This document shows positions 1 to 64,000 of a DNA stretch of 64,000 bases, one piece after another. Positions within the stretch are counted from its first letter, which is position 1. Each line of letters begins with the position of its first letter. The position numbers were made by a program, and so were the translations under genes. The DNA comes from Promethearchaeota archaeon (lineage in GTDB: Archaea > Asgardarchaeota > Lokiarchaeia > Sigyniarchaeales > SOKP01). The notes under the pieces were generated by a model that ran no database searches, was not told the DNA's origin, and was given only the letters and a program-made list of their open reading frames with translations. The DNA is taken from the NCBI GenBank assembly GCA_048940925.1, contig JBHLOC010000011.1, forward strand, positions 1 through 64,000. The letters run 5' to 3'.

Positions 1-15
1 AATAAAAATATTTTT

Positions 16-1341
16 TTATTTTTTAAGGAGTGAATTCATATGATTAATTCTCTTCTGTAATAATTTTCGAGTTCCAACATCTTTTCTATGAAATAATTCA
101 CCCTCAATACATCCCACACCTAACTCAGCAATTTTTTCAGCTTCTTCAAGAGAATCAGCAACACCTAATAGACCCATAGCTCTAGAAGTTGTTGTAAATA
201 TATTTTCTCCTTCACGATAAACTGATGCATAATAATATTTTGCACCACTCCTCTGTAGACCAACCTTATCTATTTTTAGAGGTTTATCTCTTTTTGGATT
301 TAAGGGGTAACCCTCTGGAGCTAAATATTTACACACAGTCGCTTTTTTTTCAAAATTAAAATTTTTAGATAAATTACCATTAATTATAGCCCAACAGATA
401 TCGACAAAATTTCCATTCAGGAGAGGTAATACGTTCATGGCTTCGGGATCGCCCCAACGAGAATTGTATTCAATCAATTTTATCCCATTTATTGTCTTCA
501 TGAATTGTCCGTATAAAAATCCTTTATATTCAACACCTGTCTCAGCTTTTACTGCTGATATTGTTTTTTTCATATCTTCTAAAGCTAAATCTACATCATC
601 TTGAGTAATAAATGGCATTAGATGATCTTGCATACTATATGATCCCATACCTCCAGTATTAGGCCCCTTATCATTTTCATATGCTCGCTTATGATCTTGA
701 ACTAAAGGAGATCCAAATACATTTTTACCATCTACAAAAGTCTGAAGGGTAAATTCCTCTCCATCACACTTTTCTTCTAAAAGGAACCTATTTTTTTTAT
801 CTACCAACTCTTTACAGTAGCTTATAATATCTTGCTCTGAAAAAAGATGATCCCCATACACTTTTACACCTTTACCCCCTGTCAATCCTTCTGGTTTAAT
901 AACAATATGTTCTTTACCCATATCTTTTATATAATTTTCGACACCGTCCATAGAATCAAACATTTTGCTTTTAATGTTTGATTGGATCTTAAACTTTTCA
1001 AGTAGATTTCGTGTAAAAATTTTCGATCCCTCTAATTGAGCTGCTTCTATTTTTGGTCCTACGCAGGGTATTCCACCTTTTTCTAAAGCGTCCACTATTC
1101 CAACCACTAATGGAGCTTCAGGACCTATAACTGCAAAATCTATTTTATTTTGTCTACAAAAATCAATGATTTCTTTAAAATCTGTTTCTGAATGTATTTT
1201 GATCCTTTTGCTTAAATCTTCTAAACCAGCATTTTTAAAACTCATAAAAGAGAATAATGTCGCTCCTCCATATACTAAAGTTTCACCAATAACATGTTCT
1301 CTTGCTCCATGTCCAATAACTAAAATATTGTAGTTTGTCAT
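16..1341 (-). CDS. purD: Phosphoribosylamine--glycine ligase
   Basis: GHGAREH, GPEAPL, LEGSK, GLTGGKGV, QDHKRAYENDKGPNTGGMG, EYNSRWGDPE motifs. Confidence 0.97.
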   Translation of the reverse strand: MTNYNILVIGHGAREHVIGETLVYGGATLFSFMSFKNAGLEDLSKRIKIHSETDFKEIIDFCRQNKIDFAVIGPEAPLVVGIVDALEKGGIPCVGPKIEAAQLEGSKIFTRNLLEKFKIQSNIKSKMFDSMDGVENYIKDMGKEHIVIKPEGLTGGKGVKVYGDHLFSEQDIISYCKELVDKKNRFLLEEKCDGEEFTLQTFVDGKNVFGSPLVQDHKRAYENDKGPNTGGMGSYSMQDHLMPFITQDDVDLALEDMKKTISAVKAETGVEYKGFLYGQFMKTINGIKLIEYNSRWGDPEAMNVLPLLNGNFVDICWAIINGNLSKNFNFEKKATVCKYLAPEGYPLNPKRDKPLKIDKVGLQRSGAKYYYASVYREGENIFTTTSRAMGLLGVADSLEEAEKIAELGVGCIEGELFHRKDVGTRKLLQKRINHMNSLLKK

Positions 1342-1459
1342 AATTACTCAACTTATTATATAAAATACCATTTGATTATGTATATTATCTAATTAGGTCG
1401 CTAAATAATATTAACATTAATTATTAACCAAATAATCATATCTAGAAGTACAAGAACAA

Positions 1460-1627
1460 ATTCAATTTTCATTAGTGCGATATTGTATATATAATATATT
1501 TAAATGCAACACCAAGATTAGGAGAATTAAAATAGGGTAGACTTTAGTTGTTTTACTTTTAAGTTTAATTGGTCCTATTCTATATATTTTCTTTGGGTGG
1601 GAAAAGTTTAAGGAAGATAAGAGATAA
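1460..1627 (+). pseudogene. PLDc_N-domain (YxlE-like) small membrane protein remnant
   Basis: Manual translation IQFSLVRYCIYNIFKCNTKIRRIKIG*TLVVLLLSLIGPILYIFFGWEK; TAG at 1538-1540 where Trp is expected; N-terminus missing; sits upstream of ABC ATPase+permease as in yxlEFG. Confidence 0.6.
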
Positions 1628-1654
1628 TTTTAAAATGAAGTATTAGAAAATTCT

Positions 1655-2668
1655 ATGATTTTTATGACTTTAAATGAGAAAAAAGAAATTAGATCTATGA
1701 GAGATATTAATGATTCATTTAATAGAGATCAATTAATAGAATTCCGAAATGTATCTAAAAAATATAAAAGACTATTAGCCTTAGATGATATCTCTTTTTC
1801 AATTCAAAAAGGAGAGATATTTGGCTATATTGGACCGAATGGAGCAGGTAAGACAACAACAATTAAAATTTTGGTTGGGTTAATCAAGGATTACAAGGGA
1901 GACGTTTATATAAATAGAAAGAATATTTATGATAATCTGAAAGAGGTAAATAATCTAATCGGATATCATCCACAAGAAGCTGGTTTTCAAGAATGGCGTA
2001 CTATTGATCATAGCCTTAAAACGTTTGGGCGTTTATCAGGGCTTAGTTCAGATCGTCTTGAAAACCGAATTCAAGAAGTTTTAAGTTTGCTAAATCTAAT
2101 AGATGTAAGATATAAAAAGATTAAATATTTGTCAGGAGGTATGTTCCAAAAATTAAGATTATGTCAAGCTCTTTTACATGAACCAGAAATTTTGGTTTTA
2201 GATGAACCATTGACAGGACTAGATCCAACAAGTCGATTTCAATTCAAAAATATTATTAAACAACTCTCTAAGAGTGGAATAACAGTTTTATTTTCATCCC
2301 ATATTTTAAGTGATGTACAAGATATTGCAGATAAAATCGGTATTTTAAATCTAGGTCAGATTATGAAAATTGGAACTCCTGAAGATCTTCAAAATAGCTT
2401 TAATATAGGAAATATACTGCAAATTGAAGTAGCAGAAAATAGTCCTTTATGTGATGGACTTGATGAATTAGAAGACGTTGAATATATTGAGAAGATAAGA
2501 TCAAATGTACAATTAATCCATTTGAAATCTAATATTGATATTGATTCTATAATAATTCTGATTTTGAAGAAATTAACAGAACAGAAATGCAGAATAAGAA
2601 ATTTTAATCTTGTAAAACCTAGTTTAGAAGATGTTTACTTAAAATATGTTGGAGGTGGACCTTTTTGA
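1655..2668 (+). CDS. ABC-2 type transporter ATP-binding protein
   Basis: Walker A GPNGAGKTT, LSGG signature, VLDEP, SSH. Confidence 0.95.
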   Translation: MIFMTLNEKKEIRSMRDINDSFNRDQLIEFRNVSKKYKRLLALDDISFSIQKGEIFGYIGPNGAGKTTTIKILVGLIKDYKGDVYINRKNIYDNLKEVNNLIGYHPQEAGFQEWRTIDHSLKTFGRLSGLSSDRLENRIQEVLSLLNLIDVRYKKIKYLSGGMFQKLRLCQALLHEPEILVLDEPLTGLDPTSRFQFKNIIKQLSKSGITVLFSSHILSDVQDIADKIGILNLGQIMKIGTPEDLQNSFNIGNILQIEVAENSPLCDGLDELEDVEYIEKIRSNVQLIHLKSNIDIDSIIILILKKLTEQKCRIRNFNLVKPSLEDVYLKYVGGGPF

Positions 2669-3324
2669 GCTTTATATTACTTTTTTTTGATGAATTAAAA
2701 GGATATGCAAAATCGAAAGTTATGATTGTTTTATGGTTTGGACTACCATTGATGTCATTTTTAATTCATTTTATTCAACCTGAAGATGACGCTCTTCCAA
2801 TCTCTTTTTTAGTAGCTATCCTTGTCTCCAGTATTGGTGGAACTCTTTCTGCAATTATGCTTAGTACTTCAATAGTGAATGAAAAGAATCGTCATGTCTA
2901 TGAGTTATTTCTGATTAGACCTGTCAAACGCTATAATTTACTGTTATCAAAGTTTTTTGCTGTTATATTATGTTTAATTATAGCTATTTTTATCTCCCTT
3001 ATTGGTGGATTACTTATTGATATCATGACAATAGGATTTCCTGAAAATTACCTAAATTCAATAACTGATTCTCTTATAATAAGTATATCCTCAATGGCTA
3101 TTACATGTTCTATAGGTATATTTATTGGTGTAATAGTATCTTCAGTTGCAGTAGCAGCAATTTTAGCAGTATATTTAGGTGGTCAATTAACTTCTATTAT
3201 TATTTTACCTACATTCTTTATACAGGGTTTAGATCCCGAATTGCTTTCGATAATCTTGGGCGTATCAATTACATCTGTAATAATGGTTATAAACATACTT
3301 CTATTCAACCATATGCAGTTTTAA
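2665..3324 (+). CDS. ABC-2 type transporter permease
   Basis: About 6 TM; EKNRHVYELFLIRPVKR motif; overlaps ATPase stop. Confidence 0.85.
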   Translation: MSFILLFFDELKGYAKSKVMIVLWFGLPLMSFLIHFIQPEDDALPISFLVAILVSSIGGTLSAIMLSTSIVNEKNRHVYELFLIRPVKRYNLLLSKFFAVILCLIIAIFISLIGGLLIDIMTIGFPENYLNSITDSLIISISSMAITCSIGIFIGVIVSSVAVAAILAVYLGGQLTSIIILPTFFIQGLDPELLSIILGVSITSVIMVINILLFNHMQF

Positions 3325-3367
3325 CCATTAATTATTTTTTTGTGTTTAGAAAAAGAATTTTGTTTTT

Positions 3368-4582
3368 TTATTTAATTTTAGAACCACATTTACTACAATA
3401 TTTTGCACTCTTCCTATTAATCGCTAAACAAGAAGGACAAGTTATACGCTCTTCTCTAATATCTTTTTCAGAAGGCTTTTCTTGAATTTTTTCTTCAAAT
3501 TTTTCCTCTTCGTTAATACTGATATCTTTTATATCATTTCTCTTTAGTTTCTTAGCTTTCTTTTTTTCCTTTCTTTGCTTTTTAAGTTTAAAATAATTAA
3601 ATATTCCATAAAAACCAATAAATAAGAAGAGTGGGATGAAAATTATGAATGAAAATGTAATGGGCATTTTACTGAAATCTTGATCTGGAAAAGCATAAGT
3701 AAACTCATAAGCTGTTTTAGAAAAAATTAACCATAATATTATTATTTCAGGTTTTAAGAATTTCATTTTTTTACTTATTATTTCAGCTTTTTTCCCAATT
3801 AAACTTCCCATTGTCACAAGTAATAGAAGTAAATCAAAAAAGTAAAGAGAAATTTGTATTGGGAGTGCTAAAATTGATTCTTCACTTTTAATTAAACTAA
3901 AGGAAGCTTTAAGGATCAAATAGGAAGCATAAACCGAAACATAAATAAGAAAAATACCAAGCCATGCGTTAAGTTTACCTACAAAAAGAAATAATAAACT
4001 AACTAAAAATAATACAAAAAATAACGAAATCATGACCCAAGGTATATGTCCTAGTTCATTTATTACATTTTCAGGGATGATATTCAATTTAAATCCTATA
4101 TTCGCAATTAGTAACATTATGATGATCGAAAGAATTAATCCCCCCACAAATGATGTACTCCTTACAAGGAAATTCAAAAGTTTTGGCATTTTGTATAATT
4201 TTTCATCTTGATTTATGCCCCATTTATAACAACTATGCAAAGTAAATATCGATGTTATAAAGATATAAGAAAGTATAGAAATAATGATTAAAAAAAGAAC
4301 TGCGAAAAGCACAAGTGCTGCAAAAATCAAAATTAGTGGAATTGCTATTAAGCAGTATTTCAATATAGATTTAAAAGTCAACTCTTTTAAATTTTTTTTA
4401 AAAACAACTAAAACAAGTAATAATATAATAAGTAATCCTAGAAGTGGTACAAATATAACAATACCGAGAATTCGTGTCGTTCTAAATTGAACAGCTGTAA
4501 ATCCCACTATGAGCCAAATAACAAGAATAAGAAGAAGACGGTTTTCTCTCTTTTTAAGTTCAATTAAATCTTTGATTCCCAT
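3368..4582 (-). CDS. Polytopic membrane protein with C-terminal zinc ribbon
   Basis: About 9 hydrophobic segments; terminal CPSC...CSKCG. Confidence 0.75.
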   Translation of the reverse strand: MGIKDLIELKKRENRLLLILVIWLIVGFTAVQFRTTRILGIVIFVPLLGLLIILLLVLVVFKKNLKELTFKSILKYCLIAIPLILIFAALVLFAVLFLIIISILSYIFITSIFTLHSCYKWGINQDEKLYKMPKLLNFLVRSTSFVGGLILSIIIMLLIANIGFKLNIIPENVINELGHIPWVMISLFFVLFLVSLLFLFVGKLNAWLGIFLIYVSVYASYLILKASFSLIKSEESILALPIQISLYFFDLLLLLVTMGSLIGKKAEIISKKMKFLKPEIIILWLIFSKTAYEFTYAFPDQDFSKMPITFSFIIFIPLFLFIGFYGIFNYFKLKKQRKEKKKAKKLKRNDIKDISINEEEKFEEKIQEKPSEKDIREERITCPSCLAINRKSAKYCSKCGSKIK

Positions 4583-4627
4583 AAAAAAATATTAAAAATT
4601 CTCTTATTTAACGTTTCTTAACTAAAC

Positions 4628-5221
4628 TTAATTTTTTTGTTCTACTTGATTTTTTGAAAAGTTACGATAAGCAAAAATAATTCTTTGAATTACGGTTATA
4701 TTAGTTCCAACTGCTAAAAAAATCATTGTCCACCAAATAGCTACAGGAAACCAAATTTGTAAAAGTGATCCAATAAATAAAATTGGTATTCGATCTGTTC
4801 TTTCCAATAAACCTACACCATAAAGATTTTCAATACCTAAAGCTTCTATTTTTGCCCTGGAATATGATGTTAAAAACGCTCCAATGAGAACGATAATCCC
4901 AATTTCAAATGTAGTATATCCACTAAGAATGACACCTATAAATATAAAAAAATCTCCTATTCTATCTAAAACTGAGTCCAAAAATGCACCCAATTTTGTG
5001 GGACCTTGTAGACGGGCGACTACCCCATCTAATTGGTCAAAAAATTCTGTAATAAATAAGAAAATTATAATTAATAATAAAAATTGAAATAAAAAACTTA
5101 AAAAAGTTATAATTGCAGTTATTAATCCAAAAAATGTAAAATAGTTTGCAGGTACTCGTTTTAATTTTCGACCTAGAGGGAGTAAAATTTTTTCTGAAAA
5201 TTTTTTTACTTGTAATAGCAT
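4628..5221 (-). CDS. CDP-alcohol phosphatidyltransferase (archaetidylinositol-phosphate synthase-like)
   Basis: DQLDGVVAR...GAFLDSVLDRIGD signature; SYSRAK, GLLERTDR. Confidence 0.9.
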   Translation of the reverse strand: MLLQVKKFSEKILLPLGRKLKRVPANYFTFFGLITAIITFLSFLFQFLLLIIIFLFITEFFDQLDGVVARLQGPTKLGAFLDSVLDRIGDFFIFIGVILSGYTTFEIGIIVLIGAFLTSYSRAKIEALGIENLYGVGLLERTDRIPILFIGSLLQIWFPVAIWWTMIFLAVGTNITVIQRIIFAYRNFSKNQVEQKN

Positions 5222-5294
5222 TTTCCTATCTTTATGAAATATAAAATAAAAAAATGTGTTTTTTAAGAATTTTTAAAAAAATAAAAAAAATAGA

Positions 5295-6791
5295 TTATAA
5301 TCTATAGATTGGATAAAATTTCTCTTCGACGTATTTGAAAAAATAATCTGGATTTAGATCTTCGCCAGTTACTCGTTTTATTAAATCATTGGCTCTGTAA
5401 ACACTTCCGTGTTGATGTATGTTTTCTCTTAAATAAGCAAGTAGATTAGAAAATTCACCTTTCTTATAATCTTCAGGGAGGTGTGGTATCTTCTTAATAG
5501 CATCCGAATAAATCTGTGATGCATATAAACTTCCCAGAAAATAGGTAGGGAAGTATCCTATAGATCCCATCGACCAATGAATATCTTGAAGAACTCCTTC
5601 TTTATCATTCGCAGGCACAATTCCCAAATATTCTTCCATTTTAGAATTCCATATTTCTGGTAATTCGGATACCCTGATCTTACCTTCAACTAGATCTTTT
5701 TCTATTTCAAATCTTAGAATTATGTGTAGGCCATATGTAACCTCATCAGCATTGACTCTGATAAATGAGGGTTGGACACAGTTAACTGCTCGGTAAAATT
5801 CTTCCATCGGATAATCTTTTAAATTCTCGGGGAAGTATTTTTGAAATGTTGGGTACCAATAAGTCCAAAATTCTTTACTTCTTCCAACGATGTTTTCCCA
5901 GCAACGTGATTGGGACTCATGGATTCCCATCGAAGTACCGGTACATAGAATAGTATCGTGAAGCTCCTTCCTAATGCCCATCTCATACAAAGCATGACCG
6001 CATTCGTGGATAGTACCAAAAATACATTCATTAAGAAAATCTTCCCGTGTTCGTGTAGTAATACGAGTATCCATTGAAGCTAAAGATGTTGTGAATGGAT
6101 GAGTTGATCTGTCTTGACGTCCAATTTCCAGATCGTAATTTAATTTTTTTATAATTTCAAAGCTCAAGTCAAATTGCTTGTCAATGTCATAGTTTTTATG
6201 TAGTATAGAATCATCAGGTTTATCGGTAGATGAATTTAACTTTTTTATAAAATCAATTATTTTTGGTTTAATGGGATTGAAAATGTTTGCAATCCACTCA
6301 TAAGTAGCACCTGGTTCGTATAAATCTATTAAAGTAGAATAAATATCAGGATGTGTTGCTAGTTTAATAGCTTTTTCCTTCTGCAATTCAACTGTTTTTT
6401 CTAATAGTCCTTGAAAAATCGAAAAATCACTCTTACTATATGCTTCTCTCCATTCTTTTGCAGCTAATACACTGGTTTCAGCAATTTCAACAACTAATTT
6501 CTCAGGTAACTTGGTTTCTAATTCATATTCTCTTATAATTTCTCTCAACATAGCACTTTCAATTGCACTGAGATTATTAAGTTGTTGAGCTTCCTTAATT
6601 AATTTACCTACTTTATCTGAGGTTACTCTTTTATGAATAAGTTTTTCTAAGAGCGATACTTGTTTTGATCTTCCTTCTAAGGTTCGATAACTTCGCATGT
6701 TTACTTCTTGATCCCAATTCAAAGTGGCTTGTGCGTAATGTAAAGTCATGATTTCGCCAAAATATTCCCGAAGTTCCTTTATAGCACTCAT
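5295..6791 (-). CDS. Carboxypeptidase, family M32
   Basis: HPF, HECGH, HESQS, IRVNADE, QDIHW, GYFPTY motifs. Confidence 0.96.
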   Translation of the reverse strand: MSAIKELREYFGEIMTLHYAQATLNWDQEVNMRSYRTLEGRSKQVSLLEKLIHKRVTSDKVGKLIKEAQQLNNLSAIESAMLREIIREYELETKLPEKLVVEIAETSVLAAKEWREAYSKSDFSIFQGLLEKTVELQKEKAIKLATHPDIYSTLIDLYEPGATYEWIANIFNPIKPKIIDFIKKLNSSTDKPDDSILHKNYDIDKQFDLSFEIIKKLNYDLEIGRQDRSTHPFTTSLASMDTRITTRTREDFLNECIFGTIHECGHALYEMGIRKELHDTILCTGTSMGIHESQSRCWENIVGRSKEFWTYWYPTFQKYFPENLKDYPMEEFYRAVNCVQPSFIRVNADEVTYGLHIILRFEIEKDLVEGKIRVSELPEIWNSKMEEYLGIVPANDKEGVLQDIHWSMGSIGYFPTYFLGSLYASQIYSDAIKKIPHLPEDYKKGEFSNLLAYLRENIHQHGSVYRANDLIKRVTGEDLNPDYFFKYVEEKFYPIYRL

Positions 6792-6953
6792 TTTTAAGAC
6801 TTTTTTAAATTATTGCGATATTAACTAAAATTTAAGTGATTTAGTTAAGCTTTTACAAAAAAGTTTTACTATATCATAATCTCAAATATTATATAGTTTT
6901 AAAAGAAGTATATTATGAACTATTCTTGAACTAAGTATTATACGTTATTAGAA

Positions 6954-8507
6954 TCATGTCATTTGGTCTTGCTTCACAAAATATTCAGCTGCTAATTTTA
7001 TATCTTCAATTGATAAAGACCTACCGAGAGATTGCTCTAAATCTACAACCAACTGTTCACATAATTCAAAGCTTAAAGTACTCCCTTTATCCATGATCAT
7101 ATCTTGTAAAACATTTATGAAATCAGTCGCTTTTGGTTTATCTAATTCTTCTGTTAACTCCTCATGAGGAGGGAACAATTTAACTGGCATTTTAGTTTCA
7201 TCTATTTCGATTTTCTCTTCTTTATCTCCAGAAAATATCACAGGTTTTGGAGGTGCTTCAGCAGTTTTAAGAATTTTTAAGTCCATTGGTTTTTTTTCTA
7301 ATTTCTGAAAAGATACCATTTTATGTGGTGCTTCTGATGAAGAAGGCACTTCTATTTTTTCAGGTTTTTCTGTTTTAAATGCCTCATCCAATGGTTTAAC
7401 AGTTGGTAATGGCTTAACAGAAATTTTTCTTTTAAATTTAAGGGCGGGAGGAATCTTAAATTCTTTTTTCAGTTCAGTTTCCTTTCTTTTTTCTAACTTT
7501 TCTTTTATTTTAGCATTTAATACTTTAATTCTTTCTTGAATAATTTTAACATGTTCAAAATCTTGATATGAATCATACAAGCTATTCAATTCTTTAAATC
7601 TAGGCAATGCTTGCACGTATTGTCCACTTTCAGCTAAATTATTTGCTTTTTTCATTAATTCTTCAAAATTTTCAGGAATTTCTCTTTTTAAACCTAATGC
7701 ATCTTTAATATATTGTAATGTAATTGATTTTGCATCTGAGGAATTTAATGAAATTTCCTTAAAATCATATATATTAAGTTCATTCTTAATCCTTTTAATT
7801 TCCTTATCCTTAATTAAATCTCTTTTATTCCCAATAATTAATAGTTTTGAGTAATTGCTTTCAAGTTTTTGAAGGTCTAAGAATTGATTAATAGTTTTTA
7901 AATTATAATTCGATAAATCAAACAGTAAGATCACCAAATCAGAACCACTTACAAATTTTGCCCATAAAGGAGAGAAATTGTCTTTTAACTGAAAATCCCA
8001 TAATTCAAAGGTTAAACCATCAATTAACAAATTGCATGATTTAACTACTTCCATTATGATCTTTTCTCCGTTACTTCTTAACATATTATAAAAAGTTGTT
8101 TTACCTGCATTTATAGGACCTATAATTGTAATTTTTGATCTTAGGTCTTTTTGAATTTGATCTAAGAAATTATTAAATTCAGTTTTTATCGCACTATCTT
8201 CATCTATAGTCTCAGGATTTGGAAACAACTCTTTAAATTTTTCTATTGTATTTTCTATAAGTGGTTTAATATATGGAAGAGGATCAATTAAATCTGTAAT
8301 AAAAAGAAAATACAAATTATCTATCCCTTTGTGAAATATTTGAAAGTTAGAAATTTTACGATTAAAAATCTTTCCAGGTATAGGCATCTCCATATATTTT
8401 AGAATTGTTTCTTTTACATTTTTCAGTTCTTCATTTCCATAAGCAATAGCATAATCTTTAACAAAAATATGTTGTGTTGAATAAAAAATATGAATTTGTC
8501 TTAACAT
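6954..8507 (-). CDS. Longin-like domain fused to a Ras-superfamily small GTPase domain, with helical and low-complexity tail
   Basis: N-terminal ~120 aa longin pattern (FQIFHK..NLYFLFITD..IEKFKELF); G1 GPINAGKTT, degenerate G3 WDFQ, G4 NKRD. Confidence 0.75.
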   Translation of the reverse strand: MLRQIHIFYSTQHIFVKDYAIAYGNEELKNVKETILKYMEMPIPGKIFNRKISNFQIFHKGIDNLYFLFITDLIDPLPYIKPLIENTIEKFKELFPNPETIDEDSAIKTEFNNFLDQIQKDLRSKITIIGPINAGKTTFYNMLRSNGEKIIMEVVKSCNLLIDGLTFELWDFQLKDNFSPLWAKFVSGSDLVILLFDLSNYNLKTINQFLDLQKLESNYSKLLIIGNKRDLIKDKEIKRIKNELNIYDFKEISLNSSDAKSITLQYIKDALGLKREIPENFEELMKKANNLAESGQYVQALPRFKELNSLYDSYQDFEHVKIIQERIKVLNAKIKEKLEKRKETELKKEFKIPPALKFKRKISVKPLPTVKPLDEAFKTEKPEKIEVPSSSEAPHKMVSFQKLEKKPMDLKILKTAEAPPKPVIFSGDKEEKIEIDETKMPVKLFPPHEELTEELDKPKATDFINVLQDMIMDKGSTLSFELCEQLVVDLEQSLGRSLSIEDIKLAAEYFVKQDQMT

Positions 8508-8683
8508 CTTTATTTATCCTTAAGGTTTCAATAGAGATTATTAGGTTTATAAGTAAAAAAGAAATTATAATTAATAATTCTTTATTTATTATTCAATAAT
8601 TATAAATTCTTATCTTCTCTAATTAAACTTTAGAAAATAATAAAAAATATTAGATTTCAGTCTTTATTTTCTTATAGAGCAAG

Positions 8684-9637
8684 ATGCCTTTACAACCTAA
8701 TCACATCGCAAACTTTTTAGAAAATGAATCAGATTCAAAATATAAGTCAGAATTACTTGACTTGCTCAATTTAAGAATAAAAAAGTTATGTTTTGAAGAG
8801 TGTGAGCGTGATAGAATAGTTTGTACCTTAACCCCTATGTGCTCAAGAAGGTTTTTACTGAAATTGAGGATTAAAAATGGATTAACTATAGAGGATTTAC
8901 CTAAATTTTGCTATAGTGTACATAAAGGTGTTATTGAGAGGTATTTTAGAAATAAAACTATCGTATACCGACCTTATGACAGCTATTTATATGTAATAGA
9001 TTTCTTAGATGTGTTTTTTCATGGGGATTATCGTAAATTAAACAAATTAATAAACTTTAAGAAATGGGATGATGCTCTAAAAATTTTTGATGACAGAATA
9101 CATAATAGGAATGAAAATTTCAATTACATTTTAACGGACAATTATTTAATTTTTAAATTTGGTGACAGGATTCATGTGTTATTTATAAAAGAAAATTATG
9201 TTCTCTGTAATGCAAACCGCGAAAATATTGAAAGCATTGAATTATTATATAATCTTTGTAAACTTTATGCCGGTATATACTTTCCGGAAATAAACTTAAA
9301 TTTAATCCCTTCTAAATATGTTGAAATAACTGTTAAAATTCCCTATGATGTTCTTAAACAAATAAATAAAGATCCCAACAAAGATAATGGCTCTAAAGTA
9401 GATTTATACTTTTGGAATACATTTCGGGAAGATCTTAATGCATTAACACAATATTGTGATGAAATTCATTTACAAATGGATAGAAATCAAAATTTAGAAA
9501 TCACACTATCAATTTCTTTATTAACAAATAATTATTCAGAGGAGGAGAAAAGAATAGCCTTGAGATTTAGGGATTTAAGATTAATATTAAATTTTGTAAC
9601 TCGTATTTATACGGATTATTATATAATTTGGGTATAA
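8684..9637 (+). CDS. Hypothetical protein with N-terminal Cys cluster
   Basis: 317 aa ORF; CFEEC-x5-C-x5-C motif. Confidence 0.7.
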   Translation: MPLQPNHIANFLENESDSKYKSELLDLLNLRIKKLCFEECERDRIVCTLTPMCSRRFLLKLRIKNGLTIEDLPKFCYSVHKGVIERYFRNKTIVYRPYDSYLYVIDFLDVFFHGDYRKLNKLINFKKWDDALKIFDDRIHNRNENFNYILTDNYLIFKFGDRIHVLFIKENYVLCNANRENIESIELLYNLCKLYAGIYFPEINLNLIPSKYVEITVKIPYDVLKQINKDPNKDNGSKVDLYFWNTFREDLNALTQYCDEIHLQMDRNQNLEITLSISLLTNNYSEEEKRIALRFRDLRLILNFVTRIYTDYYIIWV

Positions 9638-9667
9638 AAGTAATATATGAAAGGAAAGTGATTGTAG

Positions 9668-10912
9668 ATGAATAATAATGAAAAGTATTTAACAGAAATC
9701 AATCAAATTAAAGATTTTATACATGATGGGAGATTTGATGATGTTGTGCAAGTAATTGCCCTCTTTCTTGGCGATGCTGGAGATCAGGATTATTTAGATA
9801 GACTTGAAATTGTTATCGAGAATTTATTAACCTTACATGGAGGACGCACAGTATTACGATTTCTAATTGAGAACATCGTCATCGACATTCCTTCTTTATT
9901 AGAAAACCTTTCAACAAAAGACTCAGTCTTAAGATATACATTTTTATTATTGTTGAAGACAATTTGCGAAAATGAGTGCGATCTTTTTTTACCTTATAGT
10001 GAAAATTTATTAAATTCTGAGGATCCAAATGTAAGAGAAGCAGATTTGCAATTGCTAATATATATGGCAGGAGGAGAGAAGATTTTTGAGGATGAATCAT
10101 TAATTAAAACCATAGCTTTAAAGCTTACAGACGAGAAAGATTTTGTTATTGAGAAGGCAATTCAGGCATTAAAAGCAATAGGAGGAAAATCCCCTACAAT
10201 AGTAACAAAAGTATTGACAGATTATGCAAAAGAAATAGTTGATACTCCCGAAAATGAAGAGTTAAAGAAGCGTATTGATAATATTATAAAAGGATTCATG
10301 ACTGTTGAAAAAATTGAAGAAATAGTTGAATCTACTGAAGATAAAAAGGATATGGAATTAGAAAAAGAAGAATTAGAAGTTGTCGATAAAGAGATTGAAT
10401 TAAAAAAGAAAGAATTAGAGATTAAAAAGAAAAAGTTAGAGTTAGAAGAAAAGGAAAAAGCAATTGAAGAAAAAGTTATTAAAGAGAAACAGAAAGTATT
10501 AAAATTAAAAGAGGAATTGGTAGAAGAAGAGGGTAAATTATCAGAAGACGGAATAGATCTTGAAAAAGTAGCGATAAAGAAAATACCAAAGAAGTTAAAG
10601 AAAGAAGAATCGGAAATCATTGATAAAGAATTAGAATTAAAGAAAAAAGACTTAGAAATAAAGAAAAAGAAACTTGAAATAGAAGAGAAAGAAAAAGAAT
10701 TAGAAGAGAAAGAGATCTTAGAAAAAGAGAAAACATTAAAATTGAAAGAGGCCTTAATTGAAAAAGAAAAAGAATTGTCTAAAGTAGAGCTTGAATTAAA
10801 AGAAAAAATCATTAAGGAGAAAGAACAAAAAATCTTAGAAGAAGAAGCAAAACGGGTTGAAGAAAAACTAAAAGAAATAAAAGAAAAAAAAGGAGAAGAA
10901 AATCCACCTTAA
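9668..10912 (+). CDS. HEAT/ARM-repeat protein with duplicated Lys/Glu-rich coiled-coil tail
   Basis: LLNSEDPNVRE, LTDEKDFVIEKAIQAL HEAT-like repeats; C-terminal half almost entirely E/K/L/I. Confidence 0.75.
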   Translation: MNNNEKYLTEINQIKDFIHDGRFDDVVQVIALFLGDAGDQDYLDRLEIVIENLLTLHGGRTVLRFLIENIVIDIPSLLENLSTKDSVLRYTFLLLLKTICENECDLFLPYSENLLNSEDPNVREADLQLLIYMAGGEKIFEDESLIKTIALKLTDEKDFVIEKAIQALKAIGGKSPTIVTKVLTDYAKEIVDTPENEELKKRIDNIIKGFMTVEKIEEIVESTEDKKDMELEKEELEVVDKEIELKKKELEIKKKKLELEEKEKAIEEKVIKEKQKVLKLKEELVEEEGKLSEDGIDLEKVAIKKIPKKLKKEESEIIDKELELKKKDLEIKKKKLEIEEKEKELEEKEILEKEKTLKLKEALIEKEKELSKVELELKEKIIKEKEQKILEEEAKRVEEKLKEIKEKKGEENPP

Positions 10913-10941
10913 AATATTTACTTTATAACCTTAAATGAATA

Positions 10942-11985
10942 TTATAGCTTCTCTTCATCTTCCTCATCATCTAAATCAACTGAAGATTCAGGTTTACTCT
11001 CAATAGGAGTAATATGTAATCTTCTCACTATTTTTCGAATATCCTCTACTTTAACACTCTCAGGAGGTAAACTTTTTTGAACATTTTTAGCCATTTCATA
11101 AGCAAGTTCTATGTATTTCAAATCTTCCAAAAATTCTACAATTTGTATTTTATAATCAGCGTCTTCTACGCCCTGCCCATATTCCATCAATTTTTCTTTA
11201 AGAAGAATATCGATTTTGTCTGATCTTTCAACAAATTTTACTTTTTTGACCAATTGTTTAAAACTATTCATGATATTATACATTTCTGTTTTAGGGTAAT
11301 CATCAATATTTTTCAATACATGAAATATATAGAGTTCTGCTTTTTCCCAACGTTTATATTTCAAACTAGCTTCTACAAGTTCCAAAAGTGCTAATTCATA
11401 AAGGAATTTAGATTCAATATTTGGTATAATCTTATCAAAAATCCAATCAAGTAAATTAGGTTGCTTGAATTTTTCAATAACATCTAATAAAAACTTTTCA
11501 ACAGCAAAATATAATTTTGCATTTTCTGTTTTGGTAGATGTGAGAAATGAAACTAAAGCATATTTAACTCGTCCCATCGCATCTTCTAAATTAATAGGAG
11601 TTTCACTAAATTTATAAAAAGCAGATTCTAAAATAGGTTGAATTTTATCTTTTACGTCAAAATCATATACGAAGTATTCACCCCATGCAGGAGTTATTCC
11701 TGTAGTTTTTTTTGGTCTAGGGATTCCTTTTATATCTCTACTCTTAGGTGTCTTTGATTTTTTATGTTTAATTTTTTCTGAAAGTTCATTAAATTCTTCT
11801 TCATTTAAAATTTCTAGAATTATTTTATCTTTAGTCTTTGGCACAAAAAGCCTGAAAAATACATCTGAATCTTCTTCAAATAATAGATCTCTTAAATCTT
11901 TTGGAAATGTTATACCAGTTTTAGTCTTTTTTACAATATCTTCAAAAAAATTTTTTTCTTCGTTGGAATTCTGATTTTCTACCAT
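10942..11985 (-). CDS. Hypothetical protein, AbrB/SpoVT-like N-terminus plus alpha-helical domain
   Basis: IVKKTKTGITFPKDLRDLL resembles the AbrB swapped-hairpin start; rest helical; acidic tail. Confidence 0.55.
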   Translation of the reverse strand: MVENQNSNEEKNFFEDIVKKTKTGITFPKDLRDLLFEEDSDVFFRLFVPKTKDKIILEILNEEEFNELSEKIKHKKSKTPKSRDIKGIPRPKKTTGITPAWGEYFVYDFDVKDKIQPILESAFYKFSETPINLEDAMGRVKYALVSFLTSTKTENAKLYFAVEKFLLDVIEKFKQPNLLDWIFDKIIPNIESKFLYELALLELVEASLKYKRWEKAELYIFHVLKNIDDYPKTEMYNIMNSFKQLVKKVKFVERSDKIDILLKEKLMEYGQGVEDADYKIQIVEFLEDLKYIELAYEMAKNVQKSLPPESVKVEDIRKIVRRLHITPIESKPESSVDLDDEEDEEKL

Positions 11986-12101
11986 ATTTATAAAAATAAT
12001 AAAAATCTTATAATAATTTTTTCTGTTGAATTATTAATATATTAAAATGATTTCTTATAAGAAAAGAGTATACAATTTCGATATTTTTACAAATAGTCTA
12101 T

Positions 12102-12695
12102 TCATCCTGTAATATTAACAAGTTCTACACCACGATGATGGAAATTTTTATCTATAAAACAAAGTATAGCATGTCCTGCATGAACATATACAATGGGTAC
12201 TGGATATGATTCTGCATTTTTAATATAACTTTTCTTAACAAATAAGGGAAGTATTTTATTACAGACTCTGCATTCTACCTGAATTCTCTCGACTAAATCC
12301 AGTTTTGCAAATTTTCTTAATATACCATCGATTACTGCTTTAAAGCCAATGAAAATATTAGGAGAAAAATTTCCATAAGATAGAATAACTCCAACATCAT
12401 AAGTCTCATTAAATTTTAAATCAATATGCTCTATTAATGCTTCTAATAATTGAAATTGGACTTCAAGACTCGAACCCACCGTGTAAATAAGATCATTTTT
12501 CCTTATATAGACGATTTTCATATTACCTTTATCCTTGTGAAAATAAATATCATTAACTTTATTTTTTCTAACTATATTAAGATCTAAATCAAACCTCCTG
12601 AACGATTGAAGAGGTTTCCATTCAAAAAGAGTGAATTTATCGTTACTGATATTAATGAATTCCAGAAACTCCCCTATATTTGCATATATCGGCAT
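12102..12695 (-). CDS. Longin-like domain protein with C-terminal CxxC/His metal-binding module
   Basis: MKIVYIRKNDLIYTVG...LLEALIEHIDLKFNETY; CRVC...HAGH...FIDKNFHHRGVE. Confidence 0.55.
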   Translation of the reverse strand: MPIYANIGEFLEFINISNDKFTLFEWKPLQSFRRFDLDLNIVRKNKVNDIYFHKDKGNMKIVYIRKNDLIYTVGSSLEVQFQLLEALIEHIDLKFNETYDVGVILSYGNFSPNIFIGFKAVIDGILRKFAKLDLVERIQVECRVCNKILPLFVKKSYIKNAESYPVPIVYVHAGHAILCFIDKNFHHRGVELVNITG

Positions 12696-12861
12696 TTAAT
12701 TCAATCCAACTAATAATCAAATTGTATCGATAAGTTGATTACTATCAGCACAAATTTATTCTATTATAGCAGAATTATATTTTATCCAATTAATGACACT
12801 TCTCATATTTATATCTTTCATTAAAAATAGCAAATAAAAAGATAGGTTTTGTCATTTGAGA

Positions 12862-13011
12862 TCATTTATGAAAAGAATATTTTCCTACAGTCTTAGTTAC
12901 ACGTAAAATTGCTTTAAGTTTCTGTATTGAAAGATCACGTGGCATTTCACAACCAAAAGCTAACCAATAAACTCCTTCTTTTGCAGAAGTAATTCTTAAG
13001 ACAATGAAATC
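12862..13011 (-). pseudogene. 3' remnant of a uroporphyrinogen decarboxylase/MtaA-family gene
   Basis: Manual translation ...EGVYWLAFGCEMPRDLSIQKLKAILRVTKTVGKYS resembles the GGxYILxxGCExPxDxPxENLKA...GKY C-terminus; N-terminus missing. Confidence 0.5.
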
Positions 13012-13110
13012 GCTTTACTTTTATTTTTAGTATTAGGATTACTAATCGATTATGTTTAAAAAATGTATAATCTTTTCAATTATATCTCTTACACATATTT
13101 TGATTAAACT

Positions 13111-13935
13111 ATGAGTTTTGCACATGCAAATGGAATTAAGATTTCTTATGAAATGAAGGGTAAAGGCTTCCCAGTGATATTTATTCATGGGTTTGGCTCA
13201 AAAAAAGAGATTTGGAAACCTCAAGTATTAGAATTGAGTAAAAAATTTAAAACAATCACTTATGACCTGCGGGGAGCAGGAATATCCGATCGACCTAATT
13301 TTCCCTATACAATGGAAATGTTCGCAGATGATATTAAGGGGCTAATGGATTTTCTTCATATTAAATTAACTCATCTTATTGGTAGATCACTTGGGGGTAT
13401 GATAGCTCAAAACTTTGTGTTAAAATATCCCCAATGCGTAGAAAAACTTGTTTTAATAGCAACTAGCTCAAAGTTTAACCAAAGCATTGATCCAGTTATA
13501 AGTAGTCGAATACAAGAGGGTGAGTTATTAAAAACTGATCCAGAACAGGTATTTTGGAATAAAGCATATTTCACATTTCACCAAAAATTTAGAAGTATGC
13601 TAAAGTCAAATCCGAAAAAAGTTTATTATAACTCATTTTCTTTAGAAACCTTGATAAAAGATAACCAGATTCATCCTTCCAGGCCACAAGATATCATAAA
13701 TCAAGCAAACGCTATGAAACATCATAATACTGTAGATAAATTGCATCTAATTAAAAGCCACACACTTCTATTGGCAGCATCTCATGATAGACTTATTCCA
13801 AAATCATCTATGGATGTTATTCATAAAACAATTCCAAATAGTACCTTGAAAATTATACAAAATGCAGGTCATTTTATGACATTATCAAGAGCACCTGAGG
13901 TAAATCAATATATTATGGATTTTTTAGACAATTAA
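13111..13935 (+). CDS. Alpha/beta hydrolase (PcaD/MenH-like)
   Basis: IHGFG, DLRGAG, GRSLGG nucleophile elbow, D..., AGH. Confidence 0.92.
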   Translation: MSFAHANGIKISYEMKGKGFPVIFIHGFGSKKEIWKPQVLELSKKFKTITYDLRGAGISDRPNFPYTMEMFADDIKGLMDFLHIKLTHLIGRSLGGMIAQNFVLKYPQCVEKLVLIATSSKFNQSIDPVISSRIQEGELLKTDPEQVFWNKAYFTFHQKFRSMLKSNPKKVYYNSFSLETLIKDNQIHPSRPQDIINQANAMKHHNTVDKLHLIKSHTLLLAASHDRLIPKSSMDVIHKTIPNSTLKIIQNAGHFMTLSRAPEVNQYIMDFLDN

Positions 13936-14042
13936 CTTAAACTTAACAATATAATGTGTCAAGATAAGTCATATATTAAAATTTTTTTTTTATCACAAAA
14001 TTGTAATTTATAATAACAAGAAAATAAAAGTGAAATTAAGGT

Positions 14043-14388
14043 ATGATTTATCTGCAAGAAACATTTAATCTCACACCAGCTACACTAAAAACTCTTGATT
14101 CTTTTATAATGGTGGTCAATAGCAATTCTCGAAGTAACTCCTAATAAAATGCCGGATTTCATTGAATGCGTGTAGATAAGTTCAAAAACATTCCCAATTG
14201 TTGTCATTTGGCGACCTTTAGCTGGAAAACCGAACTAAGTGATTGATATATGGAAAGGAGTTATATATCTACGAGAATATCAACCTAAAATTGAGGATAT
14301 AAAAGATTGGTTTAGGATGCTTCGAGAAATAGCGCCAATGGAGTGTTTAGCACAAATATTTTTTCTCTCATACTCACAGCTAATATAG
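14043..14388 (+). pseudogene. Degraded NIPSNAP-like gene
   Basis: MIYLQETFNLTPATLKTLDSF, then frame change to AILEVTPNKMPDFIECV*...IWRPLAGKPN*VIDIWKG...WFRMLREIAP; two internal stops. Confidence 0.5.
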
Positions 14389-14532
14389 TTATCTTATAAT
14401 GATTTTTTGAAAATCTTAAATTTCTTAACATTTATATCTTGTTTTCTAAGATTTTAGATAATAAAAAAATTTTAATCATCAGATTAATTTGCTTATTATG
14501 GTTACTTTAAAGATAAAGGGGGTATTGCTAAA

Positions 14533-15378
14533 TTGGATAAAAAAAAAGTTAAAAGAGAATTAATGTCTTTCCAAGAGATTCATCATGCAGAAGATTATCG
14601 AAATGTTGCAATTTCAGTAGTTTTAGTTCAACCGGAGCATGCTGGGAATATTGGTGCTATTGCTCGAATTATGAAGAATTTTGATTTCACTAAATTAGTC
14701 ATTTTCAATCCTATTGAGACAGCGAAAAAAATCTTAAGTTATAAAACTCAAGGATTTGCAATGCATGGAAAAGACGTTCTAATGAATTCAGAAATTATTA
14801 ATATTCAAGATAATGAAGATTATATTTCCAAATTTAAAGAATTTCTAAAACAATATGATTTAGTAATTGCGACTACCGCAAAAGGGAAGAGATACACTAA
14901 TATAAGGAGACTTTCAATATTTCCAGAAGATTTGCACATCCCCCGTTCTGAAAAATTATTAAAAATTGCTATTCTTTTTGGAAAAGAATCTCGAGGATTA
15001 ACAAATAGCGAGATTACCCTTGCTGATATAATTTTAAGGATTCCAACTGGCATTCGATATCCCTCTCTAAATTTATCACATGCTTGTGGTATAATTTTAT
15101 ATGAAATTTTTAAAAAAATCAATATACTAGATATAGGGCGTGGCGATAAACCGGTATTATTAGCAGATCGAGAAGACCGTCAATTTCTCTTGAAAATTAT
15201 AAAAGAGATAAGTGAAAAATTAAAAATAAGAGACTATAAAAAAGAAAACGTATATTATGCCTTTAGAAATATATTTGAACGGGCTTTTATGTCAAAAAGA
15301 GAATTGACTCTAACAACCGGTTTATTTTCAAAAGTAAATGATATATTAAAAAATTTGAATCTCTATAAAAACGATTAA
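14533..15378 (+). CDS. trmJ: tRNA (cytidine/uridine-2'-O)-methyltransferase, TrmJ/LasT SPOUT family
   Basis: VLVQPEHAGNIGAIARIMKNF, FGKESRGL, YPSLNLSHA. Confidence 0.88.
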   Translation: MDKKKVKRELMSFQEIHHAEDYRNVAISVVLVQPEHAGNIGAIARIMKNFDFTKLVIFNPIETAKKILSYKTQGFAMHGKDVLMNSEIINIQDNEDYISKFKEFLKQYDLVIATTAKGKRYTNIRRLSIFPEDLHIPRSEKLLKIAILFGKESRGLTNSEITLADIILRIPTGIRYPSLNLSHACGIILYEIFKKINILDIGRGDKPVLLADREDRQFLLKIIKEISEKLKIRDYKKENVYYAFRNIFERAFMSKRELTLTTGLFSKVNDILKNLNLYKND

Positions 15379-15450
15379 AATATATCCTCTAAAATTGGAC
15401 TCCTTTTAATATAAATTCAATTCTTGATTCTTTTAAAATGGTGATTTAAC

Positions 15451-15912
15451 ATGAATGAAAATAAAACTCTTATAGCATATGCTACAAAATCTGGTGTAAC
15501 AGAAGAAAATGCTCATATTATCCGAGAAATTTTGAAGGATCAATACAATTTTGAAGTGGATTTAATAAATCTTAAGAAAAACCCAAAACCTAGTTTTTCT
15601 CACTATGAAAATATTATTATTGGCAGTGGAATTAGAATAGCACGATGGTATGGAAAAGCTAATAAATTTCTTAAAAATGACTTCAAAAATAAGAAAGTAG
15701 CTATTTTCCTATCTTCTGGAAAGGCGGGAGATCCTGAGAGCTATGAAGATGCTATTACAAAATATATAAATCAAAAATTAGCCAAAAATCCCCACATTAA
15801 TCCAATAGCAACTGAAGCTTTTGGTGGAAGATATGCTGATGTGGATTACACTGATCCAGATAAAGTTAAAGCATGGGCTCAAGAACTAGGAAAAAAACTC
15901 TCTGGACAATAA
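15451..15912 (+). CDS. Flavodoxin-domain protein (HemG-like)
   Basis: YATKSGVT FMN loop, IIIGSG, AFGGR; GGTGA RBS 6 nt upstream. Confidence 0.85.
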   Translation: MNENKTLIAYATKSGVTEENAHIIREILKDQYNFEVDLINLKKNPKPSFSHYENIIIGSGIRIARWYGKANKFLKNDFKNKKVAIFLSSGKAGDPESYEDAITKYINQKLAKNPHINPIATEAFGGRYADVDYTDPDKVKAWAQELGKKLSGQ

Positions 15913-16096
15913 TAGCTTTCTAAGTAAGAATTTCTAAATACCTCTGACTTTTTTATTTTAAAATTAATTTAGATTATCCTTACTCTATTTTATATTAAAT
16001 GGGAAATTTACTCTTACTAAGAAAAATATTTAAATAATAACAGTTCTATTAACAACAATAGATATTATCCAAAACAATTAATAAAGTTGGTATTTA

Positions 16097-16966
16097 ATTA
16101 AGAAATCAATCAAGTTAGCAAATATTCTGCTTAATTACTTAAAGGAATATCAAGGGAAGGCACTTTCGGTTAATGCTTTAAAGAAAAGATTAGATAATTT
16201 TATATTAACACCTAATGAGATAAGGTATGGCAAAAAACATCTTTTTAAAATCTTAAATGAATTGAAATCTAGTGGAAAACTATTTTCAGCATTTTATAAT
16301 GGTGAAATTCATTATTACATTCCTTCTTCCAAATCTGCGACTGAAATGTCTTCTTTTAAAACAAAAAAAGAAAAAAGAGGAAAAAGAGATCGTGAGAGAG
16401 AGAAAGCTGGATTTTTACCACCTTTAATACAAGATAGAAAGGCTTTTCTAGAAGCTCAACCTTTTGTTTGCGATAACTGTAAGAATTTTACAGATACATT
16501 AAGAGAATTTTGCGAGATATGTGGTACCCGATATACTATAAGAAAGGCTACTAGACATGATTTTGAAAAGTATATTAGTAAAAGACAAACAATTCCAGTA
16601 AAAGAACTAGTACCTCCTTTAAAACCTATATCTACAGATGTTATACCAAAATTTAAAAAATCAAAAACTGCTCCAATCAACCTAGATCTTATAGAAGATA
16701 AAATTATTGACAAAGCTCCAAAACCTATTATTAGGAATAATCAAAATGCAGAACGAAAATTACAATCAGTTCCATTATTAACGGAGCAAAGAAGCATAAA
16801 ACCGCGATATACTTCGATTATCCAACCAGACCCAATCTCATCGTTTTCCGAACCCAAGGAAGCGGAATCAAAAACATCTTTTATAAGATGCAAATTCTGT
16901 GGGATGGAATTGTCCGAAGAGTTAAAATTTTGTCCCCAATGCGGATATATAATAAAAAAGAAATAG
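16097..16966 (+). CDS. Winged-helix plus double zinc-ribbon protein (start extended from the ORF-track 16262)
   Basis: Frame open from 16085; added residues ILLNYLKEYQGKALSVNALKKRL...ILNELKSSGKL...GEIHYYI form a wHTH; CDNC/CEICG and CKFCG/CPQCG ribbons; start uncertain (ATT 16097). Confidence 0.6.
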   Translation: MKKSIKLANILLNYLKEYQGKALSVNALKKRLDNFILTPNEIRYGKKHLFKILNELKSSGKLFSAFYNGEIHYYIPSSKSATEMSSFKTKKEKRGKRDREREKAGFLPPLIQDRKAFLEAQPFVCDNCKNFTDTLREFCEICGTRYTIRKATRHDFEKYISKRQTIPVKELVPPLKPISTDVIPKFKKSKTAPINLDLIEDKIIDKAPKPIIRNNQNAERKLQSVPLLTEQRSIKPRYTSIIQPDPISSFSEPKEAESKTSFIRCKFCGMELSEELKFCPQCGYIIKKK

Positions 16967-17010
16967 AATATTTATTGATATTAATAGAAAAAAGTTATCA
17001 ATTAAAATAT

Positions 17011-17652
17011 CTAAATAAAGTATTTTTGTTGCATTTTTACATACTCATTATACTCAATAAACTGTTTTTCAACAAATTCTATAATTATTTCATATAATTG
17101 CCTAAAAAGTTCTTCTGGAAATGCTTTTTGTTCAAAAATTATTTCATTTACTAATTCTTCGGTAAGTATTTGCGAATTTATAGGTTGGCTATATAATAAG
17201 AAATTCATCATCGCTTTTTCTACCTTTTTCTTAGTAATAGTTTTCATTAGATTTAACCGAATGTCTCGCTTAGAATCAACAAAATAAGGAAAATTTGAAT
17301 CATCTAATAATTTAAAATAATTTAATGAGTTACTCATCTTTTCTACACAGTACTCTAAAGAACTTACCTGTAAGCCAAATTTCTGACAAAATTCACTTTT
17401 AGATTCATGGACAGGAAAATTGTATGGATGCCTTGTGATTATATAATATGCAGCTATAAAGAATTTATATAAATTATGAGGGATTTTCGCAGTGATCCTT
17501 AAATATCTATATACTAATGATACAGTATCGAGTAAAAATTCTTGATTAATATCAAACTGCTCCAAAAATTCTAAACCATCTCTTATTAAATCAATGGTTA
17601 TTCGTTCTTTGGTGCTTATTACTTCATAATCAGGGGTATAAAGTTCTAACAT
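17011..17652 (-). CDS. Cyclin-box/TFIIB-repeat-like protein
   Basis: FFIAAYYIITRH...SKSEFCQKFGLQVSSLEYCVEKM resembles the TFB/cyclin fold AAxxYxxxR...EIAxxxGVSxxTI; ATG at 17652 preferred over TTG at 17691. Confidence 0.55.
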   Translation of the reverse strand: MLELYTPDYEVISTKERITIDLIRDGLEFLEQFDINQEFLLDTVSLVYRYLRITAKIPHNLYKFFIAAYYIITRHPYNFPVHESKSEFCQKFGLQVSSLEYCVEKMSNSLNYFKLLDDSNFPYFVDSKRDIRLNLMKTITKKKVEKAMMNFLLYSQPINSQILTEELVNEIIFEQKAFPEELFRQLYEIIIEFVEKQFIEYNEYVKMQQKYFI

Positions 17653-17722
17653 TTTACACACATAATCGTATAATATTGTAATGATATTCAAATGTTATTT
17701 GTATATTATATGATCCATTTTA

Positions 17723-17753
17723 TTTATAAATCTATGCATCTTCAATGATGCAT
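17723..17753. promoter_or_regulatory. TATA-like TTTATAAA plus palindrome ATGCATC-N6-GATGCAT in a divergent promoter
   Basis: Perfect 7-bp inverted repeat at 17734-17740/17747-17753, between the cyclin-like and RHH genes. Confidence 0.4.
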
Positions 17754-17838
17754 TAATTCATCATTTGTGCAAATATTTAAATAATGGAAAAAAAATGATA
17801 ATTATAAGTAAGAATATTTTGTCGGATATTTCAAAAAA

Positions 17839-18264
17839 ATGCCATCAGAAACAAAAAAATCATCAGATCTATCCAGAATTACCTTTAGTCTAGATGCTTT
17901 TGATGAGAAAGTAATAAATTTGATGGCTGAAAAAAGAAAACAATCTCGTTCAGAAACAGTACGTAATATAATACATAATTGGATCGAGGGAAATCCGGAA
18001 TTATTAAGGAGTAATTATGATATTGATTTAACTGATATTACGAGAGAAATTGAAATAACAGATTATAATCAGGTTATTCAAGATTCAATTCAAAAATTAG
18101 TGAGATATGCAGACTTATTCAATGAGATTGAATTCGATATTTTAGCAGAACAACTAGAAATTAGTCGAAAGATTCTAAGAGAAATAATTTTTGATTATAA
18201 AAACAAATTAGAAAAACTGGGAGTTAAACTCCGAATTAGAGGAAAACTAATTATAAAGGAATAA
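17839..18264 (+). CDS. Ribbon-helix-helix (CopG-like) regulator with C-terminal PCI-like winged helix
   Basis: RITFSLD...MAEKRKQSRSETVRNII; LFNEIEFDILAEQLEISRKILREII. Confidence 0.75.
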   Translation: MPSETKKSSDLSRITFSLDAFDEKVINLMAEKRKQSRSETVRNIIHNWIEGNPELLRSNYDIDLTDITREIEITDYNQVIQDSIQKLVRYADLFNEIEFDILAEQLEISRKILREIIFDYKNKLEKLGVKLRIRGKLIIKE

Positions 18265-18279
18265 AGGAGTGACATTAGA

Positions 18280-18555
18280 ATGAGTTCTGGAAAATTAGAT
18301 AAGGATTCTCAAGAAGTTAGGGTAAATCATCACAAAATTGTATTAGAAAGAAGTATAAATATATCCCAGATTGCTATTCCTTTTTCTAAAATGTCTAAGT
18401 CTTATAAACCAATTGATATTTATTCTGGTAGTGAAAAAATCCCCTTCAAGGAAAGAGATCCAAAATATAAAATGATCTTAAAGCAAGAGTTTACTAATAC
18501 CTTAAAAGATGAATTTAAGGTATATAAATCAGTCATAAAATTTCCTACACTTTAA
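18280..18555 (+). CDS. Small hypothetical protein (paralog of 25800-26024)
   Basis: GGAGTGA RBS; shares ISxxxIPFS...DIYxGxExIxFKExD...ILxxEF with the 25800 ORF. Confidence 0.75.
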   Translation: MSSGKLDKDSQEVRVNHHKIVLERSINISQIAIPFSKMSKSYKPIDIYSGSEKIPFKERDPKYKMILKQEFTNTLKDEFKVYKSVIKFPTL

Positions 18556-18578
18556 TATAAAGTTTTAAAAGGCTCTAG

Positions 18579-19073
18579 TTAAATCTCAAGAATATAATCT
18601 ATTTGACGAAACTCCAAATCTTGACTATTATATCTGCAAGTTTCTTTAAATCCACATGAATCATACATTTTTTGTGCGAGAGAAAAGAATGGATGTTCCC
18701 CAGTGGTAACCTTTACTTTTTTCACACCTAATTCTTTAAATATACTAATTATTTTTAGGATTTGAGCCTTCCCAAAACCATTTCCCCTATATTCAGGTAA
18801 AATGCAATTATGACCAACAATTCCCAATTCAGGTCCTTGACGAAGATCATAAGACCCAAAACCAATAATCTTTTCATTATACATTGTTATAAAACCAGAA
18901 GCACCTATTGTTTTGGGAAACTGAAAAATTTTCTTATCATAAATTTTCCATTCTTGTTGCCATTTACTTGCTAAATCTGGCATTTCTGCGGTTAATTCCT
19001 CATAACTTCTCTTTAAAAGTGAATAAATCAAGCCTTCTTTGTATGCTGTAAATTCTTTAAACGCAAGAACCAT
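18579..19073 (-). CDS. GNAT family N-acetyltransferase
   Basis: ILPEYRGNGFGK, AQKMYDSCGF. Confidence 0.88.
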   Translation of the reverse strand: MVLAFKEFTAYKEGLIYSLLKRSYEELTAEMPDLASKWQQEWKIYDKKIFQFPKTIGASGFITMYNEKIIGFGSYDLRQGPELGIVGHNCILPEYRGNGFGKAQILKIISIFKELGVKKVKVTTGEHPFFSLAQKMYDSCGFKETCRYNSQDLEFRQIDYILEI

Positions 19074-19457
19074 TATACTCTTAAGATCATGTATTTGTAG
19101 ATTCTAAAGAAGTATTATTAATCATTTTCTATTGCTTTTTTACATTACGATCTTTTACGGTTTTTTGCTTCATATATCAATTTTAGATGTTTTAAAACAA
19201 GAGTTTATCTAAATCTTAACTGAAAAAATTAAATAACATTAACATTTCTTCATTACCTCGAGCCCAATCTGAATGAATTTCAAAATAATAATTCTATAAT
19301 TTAAATATTACAGTATAAGAAAATAGAAAAGTCAAATTGACAAAAATAGAATTTATTTTATTTACTTATTATGTGTAATATTTTTAAAAGAAGTTAATAA
19401 TTAAATTATAAGGAAGAAATTCTTATAAGATAATAGTAAAAAAACCTAGGTTTTGAT

Positions 19458-20099
19458 ATGAATTTAAAAGAAATACTAATTACAGTTCCAGTTATAGGTA
19501 TTATTGTAGGAGGGTATTGTGCATTATTTACTTTTCTTCTGTTCACATTAAATAATCCAAATTTTTTTTTTACAATAAGTACCGGATTGATTTTAACAGT
19601 TGGTTCGATTTGTTTAATTATAGTTAGTAAAGGTATAAAGAAAAATCCTCCCTTGGTAGCCTCAGAAAGATCTGAAGTCGGAATCACTCCTCTTGATTGC
19701 TTTACGTGGGGACACCTAGCATTTGGTATCTTTTCATTTTTAGTTGAGTTATTCTTTATTTCATTTCTTGCATTCGTAGATGGAATTATTTTATGGTGGG
19801 GAGTTATGCAAGCAATCGTACTGATCGCTATAACATGGGATATTATTGAAAACACAGCTTTCATAGAATTTAAAATTAAATTTGAAGATCGAAGGGATAG
19901 TATTTTGAACATATTCAGTGATGTATTTTTTGTATCGCTTAGTGGATTCTTAATGATTATTGTATACTTAATAACACAAGAGAATTTTATAATTACCCTA
20001 ATAATCGGATTTATCGCTTTGGTTGCTTGTGGCATAATATTTAGCATAAGGTACCGAAAAGTAGTTCTCAAAAGAGAAGATTATATTAAAAGAAAATAG
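19458..20099 (+). CDS. Membrane protein (DUF2585-like motifs)
   Basis: About 6 TM; DCFTWGH, WDIIEN, DSILNIFSD. Confidence 0.65.
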   Translation: MNLKEILITVPVIGIIVGGYCALFTFLLFTLNNPNFFFTISTGLILTVGSICLIIVSKGIKKNPPLVASERSEVGITPLDCFTWGHLAFGIFSFLVELFFISFLAFVDGIILWWGVMQAIVLIAITWDIIENTAFIEFKIKFEDRRDSILNIFSDVFFVSLSGFLMIIVYLITQENFIITLIIGFIALVACGIIFSIRYRKVVLKREDYIKRK

Positions 20100-20126
20100 G
20101 AATTATAAGTTTTTTATACGGAGATC

Positions 20127-20456
20127 TAGAGTGTCTCATATAAAATTGTTTTAGAAAGAAATATAGATATATATATCTCAGATTGTCATTCCTTTTTCCA
20201 AAATGTTTAAGTCTTATAAATCAATTGATATTTATTTTGATGGTGGAAAAAATCCCGTTCAAGGAAAGAAATCCAGAATATAAAACGAAATTAAGGCAAG
20301 AATTTGATAATCTTATCTAAGAAGTGAATTTTCAATATTAATTTTGGGAAAAACTTCATATAAGAATTATAAGAAAATAGATGAATTCCCTTTAATTATA
20401 AATTAAATCTAATTAACGTGATTCACATATTTTCTGAAATTATGAGGAGTGATGAA
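20127..20456 (+). repeat. Degenerate copy of the 18280 gene 3' part, plus the promoter and first codons of the 24001 MFS gene
   Basis: aaaattgttttagaaagaa...ttcaaggaaagaaatccagaatataaaacg matches 18334-18500; gtgattcacatattttctgaaattatgaggagtgatgaa matches 24001-24039. Confidence 0.85.
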
Positions 20457-20635
20457 TCATGTAAATAACAGTAGTGACGTAGAGCCATCAATCTTCTGAT
20501 CTAAGATAATAATGAAAAGACTCAGGCATGATTACTAGAACGGTTGCGACCATTATGTAAAAAGGAATTGCTAAATAATATAAACTTAATAGCCTTAGGT
20601 AAATCTATATATATAAAAACGAGAATTTTGTAATT

Positions 20636-22189
20636 ATGGGAATTATAGTAAATACTCCTTTAGGAAAAATTGAAGGATTTCAAGAATCAAATCATCAATC
20701 ATTTTTGGGGATCCGTTACACTAAACCACCTGTGAATGAATTACGTTTTTCTGCACCTCTCCCAGTTGAAGCTTGGGACGGTATCTATGATGCTAGTCAT
20801 TTTCGTCAGAGTGCGCCTCAATATGATGGGGGTCAAGGAACTATTAAAGATACTTCTGAAGATTGTTTATACTTGAATGTTTTTACTCCTAAGGCTAATG
20901 ATGCTAAAAGGCCGGTAATGGTATGGATTCATGGCGGGGGATTTGTATTTGGATCAGGTGGTATGGGTTATGGTAAGGGTTATGGAAAAAAAATAGTACC
21001 AAGAGGTAATATTGTTCTGGTTACAATCAATTATCGATTAGGGGTATTTGGTTTTTTTAATTGGCCTGGTTTAACAAAAAATAACGGTTTGTTGGATCAA
21101 ATTTGTGCTCTTGAATGGGTTAGAGATAATATCCGATATTTCGGTGGAGATCATAATAATGTAACGATTTTTGGCCAATCTTCTGGTGGAAGGGCAGTTA
21201 CGTCATTAATGGCAATGCCTTCTGCTAAGGGATTATTCCACAAAGCAATCCCCCAAAGTGGTACAGCACATCCTTATGCATATGATGATGCACCAAGTAA
21301 GAAAGCTTCAGAAGACTTGTTTGATGTATTAGGAATTAAGATTGGGGATTTAGATTCATTACGAGAGGTAGATTGGACTGAATTGAATAAGGCTCAACAT
21401 GAAATTTTCGGTAAATTAAATCCAAAAGAACATCGAATTTTGTTTCCTTTTAGACCAATAATTGATGAGGAGACTATTCCAGTTTTACCTTTGGATGCCA
21501 TTCGGAATGGTTTCGCAAAAGATATTCCTTTACTTATTGGAAACACTTTGGATGAGAGGAAAGTCTATAATAGAGGATTAATCCGAGCAAACCAAATTGA
21601 AGTAATACATAAAAGACACGAAAAAATAGATGAGGCTAGTCTTTTAAGATTTACTAATAAATATATGAAATTCTACGGTAAAACAGAAGACGATGCAAAA
21701 ACATTAATTGAGACTTACAAAAAAGCTAGAAAGGGTAAATTGCCAATAGAACCCTATGAGATTGGGTATACTATCAACACTGATGAGGCATATCGAATAC
21801 CAATCATCCGAATTGCTGAAGCACAATACCAAAATCAACAAAATACTTATTGTTACCTATTTGGATTTGAATCACCTCTACATAAGGATTTACTCGGAGC
21901 ATGCCATACAATTGATTTACCGTTTATTTTCGGAACTTATGACCATTCAAACCCGAATACAGAAGTAATGGTTGGACGTGATAATATAGAGGAACTTGAA
22001 ACATTTTCAAATTTAGTCATGGATGCATGGATTTCTTTTGCCAAAAATGGAGACCCAAATCACCCAAGGCTTCCCAAATGGCCAAAATACGAACTGAATA
22101 ACCGTGCTACAATGATACTCAAACCAAATCCAGAAATTGTCAATGCACCAATGGACGAGGAACGCTCTGCATGGGAAAATATACTTTGA
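20636..22189 (+). CDS. Carboxylesterase type B (para-nitrobenzyl esterase-like)
   Basis: SEDCLYLN, WIHGGGF, NYRLG, FGQSSG, GACH. Confidence 0.95.
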   Translation: MGIIVNTPLGKIEGFQESNHQSFLGIRYTKPPVNELRFSAPLPVEAWDGIYDASHFRQSAPQYDGGQGTIKDTSEDCLYLNVFTPKANDAKRPVMVWIHGGGFVFGSGGMGYGKGYGKKIVPRGNIVLVTINYRLGVFGFFNWPGLTKNNGLLDQICALEWVRDNIRYFGGDHNNVTIFGQSSGGRAVTSLMAMPSAKGLFHKAIPQSGTAHPYAYDDAPSKKASEDLFDVLGIKIGDLDSLREVDWTELNKAQHEIFGKLNPKEHRILFPFRPIIDEETIPVLPLDAIRNGFAKDIPLLIGNTLDERKVYNRGLIRANQIEVIHKRHEKIDEASLLRFTNKYMKFYGKTEDDAKTLIETYKKARKGKLPIEPYEIGYTINTDEAYRIPIIRIAEAQYQNQQNTYCYLFGFESPLHKDLLGACHTIDLPFIFGTYDHSNPNTEVMVGRDNIEELETFSNLVMDAWISFAKNGDPNHPRLPKWPKYELNNRATMILKPNPEIVNAPMDEERSAWENIL

Positions 22190-22227
22190 ATTAAAATCTG
22201 TTTTTTACAGCAAACATACTTGAGATT

Positions 22228-23688
22228 ATGGAGGAAAAGAAGACAAAAGAAAACCGAATAGCTGAGTTAATTAAAACTGTGAGGAAAGATCCTCATTTAG
22301 CTTCATCTCAGTTGGATTTTCCGTCTATTACTGAACCATTAGCTAAATACATTTCAGAAAGCCAATTTACTACAATCCCAGATGATATACTCGAACTTGC
22401 TAAACGTCATATTTTAGATACTTTGGTCTCAATGGTGGTTAGTACACAGTTAAAACCTTCTCGTCTTGCTCGCCAATTTGCCATATTTAATAGTGGAAAA
22501 GCTGATACAGCACATTTACTTACTACAAGTCAAACCACCACCTTATTGGATGCTATTTTTGCAAATGCAGTAACAGCTCATGCTTCAGAAATAAATGATT
22601 TTTGCCCTTCCGCTTTCGTGCAACCTGGTCCTCCAATTATATCTACTGTATTATCTATTGGAGAGACTATAGAAGCATCTGGGCAAGAAATACTCAAAGC
22701 AGTTGTTATTGGTTATGAAATTGCTTGTAGGCTACCAAAAGCTTTGGGTACGATGAACCTACGTACAGCGGGATTATCATCCCATGGTGTCGGACCTACA
22801 TTTGGTGCTGCAGCTGCAGCTGCTTCACTTTTAAAATTACCAAAAAGGTCAATTGGATATGTTTTAGCCTATTGTGTTCAACAAGCATCAGGTTCCTTTA
22901 ATTGGCTTCGCGATGAAGAACATATCGAAAAAGCTTTCCTTTTTGCTGGAATGCCTGCGAGAAATGGAGCATTTGCAGCTTTGATGGTTCATAACGGATT
23001 TACAGGTGTAAAAGATCCTTTTAAGGGAACACCAAACTGGTTGCTAAGCTCCATATTTATTGGAATTGATTCGGATCTTGATTTAAATAAGTTAATCCAT
23101 AATTTAGGAGTAGATTACGAGATGCCTTTAGTAGGTTACAAACGATATCCTGTAGGGGGTCCACTCCAAGCCAGCATTGAGGGATTAATAGAATTAATAA
23201 AAAAGATAGACCGAACATCAATTGTTAAAATTGAAATAAAGATGCCTGGAAATACAAGAGTTTTTTCTGAAGCGGTAATGCCAGCATTAAATTTACGATA
23301 TTTGGCAGCTGTTATTTTAGAAGATGGTGACCTATCCTTTAATATGGCACAATCTCATGAACGTATGTCCACTGAAACTATTAGAGAAAAAATGGATTAT
23401 GTTACCTTAATCCATGATCCCAATCAAGAAAAAGAGCCCCGTATAGAATCAGCACTAGTAAAAGTGATACTAAAAAATGGCGAACATCATGAGATTTTCA
23501 TTGAACACGTCCTTGGATTCCCTGAACGACCTATGAATCACCAAGATGTTGAAAATAAAGCTAAAAGCTTAATTACACCTATATTAGGTCACTCAAAAGC
23601 AAATAAATTAATTGAAACAATATGGAACCTTGAATCCTTACCAAATATCCAATCAATTATTCCGTTATTAATTCCACCAGATAATTAA
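22228..23688 (+). CDS. MmgE/PrpD family protein
   Basis: AKRHILDT, AHASEINDF, GYEIACRL, KRYPVG, GFPERPM. Confidence 0.9.
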   Translation: MEEKKTKENRIAELIKTVRKDPHLASSQLDFPSITEPLAKYISESQFTTIPDDILELAKRHILDTLVSMVVSTQLKPSRLARQFAIFNSGKADTAHLLTTSQTTTLLDAIFANAVTAHASEINDFCPSAFVQPGPPIISTVLSIGETIEASGQEILKAVVIGYEIACRLPKALGTMNLRTAGLSSHGVGPTFGAAAAAASLLKLPKRSIGYVLAYCVQQASGSFNWLRDEEHIEKAFLFAGMPARNGAFAALMVHNGFTGVKDPFKGTPNWLLSSIFIGIDSDLDLNKLIHNLGVDYEMPLVGYKRYPVGGPLQASIEGLIELIKKIDRTSIVKIEIKMPGNTRVFSEAVMPALNLRYLAAVILEDGDLSFNMAQSHERMSTETIREKMDYVTLIHDPNQEKEPRIESALVKVILKNGEHHEIFIEHVLGFPERPMNHQDVENKAKSLITPILGHSKANKLIETIWNLESLPNIQSIIPLLIPPDN

Positions 23689-23724
23689 TCATCCAAATAA
23701 ATATTTAGTTACAATTTTTGATAA

Positions 23725-23800
23725 CCCTTCAAGGAAAGAGATCCAGAATATAAAACGATTTTAAGACAGGAATTTGCTAGTTATATCAAAGAAGAAAATT
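23725..23800 (+). repeat. Third degenerate copy of the 18280 gene 3' end
   Basis: cccttcaaggaaagagatccagaatataaaacgattttaagacaggaatttgct matches 18442-18495 and 20255-20308. Confidence 0.85.
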
Positions 23801-24000
23801 TAATTCTCCAATTTCATCCAAAATATAGGAATAATGAGTTTAAGAATCTATTTAATTTTTTAGAGATTCACACTATTATAATTTGCAACTTATTGGGGGA
23901 AAAAATATCACTTAATTGTAGATTTGGGTTAAAATGCGTTACATAAAATTTATAAGAACATGGATGATATCCCATTATTTATAAATTAACTCTAATTTGA

Positions 24001-25386
24001 GTGATTCACATGACTTCTGAAATTATGAGGAGTGATGAAGTAGAATTTGCAACGTCAACTTCTAGACGAGATGTATTTTTCTGGGCTATGTATGATTTAG
24101 CAAACACTATTTATTCAATGATTATAGTCAGTTTAATTATTAATCGTTATATACTAGTGATTGGTCAGGTAGAGAATGGATTGGAATATGGTGAAGTCAG
24201 CTTTCTTTTTGGTTTGGTTAGTTTCATTATGCAAGTTGGAATCGCAATTTGTGTTCCTATTTTAGGAGCATTAAGTGATACTGTTGGAAAGCGTAAACCG
24301 TTTGTAATTAGTTTAACTGGTGTTATTCTTCTTTTTGCAAGCCTGCTTGGCTTTTTCCATGATCTTACAACGGTATTACTGTTATATGTAATTGCAAATG
24401 TTGCTTATCAATTTAGTCTTGTTTTTTATGACGCGATGCTTCCATTCATAGCCAAAAAGGAAGATATTGGAAAAGTTGCTGGATTCGGGGTTGCATGGGG
24501 ATACTTGGGAACTATTCTCTCTCTAGCTATTATGTATCCATTAATATTATTACTAGGTGATACAGTATCGACTCCACCTACACCAGAGTACGGATTTGCA
24601 GGATACTGGTTTACATTTGTTATACCTATGGTTCTTTTTTTGATTTGTGCTATTCCATTTCTTTATGTTCACGAAAAGCAAAAAATAGGTAAGCGACCAT
24701 CTATAGGGAAGTTAATTAAAAATACTTTTAAACAGATAGGAGGTACATTTAAGGATATTAGAAAGCATAGATCAATGGTTATCTTTATTATTGGTTACTT
24801 TTTTGTTGCAGACATTGCTAATGTTATAGTTCTCTATATGACACCAATAGTAACTGATGGTTTAATTATAGCAGGGGGATCAACCTTATTTGCCATCCTT
24901 TTTATAATAATCTCTACTATTTCAGCAGTAGCTTTTACCTATTTTGTAGGTAAATTTGGTGAAAAATATGGTGCAAAAAAAACGTTTTACCTTGTAGGCG
25001 CTTTATGGGGAATTGCTTTAAGTATAGGGATAATATTAGTATTCACAACGCAATCTATAGAGATTGGTGGAAATCTTCCTTTTATATTAAGTCTTTTAAT
25101 GGGTATTGTGGCAGGACCTGCTCTCGGAGGAACTTGGACAGCACAACGAATTATGGTCTTTGAACTCGCTCCCAAAGAAAAATTTGGAGAATTTTTTGGT
25201 TTTTCTAAATTAAGTGGAAAATTTTCTTCTGCACTTGGTCCATTTGTTTGGGGCTCTGTTATGTTAACTTATGATATAATCGGTAAAGTTGCATATGGTT
25301 GGGCTATGATATCTGTCGGTATTATATTGGGAATAGGAATATTGATTATTTCATTTGTAAAAGGAAATCAATCTGAAAATAATTAA
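24001..25386 (+). CDS. MFS transporter (UMF1/ATG22-like)
   Basis: WAMYDLAN, GALSDTVGKRK, VFYDAMLP, GEFFGF; 12 TM. Confidence 0.9.
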   Translation: MIHMTSEIMRSDEVEFATSTSRRDVFFWAMYDLANTIYSMIIVSLIINRYILVIGQVENGLEYGEVSFLFGLVSFIMQVGIAICVPILGALSDTVGKRKPFVISLTGVILLFASLLGFFHDLTTVLLLYVIANVAYQFSLVFYDAMLPFIAKKEDIGKVAGFGVAWGYLGTILSLAIMYPLILLLGDTVSTPPTPEYGFAGYWFTFVIPMVLFLICAIPFLYVHEKQKIGKRPSIGKLIKNTFKQIGGTFKDIRKHRSMVIFIIGYFFVADIANVIVLYMTPIVTDGLIIAGGSTLFAILFIIISTISAVAFTYFVGKFGEKYGAKKTFYLVGALWGIALSIGIILVFTTQSIEIGGNLPFILSLLMGIVAGPALGGTWTAQRIMVFELAPKEKFGEFFGFSKLSGKFSSALGPFVWGSVMLTYDIIGKVAYGWAMISVGIILGIGILIISFVKGNQSENN

Positions 25387-25799
25387 TAATTTTTTCTCCT
25401 TTTTTTTTTTTCCATTTATTTTGGGGGAAAATACTGAAAAAAAGATTTCTTTTACTTTCAAAACTTGTATCAAACTTATTTAATTGCGAAAATTCTTCAA
25501 TTTGCTTTCATAATATCTCAAATTTAATAATTCTTATTTTAAATATTTATAATGCAAAATTCATAGTTGATTTATATTCTAATGATAAAAGAAATACCTT
25601 AAAGAAACCTAATTATAGAATTAAAACTGTTATTAAAAATGAATTTCTTTTAGAAAAACAACTTGTTTGGTAAGAAACCCTGAGATAAATAAATTTGATC
25701 CTACCACAAAATGATATTTCACTAAATTTGTTGAGAGTTTTTTCTTAAATTATTGTATTAATATACGGAAATTAAAAGGAACTAAGTGAGGGATTATAT

Positions 25800-26024
25800 T
25801 TGAGTACAAAAGTAATTGATAAGAAATTAAAAATAAGTGGTATTGAGGAAAATCCTGAAAGTAAAGAAGATTATCTAGATATCTCAAATCTTTTCATTCC
25901 TTTCTCTGATGTCTTTAAAAATGTCACTCCTCCAGATATATATAATGGAAAAGAAATGATCACATTCAAAGAAAAAGATTTAGAGTTTAAGAAAATCTTG
26001 ATCCACGAGTTTCTAAATAGTTGA
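25800..26024 (+). CDS. Small hypothetical protein (paralog of 18280-18555)
   Basis: Shared motif with the 18280 ORF; RBS-like gtgagg upstream of TTG. Confidence 0.7.
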   Translation: MSTKVIDKKLKISGIEENPESKEDYLDISNLFIPFSDVFKNVTPPDIYNGKEMITFKEKDLEFKKILIHEFLNS

Positions 26025-26154
26025 GAATTACTTATTAGAAATTTAAAAAAAATTTTACTGAATGGCTGTTTCTTTGTGCTAATTCTGGTTTCTTGAAAAT
26101 GGAATTTATGTTTTGAAAAAGTAAAAACTAATACCTTTTTTTATTTTTCCATCT

Positions 26155-26472
26155 TTAGTGTTTTAATTCAACTAATTCTTTATTAGGAAAGATAAAAACA
26201 TTTTGACACATAGGACACGCATTATATTTTAAAAGCCAAGAAGATACACAACTTTCATGATATTGACTTCCACAATAAGAACACTTTATAATATTTTGAT
26301 ATTCATGACTAATATATTTATGACAAATCGTACATTGTACTTTTTGATAAGTCTTTTTATATTCATGTCTTAATTTATTTCCGCAATGGCAACAAAAGTT
26401 AGCTTTAGAGCTGTTAATTTTTGATAATTTTATACCACAATAAGGACAATAGTTTAAAACCGCTCCAGGCAC
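26155..26472 (-). CDS. Double zinc ribbon plus RING-finger protein (putative E3 ligase)
   Basis: CPYCG/CCHCG; C-x2-C-x13-C-x2-C-x4-H-x2-C-x3-W-x6-CPMC. Confidence 0.85.
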   Translation of the reverse strand: MPGAVLNYCPYCGIKLSKINSSKANFCCHCGNKLRHEYKKTYQKVQCTICHKYISHEYQNIIKCSYCGSQYHESCVSSWLLKYNACPMCQNVFIFPNKELVELKH

Positions 26473-26615
26473 TTACTTTTTCACTTTTTATTATTTCAAA
26501 TTTGACTTAGATCTTAATAATTAGAAAATTAAAATAGTAGAAAAATGATATCTAGTCCGATTTTTAACAATTTCTAATAAAAATCTTTAATATAATTAAA
26601 ATCAATGAAAAAAAG

Positions 26616-27404
26616 TTACTTAAACTTGTTTAAAAATTCTTTCAGGGGGGGTATATATTCATTTTCAAATGAAAAAATATTATTATGCCCGGCACCTTCT
26701 ATAGAAATTAATCTTTTCTCAACTCCCTCAGGTATGGCCTCATAAATCAATTTAGCTTGATAATACGGAATAATCCAGTCAGCAGTACCATGAATAATCA
26801 AGACTGGTTTCTTAAATTTACTGATCCTTGTATCATTAGAATATTGATTTAAGAAATCTGGTGTAATCTCAGAACCATTCACTCTAAATAATCTTGTCAT
26901 CATATCATATATACTAGCAAAACCACTCTCAAAAATAATGCCACATAAACTCTCAGGGTTATGTGATCCGATCTCAGAAGCACAAATACTTCCTAATGAA
27001 CGTCCTTGGACAAATATGGAATCTATTAAATTATTTTCGATCATCCAGTCATGAAATGCATTATAGATGGGCAAAGCATCTATTATTAAACTTGTATAGA
27101 ATGGATCTCCTGAGCTAAATCCATATCCTCGAAAATCCATAACTGCCAAATTTGCATCACATTTAAAAAAGAATTTTAAAAAATATTGATAATCTGCTGC
27201 AATTTCTCCATTACCATGGAATAATAATATCGTTGGATAATTTGGATTATTCAAATAAAAAAATCCCCCAATAAGGATATTTTTTGTAATTTGAAATTTT
27301 AACACTTTAATGTTTGAATCTGTTTCATCTGGTATTGGAATTTTTCGGGGATAAAAAACAATATTGGAAACTGCGGGATTATCTATTAATAACTTTTTCA
27401 CCAT
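26616..27404 (-). CDS. Alpha/beta hydrolase, ABHD13/ABHD17/BEM46-like
   Basis: FHGNGE, DFRGYG, GRSLG, IHGTAD, AGHN; ATG 27404 follows a GAGAGG RBS. Confidence 0.88.
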   Translation of the reverse strand: MVKKLLIDNPAVSNIVFYPRKIPIPDETDSNIKVLKFQITKNILIGGFFYLNNPNYPTILLFHGNGEIAADYQYFLKFFFKCDANLAVMDFRGYGFSSGDPFYTSLIIDALPIYNAFHDWMIENNLIDSIFVQGRSLGSICASEIGSHNPESLCGIIFESGFASIYDMMTRLFRVNGSEITPDFLNQYSNDTRISKFKKPVLIIHGTADWIIPYYQAKLIYEAIPEGVEKRLISIEGAGHNNIFSFENEYIPPLKEFLNKFK

Positions 27405-27564
27405 AATATTAAACCTCTCACTCAAACTTAAAAATATTTACGTTAATAATTTTAATTTTAGTATTTTTATTTGAAATAAATGTAAAGTTTTAAATAAAAT
27501 TGAAAAAATATTTACTTACTTTTTAAATCCATTTTTAGAAATATAAATAAGGTGAATCCAAAAT

Positions 27565-27870
27565 ATGGGAGTTATTATGGTAACTGTATGGTATCCTCCT
27601 GAGAAATCAGCTGAAATGGCGAATTTATTTTTAAAACAGCCAAGAGAAATTCCTTACGTGACAAAATGGAGAGCTTTCAATACAACTGGTGGGATGAATG
27701 GTAATAAGCAATACCATATTATTTATACAGAAAGAGGAAAATTAGAAGAAGCTATTTTAGAACTAAATAAATATTTTCTACCATTTAGTCAAATTGAAGG
27801 ATTTCGTATTCAGATGGAAGGATTAATTGGAGTTTCTGATTCCTATAAATTGATGGGAATGGAATGGTAA
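27565..27870 (+). CDS. Small hypothetical protein (probable ferredoxin-like alpha/beta fold)
   Basis: GGTGA RBS; 101 aa; VTVWYPPEK start. Confidence 0.7.
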   Translation: MGVIMVTVWYPPEKSAEMANLFLKQPREIPYVTKWRAFNTTGGMNGNKQYHIIYTERGKLEEAILELNKYFLPFSQIEGFRIQMEGLIGVSDSYKLMGMEW

Positions 27871-27913
27871 TAAAACAGCTAAATATTATAAAATTATAAA
27901 CTAACTTCTTTTT

Positions 27914-28663
27914 TTAAAGTGCCTTTCCTTGTTCTGCCACTGCGTTTATAGCTTTTTGAATTTCTTCAGGATTTCCAAGATAATAATGTTTTATTGGTTT
28001 TAAGTCATCATCTAATTCATATATTAAAGGAATTCCCGTCGGAATATTTAATTTTAGAATCTCCTCATCAGAAATATTATCCAGATATTTAACAAGAGCT
28101 CGTAAACTGTTACCATGAGCAGAAATCAAGACTTTTTTATCAAATTTGATTGTAGGTGCTATTGTATCATGCCAATAAGGTAATACTCTGTTGACCGTAT
28201 CTTTTAAACATTCAGTCAAAGGAATTTGATCAGCAGTTAACTCTGCATATTTTCTTTCATTACCAGGATATCGAGGATCTGTTGTTTTAAGAGGAGGAGG
28301 TGGGACATCATAACTTCTTCTCCAAATCAACACTTGTTCTTCACCCATTTCAGCGGCCATTTTTGCTTTGTAAAATCCTTGTAAGGCTCCATAATGTCGT
28401 TCATTCAATCTCCATGACCGATGAACTGGAATCCACATTAAATCCATCTCTTCTAACACAATCCACAGAGTTCTTATACCTCTTTTAAGTACTGATGTAA
28501 ATGCAATATCAAATGAATATCCACCATCTTTTAATAATCTAGCTGCTTCTTTCGCTTCTTGAATCCCTTTTTCCGAAAGATCTACGTCAGTCCAACCTGT
28601 AAACCGATTTTCTTTATTCCAAATACTTTCCCCATGTCTTAAAAATACAATTTTATACATCAT
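27914..28663 (-). CDS. gpmA: 2,3-bisphosphoglycerate-dependent phosphoglycerate mutase
   Basis: [52 protein letters not shown]. Confidence 0.97.
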
Positions 28664-28780
28664 ATATCAGCTTCTTGACTTATAATAATTGTAATATTAG
28701 AATGTTTAAATTTTAATAAATATCTCTTATTTTTTAAATATATAGATTGTTCAATGATTCTTTTTTTAGACTTAAAAAGT
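28574..28780 (+). repeat. Direct repeat, left copy (gpmA 5' end and upstream region)
   Basis: 28574-28650 identical to 35234-35310 (77 bp); next 40 bp have 6 mismatches; weaker similarity beyond. Confidence 0.95.
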
Positions 28781-28938
28781 AAAGAATAGAAGAAGGAAAG
28801 AAAAATTAATAATTTTTCATTAAATTGACTTTAAATTGACAAAGGTATAAGTAATTGACAATCATAACTTTATATATTAATTTGATAATGTAATCTAATT
28901 AGTTAAGAATATGTTTCAAAGATAAGAAGGTAAATCTA

Positions 28939-31104
28939 ATGGCTTATGTGAGTTTAGATGATGAAAATTTAGAAGTAAAAAAGGGTAAATTGGATCTAAG
29001 TTCGAGAAACATTAAGGATATAACTGAAATTAAGGGTTTAAAGAATTTTTCAGATATACAAGTTTTGTATTTTAATAAAAATGAAATTAGGGAGATTAAA
29101 GGTCTAGAAACACTCAAGAATTTACGAATCTTAGACTTAAGCGATAATTTAATTAATGAGATTAAAGGTCTAAAATTTCTTAGTAAGTTACAGTGGTTAG
29201 TTCTTAGAAATAATAAAATAACCGAGATTAAAGAATTGAATTATCTTAGAAATTTAAAAATATTAAATCTACAACATAATGAAATTACTGAGATTAATGG
29301 ATTAGAAACACTTACTAACTTACAAGAATTAATACTTAATGATAATAAAATTACGGAAATTAAAGGATTAGAATATTCAACCAATTTACAAGAGTTGGAC
29401 ATTATAAATAATCAAATTACCACAATTAAGGGATTAGATCTTCTTACTAATTTAGAACGATTATCACTTAATAAGAATCAAATTTCTAAAATTATTGGTT
29501 TGGAAAACCTAATAAACTTAAGGGAGTTGAGTCTTGCTGGAAATCAAATCACTCATATTAATAATTTAGAAAGCCTCACGAAATTAAGAGTACTAAATCT
29601 TAGTAACAACCAAATTATAGATATTAAAGGATTAGAATCCTTAGTTGGTTTAAAATTTTTAAATCTTAAAGATAACCAAATACCTGCAAAATTAATTAAA
29701 AATTTAGGTGGATTGAATCAAAAAGGTATCGCAAATAATCCACAAACATTTGTTGAATATTGTCAAAAGAGATTGGAAGCGAAAAGAGAAGAGAAGGAAA
29801 GAAAACGGGCTAATGCTATTCATTACATTAAAAAATTACCGAAGATATATAGTGAAATTACATTTGAAAAAATTATGTCAAAAACAGGGATTAATTTGGA
29901 GGAATTAGAGCACCTAATTGAGACAATGATTTTTAACAAAGAAATTAATGCCCAAATTAGTGGTACTAAATTAATTTTCAAAAGAAAGGAAGAAAAACCA
30001 TTTTCTAGATCTGAAAAAGTAACACAAATCCCTTTAACCATCAGTGAATATAGAAGTAGAAACATTGAAATATCAAGAGGTGGAGATTGGAAAATTGAAG
30101 GAAACCAGAGCGTATTTCATTATAAAGTAAAAATAAAAAATTTATCTCAGTACATTATTTCAGATATCCAAATAATTTTTGGTGATGTACCACAGGGATT
30201 AGAATTAAGAACAGAGAAATTAATTGAATTTTCAAAATTAAGCCCATATAATGTTGTTTCACCTACATACAAGTTGTATGCTACTGATAACTGTGTTGGA
30301 AGTGAAATAAAGGGCATTGTTAATTATAGTGATCATTTTGGAAAAACATATACAGTTAAGATTGAGCCATTTGAAATTCATTATGTGTGTAATTTACTTA
30401 TACCAAAGAGGATTTCTAGAGAGGAATTTGATAGAAAGATACAATTCATGCGAGGGAGAACAATGATAATTGATAGTAGCCTAAATCCAGATGAACTAAA
30501 AACCATTGTCAAAAAGAACATAGAAGAATGCAATTTTGCTTTACTTCAGGAAATTAGAGATGCCCAAAAGGAAGGATTTATGAGAATAGAAGGATTAGCG
30601 CAAGGTCTGTATGATAAACAAGATGTTGCTATATCAGTTGCTATGAGGCGATTAGAGGCGGGATCAGAGCTAAAAATCAAGACTTTAAGCGATGAATACG
30701 CAAAGACTACTGATCTTATGAGAGATATTAGTATTAAATTAGAGGATATTAAAAGTGATACTCAAAAAATTGAAGATATTATTTATTATATTGATGAATC
30801 AAAAATTAGAGAAACAATAGGTATAATTATTCAAAACCCAAAAGACTTAAAAAGAGTGATTTATAAAGTTATAAAAAATCCCGAATGGTCTGATGAAGAA
30901 AAAAATAAATGGGCAAAAATTGTAATGGAAACTCTTAATTATTATAAGGTATTTAAACCTCCACTATGGTTAAAATTCGTCCAAAAAATTACCAAAATTA
31001 CTTTAGGAGAATCTGCATCAAAAGCAATTACGAATGGAGTTGAACAATTAGTAAATTGGATAAATGGAAAAGTTGTTAAAAAAAAAATGAAAGAAATGAA
31101 TTGA
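28939..31104 (+). CDS. SDS22-like leucine-rich-repeat protein with PCI-like winged helix and adaptin-appendage-like C-terminal region
   Basis: About 10 22-aa LxxLxLxxNxIxEIKGLE repeats; YSEITFEKIMSKTG...LIETMIFNKEINAQI; beta-sandwich followed by LLIPKRISREEF. Confidence 0.8.
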   Translation: MAYVSLDDENLEVKKGKLDLSSRNIKDITEIKGLKNFSDIQVLYFNKNEIREIKGLETLKNLRILDLSDNLINEIKGLKFLSKLQWLVLRNNKITEIKELNYLRNLKILNLQHNEITEINGLETLTNLQELILNDNKITEIKGLEYSTNLQELDIINNQITTIKGLDLLTNLERLSLNKNQISKIIGLENLINLRELSLAGNQITHINNLESLTKLRVLNLSNNQIIDIKGLESLVGLKFLNLKDNQIPAKLIKNLGGLNQKGIANNPQTFVEYCQKRLEAKREEKERKRANAIHYIKKLPKIYSEITFEKIMSKTGINLEELEHLIETMIFNKEINAQISGTKLIFKRKEEKPFSRSEKVTQIPLTISEYRSRNIEISRGGDWKIEGNQSVFHYKVKIKNLSQYIISDIQIIFGDVPQGLELRTEKLIEFSKLSPYNVVSPTYKLYATDNCVGSEIKGIVNYSDHFGKTYTVKIEPFEIHYVCNLLIPKRISREEFDRKIQFMRGRTMIIDSSLNPDELKTIVKKNIEECNFALLQEIRDAQKEGFMRIEGLAQGLYDKQDVAISVAMRRLEAGSELKIKTLSDEYAKTTDLMRDISIKLEDIKSDTQKIEDIIYYIDESKIRETIGIIIQNPKDLKRVIYKVIKNPEWSDEEKNKWAKIVMETLNYYKVFKPPLWLKFVQKITKITLGESASKAITNGVEQLVNWINGKVVKKKMKEMN

Positions 31105-31118
31105 TTTTTTAAAATCTA

Positions 31119-34100
31119 TTATCTTGTGATTTCCTCATAAAGCTTTTGGATAAATCCTTCGAAATCATCTTTTGTATATTTCACGTTTAACATCTGCCAT
31201 AATAATCGAGGGATATTCTCTTCATCTTCATAGACAGGGATAATTTTCATTAATCCCTTTTTAACCATTTGATAAGCGGACTGCCATTCTCCTTTGACAG
31301 CTTCAGATTTTATCGAATTCTCTGAACAAAATAAAATAAATGCGTTGGTTTTTCTAAGAGTCTCTTCCATAAATTCTACAATATTTTGTTTGCTATCAAC
31401 TTCCCAGAATAACACTTCATTAATTTCGGGATAAAGTTGCAAACGTCTAACAATTTTTGAGACTTGAAAGTGATCAGTATCTAATGTGGAATAACTAATA
31501 AAAACATTCAGTTTCACTGCTTTTTCCTCTGTCGGTATAGCAGCTACAGCAGCTGCCTCTATAGCAAGAGCTTTAGAACTCGAGAAATATTCTCCTTGAA
31601 TCTCTTTGTTTCTAATCATATCTTGAATGACACTCTCAATTAGAGCTTCATCTAAAACACCACTTTTTTCGCTAATGTCGATGAGCTGTAAACGAGTAAA
31701 CCTTGCTCCTAGAGTAAAAATCGTCTGTTTAATTCGATTAATAGTCTCTATTTCTGATCTTTTACAGGTAACTATCATTTCTTCAGCTTTATTTTCTATA
31801 TCCATTAAATGTTGATTTTGAGCTTCCTTTTGAATCTCAACTAAGTTTTTTAATGCCATATCCAATTTATTCTCTTTAATTAAAGATTCAACGATAGAGA
31901 GTCTTTTTTGAAGTTCTTCCTGAATTAATTTCTTCTGTTGCTCAATTTCTTCTCTTTCTTTTTCTAATCTATCCTTTTCCCTCTTTTCTTCTGCTGTTAC
32001 TAATAATCCATATACTTCTTTTTTATAGACCGCGATTGCGTCTTCAGCTTTAGCAATATCTAATTCGATTTTTTCCCTATATTCATTTAAGTCATATTTC
32101 ATGGCAATTTCTTTCGATTCATTAAAGCTTGTTATTGCTTGGGATACAGTTTCTATCGCATCATTATATCTTTTTTCTTTAGCAAGTCCATTAGCTGTCT
32201 CAACGAGAGATATAGCTTTATCATAAAATTTATCAACTTTGATAGTATGAATCTTACTTCTAAAAGAATCGATTTGATCGTTTATCATAGGTATAAGATT
32301 AGAATTGAAAATATCAGCTTCTTTTTTAGCATTTCCTAATGAACTAATTGCTTTCTCATAATATTTTTTTGCTTTGCCAAGGTTACCAGCTACTATAGCC
32401 GTTGTTGCATCTTCTGTTAAAGTTTTGACTATTCTTACTATTTTTTCGTAATTCTTCATTGCTGCTGAAACCTTCTCTTCTTTTTTAATCACTGCTTTAG
32501 GTTTTTCTTCTACTAGTTTCTCTTTAACTGGCTTAGGTTTAGGAGGTTTCCTTTTCTTAGTAACCACGAAAAAAGTTACTACCGTCAATCCTGCAATGGC
32601 TCCTACTATAATGCCGATAATTAATATCAGGTTAATTGGGTGTTTGGGAAGCTTAATAACAATTTGTAGAACATTCGACTCAGTTTGTCCGTAACTATTA
32701 TAAGCAATCACAATATAATAATAATCCCCAGTTGATAATCTAGAGATAGTGTAAGGGGAAATTGCATTCTGATATTCGAGTGAAGTTATACTTGCATTTA
32801 TTTCTGAAATATACCTATGGTAAGTATATAATGAATAATTATCTGCATTGTCAGAAGAGGTCCAATCTAGTCTAATGTTGCCATCAGTATCCGGGTTGCC
32901 TGCATCGGAAGTTAATTGAAAGGAACCTGGTAGACGACTTGCGAGTGTTTGCAACCACTTTACCGTATAAAAATCAAGTCTTCCTAAAACATTGTAACTA
33001 ATTCCTTGCACATCTGCTCTATGAACTTCTTGTGCAAAATAAACATATGTTGGTATGTGGGTGCAGGATCCAGGTGTATCAAGACGCACATCATAAATAT
33101 AGGATTGCAAGTCCATCCATTTTATTAGTTGAGCATTATAGTCAGTTTCAGATACCGCATCATCTATTTGCTCTATTAAACCGCCAGGACTAGTATCGTT
33201 ATTTCGAGAAAAACAGGATTTGGAAGCTAAGTTGAATAATGGAACAATCATGCTATATGGATTAAGGTAATCAGGAGCCCAACCAATTGTACTAACATCC
33301 ATCTCCCATGGTGTTTGTTGTCCCGTATCTCTATACTGATTCCAATCTCTTTCTGTTACACTACAATTTATTCCTATTAACTTCCAGTTAGCCATGAATA
33401 AATTATTCAAATCCAAATTGAGAGTTGAATTCAAAAATTGATTTAATCTTATATTTCTTCCAAGGAGATTTGTTCCTGTCCAATCGGCCTCGTTAAGCCC
33501 CCCATAGGTTACATCCCATCCAGAAATATCTGCACCTGGCAACTGACTATTATGATCTTTCATGATTTGTCTTGCCCATTCAATGGAGGCTGTATAACCA
33601 TTATCAATAGTATAATTGTGACCCATATAAACCGAAGCATTATGACCAGCCATCGAGCGTGGTATAGCGGGGATTCCATAAGTGGCTTCTCCAGCTAGAA
33701 TCTCTTCAATCATTTTTGTAGAGTTTAACGATATAGCCATAGCCCTTCTCAACCATGAAGGATTTCGCTGCTGTTGATAATCATATGGTATTATCATTGT
33801 ACCATTCGCATATTTTGGACCACAATATATCTCAATATAATTATAAGCCATACTTTCACCAACATCCTCTACGTGCATAATTTCTGTAGCTCTAAAGCTG
33901 TCAATATATGATTTTGGTACATCTGTAACGTAATCATAAATCCCTGTTAATCCAGCATTCATTCTAGTTGACTCTTTCTCAACGATGTACCAGATCATTT
34001 CTTCAATTTCTGCTTTTCCACGCCAGTAGTTATCATAAGCATGAAAGCGAATATCAAGATCTTCTCTATAATTATCATAGATAAAAGGACCTGTACCAAT

Positions 34101-34796
34101 TATTTTGTTAGTTGTTAGGTTAAGATAATTATATTTAGGAGTAGATGAAGGAGATAAGATCGAACTAGCAGGAAAAGTTAATAAATCTAATAATGAACTA
34201 AATGGGACGTTTAAATTTATGGTAAAGTTGTAAGCGCCATCACTTTCAAAATCTTTGAAAAGATATGTACCATTTACCAAGTAATATAACTCTGATGGAG
34301 AAGCAGTCCAACAAGTCGAATTTTGAGGGAGAGTACCAGATACATTACAAAAATACATAAGCCTTTCAAAATTCCATTTAACAGCAGTAGCATTTAATGG
34401 TGTTCCATCATGGAACATTATGTTTTCTCTAATCTTAAATGAAATTCTTGTACTATTTTCCCAAATCCAGTATTCAGCAAGCAAAGGCATTATCTCATAG
34501 TTAGGATGGGATGATAAATCGTATTTAACTAATCCTTCTACAACTTGGTATTGCACATTCAATGAAGGCATATCCCAACTAGTGACAGGATCAAGTGCGT
34601 GTGGATTGAAACTAAATCCTACGATAAATGGTTTAATAGATGTATTTTGACTTGAAATAGGAATTGAGTCAAGGGAATACTGACTATTAATATTTTTATA
34701 TTTTGGATTTATTACAATTAAACTTATCGAATTTGACAAATTTGCGATTAAAATTAGAAAAATTGGGAAAAAACGCCTTATTACACTTTTATTCAT
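31119..34796 (-). CDS. Single-pass receptor-like protein: SBP family 5 ectodomain, FN3-like, TM, helical/coiled coil, PCI-like wHTH, TIR domain
   Basis: N-terminal hydrophobic signal; LDP..VEGL..PLLAE.W..FHDGTPLNATAVKWNFER..GTGPF; TM LILIIGIIVGAIAGLTVVTFFVVT-KKRK; VFISYS...FILFCSENSIKSEAVKGEW. Confidence 0.88.
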   Translation of the reverse strand: MNKSVIRRFFPIFLILIANLSNSISLIVINPKYKNINSQYSLDSIPISSQNTSIKPFIVGFSFNPHALDPVTSWDMPSLNVQYQVVEGLVKYDLSSHPNYEIMPLLAEYWIWENSTRISFKIRENIMFHDGTPLNATAVKWNFERLMYFCNVSGTLPQNSTCWTASPSELYYLVNGTYLFKDFESDGAYNFTINLNVPFSSLLDLLTFPASSILSPSSTPKYNYLNLTTNKIIGTGPFIYDNYREDLDIRFHAYDNYWRGKAEIEEMIWYIVEKESTRMNAGLTGIYDYVTDVPKSYIDSFRATEIMHVEDVGESMAYNYIEIYCGPKYANGTMIIPYDYQQQRNPSWLRRAMAISLNSTKMIEEILAGEATYGIPAIPRSMAGHNASVYMGHNYTIDNGYTASIEWARQIMKDHNSQLPGADISGWDVTYGGLNEADWTGTNLLGRNIRLNQFLNSTLNLDLNNLFMANWKLIGINCSVTERDWNQYRDTGQQTPWEMDVSTIGWAPDYLNPYSMIVPLFNLASKSCFSRNNDTSPGGLIEQIDDAVSETDYNAQLIKWMDLQSYIYDVRLDTPGSCTHIPTYVYFAQEVHRADVQGISYNVLGRLDFYTVKWLQTLASRLPGSFQLTSDAGNPDTDGNIRLDWTSSDNADNYSLYTYHRYISEINASITSLEYQNAISPYTISRLSTGDYYYIVIAYNSYGQTESNVLQIVIKLPKHPINLILIIGIIVGAIAGLTVVTFFVVTKKRKPPKPKPVKEKLVEEKPKAVIKKEEKVSAAMKNYEKIVRIVKTLTEDATTAIVAGNLGKAKKYYEKAISSLGNAKKEADIFNSNLIPMINDQIDSFRSKIHTIKVDKFYDKAISLVETANGLAKEKRYNDAIETVSQAITSFNESKEIAMKYDLNEYREKIELDIAKAEDAIAVYKKEVYGLLVTAEEKREKDRLEKEREEIEQQKKLIQEELQKRLSIVESLIKENKLDMALKNLVEIQKEAQNQHLMDIENKAEEMIVTCKRSEIETINRIKQTIFTLGARFTRLQLIDISEKSGVLDEALIESVIQDMIRNKEIQGEYFSSSKALAIEAAAVAAIPTEEKAVKLNVFISYSTLDTDHFQVSKIVRRLQLYPEINEVLFWEVDSKQNIVEFMEETLRKTNAFILFCSENSIKSEAVKGEWQSAYQMVKKGLMKIIPVYEDEENIPRLLWQMLNVKYTKDDFEGFIQKLYEEITR

Positions 34797-35233
34797 TTTC
34801 TTTACCCTTTATTTTTATAATTGAAACTAAAATGAGTTTAGATTGTTTTCAAAATTTCTGTTTAACACTATTGTATATTGTATAATATATAATTTTCATA
34901 TCATCATATATAATACTTTTTACATCATAGTCTAAAGTCTTTTAAAGTAGCCTATAAGATATAATATTCAAAACAAGGTCTCCTTAATTTTATTTAAAAA
35001 GCATGTTTCAAAATAAAGTTAAAACCAGTAGAATTAGCATCAAATGCAATTACAAATTAAGTTGAAACAGAAATAACTAAAAAAAAATCTAACGGATGAT
35101 GATATTGGTCTACATGAGATATTTTTACTACTTTCCTTATAATTTTAAAAAATACATATATATGAATCGATCCGCAGAAAAATTAGTACATATAAAAATC
35201 AAATTCAATGGGAAAGTTATTTAAAACACATTG

Positions 35234-35440
35234 CGAAAGATCTACGTCAGTCCAACCTGTAAACCGATTTTCTTTATTCCAAATACTTTCCCCATGTCTT
35301 AAAAATACAAGTTTAAACATTATATATCAATTTCTTGACTTATAATAATCGTTCTAGTAAAATACTTAAAAATTAATATTTATCTCTCTTAATTCTAATT
35401 TTTAGAAGAATTTAATGGTTTTCTTTTTGATCTTAAAATG
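35234..35440 (+). repeat. Direct repeat, right copy: orphan gpmA 5' fragment ([29 protein letters not shown] on the minus strand) plus upstream region
   Basis: Matches 28574-28780 at offset 6660. Confidence 0.95.
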
Positions 35441-35594
35441 TTATAAATGGGAACTGTTCCTTTGAAAGTTTTTGCTTGATAATTACTTTTCTTTTGAAAA
35501 CTTTAATTCGATAAGAAAGTTATTTAAAGCCATTAGAGAAATATTATTTACATTAATTAACTTTTCCAAAAATTTAAAAAAAAGAGGTTATATC

Positions 35595-36962
35595 ATGTCA
35601 GAAAATAGTAGTGTTCGAATATATACTACAAAAGATAAATTAATATGGGGACTTGCTAATTTTGGAACTTCAATCATTCAAGGTGTTTTTGCAACTACGA
35701 CAGTAATTTTTTATCATGTATTTTTGAATTTAGATCCAATTTTAATAGCACTTGCTGCTGGGATCTATTTGGTCTGGAATTCGTTAAATGACCCAATTTT
35801 TGGGTATTTATCAGATAAAACTAGAAGTAAATTAGGACGTCGCATTCCATATATGAGATTCACAGCACCTTTTCTTGCTTTAACATTTATTATATTTTGG
35901 TTCGTACCTGTAAATTTTGATCAACTTTCCATCTTTCTCTGGATGTTAATATTGATGAGTTTGTATGATACCTGTTATACTATAATTGGTTTAGTATATT
36001 CTGCGCTATTACCTGAATTGAGTGAAGATGATAAAGTAAGAGGTCAACTTCAACAATATAGTTCTATATTTTATTTAATAGGAGCAATCTTTGGTTTTAT
36101 TATCCCTGATCTTGTCAGACCTGAAGTGGGACAAACAAATTTAACATTATTTTATATTGGAATGATACTAGTTGGATTAGTTGGAGCTACGTGTGTAATA
36201 TTAACAACGTTTAGATTTAAAGAACGTCCTGAATTTACCCAAGTCGATGAACCGCTAAAGCTTGGTGCAGCAATTAAATATACTTTTAAAAGTAAAGCGT
36301 TTTTGATATTAACGGCAGCTAATTTCATGTCAGTCTTATTTCAACAGATTATTTTGAGTTACATGTTTTATTTGGCTGATTATGTTATGATGGTTTCTAC
36401 AATAATTTTATTAGCAGCTTTAGTTGGAGGGATAGTTGTTGGTGTATTCTTCACAAATATTCTTGCTGGTAGATTAGGAGTTGTTCAAGCAAATCAAATT
36501 CATCTAGGCTTCGGTGCTATCTTTTTAATAATTATACCATTTGTACCAGACATATTGATTTATATAAGTCTGTTTATTGGAGGAATTGGATTAGCTGGAC
36601 CCTTAGTATTAACAAATGTCCTTTATAGTCAAGTTACTGATGAGGATGAAATAAAATCAGGAGTTAGAAGAGAAGCTGCATTTTTCGGTACTAATGCCAT
36701 GCTTACTAAACCTGCTCAATCTGTCGCTATTGCTATCGGTCCATGGTTATTATCTCTCGCTGGATTTCTAACTGAAGAAATATCTCAACCTTCTAGTGCG
36801 ATATTTATGATAAAACTTATAATAGGACTAATTCCTGGTATTGCTATGATAATCGCTGTTATTCTTCTTATATACTATCCGCTTAAAGGAGATTATTTAA
36901 AAGAAATTCAAGAAAAAGTATTGCAAATGCATGCTGAAAAGCATGCAAAATTACAAGAATAA
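35595..36962 (+). CDS. MFS transporter, glycoside-pentoside-hexuronide (GPH) family
   Basis: WNSLNDPIFGYLSDKTRSKLGRRIPY, DEDEIKSGVRREA; ATG 35595 follows GAGG. Confidence 0.9.
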   Translation: MSENSSVRIYTTKDKLIWGLANFGTSIIQGVFATTTVIFYHVFLNLDPILIALAAGIYLVWNSLNDPIFGYLSDKTRSKLGRRIPYMRFTAPFLALTFIIFWFVPVNFDQLSIFLWMLILMSLYDTCYTIIGLVYSALLPELSEDDKVRGQLQQYSSIFYLIGAIFGFIIPDLVRPEVGQTNLTLFYIGMILVGLVGATCVILTTFRFKERPEFTQVDEPLKLGAAIKYTFKSKAFLILTAANFMSVLFQQIILSYMFYLADYVMMVSTIILLAALVGGIVVGVFFTNILAGRLGVVQANQIHLGFGAIFLIIIPFVPDILIYISLFIGGIGLAGPLVLTNVLYSQVTDEDEIKSGVRREAAFFGTNAMLTKPAQSVAIAIGPWLLSLAGFLTEEISQPSSAIFMIKLIIGLIPGIAMIIAVILLIYYPLKGDYLKEIQEKVLQMHAEKHAKLQE

Positions 36963-36980
36963 TCATATATTTCTCTTTTT

Positions 36981-37871
36981 TTAATCTTTTTTTATAAATT
37001 GGGATGTATCAAATGGTATTTTTTCATCTGTATCTACAATCCGTCTTGTGGCTTCTCTTTTAGTTTCTTCAATTGCTTTTTGAGTAGGTTGGTATTTTCT
37101 AGCTGGTTTTCCGATATATATGTAATTAGAATCTAAAATCTGATTGATATGAGTAACAGTCCAAACTCCTAGTGTAGTCCCTTTACCGACAATCGTACCA
37201 GGGGCTACGATTGAATTACCTCCTAAAACTACGTGATCTCCGATTATAACCTTTTTAATAAGGAGGTAATCAATGTTGTTTACTCTAATAATTATGCTGG
37301 AACAAATTTGTGCTCCTTGTCCAATCATTATATTATTTCCAAATTCTATAAATTCAACATCACTCCATCCATCAAACATAGTACTTTTAAAATCAGCTCT
37401 CATGTCACACATTTTAAAAGCAAAATTTGAAACCCAGGGAAAGCAAAAGTTGTTCCAAATCCAGAAAATAAATTTCTTTACAGTTACTCTAAGACAAAAA
37501 AATGAAAAATCCTTATTGTTTTTATCAGCTTTAAAAAGCCCTTCTTTAGGTTTATGGATTAATTTTAAAAATATTAGCACAAGCTTCCCTAGAAGAATAC
37601 TAGTAAGGAGATAAGTCCCCCACCAAGCCAGTACATCTATAAATATCAGAAAAATTCTCCAATGAAAGAAATTTGAATCCATAGCAAAACTAAAAAAAGA
37701 TAATATCATTGTAGTTGGAATTAAAATAGATATAATATGGAGAGATAAATATAGTAAAATGCTGGAAAAAGACCAAGTAAATGCGTTTGTTGTAATAGGG
37801 ATTTTTTTAATATCTATTGGAGCTAGATTTTCAGTTTTTATACTTGAATCTTTATTCTTCAGTGAATTCAC
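36981..37871 (-). CDS. Membrane-anchored hexapeptide-repeat (LbH) acyltransferase-like protein
   Basis: 2 TM, HKPKEGLF, then IIGDHVVLGGNSIVAPGTIVG and YIGKPA. Confidence 0.8.
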   Translation of the reverse strand: MNSLKNKDSSIKTENLAPIDIKKIPITTNAFTWSFSSILLYLSLHIISILIPTTMILSFFSFAMDSNFFHWRIFLIFIDVLAWWGTYLLTSILLGKLVLIFLKLIHKPKEGLFKADKNNKDFSFFCLRVTVKKFIFWIWNNFCFPWVSNFAFKMCDMRADFKSTMFDGWSDVEFIEFGNNIMIGQGAQICSSIIIRVNNIDYLLIKKVIIGDHVVLGGNSIVAPGTIVGKGTTLGVWTVTHINQILDSNYIYIGKPARKYQPTQKAIEETKREATRRIVDTDEKIPFDTSQFIKKD

Positions 37872-39459
37872 CGCCCAAAATTTTAGTTATAGTATCAATA
37901 TTAAATTTTTTTGCTGGAAAACCACCATATATTCCATCTTTTCCAAGTTTATCAAATTTAATTGTAGCACACATTGGCAATATAGTTGAATTTTCATTCA
38001 TTATTAATCCTGGGAATGCTCCACTTGATGCATTGAACACACAGTTATTTCCTATTTGAGCTCCAAAAAAAGTTAAATTTTCTTCGCCATATACACCATC
38101 AACCACATGATTTGTAATATGTGCAAAAGTCCCAATATAACATTTTTCACCAAAATCAATATGACTGTGAAGAAAGGTATCTTCAAATACTGTTCCTTTT
38201 CCAACTTTATTAGAACCGAGGAATCTTAACTCCCAATTCAATAGCCAAGGAAAAGGAGAGCGAATAAAAGCGAAAATGGGATATTTAAATAAAAAAGATC
38301 TAAAATGATAATAATCTAAAATTGTAGATGTTTCATCTAAATTTCTGTCAAAAACACCTTGTTCAGGACCTCTTTTATCAGCTAATTTATAAAATAATTT
38401 AGTAAATAGAGCAACAAAAAATAAGTGTAATAAATAGATACAGATTAAAACTAAAGGAGTACAAATTAAAATCAGAATTCTATCAAATCTTAATAGGATT
38501 CTAAGAGAAAAAGGAAGTGTCAATAAGTTCGGTGTTAGAACTCCAAATAGAAATAAAAAGAAGAAAAAACCGGGTAAAATAAAAGATACTCCGATTATTA
38601 TCCAACCAGATATTAAATAGAAATGGAATGGAATAGTCATTTCTTTGACGTGAGCCCTTAGATTCTCTTCATTATATTTCTCTTTGTATTCATCTTCAAA
38701 AATTATTTTGTCTATTTCGTTTTTATGGATTAAAGATTCATCGTCTTTTTTAGCGGGAGCTCCACGATATATCGAATCACTTTCTAAATGTTGGTTAATC
38801 GTAGTCATTGAGATTGCATCAAGAATGGTATTAGATTCAATTACCGTTCCGGGTAGTACAACTGCATGCGCTCCTATAATTACATTATCCTTTATTATCA
38901 CCCTTTTTATAATTAATTTATTCTTGATCATAACATTTGAAATTATGAAGCTACCTTGACCAATTCTGATATTTTTCCCAAGTTCTATAAATTCAAGATC
39001 AACCCATCCCTCGCTTAATGAATTTGAAAATGAAGTTTTTACCCCTAAAACTTTAAAAAGGAAAGTCTCAAGTATAGGTAGAGATAACTGTCGCGCCAAC
39101 CATGCTGGCCATTTTTTTGCAATTGCACGTAAACACCAATAACAATAATCTTTATCATTCTTGTTTCTAAAAAATACGCCCTCCTTTGGTTTATGTACCA
39201 AATTAATAAAAAATAGAAAAATTCTTGCTACTATTATTGAACTTAATATCAAGATGATTATACCAATATAAAAAACGATAGGAAAAAGTAAGTAAAAGAG
39301 AAATTCAAGGTTATAGAAGAATTGCCAAAAATACCATAACCAGACAATTGTTGGTTGAGCACTTACCACAATTATTATAATATAATGTATTAAATAGCGC
39401 TTTTTAACAAGTGTATTTGTTGTTCTAGAACCAACTCTTAAGGATGAGGGAATAGAAAT
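37852..39459 (-). CDS. Membrane protein with two TM-pair plus LbH modules (Pls/NRPS-terminal-domain-like); start extended from 39369
   Basis: Two repeats of TM-TM-(PxEGVF)-LbH-YxGxPA; frame open to 39468; candidate ATT start at 39459. Confidence 0.75.
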   Translation of the reverse strand: MSIPSSLRVGSRTTNTLVKKRYLIHYIIIIVVSAQPTIVWLWYFWQFFYNLEFLFYLLFPIVFYIGIIILILSSIIVARIFLFFINLVHKPKEGVFFRNKNDKDYCYWCLRAIAKKWPAWLARQLSLPILETFLFKVLGVKTSFSNSLSEGWVDLEFIELGKNIRIGQGSFIISNVMIKNKLIIKRVIIKDNVIIGAHAVVLPGTVIESNTILDAISMTTINQHLESDSIYRGAPAKKDDESLIHKNEIDKIIFEDEYKEKYNEENLRAHVKEMTIPFHFYLISGWIIIGVSFILPGFFFFLFLFGVLTPNLLTLPFSLRILLRFDRILILICTPLVLICIYLLHLFFVALFTKLFYKLADKRGPEQGVFDRNLDETSTILDYYHFRSFLFKYPIFAFIRSPFPWLLNWELRFLGSNKVGKGTVFEDTFLHSHIDFGEKCYIGTFAHITNHVVDGVYGEENLTFFGAQIGNNCVFNASSGAFPGLIMNENSTILPMCATIKFDKLGKDGIYGGFPAKKFNIDTITKILGGEFTEE

Positions 39460-39581
39460 TTTGTAATCACTTCATATTTGTATCATTTCATTCTAATGAA
39501 ATATTTTAAACTGATTATTTATGTTTATCCTTTTCTTGAAATTAAATAACTCATTGGAATAAAAGATTATAATAGAATGAT

Positions 39582-39938
39582 TTATTCCATTTCAAAGTCT
39601 TCAATCATATTTACCTCTTTATTAGCATTAATAGTAATAGCAATAAGAGCTGTTTCCTCATCGTCAGTACTCTCTGGGTCAAACATTACAAAATAAAAAG
39701 TCTTTTCTTCATTCTCAAAACCTACTTCCATCTCCCCACAATCGTCCGGTAAAATTGTTTTGATATTATCCGGTGCGTTTGATTTGAGAATCTCAAATAT
39801 TGAATCTTCAATATCTTTCTGTTTTTTTCTGATTTCTTTAATATTGGAGAAATCAAATTGTCCAAGAGCCTCCTGTGCTTTATCATTCAATTCAATCCAT
39901 TCTTGAAAGATGGTTTTTAAATCAGGTTCAGATGTCAT
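39582..39938 (-). CDS. Small acidic hypothetical protein
   Basis: Likely start MTSEP at 39938; the longer ORF-track version overlaps the divergent gene. Confidence 0.7.
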   Translation of the reverse strand: MTSEPDLKTIFQEWIELNDKAQEALGQFDFSNIKEIRKKQKDIEDSIFEILKSNAPDNIKTILPDDCGEMEVGFENEEKTFYFVMFDPESTDDEETALIAITINANKEVNMIEDFEME

Positions 39939-40048
39939 ATAAGACACAGTTATTTCTATAAAAAAAAGCTTTTGTATTATCAAGAAAATAATTATTAATA
40001 GGTTGTTCTTTAGTATATCATAGAGTTTTAAATCAAAAAGATATAAAT

Positions 40049-40621
40049 ATGTCAATCCAGCTTCCGAAACCTCGCCTAAAAGGTACTATGAGTACTGAAG
40101 AATGTATTTATAGTCGAGAAAGTGTGAGACAATATAAAGATAAGAAGATTGAAATTGAAAAATTATCATTAATTTTATGGTCAGCCCAAGGATTGAAAGG
40201 ATTTAAAAGAACAGTACCTTCTGCGGGTGCTACTTATCCCTTAGAGATATATGTTACATTGAAAGATAACGGTTATTTTCATTATAAAGTTAAAAATCAT
40301 AGCTTAGAATTAATTAGTAAAGAGGATCTAAGTCTCCAACTAGCTAGAGCTTCCTGGAATCAGAATTTTATTGCTGAAGCGTACATGAATATAATAATCT
40401 GTGCGATCTTCTCAAGAACAACTCAGAGATATGGTCAGAGAGGTGTGCGATATGTATTTATTGAAGTGGGTCATTGTGCTCAAAATATTCATTTAGAAGC
40501 TGTTGCTTTAGGTTTAGCTTCAGTACCTATTGGGGCTTATGATGATGACAGAGTTAAAGAAGTTCTGAATCTTCCTAAAAAAACAGAACCGTTATATATT
40601 ATTCCAATTGGATACTCCTGA
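40049..40621 (+). CDS. SagB/ThcOx-family nitroreductase-like dehydrogenase
   Basis: RESVRQY, RTVPSAGATYPLEIY, EVGHCAQNIHL. Confidence 0.9.
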   Translation: MSIQLPKPRLKGTMSTEECIYSRESVRQYKDKKIEIEKLSLILWSAQGLKGFKRTVPSAGATYPLEIYVTLKDNGYFHYKVKNHSLELISKEDLSLQLARASWNQNFIAEAYMNIIICAIFSRTTQRYGQRGVRYVFIEVGHCAQNIHLEAVALGLASVPIGAYDDDRVKEVLNLPKKTEPLYIIPIGYS

Positions 40622-40650
40622 TTATCTCAAGAGATTTTTAAAAAGAATTA

Positions 40651-41181
40651 TCAGTAAGCTCTTTGGGCTTTAAATTCTATTTTTTCAATTGTAAATAACA
40701 TTGGATCTGGATTATAATTTTTATATTTAACATGCCCCATATATTTCATTCCTATTCTTTCAGCAACTTTCCATGATTTGGAATGTTTTGGATTGATGAG
40801 TGCGATAATTTTAGATAATTCTAAATCTATAAATGCGTATTCGAAAAGTTTTTTCATAAATTCTATAGCGTATCCATAACCTCGATATTTTGGTAATAAT
40901 GCATAAAAAGTTAAAGCGCTTATGGTATCTTCTAAATCTTTCAATCCACAGAATCCTAAGAAATTTTCAGTTTCTTTATCTTGGATTACTAAAATAGTAA
41001 TTGATTTAGGATCGTTAATTAGACAACCAAATAAATTTTTTATTTCTTTAAATTTAGCGTTCAAGTAGAGATTTTCCATTGTTTCTTTATTGGATATTAA
41101 ATTTTGAATAGATTTAATGTCATCTTTGTTTAATGATCTAAGAAATAGTCGTTTAGTCTCTAATTTTTGTGGAACTGTCAT
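40651..41181 (-). CDS. GNAT acetyltransferase, RimJ/RimL family
   Basis: LETKRLFLR, YRGYGYAIE, SWKVAERIGM. Confidence 0.88.
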   Translation of the reverse strand: MTVPQKLETKRLFLRSLNKDDIKSIQNLISNKETMENLYLNAKFKEIKNLFGCLINDPKSITILVIQDKETENFLGFCGLKDLEDTISALTFYALLPKYRGYGYAIEFMKKLFEYAFIDLELSKIIALINPKHSKSWKVAERIGMKYMGHVKYKNYNPDPMLFTIEKIEFKAQRAY

Positions 41182-41287
41182 TTTATTGTAATTTTAAGTT
41201 ATAAATAAAATAATATTTATAGTAATAGAAAAATGAATTTTTATTAATTGCTTTATTTAAGATTAACATAATAATAATATAATTATT

Positions 41288-42109
41288 ATGATAAACCAAA
41301 ATTATGAAATAAAAACAAAGATAAGACACAAAATTATTTATAATTCAACAATTTTCTTAATTTTTGAGTTTTGGTTTTTCTATTCAACATACAATAATAT
41401 TATCAGTTTATACATTATCAGCTTTTCTATTCTCATTCTATTAAGTTGTTCAATAATTTACAATTTTAAAAAAGGAGTAGACAAAATTACAATTACTTTT
41501 CAGAGTGTATTGCTATTAATTCCAATTTTATTTCTAATAGATATAATTTTCATTTATAGACCTTTATCACCTCCTTTTTTTTTTTCTATTTACAATTTAA
41601 TAGGTTTAGTCCATAGGGTTGATCTCATATCCTTTTCCATATTGTTGGCGTTGGTCTTATTAAAATTAGGCGTTATTAAAATCTACTTTATGAATAATCT
41701 TAAGATTCTTGAAGCAGGTGGAGGTGATGAGATTTTTCAATATTTTACTAAAGAAATAGATTATCAGAAAATAATAATGTTCTTATTATTATTCCCACTT
41801 AGCGCATTTATAGAAGAATTGATATATAGAAGTATCTTATTGAGTTTCTTTATATATTATTTTAATTTGAATATATTTATCGGAATTACAGTAATATCAG
41901 TAATCTTTGGCTTTGTTCATTATACTGCCTCGAAAAATTGGGGACATGTTTTTTCAACATTAATATCATCTGTAATTTACTTTTTCGCTTTAATTCAGTT
42001 AGGATTATTATTCGCATGGATGTTTCATCTTATAACAAATCTATTTGTTATATTATTCTATTATCAAGCCAGAAGGAAAACGAATAAAAAGAATGATAAT
42101 ATGATGTAA
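41288..42109 (+). CDS. CPBP (Abi/CAAX) intramembrane glutamic endopeptidase
   Basis: EELIYR, FGFVH, HLITN motifs; multiple TM. Confidence 0.88.
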   Translation: MINQNYEIKTKIRHKIIYNSTIFLIFEFWFFYSTYNNIISLYIISFSILILLSCSIIYNFKKGVDKITITFQSVLLLIPILFLIDIIFIYRPLSPPFFFSIYNLIGLVHRVDLISFSILLALVLLKLGVIKIYFMNNLKILEAGGGDEIFQYFTKEIDYQKIIMFLLLFPLSAFIEELIYRSILLSFFIYYFNLNIFIGITVISVIFGFVHYTASKNWGHVFSTLISSVIYFFALIQLGLLFAWMFHLITNLFVILFYYQARRKTNKKNDNMM

Positions 42110-42136
42110 ATTTCAAAACATATTAGGTAAAGAAAA

Positions 42137-42952
42137 ATGAAAATTAATTTTAGAGAAGCTAAAAGCATCATAACCAAAAGTAATATTCCATCAATTAATT
42201 ATGTTATAAATCCATATATAGGTTGCCAGCATGGTTGTGTATATTGTTATGCGGAATTTATGATTAGATTTACTAATCATAAGGGGGATAAATGGGGACA
42301 ATTTTTAGATATTAAACAATTCGATTTTAACAAAATTAAACCACAAAAATACAATGGGATGAGACTTTTACTTAGTTCAGTTACAGATCCATATATTCCG
42401 TTAGAACTAAAATATCAAAATACTAGAAAAGTCTTAGAAAAACTAGTAGGTACTACTGCTCACATATCCATATTAACCAAATCGAAATTTGTTGTGAGAG
42501 ATATTGATTTATTTAAAAAATTTGATAATTTAGAAGTGGGTGTTTCAATTAGTACATTAGATAATGATTTTGCCAGAGTTATTGAGAGAGGTGCATCAAG
42601 ACCAAAAGAAAGGCTAGCAGCTCTTGAAGAGATTCATAAGAATGATATTAAGACATATACCTTTATTTCTCCCTTCTTTCCTAAAATCACTAATTATAAA
42701 GCTATTATTGAAAAATCCAAAGACTATACCGATTCTTATATGTTTGAAAACTTGAACTTTCGTCCTCATAATGTTCCAAGAATATTTAGAATAATAGAAG
42801 AGAATTACCCAAAACTTTTACCCCTATACAAAAAATTTAGAATGGACCATTCGCAATGGGATTTAATTGAATCTGAAATTGATGTATTTTGTAAAAATCT
42901 AAATCTCGAATATGAAATTGAATTTCATCATGGTGGTTTTTCAAAAAGTTAA
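42137..42952 (+). CDS. Radical SAM protein, SPL-like (DNA repair photolyase family)
   Basis: INPYIGCQHGCVYCYA, SSVTDPY, ILTKS. Confidence 0.9.
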   Translation: MKINFREAKSIITKSNIPSINYVINPYIGCQHGCVYCYAEFMIRFTNHKGDKWGQFLDIKQFDFNKIKPQKYNGMRLLLSSVTDPYIPLELKYQNTRKVLEKLVGTTAHISILTKSKFVVRDIDLFKKFDNLEVGVSISTLDNDFARVIERGASRPKERLAALEEIHKNDIKTYTFISPFFPKITNYKAIIEKSKDYTDSYMFENLNFRPHNVPRIFRIIEENYPKLLPLYKKFRMDHSQWDLIESEIDVFCKNLNLEYEIEFHHGGFSKS

Positions 42953-42972
42953 ATTTTTTATGAAAACTCGTA
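42919..42972 (+). repeat. Direct repeat, left copy (radical SAM gene 3' end)
   Basis: tgaatttcatcatggtggtttttcaaaaagt recurs at 44282. Confidence 0.75.
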
Positions 42973-43015
42973 TAAACGGAAAGTGTATTTTGTTAATACC
43001 GAAATTTAAGAGGAT

Positions 43016-44050
43016 TTAATCATTTACTTTAATAATTAATCGTGGCCAACCATTAAATCCATCATTTAATATTAAATCATTCTGTGGTTGTGTATTATTA
43101 TGAATATCAGTTGCTTTAGTGTAAAGAGAAAATGTCCCTGATACATTAAAAGTAATATTTATTTCCCAAAATACCCATACATGATCTTTATCAATTGATT
43201 TTACAATGGTTACTTGAGTCCAATCCAATCCCATATTAATTGTATACTCAATTTTTGAAATTCTTGTTCCGCCAAAACCAGCACCCCCTATTGTGAGTGG
43301 AATACCAACAGTAATATTTACATTATCGTTAGGAAAAAATATTGTTGAATCAACAGGCATAGGAGGGGATGTGTCCCAACCTCTATCGTCCCAATAATCC
43401 TCAAGTGGTCTATCTATGACTTCTATTTCTACTACCCATGCTGGTTGTTTTGCACCGTAATATCCTGGATTTACTATTCTGAGAGGGAAACCTTGATTAC
43501 GAGGTAAGATTTCTCCATTCATATATAAAGCACCTATGGTTCCATTATTTTTCAATTGTTCAAGTGTGTGAGAGACATAATATCCATCTGCCGCTTTATA
43601 CTTTACACCAGTCGCATTTTCCTTTAAACCAAGAGACTTTAAAAAATCGTATATTAGGAATCCTTTCCATACTGCAGTTGATAAAAGGGGTCCTTTAGCT
43701 GGATTACCAATACATTCAGTTGTGAGAGTTTGTTCAACTAAATCTAACGCTTGTAATTCAGTAAGATTAAACTTTTTTGGATTATCGATTTTACCCCATA
43801 CATTGAGAGTATATGTATTAGAATCAATATAAGGAGCAAATCCTATCCTTGTTATAAAATAATCTTTATTCTTTGTTATGAAATCTGGAAATCTATCATA
43901 ATCGTTTTCAGAAGGTTTTTTAGATGTTTTTTCAGATCCTAAAAATGTAATACTGATAGCTATGCTTGATACAATTAAGATAACAACCAAGGTTAAGATG
44001 AGTAATTGTTTTGTTCCTTTTGATAAAGAAAAACGAGTTTTTAGTTTCAA
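43016..44050 (-). CDS. Membrane-anchored sulfite-oxidase-family molybdopterin oxidoreductase
   Basis: N-terminal TM; TECIGN, AVWKG, AADGY, MNGEILPRNQGFPLR, PGYYGAK; C-terminal Ig-like dimerisation domain. Confidence 0.9.
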   Translation of the reverse strand: MKLKTRFSLSKGTKQLLILTLVVILIVSSIAISITFLGSEKTSKKPSENDYDRFPDFITKNKDYFITRIGFAPYIDSNTYTLNVWGKIDNPKKFNLTELQALDLVEQTLTTECIGNPAKGPLLSTAVWKGFLIYDFLKSLGLKENATGVKYKAADGYYVSHTLEQLKNNGTIGALYMNGEILPRNQGFPLRIVNPGYYGAKQPAWVVEIEVIDRPLEDYWDDRGWDTSPPMPVDSTIFFPNDNVNITVGIPLTIGGAGFGGTRISKIEYTINMGLDWTQVTIVKSIDKDHVWVFWEINITFNVSGTFSLYTKATDIHNNTQPQNDLILNDGFNGWPRLIIKVND

Positions 44051-44281
44051 ATTAATACATTTCTATCTCTATTAGATTATAAGGATATTGATTAACTTTA
44101 AAAACTATGAGATTTAAATATACTTTTCAATTACTCTCAAGTATTACAAGATAATGTAAATAAGTCATTCAAATAATGTAATGTTTTTAATTCAATTTAT
44201 AATGAATTCAATCTAAAATAATAATAGAAGATTGAATATATTTACAATTATAGTTAATAATATGTATGTATTAGCTTGCGA

Positions 44282-44333
44282 TGAATTTTATCGTGGTGGT
44301 TTTTCAAAAAGTGAAATTCGTGATAAAAACGTA
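44282..44333 (+). repeat. Direct repeat, right copy of the radical SAM 3' end
   Basis: tgaattttatcgtggtggtttttcaaaaagt; 19-bp identical core with the 42919 copy. Confidence 0.75.
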
Positions 44334-44372
44334 CAATCAAAAATATACAATTAAAAAAAGTATTTAAGTTAA

Positions 44373-45023
44373 ATGCCGAGCAGTTTATTATCGCATCAAG
44401 CGCCAGGATTAATTTTAAAGATAAAATATCCAAATAAATTTGATGGAACAGCTTTATGTATTAGTACTTTTGTTCCAGATATAGGTGTGGTCATTGATCC
44501 ATTTATCGCTTTTAACGTCAGAGGAATTACTCATAGTTTATTAGGATTAATATTATTTACTTTACCGATATCCCTTTTTTTAACCATAATTTTTTGTGAT
44601 TATATTGCTCCTCTTTGTGCTAAGCTTGCTAAGAAAAAAGGGATATTATATAGACCTATGAAATATTTTGGTTTAGATGAATGGGATAACTTAAAGAAAA
44701 AGCAATTTGATAGAAGATTTTATTTGATAGCGTCTTATTCTGCCTTAATTGGAGGTCTAACTCATCTTTTACTTGATCTCCCAGCACATGCTACAATAGA
44801 GCTATTTTATCCAATTATATTACAATCCCCTGATGTATTATTATACTCTCTTATAGATTTTGGAACTGTTAATGTTGGACCAGTTCAAATTGAACAGAAT
44901 TTAACTGTATATCAACTTATATGGATTACTGAAACTCTAATTACGTTAGTTATAGCTTTATACCTTCTTAGATATATTAAAAAACATAGGCTAATAAGTA
45001 AGTGGTACAAACAAATTGAGTAA
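44373..45023 (+). CDS. DUF4184-like membrane protein (metal-dependent hydrolase-like)
   Basis: SH...PD...THS...THLLLD motif. Confidence 0.7.
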   Translation: MPSSLLSHQAPGLILKIKYPNKFDGTALCISTFVPDIGVVIDPFIAFNVRGITHSLLGLILFTLPISLFLTIIFCDYIAPLCAKLAKKKGILYRPMKYFGLDEWDNLKKKQFDRRFYLIASYSALIGGLTHLLLDLPAHATIELFYPIILQSPDVLLYSLIDFGTVNVGPVQIEQNLTVYQLIWITETLITLVIALYLLRYIKKHRLISKWYKQIE

Positions 45024-45229
45024 AATGTCTTTCTATATCCTTATAATTTTAAAAAACAAGGTAGGAATGAAATTTGTCAAAAAAAGGTTCAATAAGATTT
45101 GAAACTATATTTATTGAATTATCTATAAGACCACATTTGTCATATCGAAAAATAGAAATTGTTTCAAATCTTTTTTTTCTAATCAATCAATAATTTAGAT
45201 AATAAAAATTTAGTATTTGTGCACTGAAA

Positions 45230-46225
45230 TTGAACCACTCCTTAAATATTGATAAAAGACAGGAACTTTTTGCCTACTTGTTATTAGTTTTAACTATGGT
45301 TATTTGGGGAGGAACTTGGCCATTAGGTCGATGGTTAGTATCTGAAGAAGTTGGTGGAGCAACAATTCCTCCACTAATGATTGCAGTGATACGCTATTTC
45401 TTAGCTATAGTATGTTTTTTTCTCATTCTTAAATATAAAGAAGGAACTTTAAATTGGCAATTTGCTAAGGAAAATTGGAAAGTTTTAACTATTATGGGAT
45501 TATTATCTGTTACAATTTATCAAACAGGTTATCTACTAGGTGAAATCTTTACATCTGCAAGTGATGCTAGTATAATGGTCGCAACAAACGCAGTTTGGGT
45601 TGTAATTATTTCCAGCATCTTCTTGAAAACAGAACATTTTAGTTGGAAAAAAATTATGGGGACTACATTAGCATTTATAGCCGTGATATTAGTAGTGGGA
45701 TTTTCTCCAAATGTGGATGTTTTAAATCGTATTCTTGGGGATATTTTAATATTGATAGCTGCATTTGCTTATGCGATATATACAGTAATTTCGCGGTTTT
45801 TCTTGAATAAAACTCAAAAGAATTCCGAAGCTTATCAACCAAGCTCTTTATGGATGATTACATGGATATCTTTTTTTGGATTTCTAGTTACTACTCCAAT
45901 AGCATTAGTAATTAGTCCAGAATTTCTTAATCCATTAGAATATTTTACCATTCCAGTTCGAGTGTGGATTGGAATTGCATATTTAGCATTTTTATCTACA
46001 ATAGGAGCATATACATTCTATTTAGAAGGAGTTAAACGTTTAGATGCTAGCAGGGCTGCAATATTCCAAACATTAGTGCCATTATTCGGAGTAATCTTTT
46101 CTGCTATATTTTTACAAGAAAAATTTGATGTATTTATATATCCATTTGCCTTGATACTAGTAATTTTGGGAATAACTCTTGTGAATCTTAAATCTTCTAG
46201 AGATGTAAAAATAGAAATGAGTTAA
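45230..46225 (+). CDS. DMT/EamA family transporter
   Basis: IWGGTW, 10 TM, duplicated EamA halves. Confidence 0.9.
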   Translation: MNHSLNIDKRQELFAYLLLVLTMVIWGGTWPLGRWLVSEEVGGATIPPLMIAVIRYFLAIVCFFLILKYKEGTLNWQFAKENWKVLTIMGLLSVTIYQTGYLLGEIFTSASDASIMVATNAVWVVIISSIFLKTEHFSWKKIMGTTLAFIAVILVVGFSPNVDVLNRILGDILILIAAFAYAIYTVISRFFLNKTQKNSEAYQPSSLWMITWISFFGFLVTTPIALVISPEFLNPLEYFTIPVRVWIGIAYLAFLSTIGAYTFYLEGVKRLDASRAAIFQTLVPLFGVIFSAIFLQEKFDVFIYPFALILVILGITLVNLKSSRDVKIEMS

Positions 46226-47585
46226 GTTGTATTTTTTTCTTTATATCAATATTTATGAGGTTTTTTATTCTTTTACTTAAACTAACTACTACAATGGCTA
46301 GAATACCAAGAAGAATGTAGAGATGATATCCTGGAATAACATCTTTTTTACATTTGTTATTTTTAAAAGTGTTACCTTCACAATTTACTTCTTCAATACA
46401 ATTATCATTTCCAATTAAATTATTTTTCGAAATCACGTTATTATTACTTTCTGTCAAATGAATACCATACTCATTGTTCGTTGCTGTATTTTCTGAGATT
46501 TCGTTATCATCACTACTTTGTAATTGTATCCCATTAGTATTGTGATTGGCAATGTTTCCCGAGACCTTGTTATTATTACCATTATCCACCCATATGCCCG
46601 ATTCTCCATTGTCGCTTGCTTCATTTCCCGAAACATTATTAGAATTACCGTCTATACGGGCTCCAAAACCACCATTATAGCTTGCGTTATTTTCCGAAAA
46701 TATGTTATAATGCCCCTCTATGGTTATACCGTTACCATTGTTGTTTGTTATATTATTTCCCAAGATATGGTTATAATTACTATTTTCCCATAAATCCATG
46801 CCATGTTCATTGCTATCCATTGTATTTTCCGAAATTACGTTATAATCACCACCTATACCTATTCCACCTTCCACATTCTTATTTGCAATATTTCCTGAAA
46901 TAGTGTTATTATTACAACCTGACAGAAATATTCCAACACCATCATTTTCATTCATAGTATTTTCTGAAATAGTAACATAACTCAAAATGTCTGCATATAG
47001 CCCCTGCGCACCATTGTTATCTATACTATTTCCTGAAATTATGATGTTAGAACAATTCTCTACGTGTAATCCATCATTTGTGTTGTGCTTTACTAAGTTT
47101 CCCAAGATATAATTATTGTTACTCTCTTTGAGGTTTATCCCATAAAAATTAGAAGTGCAATTGTTCTCTCTTAATGATCCATTATCTGTTGTTTCAAGAG
47201 AGATTCCAACATAAGAATTAAAAACCGTACAATTCTCAATCCTAAAGTATACATCAGAATTTTCAATTGAGATGCAACTTCCCGAACCTCCTCCATTTAT
47301 GATCAGATCTTCTATAATATAAGGATCGGAAGAAGTGCCTGAACCAGTACATATTGTCGCAGCCTTAGCAGCAATCCAACCCGCATTACCATCTATATAT
47401 ATTTTTCCCGAGATTTTTGAATTTTTCAAATTTTCGTCATTAAAAGTAATAGCATCGCTATAATCTGAAGTTCTTGCTATAAAGTCAGGTTTACAGAAAC
47501 TTATACCTGTTAAAGCCAAAACAATTCCCAAAGTTAATAATGTCAATATTTTACTTTTTGATTTTAAATTTGATTTTGATTTTAT
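46197..47585 (-). CDS. NosD/CASH beta-helix surface protein with IPGY-TM (Loki-CTERM-like) tail; start extended from 47546
   Basis: GSGTSSDPYIIE, Asn-rich GIxLxxSxNNxIxxN repeats, VIPGYHLYILLGILAIVVV-KR; GGTGA + 6 nt + ATA at 47585. Confidence 0.82.
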   Translation of the reverse strand: MKSKSNLKSKSKILTLLTLGIVLALTGISFCKPDFIARTSDYSDAITFNDENLKNSKISGKIYIDGNAGWIAAKAATICTGSGTSSDPYIIEDLIINGGGSGSCISIENSDVYFRIENCTVFNSYVGISLETTDNGSLRENNCTSNFYGINLKESNNNYILGNLVKHNTNDGLHVENCSNIIISGNSIDNNGAQGLYADILSYVTISENTMNENDGVGIFLSGCNNNTISGNIANKNVEGGIGIGGDYNVISENTMDSNEHGMDLWENSNYNHILGNNITNNNGNGITIEGHYNIFSENNASYNGGFGARIDGNSNNVSGNEASDNGESGIWVDNGNNNKVSGNIANHNTNGIQLQSSDDNEISENTATNNEYGIHLTESNNNVISKNNLIGNDNCIEEVNCEGNTFKNNKCKKDVIPGYHLYILLGILAIVVVSLSKRIKNLINIDIKKKIQLNSFLFLHL

Positions 47586-47892
47586 TTTAGGTCACCTAAT
47601 ATTTTTTTAGATGAAATTATATTTATCTTAACTTAATATAAATTTTTTTTATAAAAACACGAATACATCTTATGAACTAGCAGTAATTCATACTCTTTAG
47701 AAGTAAATATTGAAGAATTATAAAAAATTTCAAATCCTAATACTTTCAATAATAACAGACCAAAATAAAAGAGAATTTGTTGTAGTGATTTATTTTTTGC
47801 TAAATTATGCAGGAATACTATAAATTTCTATTTGCATTACACCATTTAGAACAATTTGTTTCTAATAAGTAACTTTTATATTAGGTAATATT

Positions 47893-48162
47893 ATGACTAA
47901 TATTTCAAAATCGGACTTAATTAATAAAATAAAATCTGAATACAATAAAAAACTGAAAGATCTAGAAGCTCAATTAGCAAAAAAACATAGTGAGTTAAAT
48001 AATATTGAAAAAACAATTACTCATGAAACCAAAAGGGTTGATCATTTAAAAATTTCTAAATTAAAATCAGAAAGGGCAGAACTTAATTCAGATATTATAT
48101 TATTAAAGAAAAAAATTAAGAAAGTTAATAAAGAAAAAATTAAAAAACTGAGAAAATTATAA
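47893..48162 (+). CDS. Small basic coiled-coil protein
   Basis: 89 aa, heptad pattern, AGGT upstream. Confidence 0.6.
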   Translation: MTNISKSDLINKIKSEYNKKLKDLEAQLAKKHSELNNIEKTITHETKRVDHLKISKLKSERAELNSDIILLKKKIKKVNKEKIKKLRKL

Positions 48163-48298
48163 AGAAACTATTTCAGATTAGTAAGAAAAGGAAACTTTTC
48201 TGTTTTCCAGTTTGTTAAAGAATATTCTTTTTATTTGGTAATCTTTAGATATTCCTCATTATATAAATATATTTTATCGATAAATCCTTGATATAAAT

Positions 48299-48424
48299 AT
48301 GGGAGAAGTTACTCAAGAAATGGGAAATTGTGAAGAGTGTGGAGCTGAGATTAATCTCGCTGAAGCATGGAGAGTAGACGAGAAATATTATTGCCAAAGT
48401 TGCTTTGAGAAATTGAACCTTTAA
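48299..48424 (+). CDS. 41-aa zinc-finger microprotein (not in ORF track)
   Basis: MGEVTQEMGNCEECGAEINLAEAWRVDEKYYCQSCFEKLNL; two CxxC; GC-richer than flanks. Confidence 0.75.
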   Translation: MGEVTQEMGNCEECGAEINLAEAWRVDEKYYCQSCFEKLNL

Positions 48425-48652
48425 CTTTAATGGCTTAAATCTTAATATTTTTTATATCCCAATTATCCCACAAATTCATCAAAAGATTTCTAAAATTTGA
48501 GCTAAATCTGAAATATAGGAGCCTTTAAACTTTAGCTGCAAAAGAATCAATACTAAGATGAGAAGGAATTTATACCTAAACCCAATATGAACTTATTTAT
48601 TATTTTTGATGATAAGTTAAATAAAAGAAAAAGGAATTTTTGTTTTAGTAAT

Positions 48653-50371
48653 TTATTTTTTCCTAAATGAAAATCTTTTGAGTTTATCTAGAGAAATTTT
48701 CCCTGTTTTTAAAAGAATTCCCAATATCGCACCTATAATAACTAATCCTCCAATAATGGAAAAAACGACGATAATTGCTATGGCACCTGGTTCTAATCCC
48801 CTTGGAGCACTTTTGATTATCGTAACACTCACTGATACTTCATTTCCCGCGAGATCCCTGGCATAGAACGTAATAGTGACCTCTCCATTGGCTAATGCTG
48901 CCCATGTTGCCTGGTTAATAGTCCCTGTATCATTCACCGTAAAATTGGTAACTCCTTCATCAAGCGAATACCAAATTGTGTCTAAGTTAACGTCAGTCAC
49001 ATTAAGAATAAAAGAAGGTGCCTTTTTACCAAATTTTTTTCCTTCTAACGGTGAATCGATAACGATTGTCGGCGCTACTGTATCCTTGATTATATTAACC
49101 TCAGCAAAAGTGATATTTCCAGCAATATTGCTAGCATAAAACTTAAGTTTAATTAAACCATCAACCATAGTATCCCACGCAGTTTGATTAATCTTGCCAT
49201 TTTCTGTAAATGTATAATTATTCAATCCATTATCAATAGTATACCACTTATTAAGGAAATAAGCATCTATAATTTCTAAATCGAAAGATGGAGCGATACT
49301 ACCAAATGCATCTCGAGGATTAGGAAACTTTATTATAATCCTTGGTTCAGCAATCGGTAGATAATCTTTACTGTTCGCAGGACCAGCTATAAATATATAA
49401 GGAGTATCCACAATGCCATCATTATTGACATCTGGACCAGTATGATTATCCCAGTAATTTCCAATTATTGTGCTATTCCATATATTATCGCTTCCCTCAT
49501 CAATCGCATGTTTTTCATTCTCCAAAAAGAAATTTTTATAGATTATATTATTATTGCTTCCCTCTAATCTAATGCCATACTCAACATTGTTATAAAGGTT
49601 GTTTTCTATGATGGTATTGAAATCACTACTAAAACCTAAAAATATCCCAACAACATGGTCATATGCAATATTTTCAAAGATATCATTATATTCACTATGA
49701 GATATATACATACCATATTCAAAGTTGGTTACCGTGTTATTGTTGATGCTATTATGATTGCTATAAGATACACCAATTCCATTTTCAGATCCATGGACTT
49801 TATTATCCTGTATTCCACTAAAGTTACTTTGAGATAAAGATATTCCTACGTAAGAATTATAAATTGTATTTTTTGTAATATTTATATTTTCACAATCATT
49901 CAAATCGATTCCATAGTCTATCTCCTGAATAGTGTTATTAATAATTAAACCATCAGTAGAGTTATCTAAATATATAGCTGTTCCAGATGTATAAATACCT
50001 CCAATCCAGATAAATGTACAATATTTTATTGTGAAATAAATATCATATGAATTGCTTATCTTAATCCCATCGTTAGTATTATCTATCTCTAAGGTGTGAC
50101 CTTGAATGATATAAGGATTTTCTGAAGTTCCTAAACCAGAACACCATATTTGAGTCTTTGCCCATTCCCAATTATTCCAACTTCCCGGAAGGTTGTCAAT
50201 TGTGATATTTGCATAGGTGCCAGAAATTTTTACATCAGTTATATCATCATTCTGTACATAATTATCAGTCCTAGAATTACTTAAATATCCAGAATTATGA
50301 AAATATAAAAATCCTACGATGAGCATCAATTCAATAAGACTTATACACATTTTACGTAGATTCGGTTTCAT
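48653..50371 (-). CDS. NosD beta-helix surface protein with two Ig-like repeats and C-terminal TM
   Basis: GLGTSENPYII, GNYWD...DGIVDTPY, repeated WYxxDxGxxN..INQxxWxx.xxGxxxxxFYAxxxAGN; likely start MKPN at 50371. Confidence 0.85.
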   Translation of the reverse strand: MKPNLRKMCISLIELMLIVGFLYFHNSGYLSNSRTDNYVQNDDITDVKISGTYANITIDNLPGSWNNWEWAKTQIWCSGLGTSENPYIIQGHTLEIDNTNDGIKISNSYDIYFTIKYCTFIWIGGIYTSGTAIYLDNSTDGLIINNTIQEIDYGIDLNDCENINITKNTIYNSYVGISLSQSNFSGIQDNKVHGSENGIGVSYSNHNSINNNTVTNFEYGMYISHSEYNDIFENIAYDHVVGIFLGFSSDFNTIIENNLYNNVEYGIRLEGSNNNIIYKNFFLENEKHAIDEGSDNIWNSTIIGNYWDNHTGPDVNNDGIVDTPYIFIAGPANSKDYLPIAEPRIIIKFPNPRDAFGSIAPSFDLEIIDAYFLNKWYTIDNGLNNYTFTENGKINQTAWDTMVDGLIKLKFYASNIAGNITFAEVNIIKDTVAPTIVIDSPLEGKKFGKKAPSFILNVTDVNLDTIWYSLDEGVTNFTVNDTGTINQATWAALANGEVTITFYARDLAGNEVSVSVTIIKSAPRGLEPGAIAIIVVFSIIGGLVIIGAILGILLKTGKISLDKLKRFSFRKK

Positions 50372-50637
50372 TCTTATAACCGTTATAGAGAAAATTATGT
50401 AAGTTGATATGATTTCTTTTAATTTAAATATTATTAGATTAATTGACATAAGGGTAAGAAATTATTTAGGGTTCACTCTCAGATTAGAGAGATAACACTA
50501 ACATTTAAAGCAAAGAAATATAGTTATATAAAAAAATCTATTAAGGTAATGAAAAAGACTCATTAGTTTATTTAAATATTTTAAATGTTCTCTATATATT
50601 ATATAATAATTATGCTTATAGACCAAACAATAATACC

Positions 50638-51255
50638 ATGAAAAATCTCCAAGATATATGTGTCTGGAAAAACATTGAAGAGTGCAACAGTTGTCCTATA
50701 AAAGGAAAACTAATATGTCATTTTCATGTAAAATATTTGATTAGTTTCATAGGATTTTTTTTGATTTTTGCCATCACTGCTTTTATTGGTGTTATAATGG
50801 CTGGTTTTGGGTGGTTTTTATTTGGATGGGTTGCATTTTGGCTCTTTTTCTTTGAATTTTGGGAAATTAGAATTCTTTGTAGCCATTGTCCTTACTATGC
50901 AGAAGAAGGAAAAACTATACATTGCATTGCCAATTATGGCAGTTTTAAACTTTGGAAATACCACCCAGAACCTATGAAACTATCTGAAAAAATTCAATTA
51001 ATGCTTGGTTTTATTATTCTATTTGGATATCCCTTAATTTTTTTAATACTAGGAAGTCAATTTATTTTTTTACTAATTTCAACTATAGAAATTTTCCTCT
51101 TCTTTACTTTCTTATTTACAAAAAGGTGTGGCGATTGCTTAAACTTCTCTTGTCCCTTTAACCGTGTAAAAAAAGATGTGATTGATACATTTCTCAATAA
51201 AAATCCAGTAATGAGAAAAGCATGGGAGGATACAGGATATAAGATTAGAGAATGA
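50638..51255 (+). CDS. Cys-rich 4-TM membrane protein
   Basis: CxxC motifs (CNSC, CSHCPYY, CGDCLNFSCP) flanking TM pairs. Confidence 0.75.
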   Translation: MKNLQDICVWKNIEECNSCPIKGKLICHFHVKYLISFIGFFLIFAITAFIGVIMAGFGWFLFGWVAFWLFFFEFWEIRILCSHCPYYAEEGKTIHCIANYGSFKLWKYHPEPMKLSEKIQLMLGFIILFGYPLIFLILGSQFIFLLISTIEIFLFFTFLFTKRCGDCLNFSCPFNRVKKDVIDTFLNKNPVMRKAWEDTGYKIRE

Positions 51256-51291
51256 TTATATTATAAAATAAAAAATCCTAATGCTGATATA

Positions 51292-51528
51292 TTGATAGAT
51301 TTTGAAAATATTAATAAAGATAAAGCTTTAAATCTAATGAAATTAGATTTTGAAGTCTTTCTAGCTGCATTAGTCAAAATGAAGATGGTAGATAACTTTG
51401 ATCATACACTCCCTAATGGATTGTCATCATTTGCTAAATTTTACTTTTCATATCACAAATTAATTTATAAAAATCAAGAGGATCCGCACAAAATTTATAC
51501 CGAATTTTTAAAGTGGCTAAATAGATAA
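51292..51528 (+). CDS. Small hypothetical protein
   Basis: 78 aa; its 3' half is conserved at protein level in a second copy at 55881. Confidence 0.7.
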   Translation: MIDFENINKDKALNLMKLDFEVFLAALVKMKMVDNFDHTLPNGLSSFAKFYFSYHKLIYKNQEDPHKIYTEFLKWLNR

Positions 51529-51833
51529 AATTAAATATATTATCAACTCTTGTTAAAAGATTATGTTTTATTAAAGGACTTAAGCATGAATCACGCTAAT
51601 TTATATAAAATTTTCTAATATTGAAATTCTCTTTTTTTTCAAGTTTTATTCGAGTTAATAATTTTAGATAAAACGTCGATTTCTAGTCTTTTTAAATAAA
51701 CAAATTCATTATATTCATAGAAATTGCCTGAATAGCCTGAATAATAAACAAATTCAATTAGAATGCATATAACATTCATGAGAGAAAGATTTATAATTTT
51801 TACGCATAATTATTATAAAAGTAAGAAAACTAC

Positions 51834-53252
51834 ATGTTAGTAATATATTATCAAAATATGAAAAATATGGTAGCTAAAACGTTAATTCATAGGACGGGGA
51901 CTAATAGCTTTATTTATATTATTGCGATTGTATCAGGGTTAAGTGGAATGTTATTTGGTTATGATACTGGTGTTATTTCTGGTGCTATTCTTTTTATTAA
52001 GCAAGAATTTTTTCTCTCATCATTTTTACAGGAATTAATTGTTAGTGCTGTATTAATTGGAGCAATAATTGGAGCATTTATAGGTGGATCGTTAGCTGAT
52101 CGTTATGGACGAAGAAAAATGATTATTGTTGCAGCAATTATATTTGCTGGGGGTGCTATTGGGACCTCATTAACACCAAATATAATTTTATTGATCATAG
52201 GGAGAATAATTGTAGGAATTGCTATAGGAATGGCATCTTTTATTGCTCCACTCTATATCTCTGAAATGTCTCCACCAAGGATTAGAGGATCATTAGTATC
52301 CTTAAATCAATTGTTTATTACCATAGGTATTGTTATATCTTACTTGGTTGATTATGCATTTACTCCTCTAAATGGTTGGCGTTATATGCTTGGTTTAGCA
52401 GCTATTCCTGCAACTATATTATTAATAGCCATGATCTTCATGCCAAACAGCCCACGATGGCTAATAAATTATGGAAATGTGGATAAAGCGCGTACTACAT
52501 TGATGAAGATCCGAAGGACTGATAATATCAATGATGAGCTCAATGAAATCGTGACCAGCTTAAATAAGCAAAAAGGAGGGAGGAAAGAATTGTTAAATCC
52601 TTTAATAAAACCTGCAATGATCGTGGGTATATCATTAGCTATTTTCCAACAAGTTACAGGAATTAACACCGTGATATATTATGCTCCAACTATTTTTGAA
52701 TTTGCGGGATTTCAATCTTCTGCGGCTGCTATCTTTGCGACAATTATAGTAGGAATAGTGAATGTAGGTTTTACTCTTGTTGCAATATTTTTGTTGGATC
52801 GTGTCGGACGGCGTAAATTATTGTTACTTGGTTTAGCTGGCATGAGTGGAATGCTCATAATGCTAGGGATAGTATTTGTTTTACCTAGTTTGTTAAATCA
52901 ATTGGGAACATTAGCCGCAATTAGCTTAATGGCGTATGTTGCCTTTTTTGCTATTGGCTTAGGACCAGTCTTTTGGTTATTAATATCCGAGATATATCCT
53001 CTAAAAGTGAGGGGTCTTGCAATGAGCATTGTAACAGAAGCAAATTGGGGATCTAACTTAATAATCGCTTTAACTTTTTTAACCTTAATTCAATTATTGG
53101 GACGTTCAGGTACGTTTTGGCTTTATGCTGCTGTAGGGATAATGGCATTAATCTTTACGTATATTTATGTTCCAGAAACTAAGGGAAGAACCTTAGAAGA
53201 AATTGAAGAACATTGGCGTGGAAGAAAACATCCACGAGAATTGGGGAGATGA
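51834..53252 (+). CDS. Sugar porter family MFS transporter (GalP/XylE-like)
   Basis: FGYDTGVISGA, DRYGRR, PLYISE, QQVTGINTVIYY, PETKGRTLEEI. Confidence 0.96.
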   Translation: MLVIYYQNMKNMVAKTLIHRTGTNSFIYIIAIVSGLSGMLFGYDTGVISGAILFIKQEFFLSSFLQELIVSAVLIGAIIGAFIGGSLADRYGRRKMIIVAAIIFAGGAIGTSLTPNIILLIIGRIIVGIAIGMASFIAPLYISEMSPPRIRGSLVSLNQLFITIGIVISYLVDYAFTPLNGWRYMLGLAAIPATILLIAMIFMPNSPRWLINYGNVDKARTTLMKIRRTDNINDELNEIVTSLNKQKGGRKELLNPLIKPAMIVGISLAIFQQVTGINTVIYYAPTIFEFAGFQSSAAAIFATIIVGIVNVGFTLVAIFLLDRVGRRKLLLLGLAGMSGMLIMLGIVFVLPSLLNQLGTLAAISLMAYVAFFAIGLGPVFWLLISEIYPLKVRGLAMSIVTEANWGSNLIIALTFLTLIQLLGRSGTFWLYAAVGIMALIFTYIYVPETKGRTLEEIEEHWRGRKHPRELGR

Positions 53253-53258
53253 TATTTT

Positions 53259-55676
53259 ATGAACAAAAAAAAGGTTTATGACGGTGAAGCACCAGGACAT
53301 CCGGGAAAAGATCCAAGTTGGACATCGAGCGCAAAAGATGGAGTAGGAACATCTATATCTCGTGGAAGCCTAGTTTGGTTTACATTATCTGGTGGTATAA
53401 TTAATGAGGTATATTATCCCCGAATTGATCAAGCAAATATTCGGGATTTTCAATTTCTTATTACCAATGGTACTGATCTTGTCGAAGAAGAAAAAATTGA
53501 TTGTGATCATAAGATTTCCATGTTAGAAGAAGGAGCTCCGGCGTATAAAATCACAAATACATCGCATCAAAAAAGATATGCGATAGAAAAAATAATTTTA
53601 ACTGATCCTAGAAGGGATGTACTATTGTTAAAAGTAAAGTTCACTCCCCTAAAAGGACAATTAGATGATTACCGTCTTTATACAATTTTGAATCCTCATA
53701 TCAAGAACTTTGGCTATGGAAACGATAGCTGGGTAGGTGATTATAAAGGTATTCCCATGCTTTTTGCTCAGAGAGAGGATATTGTACTAGCCTTAGCATG
53801 TTCTACACCTTTTATCAACATGAGTTGTGGATATTATGGTATAAGTGATGGTTGGCAAGACATTAATAAAAATCGTACCTTAACGCAATATTATTCCCAC
53901 GCATCAAATGGAAATGTTGTTATAACGGGGGAAGTTGATTTAAAAGCAAGTAATGGAAACTTTATTTTAGTTGTCGCATTTGGAAATAATCCTGCAGAAG
54001 CTGGACAACTTGCCCGTACTGCTTTGTTTAATGACATCGATCAAGTAATTAAGGATTATATGTCTTATTGGCTAGAATTTCAGCAAAAATGTAAAAACTT
54101 AGATCAAGTTGGAGAAAAAGGATTCAATATTTACAGGTTAAGTACGATAGTCTTGAAAACTCACATGGATAAACGCTTTTCGGATGGCTCAATAGCGAGT
54201 TTATCAATTCCTTGGGGATTTGCCAAAGGTGATGATGATTTAGGGGGTTATCATTTAGTATGGCCAAGGGATCTTGTTGAAACTGCAGGTGGACTTCTTG
54301 CAGTGGGAGCCAATTTAGAAGCTCTCCAAATCATGATTTATTTAATGACTACTCAAAATGAAGACGGACACTGGCCTCAAAACATGTGGTTAGATGGTAC
54401 CGAATATTGGCCTGGTATACAAATGGATGAAACTGCTTTTCCAATATTACTTGCAAATGCTCTAAAAGAGAATGGACTCCTTCAAAAGATCAATATTTGG
54501 CCTACTATAAAGAAAGCTGTGAGTTTCTTAGCATGTGATGGGCCTATTTCTCAAGAAGATCGATGGGAAGAAGATCCAGGTTATTCTCCCTTCACTTTAG
54601 CAGTAGAAATTGCTGCTCTTCTTATTGCATCAGAATTTGCTCGAGGTGCGGGGGAACCTCAAATTGCTAAATATTTAACAGAACTAGCAGATTATTGGAA
54701 TTCCAATATCGAAAATTGGACTTACATTAGGGACTCAGAACTAGCGAAGAAACTAAATATTGAAGGTTATTATGTTCGAATAGGTCCCCCTGATCTTCCT
54801 GATGCTGCTTCACCTAAGAATGGGTATGTCCCTATTAAGAACAGACCTCCTAATGAAAGTAAAGCTCCTTTTGAATATATTGTAAGTCCTGATGCCTTAG
54901 CCTTAGTACGATTTGGATTACGAGCTGCTGATGACCCAAAGATCGTTAATACAGTGAAAGTTATTGATTCTATGCTAAAAATAAAAACTTCAACAGGTCC
55001 TGTATGGCATCGTTATAATAGAGACGGATACGGAGAACATTTAAATGGAGATGCTTTTGACGGTACTGGAATTGGTAGGGGTTGGCCACTACTAACTGGT
55101 GAACGTGCTCATTATGAACTAGAGAAAGGAAATATTGAAAGAGCAAAAAAACTTTTAAAGGTGATGGAAGCACAGACCGGTCCGGGAGGACTTATTCCTG
55201 AACAAGTTTGGGATGCCAAAGATATTCCTCAAAAAAATCTGTTTAATGGACATCCTTCAGGTTCTGCTATGCCCTTGGTTTGGGCGCATTCTGAATATGT
55301 AAAATTAGTGCGTTCATTAGAAGATAGCAAAATTTTTGATATGCCCCTTCAAACTAAACAGAGATATGTTAAAGAAGACCATCCATCAAATCTAAAAATA
55401 TGGAAATTTAATCATAAATGTTCTAAAATAAATACAGGAAAGATTTTGAGAATTGAATTGAGAGCAGAAGCGAATATTCGATGGTCTATTGATGATTGGA
55501 ATACATTTCAAGAGTCTGAAACAATTGATACAGGATTAGGTATCTATTATGTAGATTTACCTACAAAAGATTTAGTTAAACCAAAAAAATTGAGTTTTAC
55601 AATTTATTGGTTAGCTCAAGATAAGTGGGAAGGTTCTAATTACGAAATTCAATTAATTTCTGAGAGCTTTGACTAA
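53259..55676 (+). CDS. Glucoamylase/glucodextranase, GH15
   Basis: APGHPG...W...KDGVGT, ASLSIPWG, GGYHLVWPRD, QMDE, DRWEE, PEQVWD, SAMPLVWAHSEY. Confidence 0.95.
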   Translation: MNKKKVYDGEAPGHPGKDPSWTSSAKDGVGTSISRGSLVWFTLSGGIINEVYYPRIDQANIRDFQFLITNGTDLVEEEKIDCDHKISMLEEGAPAYKITNTSHQKRYAIEKIILTDPRRDVLLLKVKFTPLKGQLDDYRLYTILNPHIKNFGYGNDSWVGDYKGIPMLFAQREDIVLALACSTPFINMSCGYYGISDGWQDINKNRTLTQYYSHASNGNVVITGEVDLKASNGNFILVVAFGNNPAEAGQLARTALFNDIDQVIKDYMSYWLEFQQKCKNLDQVGEKGFNIYRLSTIVLKTHMDKRFSDGSIASLSIPWGFAKGDDDLGGYHLVWPRDLVETAGGLLAVGANLEALQIMIYLMTTQNEDGHWPQNMWLDGTEYWPGIQMDETAFPILLANALKENGLLQKINIWPTIKKAVSFLACDGPISQEDRWEEDPGYSPFTLAVEIAALLIASEFARGAGEPQIAKYLTELADYWNSNIENWTYIRDSELAKKLNIEGYYVRIGPPDLPDAASPKNGYVPIKNRPPNESKAPFEYIVSPDALALVRFGLRAADDPKIVNTVKVIDSMLKIKTSTGPVWHRYNRDGYGEHLNGDAFDGTGIGRGWPLLTGERAHYELEKGNIERAKKLLKVMEAQTGPGGLIPEQVWDAKDIPQKNLFNGHPSGSAMPLVWAHSEYVKLVRSLEDSKIFDMPLQTKQRYVKEDHPSNLKIWKFNHKCSKINTGKILRIELRAEANIRWSIDDWNTFQESETIDTGLGIYYVDLPTKDLVKPKKLSFTIYWLAQDKWEGSNYEIQLISESFD

Positions 55677-55880
55677 CTAATAGTTCAATTAAACCATGAA
55701 TTATGAGAAATAAGCCTAAAATTCAAATTTTCTATTCTTATGAAAATTTATAATTTCTTTTTTTGAATTATTAATATCGTGTCTTCTTTTATGAGATTTA
55801 ACACCATTTGAGTTTTATTATTTCAACTCTGGATAGATATCATGTATTTTTGACTGAAAATTTCGCATATTTTTGATCTG

Positions 55881-56012
55881 GATGATTTTGATCATACATA
55901 TCCTAAAGGAATGTCATCATTTGTTAAATTTTATTATTCACATCATGAAATAGTTTATCAAAATCTAGAAGATCCACAAAAAATCTATACTCTATTTTTG
56001 AAAATTTGATAG
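55881..56012 (+). repeat. Diverged orphan copy of the 51292 gene 3' half
   Basis: DDFDHTYPKGMSSFVKFYYSHHEIVYQNLEDPQKIYTLFLK vs DNFDHTLPNGLSSFAKFYFSYHKLIYKNQEDPHKIYTEFLK (51391-51520). Confidence 0.88.
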
Positions 56013-56093
56013 GAAATACTTAATATTTTTAATAAATTAGATTAAGCAATTTAGATAGCAATTTCAATTAAAGCAAATATAAATTACAAGAGA

Positions 56094-56522
56094 ATGGCAA
56101 ATAATTATTTTCTCCCTGAAATTAATCTAGCAGTGATGGCGATAACTACTGTATTTTACACATTAGGATGTGTATTTTACGGAAACAAAAGATTTTCTAA
56201 AAAACTACACTTTCGATTTTCATTTTTAGGATGGATTAGTACATTAATTTTTTTTCTTATCTATATGCTTCAACGAAGTCTAATTGGAAGCTTATCACCA
56301 CCTTCATATTTAGAGGGGCTGTATACTCCTTCTCTCATCGTACATATGATAACAGCTACAATAACATTAATCGTTCCAGCATTACTATTAACAATTGGAA
56401 TTTTACAAAGAAAAGAAAAGACTAAAATGAGCATGAAAAAAATAGGAAATGTTAATGTAATTTTGTGGTATATTACTTTTATTAGCGGTATTATTATCTA
56501 TCTGTGTCTTCATATCCTATAA
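56094..56522 (+). CDS. DUF420-like 4-TM membrane protein
   Basis: 4 TM; KLH, FFLIY, LIVH, LWYITFISG pattern. Confidence 0.6.
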   Translation: MANNYFLPEINLAVMAITTVFYTLGCVFYGNKRFSKKLHFRFSFLGWISTLIFFLIYMLQRSLIGSLSPPSYLEGLYTPSLIVHMITATITLIVPALLLTIGILQRKEKTKMSMKKIGNVNVILWYITFISGIIIYLCLHIL

Positions 56523-56553
56523 TTATAAATCTTGCTTATCTTTGTCCGATAAA

Positions 56554-57021
56554 CTACTCAGGTATAATTATTGAGTGATCCTCTTTTATACGGTCTAAAA
56601 CAATCTCTGTTTTGACCTCATCTACTCCTGAAAGATTGCGGAGTGTTTCTATAAGATCCATGGAGTCTGAATGATCTAGACATTTTGCCATAATGAACAG
56701 TGGATATTCTCCAGTAACTACATATGCATATTTTATTTTTTCCATCCCCTCAATCTCTTGTTTTAAATGCTCCAATGGTTTTGTAGCATTTACTCTCAGA
56801 GATGCCATCACCATTTCTCTATATCCCAATTGATGACAATCGATTAAAGCAACATATTTTTTTATTAATTCTTTTTCAAGCCGTTGAATTCGTGCTCTTA
56901 TCGCAGTAGCACTCTTTTTTGTTTTATGAGCAATTTCTCTTATAGTTAATTTTGCATCATTTTGTAATAAATCAAGAATTTGACGATCTATATCATCAAG
57001 AGTTCCATTTGTTGATACCAT
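56554..57021 (-). CDS. Lrp/AsnC family transcriptional regulator
   Basis: LDDIDRQILDLLQNDAKLTIREIA HTH; VTGEY RAM domain. Confidence 0.93.
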   Translation of the reverse strand: MVSTNGTLDDIDRQILDLLQNDAKLTIREIAHKTKKSATAIRARIQRLEKELIKKYVALIDCHQLGYREMVMASLRVNATKPLEHLKQEIEGMEKIKYAYVVTGEYPLFIMAKCLDHSDSMDLIETLRNLSGVDEVKTEIVLDRIKEDHSIIIPE

Positions 57022-57331
57022 AAAATCAATCCTTTTGATAATTTTTCAAGTTTTATTATTACTAATTATAATATATTAATTTCTTACTTTTTTCAAAAAG
57101 TAATATATTCTATTTTTAATATATAAGTTTTGATTTATAATTTTTTTCACTACTAACTTATATTGCTATAGTTTTATTTGGTTATTAAATTATTTGTTTA
57201 TAGAAATAAAAACTATGATTTAAATATGATTTTGCATTTTTAACTATTAAAGTTATCATATGTAAACTATTATGATAACAAAAGTAAAAAAAATAAATAA
57301 AAAAACTAAAAAAAGTAAAAATGTGAAAAAA

Positions 57332-57556
57332 ATGGCTGTTCAAACATTTGATTATACTGGACTGAAATGTCCAATGCCAGTTTTGAAAACTAAAAAAGAA
57401 TTAAGAAATTTGGAATCAGGAAAAGTTATAGAAGTAATTGCAGATGATGTTGGCGCCAAAAAAGATATTCCTGCGTTACTTAACAAATCTGGCGATGAAT
57501 TGGTTGATATTCGAGAAGATAATGGAAATATAACATTTGTTATTAAGAAAGCTTAG
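57332..57556 (+). CDS. tusA: Sulfurtransferase TusA family
   Basis: DYTGLKCPMP motif; likely start MAVQ at 57332. Confidence 0.92.
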   Translation: MAVQTFDYTGLKCPMPVLKTKKELRNLESGKVIEVIADDVGAKKDIPALLNKSGDELVDIREDNGNITFVIKKA

Positions 57557-57585
57557 ATCGTACGATATTGAGAGTAGAGATTGCG

Positions 57586-57954
57586 ATGAGTAAATATATT
57601 TTCTTTATTAGTACGGAGCCTTACAAGTATCAGTCTATTGACTCTATGATAGAGCTAGGGAAAGCTGCAATAAGAAAAGGTCATGAAATAAAAGGAATAT
57701 TCTTCTTTGGAACAGGTGTATACAATCTTAAAAAAGATATTAGTTGTGGAAGTTCTATTAGAAATATTCCTGAGAAAATCGAACAATTTAGCAGAGAGTA
57801 CAACATTCCTGTTTCTGGTTGCAGCACTTGGGTGAGTTTAACTGGATTAAAAGAATCAGAATTCATAGAAGGAGCGACTGAAGAAGGATTAGGAGACCTC
57901 TCTAACTGGGCAATAAATGCTGATAAACTTATTGTATTTGGAGCAGGAGGTTAA
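57586..57954 (+). CDS. dsrE: DsrE/TusD sulfur-relay subunit
   Basis: GHEIKGIFFFGTGV, active-site-like GCSTW, GLGDL...ADKLIVF. Confidence 0.82.
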   Translation: MSKYIFFISTEPYKYQSIDSMIELGKAAIRKGHEIKGIFFFGTGVYNLKKDISCGSSIRNIPEKIEQFSREYNIPVSGCSTWVSLTGLKESEFIEGATEEGLGDLSNWAINADKLIVFGAGG

Positions 57955-57959
57955 CTCTT

Positions 57960-58328
57960 ATGGTAGAATCAGTATTAATTATAAGTGATCAATCTCCAAT
58001 TGGGAGAAATTATGCAATAGAGGCAATTCGCATTGGATCAGGATTTACTGCTCTCGGAGAATACATTGATTGCAAGGTTGTATTTATGGGAGATGCTATC
58101 TATCTGTTCAATAAACATTCTAAACCTGAGAGCGTGGGATTAGATCCATTTACAGAAGTTTTAGAGATGGCTGATTTGTCCGATTTAGAGGTATATCTCA
58201 TTGAGTCTGCTTTAACCGATGTGGGGGTATCAAGGGATGATCTGATTGAATATGAAAACTTGAAGATTATCAATTATGATGATTTAGTAGAGTTAATTGC
58301 CAATGCTGACACATGTTTTAGATTTTAA
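57960..58328 (+). CDS. dsrF: DsrF/TusC sulfur-relay subunit
   Basis: SPIG..AIEAIR, VVFMGDAIY; position between dsrE and dsrH. Confidence 0.78.
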   Translation: MVESVLIISDQSPIGRNYAIEAIRIGSGFTALGEYIDCKVVFMGDAIYLFNKHSKPESVGLDPFTEVLEMADLSDLEVYLIESALTDVGVSRDDLIEYENLKIINYDDLVELIANADTCFRF

Positions 58329-58343
58329 TGGAGGTTGGAAATA

Positions 58344-58685
58344 ATGAACACCGAACTTGAAATAATTTATTTATTTGGATTTAGCTCAAATACAGGATCT
58401 CATTTACGGAGATTATTACCTATTTTAAAAGCTCAACTCAATAAACAAACAAAACTTGGAATTGTTTTAATTCATGATGGAGTAATTGGTATATCCACAA
58501 AGGGAAAAGTATCGAAGCAAATAGAAGATCTGTTAAATTTAGACGTAACTATATTTGCTATGAAGCCTGACATGATGGCTCGCGGAATTGCTCCCGAATT
58601 TGCTCAAAATAGAGTCAAATGTATAGAGTATGATAATCTTATAGATCTAATTGACGCTACACCAAAGATTATATCCTGGATGTAA
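58344..58685 (+). CDS. dsrH: DsrH/TusB sulfur-relay subunit
   Basis: LIHDGV, DMMARGI, IEYDNLIDLI, terminal ISW; ATG 58344 follows GGAGG. Confidence 0.82.
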   Translation: MNTELEIIYLFGFSSNTGSHLRRLLPILKAQLNKQTKLGIVLIHDGVIGISTKGKVSKQIEDLLNLDVTIFAMKPDMMARGIAPEFAQNRVKCIEYDNLIDLIDATPKIISWM

Positions 58686-58795
58686 GTAATATATAAAAAA
58701 TCTAAATAAAATATTTTTAAAAACGATCTGGAGTTAACCAGATAAAAAATAACTTAAAGTAAATAAATTGGAAAAAAAATTAAAAAACTAAAAAG

Positions 58796-59227
58796 GTGGT
58801 ATATGTGGCTGAAACAGAAACAATAAATTTTATTGTTAAGGATAAATCATTCGAAAAGTTCGCAATGATGATGATCCTTGGAACAACAGGTGACGCTATG
58901 GATACTAAAATGAATTTTTTCTTTACTTTTTGGGGTTTAAACCTTCTAAAGAAGAATTTTAAACCTAAAGTTGCTGGGATGCCTGCTCCAATGAAAGGTA
59001 TGGCAACAAAGATGTTTAAGAAAAGAATGAAAAAATTTGGAATTGAAGATCCATGGGGAATGATTAAAGATGCTGTTGATAACGGGAATGTTAAATTATA
59101 TCCATGTCAAATGACTATGGAGTTAATGGGGATAAAACGGGAAGAATTGCTTGATTGGGTAGAAGAACCTGTTGGTGCTGCTTCATTTTTAGAAATGAGT
59201 AATGGCGGTAGAATAGTAAGTTTATAG
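58796..59227 (+). CDS. DsrE2/DrsE-type (peroxiredoxin-like) sulfur carrier
   Basis: FFFTFWGLNLL, LYPCQMTMELMG, VGAASFL; start may be GTG 58805. Confidence 0.88.
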   Translation: MVYVAETETINFIVKDKSFEKFAMMMILGTTGDAMDTKMNFFFTFWGLNLLKKNFKPKVAGMPAPMKGMATKMFKKRMKKFGIEDPWGMIKDAVDNGNVKLYPCQMTMELMGIKREELLDWVEEPVGAASFLEMSNGGRIVSL

Positions 59228-59276
59228 ATTTAAACAAAATTTTTTTTATTTTATATTTCAAAAATGGTGATGATAA

Positions 59277-59834
59277 ACGTCTGAAGTAAAAGAAGAAATA
59301 AGAGAATTTAAAACAGACGAAGATTTTGATACAGAATTTTTTAAAGATATTGAAAGAAGGTCAAATATTTGGCAGTGCATCCAATGTGGCACATGCACCG
59401 CTAGCTGTGAAAGTGGGAGATGGACTGCTTTAAAAACTCGTATAATTGTGAGAAAAGTTGTTTTAGGAGATTTATCGGTATTAAAAGATCCTGATATTTG
59501 GTTGTGTACAACATGTTATCAGTGTTATGAACGATGTCCGCGTGATGTAAGACCTACAGATGTAATTATGGAATTGCGAAATTATGCAACTAAGTTGGGT
59601 AACATTTCTCCTAATCATAGGGCTGTAGTAGGATATTTAAAGAATTTTGGACATGCTGTTCCAATAAATGAAGAAGTAAGAAAAAGACGAGTTGAATTAG
59701 GGTTAGAAGAATTACCCCCTACTGCATTTAGATTTAAACAGGAAGGGGACGATAAAGATTTGAAAAATATAGAAGAAAATTTGTTTTATTTACCTCCAAT
59801 TAAGGAGGGCAAAAAAAGTAAAGAGGAGTCTTAA
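59277..59834 (+). CDS. hdrC: Heterodisulfide reductase subunit C
   Basis: CIQCGTCTASC (upstream of the ORF-track start) and IWLCTTCYQCYERCPRDV; frame opens at ACG 59277. Confidence 0.9.
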   Translation, partial: TSEVKEEIREFKTDEDFDTEFFKDIERRSNIWQCIQCGTCTASCESGRWTALKTRIIVRKVVLGDLSVLKDPDIWLCTTCYQCYERCPRDVRPTDVIMELRNYATKLGNISPNHRAVVGYLKNFGHAVPINEEVRKRRVELGLEELPPTAFRFKQEGDDKDLKNIEENLFYLPPIKEGKKSKEES

Positions 59835-59837
59835 AAT

Positions 59838-60755
59838 ATGACGAAAGAAAATACATTTGCTTTTTTTCTTGGATGTATAATGCCTAATCGATATCCTGCG
59901 ATTGAAAAAGCGACTAAATTTGTCATGGAAAAGTTAGGATACGAGTTGTTAGAAATGGAACGTGCGACTTGTTGTCCAGCGCCTGGTGTTTTCCGTTCGT
60001 TTAACAAAGTAGATTGGATGGTAACTGCCGCAAGAAATCTATGTATTGCGGAAAAGTTGGATGCTGATATCTTGACCGTGTGCAATGGATGTTTTGGTAC
60101 GCTTCAAGAAGTAAATAGGCATTTAAAAGAAAATGAGGAACATCGAGAATTAGTGAATGAAAGGCTTAAGCTGATTGGTGATTACGAATTTAAAGGGACT
60201 ATTAACGTTCGACATGTTGCAGAAGTCTTAGGATATGAAGTAGGACCTTGGGGAATTGAGGATCATATTGTAAGAAAAGTGAATGCTAATGTTGCAGTTC
60301 ATTACGGTTGTCACTTCTTAAAGCCAACAAGGATACGTGAAATTGAAAGTTCAGAAAATCCAACTATCATTGAAGAATTTATTGGAGCTTTAGGAGTACA
60401 ATCAGTTCGATTTAAAGAACAACTTACTTGTTGCGGTGCAGGAGGCGGCGTTAAGGCATATTCTGGGGATTCAAGTATGACAATTTTCGCAGAGAAAATG
60501 AAAAACATTGACGAAGTAAAACCAGACTTCATATTGGATATCTGTCCATTCTGTCATTTACAATTTGAAACGGGGCAGGATTACTTAAACAAGAATAAAG
60601 CATGCAATTACGATTATCCTGTAATTCACCTTTCCCAGCTTGTTGCGTATTGTATGGGAATGGACCAAGAATTTGTAGGATTACAGTATCAATTAATGGG
60701 AAGAGATTATATTTTTGGCGGAGAAGAAGTTAAAAAAGGGGAGGAGGCTATTTAA
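59838..60755 (+). CDS. hdrB: Heterodisulfide reductase subunit B
   Basis: FLGC, CCPAPG, CNGC, HYGCH, CCGAGGG, CPFCHLQF. Confidence 0.95.
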   Translation: MTKENTFAFFLGCIMPNRYPAIEKATKFVMEKLGYELLEMERATCCPAPGVFRSFNKVDWMVTAARNLCIAEKLDADILTVCNGCFGTLQEVNRHLKENEEHRELVNERLKLIGDYEFKGTINVRHVAEVLGYEVGPWGIEDHIVRKVNANVAVHYGCHFLKPTRIREIESSENPTIIEEFIGALGVQSVRFKEQLTCCGAGGGVKAYSGDSSMTIFAEKMKNIDEVKPDFILDICPFCHLQFETGQDYLNKNKACNYDYPVIHLSQLVAYCMGMDQEFVGLQYQLMGRDYIFGGEEVKKGEEAI

Positions 60756-62792
60756 ATGACAATCAAAGAAGAAAAGCTAAAAGAAACAAGCGAAATTCGG
60801 AGCGAAATAGAACAAATAAAAGAAGAAGACCCACGAATTGGAGTTTTTATATGTCATTGTGGGCATAATATTGCAGGGACCGTTGATGTGGCGGATGTTG
60901 CTGAATACGCAAAAACTTTACCCAATGTTGTCAATGCAGAACATTATATGTTTATGTGCAGTAAACCAGGAGTTCAAATGGTTAAGGATTCTATTAAAGA
61001 GTTAGGAGTTAACAGAACAGTAGTGGCATCGTGTTCAAAAAATCAGCACGGAAGAACATTCGCTAATGCTATTCAAGAAATGGGATTAAACAAACATCGG
61101 CACCAGCAGGTAAATATAAGAGAATTTGACAGTTGGGTGCATCAAAAAGAAAAAGAAAAAGCTACGTTAAAGGCAAAACGATTAGTTGAAGCAGGAGTTA
61201 ATAGAGCGAGAAAACTAAAGGATGTGGAAACACGTAGAATAGGAACCACAAAAGCTGCCTTAGTAATTGGTGGGGGTATCGCTGGTCTTCGCGCATCTCA
61301 CGATCTAGCGGAATTAGGAATTCCAGTCTATCTCATAGAGCGAGAATCAACGATAGGAGGTCACATGACCCAATTGAATAAAACATTTCCTACTTTGGAA
61401 TGTCCACAATGTTCAATATCTCCACTTACTAATGGAGTTGCGAACCATCCATTAATCGAACTTTATACGAATGCACAGATAAAAGAAGTTGAAGGCTCGA
61501 TGGGTAATTTTGAAGTGGCAGTAGAGATTAAACCACGATATATTAAAGATAATTGTACTTCATGTGGAGAGTGCGCAATTCATTGTCCAGTGGAAGTTCC
61601 TAGTGAGTGGGATAAAGGCATGTCAATGAGACACGCTATTTATAAAGCCTATCCACAAGCAATTCCCGCTACTTATGTAAGAGACAAAAAGAATTGTATT
61701 GAGTGTAATACTTGCATTAATGTATGTCCCGTACAAGCTGTTGATTTTTCAATGCAACCGGAGACCAAAAGGTTTAAAGTAGGCTCAATAGTAGTAGCTG
61801 CAGGATACGAAGAATACGATCCTTCAGAGATTGAGCCATATCATTATAAACAAGAAGGATACGAAAATGTTATAACGCAACTTCAATTAGAACGAATGCT
61901 GGCTCCAGGGTCGCTTACTAACAGTCAAGTATTACGCCCATCGGATGCAAAAGTACCAAAGAATGTGGTAATGATTCAATGCGTAGGAAGCAGAAACGAT
62001 CAAGTAGGAAACCAATATTGCACTGGTGTTTGTTGTAAATTTGCTGTTAAAAACGCAAGAATTGTTAAGGAAATGTATCCTAACACAAATGTTACCATTT
62101 GTTATATCGATGTTAGGACACCTGGATTGAATTTCGAGGAACTATACAAGTCTGCTCAAGAAGTTGGAGTGCGCTTTATTAGAGGGAGACCGTCAGAAAT
62201 CATTAGAGATCCTGTCTCTGGAGAGTTAAAAGTTAGCGTTGAAGATACCTTAAGTCAAACACCTTTAAGACTTAAAGGCGATTTAGTTGTACTCTCCGCA
62301 GCGATGGTTCCACCACAAGGAATTGGTCCTTTAGGGTCAAAACTACAAGTTCTAAGGTCAAAAGAAGGATTTCTAAAAGAATTTCATATTAAAATGAATC
62401 CTACTTTAAGCAGTAAAGGGGGTATCTTTTTAGCAGGAGCAATTCAAGGACCGAAAGATATCTCAGAATCGGTTGCTCACGCAGGAAGTGCTGCAGCGAT
62501 AGCAGCTGCTCCGTTAGTAAAGGGTTATATTGAAAAAGAAATGCTAATCCCGTCTGTAGATTTAGATTTATGTGTTAGATGTGGACTGTGCAAAACCGTT
62601 TGTTCTCCTGCAGCTATTCAAATGAGTGGGGATGGAACGCCCGTGATTAACGAAGTTGCGTGTAAATCTTGCGGTATGTGCATGCCTGCGTGTCCAACTG
62701 GAGCAATACAATTGTTAAATTTTAGTGACGAACAATTATTAGATGAAATAATCGCCGTATCAGGCGGAGGTGTTATTTGCGAAAATGAGTGA
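60756..62792 (+). CDS. hdrA: Heterodisulfide reductase subunit A
   Basis: RIGVFICHCGHNI, VNIRE, GGGIAG, KTFPTLEC, ferredoxin inserts, QCVGSR, YCTGVCC, QGPKDI. Confidence 0.96.
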   Translation: MTIKEEKLKETSEIRSEIEQIKEEDPRIGVFICHCGHNIAGTVDVADVAEYAKTLPNVVNAEHYMFMCSKPGVQMVKDSIKELGVNRTVVASCSKNQHGRTFANAIQEMGLNKHRHQQVNIREFDSWVHQKEKEKATLKAKRLVEAGVNRARKLKDVETRRIGTTKAALVIGGGIAGLRASHDLAELGIPVYLIERESTIGGHMTQLNKTFPTLECPQCSISPLTNGVANHPLIELYTNAQIKEVEGSMGNFEVAVEIKPRYIKDNCTSCGECAIHCPVEVPSEWDKGMSMRHAIYKAYPQAIPATYVRDKKNCIECNTCINVCPVQAVDFSMQPETKRFKVGSIVVAAGYEEYDPSEIEPYHYKQEGYENVITQLQLERMLAPGSLTNSQVLRPSDAKVPKNVVMIQCVGSRNDQVGNQYCTGVCCKFAVKNARIVKEMYPNTNVTICYIDVRTPGLNFEELYKSAQEVGVRFIRGRPSEIIRDPVSGELKVSVEDTLSQTPLRLKGDLVVLSAAMVPPQGIGPLGSKLQVLRSKEGFLKEFHIKMNPTLSSKGGIFLAGAIQGPKDISESVAHAGSAAAIAAAPLVKGYIEKEMLIPSVDLDLCVRCGLCKTVCSPAAIQMSGDGTPVINEVACKSCGMCMPACPTGAIQLLNFSDEQLLDEIIAVSGGGVICENE

Positions 62793-63237
62793 ATGCGAAT
62801 ATATTGAGCCAGAAGTACTCGAGAAAATGGAAAATATAGTTGTATTTATGTGTAACGAATGTGGTCAGGGATCAGCAAATACGGCTGGTGTAGCCCGAAT
62901 GTCCTATAATCCAGCTATACGTATAGTTAGGGTTCAATGTACGGGACAAGTCGGTCCTATTCAAATAATGGATGCACTTGATAATGGTGCTGATGCTGTG
63001 GCCTGCATAGGCTGTTGTTTGGGTGCTTGCCACTTCTTTAACGGTAACATTCTTTCAATGCACAGAATTAAACTTTTGAAAAAATTATTCAAAGAATTAG
63101 GGTATAGCGATCAATTTGTAAATCAGTATACTTCACGAGCCGCGGAAGCAGAAACTGCGGTTGGGGATTTTGAGGATTTAGTAGAGCGTTTAGCTACAGC
63201 AATTAGAGAGGAGGGAACATTTAAAGATGGATGTTAA
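62785..63237 (+). CDS. mvhD: Methyl-viologen-reducing hydrogenase delta subunit
   Basis: CNEC, IRIVRVQCTG, GADAV, GCCLGACHF..GN; ATG 62785 overlaps the hdrA stop. Confidence 0.9.
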   Translation: MSECEYIEPEVLEKMENIVVFMCNECGQGSANTAGVARMSYNPAIRIVRVQCTGQVGPIQIMDALDNGADAVACIGCCLGACHFFNGNILSMHRIKLLKKLFKELGYSDQFVNQYTSRAAEAETAVGDFEDLVERLATAIREEGTFKDGC

Positions 63238-64000
63238 AGTGTTTCAATTTAACGGATGCAATAAATGTTTTAATGAAAGCATATTATTGAAAGGTGATTC
63301 AAGCTATAAAGTAGAGTTTGTCTCTGATCCCAGAAGTTGGAAAGAGGAAAAAGCAGATGTCTCTATAATTACTGGTTATCTATTACCGGATGATAAGGAG
63401 ATATTGAATAAAATAAAATTAAATTCAGATAAAATTATTGCTTATGGGGATTGTACGACCACAGGAGGAGTCTTTGCCTTATCAAATCAACGAGGACATG
63501 AAGTGACGCCATTGCAAGACTTAATTGATGGCGTTATAAATATTAATGGTTGTTTAGGTGAGATCGAGGAACTTCAATCTGAAATAAAAGGTGAAGAATT
63601 ACCAAAGTTGAAGAATCTATGCACAGTGTGTGGTCGTAGGAAAACTTGTGATTACCTAGAACAAGTTAATCGTCAAATAGAATTAGATGACGAAGAAAAG
63701 TGTTTTAATGATCTTGGATACCTATGCAATGGGTTTATTGCTAAAGAATGTAAAGAACGATGTATAGATTACAATGCTCCATGTCGTGGCTGCAAGCCAA
63801 CAATTGAACGCTCGGGAATTCGAATGTTAGGGATGTTTGGTACACTAATGGGTAATATCGAAGTTGCCACAGAACATTCTGAAAAAGGAGCCACAGATAA
63901 ATTAGCAGATAAAGACGACGAAATTACAGCGAGCTTACCAGATGTAATTGGAAATTTCTTTAGATTCACACTTCCCAAATCAGGTTTACCTAAAGGGAGG
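63227..64000 (+). CDS. mvhG: [NiFe]-hydrogenase small subunit MvhG-like (partial; runs off the window; not in ORF track)
   Basis: Manual translation MDVKVFQFNGCNKC...AYGDCTTTGG...NGC...CTVC...CFNDLGYLCNG...C..RC...NAPCRGC. Confidence 0.82.
   Translation, partial: MDVKVFQFNGCNKCFNESILLKGDSSYKVEFVSDPRSWKEEKADVSIITGYLLPDDKEILNKIKLNSDKIIAYGDCTTTGGVFALSNQRGHEVTPLQDLIDGVININGCLGEIEELQSEIKGEELPKLKNLCTVCGRRKTCDYLEQVNRQIELDDEEKCFNDLGYLCNGFIAKECKERCIDYNAPCRGCKPTIERSGIRMLGMFGTLMGNIEVATEHSEKGATDKLADKDDEITASLPDVIGNFFRFTLPKSGLPKGR

Follow-up and report, generated by a model that had tools for sequence, protein, structure and literature searches.

We describe an Asgard-specific gene block in which a sulfur relay is linked to a methanogen-type Hdr, and we tentatively favour, at somewhat less than even confidence, F420H2- or NAD(P)H-driven electron bifurcation in which the oxidant of HdrB would be a carrier disulfide or sulfane sulfur bound to a carrier. 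The linkage between relay and Hdr was confirmed, is strongly conserved and persists across three different gene orders. We infer complex formation, electron donor, reaction direction and, above all, the sulfur substrate. The block offers a testable candidate for the substrate of Hdr in non-methanogens.

Organization of the locus

The window (the whole stretch of DNA analysed, 64,000 nt of a Promethearchaeota contig) contains ten genes in the order tusA-dsrE-dsrF-dsrH-dsrE2-hdrC-hdrB-hdrA-mvhD-mvhG, all on the plus strand (Table 1), with each gene identity backed by Pfam and NCBIfam. Intergenic gaps range from -23 to 110 nt; those of 110 nt and 49 nt are AT-rich and could hold promoters. The gene content, shared direction and tight spacing given in the earlier note were confirmed, as was the retention of carrier cysteines (see below). 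Past the window end, the contig carries two more genes of the block, an FrhB::GltD fusion gene and then a second tusA.

Table 1. Features of the block and its flanks (positions in nt, counted from the first letter of the window)
Feature	Position	Strand	Evidence or remark
Lrp/AsnC-family regulator	56554..57021	-	HTH_AsnC-type E 3e-14 + AsnC_trans_reg; divergent from tusA1
tusA1	57272..57556	+	PF01206 TusA, E 8e-25
dsrE	57568..57954	+	PF02635
dsrF	57960..58328	+	PF02635
dsrH	58335..58685	+	PF04077
DsrE2B-type carrier (DsrE2)	58796..59227	+	PF13686, E 5e-26
hdrC	59277..59834	+	frame opens at ACG
hdrB, methanogen-type, two CCG domains	59838..60755	+	TIGR03288
hdrA, full-length bifurcating type	60756..62792	+	5odc_A match, NF040770
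mvhD, [2Fe-2S] connector	62770..63237	+	PF02662, E 8e-32
MvhG::dead-MvhA fusion, 5' part in window	63227..64000	+	Oxidored_q6 MvhG-like ORF; gene end = 64462
frhB::nfnB/gltD fusion (FrhB::GltD)	64465-66933, beyond window		822-aa flavoprotein
tusA2, second tusA	66974-67210, beyond window

The true start of tusA1 is probably the ATG at 57332, judging from orthologues of 74-77 aa that open at the MA... position, and dsrE and dsrH probably start at ATG 57586 and ATG 58344, respectively. No ATG, GTG or TTG precedes the first FeS motif of hdrC; ACG 59277 stands where relatives have ATG, and both CxxCxxCxxxC motifs are obtained only when the frame is read from there. The hdrC of a further genome (G073) likewise has ACG, preceded by identical GGTGATGATAA. 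The truncated HdrC ORF scored 128 bits against TIGR03290. DsrH scored above its cut-off (TIGR03011; 52.2 bits, cut-off 49.2), whereas DsrE (TIGR03012; 52.5 bits, cut-off 89) and DsrF (TIGR03010; 38.5 bits) scored below theirs.

Conservation among Asgard genomes

Orthologues of the MvhG fusion protein (MvhG*) occurred in 72 species-level loci, Asgard without exception, among them strain MK-D1 and Lokiarchaeum ossiferum. The link between relay and Hdr to which the earlier note had drawn attention proved conserved: tusA1, dsrE, dsrF and dsrE2 precede hdrCBA in each of the 38 Lokiarchaeial loci whose upstream sequence reaches 6.3 kb or more, and the link recurs in rearranged orders. In 37 of these 38 loci the relay genes lie within 7.5 kb, with dsrE and dsrF further out in Harpocratesius; dsrH was found in all except MK-D1. 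Downstream, tusA2 adjoins the gene of the FrhB-family flavoprotein (FrhB*) in 54 of the 56 Lokiarchaeial loci with enough flank and in most Thorarchaeota-type loci. Three of seven Thorarchaeota-type loci carry tusA2-dsrEFH downstream of a plain 346-aa FrhB, and a metagenome contig has the order dsrE-dsrF-hdrCBA-mvhD-mvhG*-frhB-tusA. Harpocratesius has genes for a cysteine desulfurase and ThiF in between its relay genes, and its FrhB::GltD gene is reduced to a remnant of 142 aa. Nearly every locus also has an Lrp homologue, which lies upstream and divergent in family f1 and is divergent from hdrC in Thorarchaeota; in MK-D1, L. ossiferum and Harpocratesius it separates dsrE2 from hdrC.

The Hdr core and its electron input

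Profile, phmmer and structure-sequence matches of HdrA and HdrB identified the Hdr as methanogen-type and not sHdr-type, in agreement with the earlier note. HdrB passed the TIGR03288 equivalog cut-off (375.8 bits, cut-off 345), had M. marburgensis HdrB as its top profile match (E 1e-111) and matched M. thermolithotrophicus HdrB in phmmer (E 6e-92). Methanogen HdrB proteins scored 311-319 bits (E about 1e-92), paralogues from its own genome at most 255 bits. HdrA matched 5odc_A over residues 24-665 (E 5e-194) and sHdrA (6TJR) over residues 344-586 only (E 7e-37), and scored 737 bits against NF040770. The ten CCG cysteines of HdrB are all invariant, and MvhD cysteines C28, C31, C57, C82, C83 and C87 are kept in 70/70. 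Judged by sequence, the Hdr of the block is intact, with all CCG cysteines present and HdrA at full length. Seven HdrB loci occur in the genome, with a relay in the operon only here.

Most CoB/CoM contact residues of 5ODR are kept in HdrB. Arg14 (CoB-phosphate contact) corresponds to the invariant R18, the CoM-binding Gly46 and Gly198 and the tunnel residue Phe233 are retained, and Arg201 is replaced by Lys; the fourth contact, Arg240, is not conserved, and M. marburgensis HdrB also differs there (Val). The pocket therefore still appears fit for a small anionic thiol arriving via a narrow tunnel. The cysteines of TusA and DsrE are not on flexible arms, unlike those of DsrC. With respect to CoM/CoB synthesis and use, neither ComA nor McrA was found in this genome.

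H2 as the donor to this Hdr, which the earlier note had assumed in an HdrABC-MvhADG complex, is contradicted by the sequence. No mvhA was found downstream of the MvhG-like gene on the contig, where the FrhB::GltD fusion and tusA2 lie. The gene called mvhG does encode a complete MvhG part with 12 invariant cysteines (residues 1-257, covering 5odc_E 3-295), but it runs beyond the window and its 411-aa product joins this part to a cysteine-free vestige of a [NiFe] large subunit. Residues 263-411 superpose on FrhA 6qgt_A (Z 13.6, rmsd 2.5 A, 148 residues aligned) and on the large subunit 4kl8_L (Z 13.0), and no conserved Cys that could bind Ni-Fe is left in this vestige, which is about 150 aa long. 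Together with the lack of mvhA after this gene, this indicates that the complex is not H2-driven. The true [NiFe] large subunits of the genome are on contigs C48 and C85, and its real MvhA, on another contig, adjoins an HdrB paralogue whose active-site signature diverges. The sole [NiFe] large subunit of MK-D1 lies about 3 Mb from the block, and those of L. ossiferum and Harpocratesius are also far from it. An FrhB-family flavoprotein into which an NfnB/GltD module is inserted forms the donor arm (FrhB and NfnB-like domains were found); the Lokiarchaeial FrhB also has a wHTH-like tail. F420 synthesis genes are present in the genome, with CofH at 463 bits (cut-off 374) and two CofE matches.

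The sulfur relay

Carrier cysteines are kept in TusA (CPMP, 53/53 orthologues), DsrE (active-site Cys in GC(S/T)TW, 43/43), DsrF (Cys38, 43/44) and DsrE2 (PCQMT, 48/48); DsrH has no conserved Cys across orthologues. The closest solved structure to the DsrE2B-type carrier is 2QS7 (E 2.5e-16, full length), that is SSO1126, the DsrE2B of an sHdr-linked dsrE3A-dsrE2B-tusA cluster (PMC4175335). TusA2 stands apart as a subfamily of its own and is highly conserved, with a mean column identity of 74%.

The same genome holds a second dsrEFH on contig C20 and a separate cluster of tusA, dsrE-like, cysteine desulfurase and NifU genes on contig C7. Of 400 Asgard genomes, 217 have DsrH-family genes and 79 the MvhG* block; within family f31 the counts are 70 and 7 of 89. 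DsrH homologues are common in block-less Asgards, small genomes of about 1.4 Mb included, which together with the second dsrEFH indicates that Asgard DsrEFH has Hdr-independent work. DsrC/TusE, missing from the window according to the earlier note, was not found in the whole genome nor in five further Asgard genomes (three closed). As this canonical DsrEFH acceptor is absent, the relay must end elsewhere. Searches of the genome also found no DsrAB-type sulfite reductase (NIR_SIR) or other sulfite-handling enzyme, and no YeeE/TsuA.

Proposed function and alternatives

We propose that the locus would act as one functional unit around a methanogen-type, flavin-based electron-bifurcating HdrABC-MvhD core. 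The nickel-free MvhG::MvhA remnant would form a three-cluster FeS wire and scaffold, joined with the FrhB-family flavoprotein, which in Lokiarchaeia bears the inserted NfnB/GltD-type module, presumably for NAD(P)H/FAD. Electron pairs from F420H2 and/or NAD(P)H may pass from FrhB* through MvhG* and MvhD to the HdrA flavin, where ferredoxin would take one electron, uphill. The oxidant at HdrB would be zero-valent sulfur as a persulfide, or a carrier-derived di- or trisulfide, handed on by TusA1, DsrEFH, DsrE2B and TusA2 and released as H2S and free carrier thiols; synteny suggests reduction of a TusA/DsrE persulfide by HdrB. The block might then be an electron sink dependent on sulfur, which would return F420/NAD(P) to the oxidised state and gain reduced ferredoxin, or, less likely, serve in reductive sulfide release for biosynthesis. 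The thermodynamics are tight. The potential of S0 or polysulfide/H2S (near -260 to -270 mV; F420H2, -340 mV) is so low that F420H2 cannot drive ferredoxin reduction unless H2S is held very low or a protein disulfide of more positive potential is the true oxidant.

It is unlikely, although the HdrB pocket speaks for it, that the substrate is a small-molecule (hetero)disulfide of an Asgard thiol, similar to CoM-S-S-CoB, with the relay in thiol synthesis or an accessory task. HdrB passes TIGR03288, is nearer to methanogen HdrB than to its own-genome paralogues and retains Arg14, Phe233 and the CoM-binding glycines, with Lys at Arg201 and a position 240 that is Val in M. marburgensis too. However, ComA and McrA were not found, we know of no thiol-cofactor pathway in Asgards, and the attachment of five carriers to hdr genes across three rearrangements is left unexplained. 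The same persistence through order changes between lineages argues against housekeeping sulfur trafficking (tRNA or cofactor thiolation, Fe-S supply) beside a conserved Hdr neighbour, at most feeding Hdr Fe-S maturation, which we consider distinctly unlikely. DsrH homologues in Asgards without the block and the Harpocratesius ThiF and cysteine desulfurase would fit such a role, and the failure to find NIR_SIR and YeeE/TsuA makes sulfide supply for biosynthesis an open need; yet the C7 cluster and the C20 dsrEFH are already available to the genome, and the distinct tusA2 subfamily sits beside FrhB* in nearly all Lokiarchaeial and most Thorarchaeota-type loci.

Hdr reactions are in principle reversible, and an oxidative, sHdr-like function would be a confurcation: HdrB would oxidise carrier sulfane sulfur or sulfide, and these electrons and those of reduced ferredoxin would pass to F420 or NAD(P)+. 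Sulfur oxidisers with sHdr or rDsr are marked by TusA and carriers of the DsrE type, DsrE2B among them (PMC4175335, PMC11094781). This direction is nevertheless improbable, as HdrA is of the full bifurcating type and not a short sHdrA, the block has no shdrC1B1AHC2B2 layout and no lipoate-binding protein gene among its annotated genes, no sulfite-handling enzyme was found, and the hosts, as strictly anaerobic fermenters, lack an obvious high-potential acceptor (PMC7015854). We give very little credence to H2 oxidation by MvhADG with persulfide reduction by HdrABC on TusA/DsrE, the version in the earlier note. In its favour, hdrA is followed by genes for MvhD and an MvhG homologue, and a preprint draws a scheme of that kind for another Asgard; against it stand the missing mvhA, the Cys-free remnant, the distant [NiFe] large subunits of MK-D1, L. 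ossiferum and Harpocratesius, and the divergent active-site signature of the MvhA-linked HdrB.

Relation to known systems

The block shares with MvhAGD-HdrABC of hydrogenotrophic methanogens (PDB 5ODC) full-length homologues of HdrA, HdrB, HdrC, MvhD and the MvhG part, including the 12 MvhG FeS cysteines. Unlike that complex, it has no functional large subunit and thus no H2 chemistry, and its oxidant is different, or at least not known. The E-F-H order and the active cysteine on DsrE recall DsrEFH-DsrC/DsrK (DsrMKJOP) and TusBCD-TusE, and TusA is probably the donor, as in those relays. In sulfate reducers, the CCG-domain enzyme DsrK acts reductively on a trisulfide bound to a carrier. In contrast to DsrC/TusE relays, none of the six genomes tested encodes DsrC/TusE and DsrAB-type sulfite reductase was not found; DsrE and DsrF also score under the TusD and TusC equivalog cut-offs.

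The sHdr-LbpA system of Hyphomicrobium, Aquifex and Sulfolobales, which oxidises sulfur and whose carriers are TusA and DsrE2/DsrE3, likewise shows genetic coupling of an Hdr-like enzyme to TusA and carriers of the DsrE family, and among solved structures the DsrE2B homologue of the block is closest to SSO1126 from such a cluster. However, the HdrA of the block is the long bifurcating type, a second HdrC2B2 pair, sHdrH and LbpA are lacking, DsrEFH (a feature of rDsr/Tus systems) is present and the hosts are anaerobic fermenters. Action of Hdr on persulfides is not a wholly new idea, since a 2025 preprint on Nerearchaeum marumarumayae proposes a cytosolic Asgard Hdr that reduces TusA- or DsrE-bound persulfides to sulfide (bioRxiv 10.1101/2025.07.22.663070). 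In that scheme, unlike the block, the donor is a group 3c [NiFe] hydrogenase with H2 and the aim is sulfur assimilation; the passages covered by a term search describe neither a conserved block free of hydrogenase nor how such a block is distributed.

The last comparison is with Elp-Hdr (ElpABC-HdrABC) of Methanothermobacter marburgensis (PDB 8RVU, 8RVV, 8RVY, 8RWN), a precedent for the proposed donor arm, in which a dead catalytic scaffold and an FrhB homologue feed Hdr with F420H2 (PMC12350162). The acceptor of Elp-Hdr, a methanogen enzyme, is CoM-S-S-CoB, whereas the block has an attached sulfur relay and no Mcr or ComA; its scaffold derives from MvhG and MvhA, that of Elp from FdhA, and the NfnB/GltD module and wHTH-like tail of the Lokiarchaeial FrhB are further differences. 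Both share the HdrABC core, an MvhD-type [2Fe-2S] connector and an F420-making host, the HdrB of Elp-Hdr is the top profile match of the block HdrB, and in both the hydrogenase is replaced by a catalytically dead scaffold paired with an FrhB/FdhB-family flavoprotein.

Organization of the block and its sulfur carriers

Contig C55, of which the window forms the first 64 kb, is 102 kb long and belongs to an Asgard genome (G000) of 4.8 Mb with 29% G+C. An ORF listing together with Pfam and NCBIfam scans confirmed every gene and position that an earlier note had read from the sequence, as well as the close spacing of the genes (intergenic distances −23 to 110 nt). The block continues beyond the window, and a T-rich tract lies 3' of its last gene.

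Features of the sulfur relay-Hdr block and its flanks (contig C55 numbering, identical to that of the window; residue numbers for protein segments)
Feature	Position	Strand	Description
Upstream flank	51834-56522		sugar-porter MFS transporter, GH15 glucoamylase/glucodextranase, DUF420 protein; directly upstream of the Lrp gene
Lrp/AsnC regulator	56554-57021	-	Pfam/NCBIfam match
tusA (tusA1), dsrE, dsrF, dsrH, PF13686 DsrE2-type gene, hdrC, hdrB, hdrA, mvhD, Oxidored_q6 "mvhG", in this order		+	Pfam/NCBIfam matches
dsrH-dsrE2 gap	58686-58795		110 nt
hdrC start region	59228-59330		frame opens at ACG 59277
"mvhG" ORF	63227-64462	+	411 aa; runs past the window end
FrhB fusion gene	64465-66933	+	822 aa; after mvhG, beyond the window
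FrhB fusion, N-terminal segment	residues 1-174		best solved relatives: F420-dependent sulfite reductase, F420 dehydrogenase beta subunits
FrhB fusion, middle segment	residues 178-620		best solved relatives: NfnB, SudA, GltD
FrhB fusion, C-terminal segment	residues 684-762		best solved relative: FrhB
tusA2	ATG 66974 (probable true start)	+	78 aa; beyond the window
Downstream flank	68175-73961 (locus L001, 12175-17961)		three paralogous TPR proteins; beyond the window

The three paralogous DsrEFH subunits are encoded in E-F-H order and match the Pfam families DsrE, DsrE and DsrH; among the NCBIfam equivalogs, TusB scored above its cut-off, and TusD and TusC below theirs. The carrier cysteine motifs are not only present but conserved throughout the orthologues, namely CPMP of TusA (53/53), GC(S/T)TW of DsrE (43/43), which holds the active cysteine of DsrEFH, and PCQMT of DsrE2 (48/48). 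The best solved relative of the DsrE2-type protein, over its full length, is 2QS7 (E 2.5e-16), which is SSO1126, the DsrE2B of an sHdr-linked dsrE3A-dsrE2B-tusA cluster in Sulfolobales (PMC4175335). In TusA2, 57 of 65 orthologues have a cysteine four residues upstream of the active one, and a C-terminal ECVK cysteine occurs in other lineages. The idea that TusA2 mimics DsrC by means of a second, resolving cysteine was dropped, as at least one orthologue has the active cysteine alone.

The dsrH-dsrE2 gap contains a perfect 6-bp inverted repeat (ATCTGG-AGTTAA-CCAGAT) in AT-rich surroundings, which may form a hairpin or bind a regulator. The MFS, GH15 and DUF420 genes of the upstream flank are unrelated to the block. 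Two of the three downstream TPR proteins have a weak C-terminal RING-finger match (zf-C3HC4_3), a eukaryote-like feature.

The Hdr is of the methanogen type

The HdrB equivalog model and comparisons of HdrA and HdrB with solved structures bear out the assignment of this Hdr to the methanogen type rather than to sHdr. HdrB scored 375.8 bits with TIGR03288 (CoB-CoM HdrB equivalog; cut-off 345.15), matched five solved methanogen HdrB sequences at E 1e-74 to 3e-94 (profile match: E 1e-111), and all ten of its CCG cysteines are invariant in 17 orthologues. HdrA is full-length (678 aa) and aligns end to end with the protein of M. thermolithotrophicus (residues 24-665 to 5odc_A 2-646, E 5e-194), including the N-terminal, thioredoxin-reductase-like, inserted and C-terminal ferredoxin domains. 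Hyphomicrobium sHdrA (6TJR), a short form, aligns with residues 344-586 only (E 7e-37). With the NCBIfam HdrA2 model, which expects a fused MvhD, HdrA reached 737 bits (cut-off 1100). Judged by these sequence features, the Hdr of the block is presumably bifurcating. A Rhodanese match on the N-terminus of HdrA (E 7.5e-4) was below the cut-off and was treated as noise.

The first FeS motif of HdrC lies upstream of every ATG, GTG and TTG. The reading frame opens at an ACG codon directly after TGA-TGA-TAA, behind the Shine-Dalgarno-like motif GGTGATGATAA. Close relatives have ATG at this codon, and another genome (G073, locus L062) shares both the ACG and the GGTGATGATAA in front of it, which makes an assembly error unlikely. 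The ACG is possibly a non-canonical start, or it reflects translational coupling.

We mapped the residues that contact CoM-SH and CoB-SH in 5ODR (Arg14, Gly46, Gly198, Arg201, Phe233 and Arg240; PMC13261682, 2026 study) onto HdrB of the block through pairwise alignment. Arg14 corresponds to R18, which is invariant in 17 orthologues, and Gly46, Gly198 and Phe233 are kept as G50, G203 and F238. Arg201 is conservatively changed to K206, and Arg240 is replaced by T245, a position occupied by Val in M. marburgensis HdrB. The pocket as aligned appears largely retained; this lends no support to an altered substrate, and a small anionic thiol stays in play. Complex prediction of HdrB and HdrC with TusA2 as partner (17-row alignments) gave scores of 0.01 and 0.00, which speak neither for nor against an interaction.

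A probable scaffold and an FrhB-type flavoprotein in place of a hydrogenase arm

MvhD has the conserved cysteines of its [2Fe-2S] cluster (PF02662, E 8e-32). The "mvhG" product proved to be more than a small subunit. Its residues 1-257 align to the whole of MvhG (5odc_E 3-295) in a profile search and carry the features of the three-cluster small subunit of group 3c MvhAGD. Across 17 aligned orthologues there are 12 invariant cysteines within the first 190 residues and none beyond residue 189. In an AlphaFold model of the protein (pTM 0.77) the C-terminal part is confident. A comparison of this model against 48,161 solved chains superposed residues 263-411 on FrhA (6qgt_A; Z 13.6, rmsd 2.5 Å, 148 residues aligned) and on further [NiFe] large subunits (4kl8_L, Z 13.0; 5aa5_C, Z 12.7). 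This similarity was apparent only in the all-against-all structural search: a profile search of the PDB yielded no large-subunit chain among the best 60 of 91 matches, and small subunits dominated a Foldseek search with the whole model. The conservation of FeS cysteines and the structural superposition together indicate that the protein joins an intact FeS small subunit to the shrunken remnant of a large subunit, which lacks Ni-Fe ligands (hereafter the MvhG fusion).

The earlier note had proposed an Hdr driven by H2 and suggested looking for mvhA downstream. No PF00374 gene, which would encode the large subunit of a group 3c hydrogenase with its N- and C-terminal CxxC ligands of Ni-Fe, was found in or adjoining the block, and the gene that comes after that of the MvhG fusion encodes an 822-aa flavoprotein instead. 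The genuine [NiFe] large subunits of G000 are on contigs C48 and C85, and in the closed genomes of MK-D1 (a Promethearchaeum syntrophicum strain), Lokiarchaeum ossiferum and Harpocratesius the sole large subunit is far from the block. With no mvhA, a remnant devoid of Ni-Fe ligands and large subunits encoded elsewhere, H2 as the driver is not supported.

The flavoprotein carries FrhB_FdhB_N and FrhB_FdhB_C domains. A complete NfnB/GltD-type module (Fer4_20 and Pyr_redox_2) is inserted between the two FrhB halves, and a helix-turn-helix-like tail follows. For the synthesis of F420, G000 has a CofH gene (463 bits, above cut-off) beside a CofG-like gene, and two CofE matches. An FrhB/FdhB-family donor and host-made F420, the hallmarks of the F420H2-fed Elp-Hdr, are thus both predicted here. 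In Sigynarchaeum (locus L046), the FrhB::GltD fusion gene contains an in-frame TAA.

The linkage is conserved across rearrangements

Full-length MvhG fusions occurred in 79 of 400 genomes of the phylum. Among 1.8 billion representatives, about five full-length clusters and fragments were followed by a sharp drop to ordinary MvhG. A search outside Asgard archaea returned two longer MvhG-like matches (P0085 and P0066) with uninformative gene contexts. Scanning GTDB species representatives gave 72 loci, all Asgard, including MK-D1, L. ossiferum, Harpocratesius repetitus, Sigynarchaeum and Thorarchaeota.

We mapped 13 proteins of the block onto these 72 loci, limiting the upstream count to Lokiarchaeial loci with at least 6.3 kb of upstream sequence. 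In all 38 of these, tusA1-dsrE-dsrF-(dsrH)-dsrE2 precede hdrCBA-mvhD and the genes of the MvhG and FrhB fusions, within 7.5 kb in 37; in Harpocratesius, dsrE and dsrF are further out. Where the downstream flank sufficed, tusA2 was present in 54 of 56 loci. The order varies: in MK-D1, L. ossiferum and Harpocratesius, dsrE2 and hdrC are separated by the Lrp gene, and a metagenome contig has dsrE-dsrF-hdrCBA-mvhD-mvhG(fusion)-frhB-tusA. FrhB of the Thorarchaeota-type loci is plain (346 aa) and lacks the NfnB insert; most of these loci have tusA2 behind it, 3/7 have tusA2-dsrEFH there, and in three, hdrC and an Lrp homologue are divergent. In H. repetitus FW102 (L043 8968-9393 and 16514-19089), FrhB::GltD is a 142-aa remnant, and ThiF and a cysteine desulfurase are encoded among the relay genes. 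The relay-Hdr linkage noted in the window therefore holds in the synteny survey, and its survival through changes in gene order is strong evidence for a functional link.

Partners and paralogues in the genome

G000 is rated 100% complete. It had no match to McrA (PF02249) or ComA (PF02679) and, judged by these two, probably does not provide CoM-S-S-CoB. DsrC/TusE (PF04358), reported earlier as missing from the window, gave no match in the whole genome, nor in five further genomes (G143, G138, G135, G314 and G312: MK-D1, L. ossiferum, Harpocratesius and two Thorarchaeota), with the E. coli control detected. NIR_SIR sulfite reductase and YeeE/TsuA had no match in G000 either, and the MnmA model (PF03054), detected in 14/14 control genomes, gave weak PP-loop matches only, a result without diagnostic value.

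The genome has seven HdrB-type loci, at least 10 HdrA-like genes and about 27 CCG-domain proteins. The seven HdrB paralogues (contigs C55, C48, C35, C70, C40 and C84) fall into two active-site classes: HdrB of the block, C48b and C35 have methanogen-like CCGAGGGV(R/K) and CPFCHLQF signatures, and C48a, which adjoins a real MvhA, and three more have the non-methanogen-like CCGS-- and CPACFQQF. A second hdrCBA-mvhD-polyferredoxin operon with a methanogen-like HdrB signature (C48:91556-95000, L072) is transcribed divergently from a gene for a 467-aa MvhG-like protein, after which come hypE and hypD; no large subunit adjoins it. Perhaps this is one more hydrogenase arm that is unusual or has decayed.

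Another dsrEFH set (45-51% identity) follows a MarR gene and a SAM methyltransferase (C20:13677-14796, L069); genes for an HdrD-like CCG protein and a GlcD-like FAD protein run towards it. A separate cluster of tusA, a dsrE-like gene, cysteine desulfurase and NifU (C7:147800-151700, L070), convergent with another CCG-domain protein, is likely a housekeeping Fe-S and sulfur relay.

A candidate mechanism and its alternatives

By analogy with Elp-Hdr, the FrhB fusion would take electrons from F420H2; in Lokiarchaeia NAD(P)H may also, or instead, serve as donor through the NfnB-like module. Electrons would pass the three clusters of the MvhG fusion and then that of MvhD to the flavin of HdrA, which would bifurcate them to ferredoxin and to HdrBC. 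The oxidant of HdrBC would, we infer, be sulfur carried by the co-encoded proteins.

Carried sulfur appears to be the most economical oxidant because DsrEFH has no DsrC/TusE to serve and a CoM/CoB context is absent. It is a candidate substrate of HdrB. The couple of S0 or polysulfide with H2S (about −265 mV) is ill suited to ferredoxin reduction driven by F420H2, which would call for very low H2S or for a carrier disulfide or trisulfide whose potential is higher. DsrH-family genes are also far commoner than the block (217/400 Asgard genomes; in one Thorarchaeota family 70/89 against 7/89 for the block) and occur even in small Asgard genomes of ~1.4 Mb, which implies that Asgard DsrEFH has work independent of Hdr. 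The earlier interpretation, H2-dependent reduction of relay-bound sulfur by Hdr, was right about the link and wrong about H2. That the complex is the first Hdr with protein-carried zero-valent sulfur as high-potential acceptor, an F420H2/NAD(P)H-driven bifurcating "carrier-persulfide reductase" with which Lokiarchaeia would use sulfur as electron sink while making reduced ferredoxin, and in which TusA2 or DsrEFH would stand in for the DsrC of sulfate reducers, is a tentative proposal that we consider rather unlikely as a whole.

Asgard genomes are rich in Hdr paralogues, yet their hosts apparently make no CoM-S-S-CoB and the acceptor is therefore in question; the block is the one case in which conserved linkage points to a specific donor as well as to a specific candidate substrate. 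If the proposal is true, the use of sulfur as electron sink extends to cultured Lokiarchaeia strains, the closest archaeal relatives of eukaryotes have an unrecognised sulfur-dependent energy metabolism, and hydrogen-sulfur syntrophy models of eukaryogenesis are affected. As cultivated strains (MK-D1, L. ossiferum) carry the block, the hypothesis is accessible to experiment.

Comparison with known systems

MK-D1 has been annotated with "MvhADG-HdrABC" as its one hydrogenase (Imachi et al. 2020, PMC7015854). Our results correct a common annotation error: a complex named in this way for its mvhD and mvhG-like genes may contain no hydrogenase, and inferences on Asgard H2 metabolism change accordingly. 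A 2025 preprint on Nerearchaeum presents a scheme in which Hdr reduces TusA- and DsrE-bound persulfides with H2 through a group 3c hydrogenase (bioRxiv 10.1101/2025.07.22.663070). In the literature searched, we found neither the hydrogenase-free block described nor its distribution or Elp-like logic.

With sHdr the block shares co-encoded TusA (two genes) and a DsrE2B-type carrier. It differs from sHdr in that HdrA keeps its ferredoxin domains rather than being of the short sHdrA form, and in the absence of the shdrC1B1AHC2B2 layout and of a linked LbpA; hdrCB is present as one pair, and among the genes of the block none like GcvH was seen. The E-F-H order is that of the DsrEFH/TusBCD relays, but their acceptor DsrC/TusE is absent. 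The closest functional precedent is Elp-Hdr of Methanothermobacter marburgensis, whose HdrABC is supplied from F420H2 by way of an FdhA remnant lacking molybdopterin and of homologues of FrhB/FdhB and MvhD (8RVY, 8RVU, 8RVV and 8RWN; PMC12350162). The scaffolds differ: ElpA is a truncated FdhA without molybdopterin, whereas that of the block is MvhG with a [NiFe] large-subunit remnant. By this analogy, the block would be a second independent case in which a catalytic subunit has decayed and now serves an FrhB-type donor of Hdr as scaffold. It belongs with the Hdr complexes whose donor arms are exchangeable; in this case a persulfide relay is joined to the complex.
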